From Octopus sinensis (taxonomy: Eukaryota): a stretch of 9,225 nucleotides of DNA. A program made the position numbers and the translations under genes. Shown here piece by piece: positions 1 through 9,225 of the stretch. How positions within the stretch are numbered: the stretch's first letter is position 1; each line of letters starts with the position of its first letter. The DNA lies in contig NW_021828001.1 of assembly GCF_006345805.1 (NCBI RefSeq), positions 1 to 9,225 on the forward strand, in the 5' to 3' direction. Below the pieces are notes generated by a model that was not told the DNA's origin, did not search any database, and saw nothing but the letters and a program-made list of their open reading frames with translations.

Positions 1-10
1 TAAATTTCGT

Positions 11-76
11 ATCTCTAATTGAATCAATTTCGGACTTATCTTATAAAAAAAGATATATTCCTTCTTCAGTAGAAAT
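11..76 (-). ncRNA. Hammerhead-like motif, probably degenerate
   Basis: Minus strand AUUUCUA-CUGAAGA-A-GGAAUAUAUCUU...AAGAUAAGUCC-GAAA-UUGAUUCAAU-UAGAGAU. Core at 63-69 and 28-31, imperfect long stem II, 7-bp stem I with one G-U; register at the cleavage site is imperfect. Confidence 0.45.
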
Positions 77-96
77 TATATATATATATATTATAT

Positions 97-127
<31 letters not shown>

Positions 128-132
128 TATAT
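77..132. repeat. (TA)n microsatellite, imperfect
   Basis: Direct reading; similar tracts at 316-347, 490-519 and 1637-1696. Confidence 0.95.
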
Positions 133-316
133 ATTGGAGCATCTAAGATTAATCAGTCGAAATTGCGAGGACGATTCGTTCTTGACTGAGAAGAAAGCTT
201 CGAATGACCCATCCTTTGTTTTTTACTTTTTTTGTATCGTCTATCTGGATTTTTGTTGTCCCTTTTTGTATCACTAGTTTGTCCCGGATGTTTTGCGTTC
301 TTGTCCCATTTTGTAT

Positions 317-347
<31 letters not shown>

Positions 348-430
348 GTAGGTCCCGGTTGATTCGGGGTTAACCACAGTAAATAAGTACTCAATACATA
401 GCAGAGTAAATTAATTTATTATATAGAAGG

Positions 431-481
431 AGCTTCTACAGGACTAGAACTGTTTCATTCAAGAGAAATCTTCAGGAAGCT
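431..481 (-). ncRNA. Minimal hammerhead-like motif, probably degenerate
   Basis: Minus strand AGCUUC-CUGAAGA-U-UUC-UCUU-GAA-U-GAAA-CAGUUCUA-GUC-CUGUA-GAAGCU. Core at 469-475 and 453-456, GUC at 442-444, 6-bp AGCUUC/GAAGCU stem I offset by a 5-nt bulge. Confidence 0.5.
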
Positions 482-519
482 AGTTAAGCTATATATATAT
501 ATATATATATGTATGTATA

Positions 520-547
520 TTTAATCGGCAACAATCCGATTCATCGG
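520..547 (-). ncRNA. Decayed second hammerhead core in tandem with 585-686
   Basis: Minus strand CCGAUGA-AUCGG-AUUGUUG-CCGAU-UAAA. Perfect 5-bp stem II between two core boxes, each with one substitution; runs directly into the TA/TG microsatellite. Confidence 0.4.
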
Positions 548-584
548 TGGATCCTTAGTGCGGCATTAATAACACACAAATGGT

Positions 585-686
585 GTTTAAATTAGTGACA
601 GCTGTTTCGGTAGAACTTTATGCAATATAGTAGTAAAAGAATACATCGTATTATGTGATTCCACCATCTTCAGGCATAATTTAAAC
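585..686 (-). ncRNA. Minimal type I hammerhead ribozyme candidate (Penelope-like element pLTR type)
   Basis: Minus strand reads GUUUAAAUUA-UGC-CUGAAGA-U-GGUGGAA...UUCUACC-GAAA-CAGCUG-UC|AC-UAAUUUAAAC. Core CUGANGA at 667-673, GAAA at 605-608, 7-bp stem II base with one G-U, palindromic stem III ACAGCUGU, GUC triplet at 597-599, perfect 10-bp distal stem I (585-594 with 677-686). Confidence 0.75.
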
Positions 687-1096
687 GGCCAGCCGCGACA
701 TAGTTCACTACTTAGTTCAATTACTGTTATTTTCAAGACGAACAGTTCAATTTATAGGAGAGTTATTTAGGTGTTGTCTAAAACAGGAAATTAATAAAGA
801 AAGAAAACCATGGTCAGCGTAGAAATATAAGAATAATCTGAGATTGCCATTGAAATGTTGATTCCTAGAGATATAATAAATGGTCATCAAATACATAGCC
901 GACCTATTATAAAACACACACACACACGCGCGCGTATTTACAACACGCGAAAAGTCGAGAACGAAGCATATAGAAAGCATGGTAAACGAAAGAAATTATC
1001 AGAAACAAGTAAAAAGGTAAGAGCTATCTAGCTTAGACCTTAAATTATAAGGCTGGAAAAAATATTGATAAGTTAATAATGTATAGGCGCAATTTT

Positions 1097-1359
1097 TCAA
1101 TTCTTGAAAATGAACTTAAGCATATGTTTACAACTGCTGGAAATTTCAGACCTACAGATCACTAGTGAGTTAGGGATCTTAGACTTGAAAAGGATCTGCG
1201 CTCTTTCAGCTAAGCATAGCTTACATTATTAGATCCACTAACATAAGGTTTGGATTTTTCAATTATTTTCCATTTAATCACATGTGGTGTTGCATTAGAT
1301 TCCAACCTCCATACGTGGATAGCCAATTTAATAGATTTGCTTTTATCTTTATTTCTTAT
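1097..1359 (-). pseudogene. Decayed Penelope-like element, C-terminal part of GIY-YIG endonuclease
   Basis: Minus translation IRNKDKSKSIKLAIHVWRLESNATPHVIKWKIIEKSKPYVSGSN, then after a frameshift near 1226 CKLCLAERAQILFKSKIPNSLVICRSEISSSCKHMLKFIFKN*. Matches the PLE pattern LSxHIWxLK..IxWxI..PY..CxLCLxE..RSE..CxH..KF. Confidence 0.8.
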
Positions 1360-1637
1360 GCCATTTTCGTTTTCCGTTTTATTAACCCTCCACACTTTCT
1401 ATACGCTGCTTTCTCAGCTTTTCGCGTTTCTTCTCTCATTCAATTTTTAATTCAAGTGGTTTGTGCCTGATGACCGTGTTGGAATGCTACACATGTTATA
1501 ATTCGTTATTTGGCATGTTCTCAGCATAAGAAACTATTAGTAGCATATAAAAACATGTACTGTGTCTATTAAATAATATTTATCTCTCACCAGATGGAAT
1601 ACTTTTTTGTTGATCTTACCATCACGGAACAGTACAT

Positions 1638-1703
<66 letters not shown>

Positions 1704-1713
1704 CATAAGGTAA

Positions 1714-1748
1714 CTAATAAATCACCTTTTGTTAATGAAACGTACGTA
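1714..1748 (+). ncRNA. Decayed hammerhead-like motif
   Basis: CTAATAA (CTGATGA with two G>A changes)-ATCACCTTTTGTTAAT (imperfect hairpin)-GAAA-CGTACG-TA. Palindromic stem III ACGTACGT and GUA triplet; no clear stem I. Confidence 0.35.
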
Positions 1749-1802
1749 AGATGGGGTAACGAAATATCTTATAAACAATCTCTGGCATTCTGCTTTATTT
1801 CA

Positions 1803-1861
1803 TATCTATCTATATAGATATATATGTGTGTGTATACATACATACATACATACATATATAC

Positions 1862-1926
<65 letters not shown>

Positions 1927-2059
1927 TATACATACATATATGCATATGTATACCCATGCACACACACATATATATATGCATATATGAACGAGTGTTTGTG
2001 TAGGTATGTATTTCTAGCATGTGTTTTTGTATACACTCGTACACACACACACGCACGCA

Positions 2060-2110
<51 letters not shown>

Positions 2111-2125
2111 GCACACACATCATAT
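1803..2125. repeat. Compound (TA)n/(TACA)n/(CA)n/(CG)n microsatellite
   Basis: Direct reading; source of the [12 protein letters not shown] ORFs. Confidence 0.95.
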
Positions 2126-2609
2126 ATTTTATTTTTATCTATTTTTTTTCTCTTTTGTCCATTATATAATTTCACGAAACTTGACTCTTTAACAGCTAAC
2201 TCCTGTACATTTAGGCCGGGTGTACGGGTATCTATGTATGGCGGGGAGAGTCGGGTGTTTGAGTGACATGTTAACTAATGCAGGTATTCAGGGTGAGTAC
2301 CCGGAATAGCTTCGCTCATAGGGATTGTGGTCTTCGCAGAAAAACCCATTGTGTCTCTGTCACGATCTGTTGTTTTTGTTATTTAATGACAGACCAGGCT
2401 GGAGTGGTTATGTGGAGTGGGGACGGAGAGAGGAGAAGTGACAGGAGTGTTTTTAATGGGGGGGGGGGGCTATTGTCTGCCTGAATTGACAGATTCACGT
2501 CTCAAACCGAATATATGCCTTCTTGATACTGATACCTCCGACCTCCACATTCACTCACACCATTTCCCCCTCTCTCATCTCTCCTCTCTCTTTAACACTC
2601 TCTCTTTTA

Positions 2610-2772
2610 ATATACATACGTACACACACACACAAACACACACACACACACACATATACAAATACAGACAGACAAACACACACACACAAACACACACGCA
2701 CACACACACACATATATATATACAGACACACTCACACATATATATAAATACAGACACACTCACACACACATA
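2610..2772. repeat. Compound (CA)n/(TA)n microsatellite
   Basis: Direct reading. Confidence 0.95.
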
Positions 2773-3115
2773 CTCGTATATCTTAATGTTTGTTTTCATC
2801 ATGTCAACTTATATGTAAATAGAATCTAATATCAGCCAGAAGGATTACTCAATACATTTTAGTAGAGTACATGTGTATTGAACTATTACTTGTAAACGTA
2901 ATATGTATGTACTAGCATACCCGTGTCATCAAAAATGCCGACGGCATTATTAATGATAGAAAATGGCACATTAACACAATGGGGAAAACCAATAAATAAA
3001 TATCAGCGAGCTAGTAAATATATTTGCATACACAGAATTGAAGCACTTGAAGAATGAGATACGATTGTAACGTCTCGGTTGAAAATATCACCCACATAAT
3101 GTATGTGTGCTTGCG

Positions 3116-3152
<37 letters not shown>

Positions 3153-3236
3153 CACACACACAAACACATATATGTACATATAAACTCACACACACACACA
3201 GACACACACGCGCGCGCGCACACACATATATATATA
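3116..3236. repeat. Compound (TA)n/(CA)n/(CG)n microsatellite abutting the mariner left end
   Basis: Direct reading; (TA)n resumes at 4313-4336 beyond the right TIR. Confidence 0.95.
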
Positions 3237-4312
3237 TTAGGTTGTTTCACATGAAATGTCGTATTTTTAATTGTTATTTCAGTCATTTAAAAATTCAATT
3301 ATGTATATCTTGCATTTAGTCTTGACTCTTTTTCTTTCCCAATAATATTGGTATATAAAATTCGTATCCACCGACCTCATGAAAATGATAACCAAATTAT
3401 GTTGAGTGATTTTCTTGTATGAGTACAAACTCGATGGATTAAATGCTTTGGTTGAACAGAATCCGAGAACAAAGGTTCGAAAACTTTCATCAGAACCCCA
3501 AACATCTCGCACAACTAATTTTGGACACCTGTAAAAAAATTTGAAAAGTCAAGAAAACGGATATGTTTGTTCCACATCAAGTGAACGAGGTTCAAAAAAA
3601 CAAACTCCTCGAAGTGTGCTCCTTATTGCTTTCTCGATTGGAAAAAGACATTTTTTACATCAAATCCTTACCTGTGACGAGAAATGGATACGCTTTGACA
3701 ACACCGGGAGAATAGGACAGTGAATAGATGCAGGAGAGTCACCTAAACACTACCCATTGCACCCTAAAATGTTAGAGGTCATTGTATGATGGTCTGCGAA
3801 GGGAGTTATTCATTATTCATTTTTGCAACAAGGAAAAAAACCGTAACAGCAACATCGTGTTGCCAGGAAATTGATTGTATGCATGAGAATTTGAAAAAGA
3901 AGCAACCCAGACTAGTGAATAGAGATGGCCCAATTTTGCCCCACGAAAATGCACGCCCTCACACTCCTCAAGCTACGCTCCAAAAGTTGCAAAGCTTAAA
4001 TTATGAGATTTTGCAACATCCTCCTTATTCCCCTGACATCTCTCTATCTGATCATCACATATTTAAGCATTTTGATCTTTTTTATAAGCAACGAAACATT
4101 CTTAAATAGAGAAGAGGTAATAGAGAAGAGGACAGTTTATCACAGCAGAAGATTAACTTTTTTTTAAAGATGGAATATATGACATAGAGAAACGCTGGAT
4201 AAACATCACAAATGAACATGGATAATACTTTGATTAAATAAATCAATTCTTCTAACACTTGTGAAACATTTTCTTGTTACCTTTCAAATACATTTCATGA
4301 GAAACAACCTAA
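3237..4312 (+). mobile_element. Decayed mariner (Tc1/mariner, DD34D) DNA transposon, 1076 bp, with both TIRs
   Basis: Left TIR TTAGGTTGTTTCACATGAAATGT (3237-3259) matches the reverse complement of 4290-4312 at 22/23. TA dinucleotides at 3235-3236 and 4313-4314 within (TA)n. Encloses a transposase pseudogene. Confidence 0.95.
3379..4237 (+). pseudogene. Mariner transposase pseudogene (stops, frameshifts, N-terminal deletion)
   Basis: ATG 3379 MKMITKLC*VIFLYEYKL; FVPHQV at 3566-3583 (WVPHEL motif); ILTCDEKW (D at 3676); HENARPH (second D replaced by E, 3945); HPPYSPDISLSD (third D at 4050, 34 residues after the E); C-terminus FKDGIYDIEKRWINITNEHG*YFD* ending TAA 4235-4237. Confidence 0.95.
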
Positions 4313-4429
4313 TATATATATATATATATATATATAAGTAAATCCAAACAAGAAAACAAAAAAACACAGCAACGCGAGGACGTGGAACAAATATATTATT
4401 GACGCTCAGGAAAGAAGGGAAGAAGGAGG

Positions 4430-4462
4430 GTTTAACGTTTCGAGCGGAGCTCTTCGTCGGAA
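4430..4462 (-). ncRNA. Minimal hammerhead-like motif in a ~200-bp island between (TA)n tracts
   Basis: Minus strand CCGACGA-A-GAGC-UCC-GCUC-GAAA-CGUUA. Variant core box (U4 to C) at 4454-4460, perfect 4-bp stem II, GAAA at 4438-4441, palindromic AACGUU in place of stem III; stem I not evident. Confidence 0.5.
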
Positions 4463-4533
4463 CATAGGAGAAGGAAGATCCAGAGAAGGGCAGACAGAGG
4501 GAAAAAAATCGTTTGTGGTACTCAAGAGGTCAC

Positions 4534-4535
<2 letters not shown>

Positions 4536-4601
<66 letters not shown>

Positions 4602-4615
4602 ATATATATATATTA
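4536..4615. repeat. (TA)n microsatellite
   Basis: Direct reading; another tract at about 4808-4857. Confidence 0.95.
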
Positions 4616-4804
4616 TGTGTGTGTGTGTTTGTCCCTCCACTATCGCTTGGCAACCGATTTTGGTGTGTTTACGTCCACGTAACTGAGCAGTTCGGCAATA
4701 GAGACCGATAGAATAAGTACTAGGCTTAAAGAATAAGTCCTGGGGTTGATTTGTTCGACTAAAAGCTCCACTATGGCCGCAGTTAATGACTAAAACAAAT
4801 AAAA

Positions 4805-4809
<5 letters not shown>
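4616..4809 (+). mobile_element. SINE family A, 3' half
   Basis: Aligns by eye with 7935-8144 (GTTTGTCCC..ATCGCTTG.CAACCGAT..GTTCGGCAA..AGACCGATAGAATAA.TACTAGGCTTA..AAGAATAAGTCCTGGGGT.GATTTG.TCGACTAAA..ATGGCCGCAGT..AAAAGA.TA). Confidence 0.9.
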
Positions 4810-4850
<41 letters not shown>

Positions 4851-4857
4851 ATATACA

Positions 4858-5003
4858 TATTCTTTTACTTACATTTTTAACTTGTTTCAGACATTTGACT
4901 GCGGCCATACTGGAGCATCACCTTTAGTCGAACAAATCGACTCCAGCACGAATTCTTTGTAAGCCTAGTACTTACTCTATCGGTCTCCATTGCCGAAATG
5001 CTA
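4858..5003 (-). mobile_element. SINE family A, 3' tail fragment, reverse orientation
   Basis: Reverse complement matches about 8006-8144 and 4686-4809; e.g. TTTGACTGCGGCCATACTGGAGCA and CCTTTAGTCGAACAAATCGAC on the plus strand. Confidence 0.9.
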
Positions 5004-5024
5004 TTGCTGGCTTTGTGCCAAAAG

Positions 5025-5068
5025 TAGTTGTTGTTCTTGTTATTATTATTGTTGTTGTTGTTGTTGTT
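5025..5068. repeat. (GTT)n/(ATT)n trinucleotide repeat
   Basis: Direct reading. Confidence 0.9.
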
Positions 5069-5070
5069 AA

Positions 5071-5275
5071 GGTGTTGAGCTGGCAGTATCGTTAGCGCTA
5101 CGGGACAAAATGCTAAGCGTCTTTACGTTCTGAAGTCATATTCAGGTCGACTTTGCCTTTCATCCCTTCGGGATCGATAAAATGAGTACCGGTTGCGTAC
5201 TGGGGCCGATGTAATTGACTTAACCTCCGCCGCGAAATGTCAGGTCTTTTGCCTACAGCCGTAAGGATTACTGTT
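5071..5275 (+). mobile_element. SINE family B (tRNA-like head, conserved central domain), decayed
   Basis: Head GAGCTGGCAGTATCGTTAGC (A-box-like); central GGTCGACTTTGCCTTTCATCCCTTCGGGATCGATAAAATGAGTACC (5145-5190), which I recall as a conserved invertebrate SINE domain; ends in simple repeat. Family name not verified. Confidence 0.75.
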
Positions 5276-5284
5276 ACTCCTATC

Positions 5285-5695
5285 GTGATGATGATGATGA
5301 TGATGTGGTGGTGGTGGAGAAGGAGGAGGGGAGAAGGGGAGGATATTGATGATGACGAAAATGTATAGGAAGATAGCGATAATGATAATGATGATAAAGT
5401 CTATGATATGGAGAAGAGGGGGAAAGAGAGCGGAGTAAAACGACGACGACGACGACAATGTCGACGATGATGAGGAGGAGGACGAGGGGGAGGAGGACGA
5501 GGAGGATTTGGTGGTGGTGGTCGTGGTGGGGTGCAAGCGATGATGACTTTGTTGACGACGACGACAACGATAACAAACAACGTTGAAGATGGCGTTGATG
5601 ATGATGATGATGATGAGGATGATGATGATGATGATGGCGACGACGATGACGGTGGTGGTGGTGATGATGATCATGATAAAGAGGAGGAGGAGGGA
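5285..5695. repeat. Degenerate trinucleotide array (GAT/GAC/GAG/GGT)n
   Basis: Direct reading; source of the poly-S/H/I ORFs. Confidence 0.9.
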
Positions 5696-5922
5696 TAGGA
5701 ATGGAAAACTAGAAGATGAGGTGTGAAATGATAAGAATATACGAGTCTAAGGTGTGTATTGTCCCACCCCCACCCGCTACACCCCGATGTCTGTCAGCTG
5801 ATTCCTGAATACGGGTAGAGTTTAGTGATTTAACCTTCAATTGGGGGTGGGTGATGGAACAGAGAAGCAGATTTGGAGGGAGAGGGCGGCAATGTATGTA
5901 TTTGTATCAGTTTGCCATGGAG

Positions 5923-6014
5923 ATATATATGTGTGTGTATGTGTGTGTGTATAAGTGTGTATTTGTGCGTGTGTATGCGTGCACGCGCGTTTGTGTGTAT
6001 GTGTGTGCATGTGT
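5923..6014. repeat. Imperfect (TG)n microsatellite
   Basis: Direct reading. Confidence 0.9.
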
Positions 6015-6089
6015 TCGCAAGCTATGGTCATTTGTTAAGCGAGTTAGAAAGCCTGCTCTAAACAAACGGGTAGGTGTGATATTAACAGC

Positions 6090-6490
6090 GGTGATGATGA
6101 TGATGATGATGATGACGACGATGATGATGATGATGACGATGATGATGATGATGATGATGATGACGACGACGATGATGATGATGATGACGATGATGATGCT
6201 GATGATGTAAAGAATGACGAGGAGGAGGGGGATGTTGATCATAGTCATGATCATGTTCATGATGATGACGACGCCAATAGCGATGACCATAATGATGATG
6301 ATGAGGAGGAGGACGATGACAACACCGATGACGGCAACGACGATAATGAAGATACTGGTGATGATGATGACAATGATGATGTTGGTGATAATGATTACAA
6401 TGGTGGTGGTAGTGGTGGTGATGATGATATCGGTGATGATGATAATGATGGTGGTGGGGAGTTGTATTTGTGTGGTGTGGCGGTGATGAC
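6090..6490. repeat. (GAT)n-dominated trinucleotide array with GAC/GGT variants
   Basis: Nearly pure GAT/GAC at 6093-6206, more degenerate afterwards; source of the poly-M, poly-I and poly-H ORFs. Confidence 0.95.
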
Positions 6491-6589
6491 GTGTAAAGCC
6501 GAACAAGAGCTTCTTCGACAATATGGTCACTCAAATCTCTCTATCAATACCTAAAGCTCCAAGATAATTCTCTGCCTCCAAAAGTTTAA

Positions 6590-6950
6590 TGTGCCTTCAG
6601 AAAAACACTAAACTCTCCAAACAAAACGCATCGCCAGTCTGACGAACTTCAATAAAGAAACGAAAACAGCAGCAGTTGGTACTGAAACGGTATATATTGG
6701 GCAAACGAGAACATCATCCAAACCGGGTGCACACAACACATAATCTTTCAAATCGAAACTGAGATTCAAATCAACATAATTGTCTTAATACATTTGGAAA
6801 CTCAAAAGTAGAAGCATTAACAATGTTGCAATAACATGGAGTATAAATAAAATGGCTTTATTATGCATGAATGAAGTATATAAATGTAACTCTTGTATTG
6901 CCGAAAAATATCAAATTATTGATAACATCTTAAATAGAAGACATGAAGCA
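6590..6950 (+). pseudogene. Decayed Penelope-like element GIY-YIG endonuclease fragment
   Basis: One frame from 6681: TETVYIGQTRTSSKPGAHNT*SFKSKLRFKST*LS*YIWKLKSRSINNVAITWSINKMALLCMNEVYKCNSCIAEKYQIIDNILNRRHE. YIG at 6693-6701; possible upstream CLQKN remnant at 6592. Missed by the ORF track because of three stops. Confidence 0.8.
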
Positions 6951-7040
6951 TCACTACATATACAGATAATATTTTGAGTAGATTTTGTTTTTGGATTTGG
7001 TTTGCAATATTCTTTATGTGAGTTTGTATGTTGAAGCACA

Positions 7041-7316
7041 TTCTGTTGTGTCTGGGGAGAGTCATTTTCTTTTTGAGCCTTATAATTTAGCACACTCACC
7101 AGTAAAATTTCCACTTATTCCTTATTTTTATTTTCCTAAAATTTCGTTGCGTCTTGCAACCTTTGCAACGACGACGAGTCAAAATTATTGAAAACGCTGC
7201 AAGAGGCAACGAAAAGTTTAGGAAAATAAAAATAAGGAATAAGTGGAAATTTTACTGATGAGTGTGTTAAATTATAAGGCACAAAAAGAAAATGACTTTC
7301 CCCAGACACAACAGAA
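7041..7316. repeat. Long inverted repeat: arms 7041-7168 and 7188-7316, 19-nt spacer
   Basis: Manual alignment of the left arm with the reverse complement of the right arm gives 9 substitutions and 1 indel in about 128 bp, only 4 of them in the outer 100 bp. The ORF track shows the same peptide (SVVSGESHFLF.PYNL.HS.VKFPLIPYFYFPK) on both strands. Confidence 0.95.
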
Positions 7317-7388
7317 CTTTTAGTAGAGGTATTTAAAATTTGACAAGCATTGATAATATAATATAAAAATATACTATTTAGGAAACCG

Positions 7389-7517
7389 ACCAAATTCACT
7401 CACAGGACTTTGGTCGGCCCGGGGCTATAATGAAGACTCTTGCCCAAGGTGCCATACCGTGGGACTGAACCCGGAACCATGTGGTTGAAAAACAAACTTC
7501 TTACCACTTAGCCATAC
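7389..7517 (-). mobile_element. SINE family A, 5' tRNA-derived head and CORE-like segment
   Basis: Minus strand has A-box TGGCTAAGTGG (7504-7514), B-box GGTTCAGTCC (7462-7471), then GGCACCTTGGGCAAG; matches 7776-7876 in reverse. Confidence 0.9.
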
Positions 7518-7570
7518 AGATATATAGATTTATATACAGATACATACAAACATGCACACCTACACCCATA

Positions 7571-7773
7571 CAAGGGTGTACTGAAAAGCTCCTGACAATG
7601 AGGGTTTCGCGAAAAGCCTGTTTAGAGGCCCAACCTTCCCTGTTCTTTTACAGGGCTTAGAAAAACTGAAGGACCGCAGCAATAACTGTGATTCTGAGAG
7701 GGAAATATGTTGGATAAAATCATAATTAACTAATCCTCCTGTAGTTTATTTTATCTAAACCCAGGAACTTTTC
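7571..7773 (+). mobile_element. Internally deleted non-autonomous mariner derivative (MITE-like), right TIR truncated
   Basis: TA at 7569-7570, then CAAGGGTGTACTGAAAAGCTCCTG. Right end CAGGAACTTTTC (7762-7773) is the reverse complement of GAAAAG(C/T)TCCTG. Interior translates across frameshifts to ACLEAQPSLFF/LQGLEKLKDRSNNC/ILRGKYVG*, a mariner transposase C-terminus. Confidence 0.75.
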
Positions 7774-8144
7774 TTACCAACCACATGGTTCCGGGTTCAG
7801 TCCCACTGCGTGGCACCTTGGGCAAGTGTCTTCTACTACAGCCTCGGGCCGACAAGCATTGTGAGTGGATTTGGTAGACGGAAACTGAAAGTAGCCCGTC
7901 GTATATATGTATATGTATATATATATATTGTTGTGTGTGTGTCTGTGTTTGTTCCCCCTAACATCGCTTGACAACCGATGCTAGTGTGCTTACGCCCACG
8001 TAACTTAGCGGTTCGGCAAAATAGACCGATAGAATAAATACTAGGCTTACAAAGAATAAGTCCTGGGGTCGATTTGCTCGACTAAAGGTGGTGCTCCAGC
8101 ATGGCCGCAGTCAAATGACTGAAACCAGTAAAAGAGTATGAATA
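7773..8144 (+). mobile_element. SINE family A, near full-length (A-box missing), resembling octopus tRNA-derived CORE-type SINEs
   Basis: B-box GGTTCAGTCC 7794-7803, CORE-like CCTTGGGCAAG 7816-7826, internal (TA)/(TG) microsatellite at about 7901-7945, 3' domain shared with 4616-4809, A-rich tail. Confidence 0.9.
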
Positions 8145-8329
8145 TATAATATATATATACATACAAACATATACATATGTGTGTGTGTGTGTGTTTAAGT
8201 ATGCATAAGTATGCGTACGTATTTCTGTATACATGTGTGCGAGTGTACATTCTCCAATTGACGTATAGTCGTATACTTTCGGCCAACTTGTCAAGCTGTC
8301 AGTTAACATCGCAAACACTCAACACAACC

Positions 8330-8450
8330 TTTCACTTCTCTCACACTCTCTCTCACCCTCTTTCACTCTATCTCCTTATCTGCCTGTCTGTCTGTCTGTC
8401 TGTCTCACTCTCTCTCTCTCTCTCACCGTCTCTCCTTCTCCCGCTCACTG
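8330..8450. repeat. Polypyrimidine (CT)n/(CTGT)n tract
   Basis: Direct reading. Confidence 0.85.
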
Positions 8451-8820
8451 TTATCTAATCTCTCGTGTTAAATACAGATACGCTGAATCGAATGCGGGCT
8501 GCCAAATATTTACTCAGGTTTCGGAAACCATCGTAACATATTAACTACAACTACCACATCCTTCGTTGTTGTTCCGATAATAAAAACAAACGCCAATGGC
8601 AGCAGCAATAACGAGTGAGGCACATTGCATGTGTGAATAGCCATTATTTTGTTAAGCTGTACGAATGGCTGACCAGGAGGTTACGCATCCACGAAACTAT
8701 AAACCTGTTCAAGGAAAGCCGTCTTAGATGTCGACTTCCAGTCACGGACTCAACTACCAGCATTTGCTGGTCAATGTCCATCAAGTTACGCTCTGCCCTC
8801 TATTCCCCTCCTCTCGCTCT

Positions 8821-8889
8821 CATACATACAAATACATACATACATATATACATACATATATATATATACATATATGTATATATATATAG

Positions 8890-8924
<35 letters not shown>

Positions 8925-8949
8925 TATATATATATATATATGTGTGTGT

Positions 8950-8984
<35 letters not shown>
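8821..8984. repeat. Compound (TA)n/(TACA)n/(CA)n microsatellite
   Basis: Direct reading; sits where the adjacent minus-strand SINE A copy carries its internal microsatellite. Confidence 0.95.
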
Positions 8985-9095
8985 CGACAGGCTTCTTTCA
9001 GTTTCCATCTGCCAAATCCATTCGCAAAACTCTGGTCGGCCCAAGGCTATAGTAGAAGACACTTGCCCAATGTGTCACGTAGTGTGACAGAACCC
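8983..9095 (-). mobile_element. SINE family A, internal fragment
   Basis: Reverse complement matches about 7793-7903 (GGGTTC..TTGGGCAAGTGTCTTCTACTATAGCCTTGGGCCGACC..GGATTTGGCAGATGGAAACTGAAAGAAGCCTGTCGTA). Confidence 0.9.
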
Positions 9096-9113
9096 ATATT
9101 TATATATATATGT

Positions 9114-9194
9114 GGGTGGTTGATTGGCAAAACCGTTTGAACGTTATAGTATTTCTCCCAAGCTTGTATGGTGAGTTCAAATCGCGCTGGGGTC
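9114..9194 (+). mobile_element. Possible highly decayed SINE family B head
   Basis: GGTGGTTGATTGGCAAAACCGTT resembles the 5071-5093 head and is followed by B-box-like GAGTTCAAATC and GGGGTC. Confidence 0.35.
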
Positions 9195-9225
9195 CTGAAA
9201 TAAAAATTTGGTTTTCATCTCTTTA

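What the first reader, a model, noticed from the sequence alone, without database searches (positions are those of the whole stretch)
585..686. Near-canonical self-cleaving hammerhead ribozyme candidate on the minus strand
Seen: CUGAAGA and GAAA boxes, GUC triplet, stem II GGUGGAA/UUCUACC capping a ~43-nt insert, perfect 10-bp distal stem I, and a two-pair stem III with self-complementary loop (ACAGCUGU). Established: Penelope-like elements and retrozymes carry minimal type I hammerheads whose palindromic stem III favours dimeric cleavage. Inference: this copy may still cleave, between 597 and 596. Atypical points are an extra U after the core box and a C/A mismatch at the first stem I pair.
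Basis: partly seen in the sequence, partly recalled or inferred. Interest (0 to 1): 0.75.

Follow-up and report, generated by a model that had tools for sequence, protein, structure and literature searches.

The report
Worn hammerhead of Hydra-type Penelope retroelement
The self-cutting RNA motif is really there, but it is one worn copy of an old, dispersed jumping-gene family of a known kind, and a mutation beside the cut site plus the lack of a partner copy nearby mean it likely no longer cuts in the cell.

Summary
The motif at 585-686 (-) is as described and is not chance: 6 of 2000 shuffles match the descriptor. It belongs to a decayed, dispersed family (74 model matches; 40 exact 18-mers against 0 control). 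The family is the roughly 700-nt 3' end of a Penelope-like element. In 12 of 17 extended loci it lies downstream of a GIY-YIG remnant on the same strand, and that remnant carries the Hydra-clade CxCX5C linker. All 13 paired copies are head-to-head. Stem I shows three compensatory differences between two subfamilies; stem II shows almost none.

Neither 'atypical' point is special. The extra U is the family norm (56 of 63) and a published feature of these ribozymes. The C.A mismatch is likely CpG decay of a C-G pair (C-G 30, C.A 18 of 63). The catalytic fold is predicted 5.8 kcal/mol above the best fold, and no second copy lies in the 9.2-kb contig. Cleavage was not tested.

The scan reported a Hydra-clade end from this genome before. 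Verdict: ordinary fossil, new family member of a known kind.

The parts
585..686 (-). Type I hammerhead motif; predicted cut between 597 and 596
   Evidence: sequence; model match 130 bits, by construction since the window is in the training set; descriptor chance 6 of 2000
667..673 (-). Core box C3-A9 (CUGAAGA); N7 is the only core site that is split evenly in the family (A 29, U 27 of 63)
666..666 (-). Extra U between A9 and G10.1; family norm
   Evidence: 56 of 63 copies
609..665 (-). Stem II (7 bp) with a 43-nt insert; the insert holds the hexamer site 622-617 (CAUAAA here, AAUAAA in 42 of 74 copies)
597..608 (-). G12-A15.1, palindromic stem III ACAGCUGU, GUC triplet
   Evidence: self-duplex -11.1 kcal/mol
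596..596 (-). Position 1.1: A opposite C2.1, likely a CpG decay product
   Evidence: dinucleotide 17/1.1 is CG 24, CA 21, UG 12 of 63
521..905 (-). Fragment of the about 700-nt 3' end (pLTR-like unit) of an old Hydra-type Penelope-like family, cut short at both ends
487..520 (.). (TA)n-rich run at the 3' end of the fragment
914..935 (.). (CA)n/(CG)n run at the 5' end of the fragment; separates it from a different Hydra-type family

Best explanation
This is a decayed genomic copy of the hammerhead motif in the 3' end of an old Penelope-like retroelement family that likely belongs to the Hydra clade; the ancestral ribozyme likely cut element RNA as a dimer, and this lone copy likely does little or nothing now. 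Shown: the motif, its dispersed family, subfamily-level compensation in stem I, the same-strand GIY-YIG remnant upstream in other copies, head-to-head pairs, microsatellite ends, CpG-type decay. Inferred: in tandem element transcripts two ACAGCUGU palindromes would pair to build stem III and cut after GUC; short 5'-truncated reverse transcripts then landed in microsatellites and decayed neutrally. My odds: about 0.35 that an engineered tandem dimer of this exact copy shows some cleavage in vitro, about 0.1 that it cleaves in vivo.
For: Family: 41 of 43 non-self DNA matches cover the 3' half of the motif, 71-91% identity; 40 exact 18-mers against 0 reversed control; 74 model matches in 67 sources. 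Compensation: subfamilies defined outside stem I (25 and 38 copies) differ at 2.2-1.2 (G-C against A-U, Fisher p=4e-5), at the pair after the bulge (A-U against U-A, p=2e-5) and by one extra A-U pair on both strands (p=7e-6); 48 cells with both sides changed against 27.8+/-4.2 shuffled. Link to endonuclease: in 17 extended stretches around the old GIY-YIG remnant, 9 hold the ribozyme and 3 more hold unit fragments downstream on the same strand; 3 of the 8 picked without a prior unit hint do. Controls at E<0.01: 0 of 27 other GIY-YIG stretches, 0 of 18 loci of other, intact-frame Hydra-type families, 1 of 29 loci of the neighbouring family. The remnant reads CxCX5C, a YIG-like motif, CxxC before E and CxH after N, as described for Hydra (PMC8557442 section 11). 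13 of 13 two-copy loci diverge head-to-head. Decay: in the 25 rows found through the 3' half, the 5' core differs from the majority at 22 of 148 sites against 65 of 533 for conserved insert sites (by subtraction). Innermost stem I mismatches hurt the rate most (PMC8495972 passage). Catalytic fold -12.0 against best fold -17.8 kcal/mol.
Against: No reverse transcriptase remnant of this family was found in 28 stretches, and that profile also missed a known linker motif, so the test is weak. 5 of 17 endonuclease stretches have no unit, and 9 of the 17 were picked after a hint of linkage. The compensations probably reflect one event each, the alignment was fitted to the structure, and stem II shows almost no two-sided change. 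RNAalifold found no consensus structure. In the 38 rows found by similarity the core differs less (11 of 222; 5 of 147) than the insert (81 of 802), which I put down to how they were found but cannot exclude as constraint. The window copy is the only exact match to a strict full-core pattern. Clade assignment rests on motifs compared by eye with the paper's supplement, not on a tree. Folding energies ignore tertiary contacts.
Confidence: 0.9

Rival explanations
1. The copy is still an active ribozyme kept by the host, cutting a transcript that runs through it.
For: Only exact match to the strict full-core pattern in the genome; closest of 25 subfamily-A copies to the majority, 10.6%; no core change listed in 4 other runs that cover it.
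Against: It was the query, so closeness is expected. Six other copies of 63 keep the core and all four flanking pairs, which this one does not. Other alleles carry 2 changes inside 585-686, one breaking a stem I pair at 681, about the share expected from length. One model match only in the whole contig, so no dimer partner in cis. No host reading frame stands out.
Confidence: 0.05
2. It is a non-autonomous retrozyme or SINE-like unit of about 700 nt that spread on its own with a borrowed Penelope enzyme.
For: Most copies are unit-only; homology among hammerhead loci mostly stops about 340 nt upstream and 350 nt downstream; retrozymes are proposed to derive from pLTRs (bioRxiv 10.64898/2026.07.22.740005, abstract).
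Against: No tandem copies: 0 of 13 two-copy loci; the unit follows a GIY-YIG remnant in 12 of 17 stretches; 5' ends are scattered as in truncation.
Confidence: 0.04
3. Chance resemblance in AT-rich repeat DNA.
For: No Rfam match; weak folding z-score.
Against: 6 of 2000 shuffles; conserved family with compensation.
Confidence: 0.01

Closest known systems
Hydra-clade C-terminal EN+ Penelope-like elements and their hammerheads (Craig et al. 2021, PMC8557442; seen: abstract, passages, section 11, supplement parts 1, 2, 52 and search excerpts)
   Same: Sense-strand type I hammerhead near the 3' end, behind a GIY-YIG with CxCX5C linker; microsatellite ends; inverted truncated copies; stem III arms ACAG/CUGU also occur in listed Hydra-1_aMil, Penelope-1_NV and the two SK families.
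   Different: Loop II region is 43 nt against 3-10 nt in the listed Hydra ribozymes; stem III is a perfect 8-nt palindrome with no spacer; longer 3' region. It is not the listed octopus family Hydra-1_Obim, whose ribozyme differs in all stems.
[quoted passage not shown]
   Same: 7-8 bp helix II, extra nucleotide between 9 and 10.1, G10.1-C11.1, short palindromic helix III, mostly solo decayed copies, some pairs on opposite strands; low activity even as dimers.
   Different: Longer stem I (12 positions with a bulge) and long loop II insert.
Metazoan non-LTR retrozymes (PMC7229834, passages read)
   Same: Type I hammerhead with a two-pair stem III.
   Different: Those are 150-450 bp tandem repeats expressed as circles; this family is dispersed, head-to-head and tied to an endonuclease gene.

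Membership tests
Type I hammerhead ribozyme | Core C3UGANGA9, G12AAA15.1, U16.1 and H17 | tested here: met
   26 of 63 family copies keep the full core
Type I hammerhead ribozyme | Three helices, ends in stem I, with compensatory change | tested here: met
   stem I compensated between subfamilies; stem II paired 81-85% but with little two-sided change
Type I hammerhead ribozyme | Paired 1.1-2.1 next to the cut | tested here: not met
   C.A in this copy; C-G in 30 of 63 family copies
Type I hammerhead ribozyme | Self-cleavage | not testable with these tools
   only folding energies; 3 of 29 tail-found copies begin within 5 nt after the cut, a weak hint
Rfam hammerhead families | Match to a curated model | tested here: not met
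EN+ Penelope-like element | C-terminal GIY-YIG upstream of the ribozyme-bearing end | tested here: met
   other copies; Pfam alone did not recognise the decayed remnant; not present for this family in the window
EN+ Penelope-like element | Reverse transcriptase in the same frame | tested here: inconclusive
   none found for this family; the related intact 842-aa frame, 35-48% identical in the EN, has YRDD and DKT
EN+ Penelope-like element | Inverted 5'-truncated copies and alternative 3' ends | tested here: met
   13 of 13 pairs diverge; in 12 of 13 adjacent pairs with one long arm the other arm ends 8-42 model positions after the cut
Hydra clade | CxCX5C linker; CxxC and CxH around the conserved E and N | tested here: met
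   and the supplement excerpt, by eye
Hydra clade | Insertion into (TA)n | tested here: inconclusive
   ends abut (TA)n, (CA)n or (TG)n runs in most aligned copies, but the genome is rich in such runs and no control was made
Hydra clade | RT motifs RWK and DKT; placement in an RT tree | not tested
   no RT recovered for this family
Non-LTR retrozyme | Head-to-tail tandem units of 150-450 bp | tested here: not met

The most novel reading that the evidence does not exclude
Hydra-type elements of this genome have grown a 40-nt structured loop II that carries an AAUAAA signal 17-20 nt before the ribozyme cut, with a U/GU-rich run behind stem I, so the same site could be ended either by polyadenylation or by dimer self-cleavage: a switch between making mRNA and making a template for copying. 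Seen in this old family (42 of 74 copies) and in a young tandem family (L187, L195, L210, L211), but absent from other long-loop families in the same scan (for example L069, L120, L125, L167).
Probability: 0.07. Interest if true: 0.5.

Novelty: new member of a known kind. Interest (0 to 1): 0.14.

Why it matters
Little, as a single copy: hammerheads in Penelope-like ends are published and number in the thousands per genome. The family adds one more Hydra-type lineage in what is likely an octopus-like genome (recalled from its repeats, not tested), with an unusually long loop II. What these ribozymes do for the element is still open (PMC8557442 discussion passage; cleavage was not needed for insertion in vitro in PMC11167929, passage). 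The young tandem family found on the way (L210, L211) is the better object for that question than this worn copy.

Tried and rejected
Rfam: no hammerhead match. RNAalifold: no consensus fold on 31 decayed copies. Expression: no RNA holder listed; four runs guessed to be RNA gave no contig over 520-937; neither is evidence. Walking downstream with a query that held a TA run returned mostly microsatellites. The endonuclease remnant in the window at 945-1355 (-) first looked like the parent; rejected, because its family has its own ribozyme and matches the model in only 1 of 29 loci. The search for longer parent copies with the linker DNA found only itself. Pfam missed both the decayed endonuclease and the intact 842-aa frame. 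Pile-up of 5' ends at the cut: 3 of 29, inconclusive. Papers: searches for hammerhead + Penelope-like + octopus, octopus + hammerhead ribozyme, Penelope + cephalopod + ribozyme and hammerhead + Penelope-like + AATAAA (0 papers) showed no description of this family in their listings. Repbase, Dfam, subscription papers (including Lunse et al. on PLE dimers, not held) and bioRxiv supplements could not be seen and may hold it.

Full report
Observation. A structural descriptor finds this one site in the window and at least one site in 6 of 2000 shuffles. Rfam has no matching model, and the folding z-score is modest at -1.77. The window is a whole 9225-base contig of a 2.7-Gb genome.

A family. A DNA search with 525-900 gave 43 other matches at 71-91% identity, 41 of them covering the 3' half of the motif. 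The 18-mer that spans stem II, GAAA and stem III occurs 40 times, against 0 for the reversed control. A covariance model built from 26 copies found 74 matches in 67 sources. All counts are lower bounds; a few hundred copies is my rough estimate. I dropped 11 of the 74 rows in which one half of the motif was truncated or too diverged. The other 63 fall into two subfamilies of 25 and 38, assigned by sites outside stem I. They differ by three compensated changes in stem I: G-C against A-U at 2.2-1.2, A-U against U-A after the bulge, and one extra A-U pair. Each probably arose once, so this shows a few events, not many. Stem II is well paired but shows almost no two-sided change, and RNAalifold found no consensus fold. 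N7 is the only core position split evenly, as expected of a hammerhead.

The two 'atypical' points. The extra U is in 56 of 63 copies. [quoted passage not shown] At the cut, the dinucleotide reads CG in 24, CA in 21 and UG in 12 of 63 copies, the pattern of CpG decay, and C-G is the commonest 2.1-1.1 pair. The window's C.A is therefore likely damage acquired after insertion. A review states that mismatches in the innermost pairs of stems I and III lower the rate most (PMC8495972, passage).

The parent. The shared unit runs about 340 nt upstream and 350 nt downstream of the motif start and ends at microsatellites. At locus L108 a decayed frame with an NPP linker motif, CxCX5C and a GIY-YIG-type end lies upstream of the unit on the same strand, with an inverted copy on the other side. 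A search with that DNA gave 28 matches and a protein search gave more. Of 17 extended stretches, 9 hold the ribozyme and 3 hold unit fragments downstream on the same strand; 5 hold neither. Nine of the 17 were picked after a hint of linkage; 3 of the 8 others are linked. Controls gave 0 of 27 and 0 of 18 model matches at E<0.01 around other GIY-YIG loci. The motifs agree by eye with the Hydra clade (PMC8557442 section 11 and supplement). The published octopus family Hydra-1_Obim has a different ribozyme. No RT remnant of this family was recovered, so the clade rests on the endonuclease end. All 13 loci with two model matches are head-to-head. In 12 of 13 adjacent pairs with one long arm, the other arm ends 8-42 model positions after the cut, while long arms end about 240 positions after it; the long arm was mostly selected by the query. 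This fits two start sites of reverse transcription, as shown for another PLE (PMC11167929, passages); that step is inferred.

The window's neighbours. An endonuclease remnant at 945-1355 (-) belongs to another Hydra-type family, joined head-to-head to its own end piece, which carries a second hammerhead-like motif at about 1460-1550 (+). It is not the parent: the model matched 1 of 29 of its loci.

How it likely works. For the living element: the two-pair stem III is too weak alone. The catalytic fold lies 5.8 kcal/mol above the best fold, in which CUG of the core pairs with CAG of the palindrome. Two palindromes give a -11.1 kcal/mol duplex, about the cost of opening two copies, so a dimer in a tandem transcript is plausible but marginal. 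The young family scores no better in this calculation, so the numbers do not separate live from dead. Published PLE ribozymes cleave weakly even as dimers. For this copy: it is alone in its contig, truncated at both ends and mismatched at the cut. In rows found through the 3' half, the 5' core has decayed as fast as the insert (22 of 148 against 65 of 533, by subtraction). Rows found by similarity show a lower core rate, which I attribute to ascertainment but cannot prove. It is the only exact match to a strict full-core pattern, but six other copies keep the core and all four flanking pairs, which this one does not. Other alleles differ at two sites in the motif, one of them in stem I.

Verdict. 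A real type I hammerhead motif and a new family member of a known kind, likely a neutral fossil. Interest 0.14. The long loop II with an AAUAAA near the cut is the only lead beyond the known, and it is inconsistent across families. Earlier notes of this scan reached the same class for another piece of this genome; my reading was recorded before I saw them.

Noticed in passing
window 1460-1550 (+): Second hammerhead-like motif (C3 at 1467, G12 at 1530, GUA ending 1542) of a different, abundant Hydra-type family. The window copy and the two copies in L226 have a loop II about 25-29 nt longer than most of the other copies aligned.
   Followed up: partly
window 945-1355 (-) and 1364-1630 (+): Head-to-head insertion of that second family: GIY-YIG end on the minus strand joined to an inverted end piece.
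   Followed up: yes
window 6684-6956 (+): Third Hydra-type endonuclease remnant (profile E 8e-13).
   Followed up: no
L211 1450-9308 (+); L210 1588-4116 (+): Young tandem Hydra-type element with an intact 842-aa frame; its ends carry a ribozyme of the same build (extra base, about 40-nt loop II ending in AAUAAA, palindrome ACAUAUGU). Best target for an assay.
   Followed up: partly
L069, L073, L110, L120, L125, L167, L202: Several more hammerhead families with long loop II and 8-nt palindromic stem III in this genome.
   Followed up: no
window 3330-4230 (+): Decayed mariner-type transposase (PF01359, E 9e-5, below the curated cut-off).
   Followed up: partly
window 350-480: Very high-copy short repeat between TA runs (summed contig depth up to millions); not identified.
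   Followed up: no
window 4632-4800, 4876-5003, 7400-7500, 7780-8133, 8990-9080: Several pieces of abundant SINE-like repeats shared with most fetched loci.
   Followed up: no
window 7111-7246: Long inverted repeat, seen through weak Rfam hairpin matches; likely a small DNA-transposon remnant.
   Followed up: no
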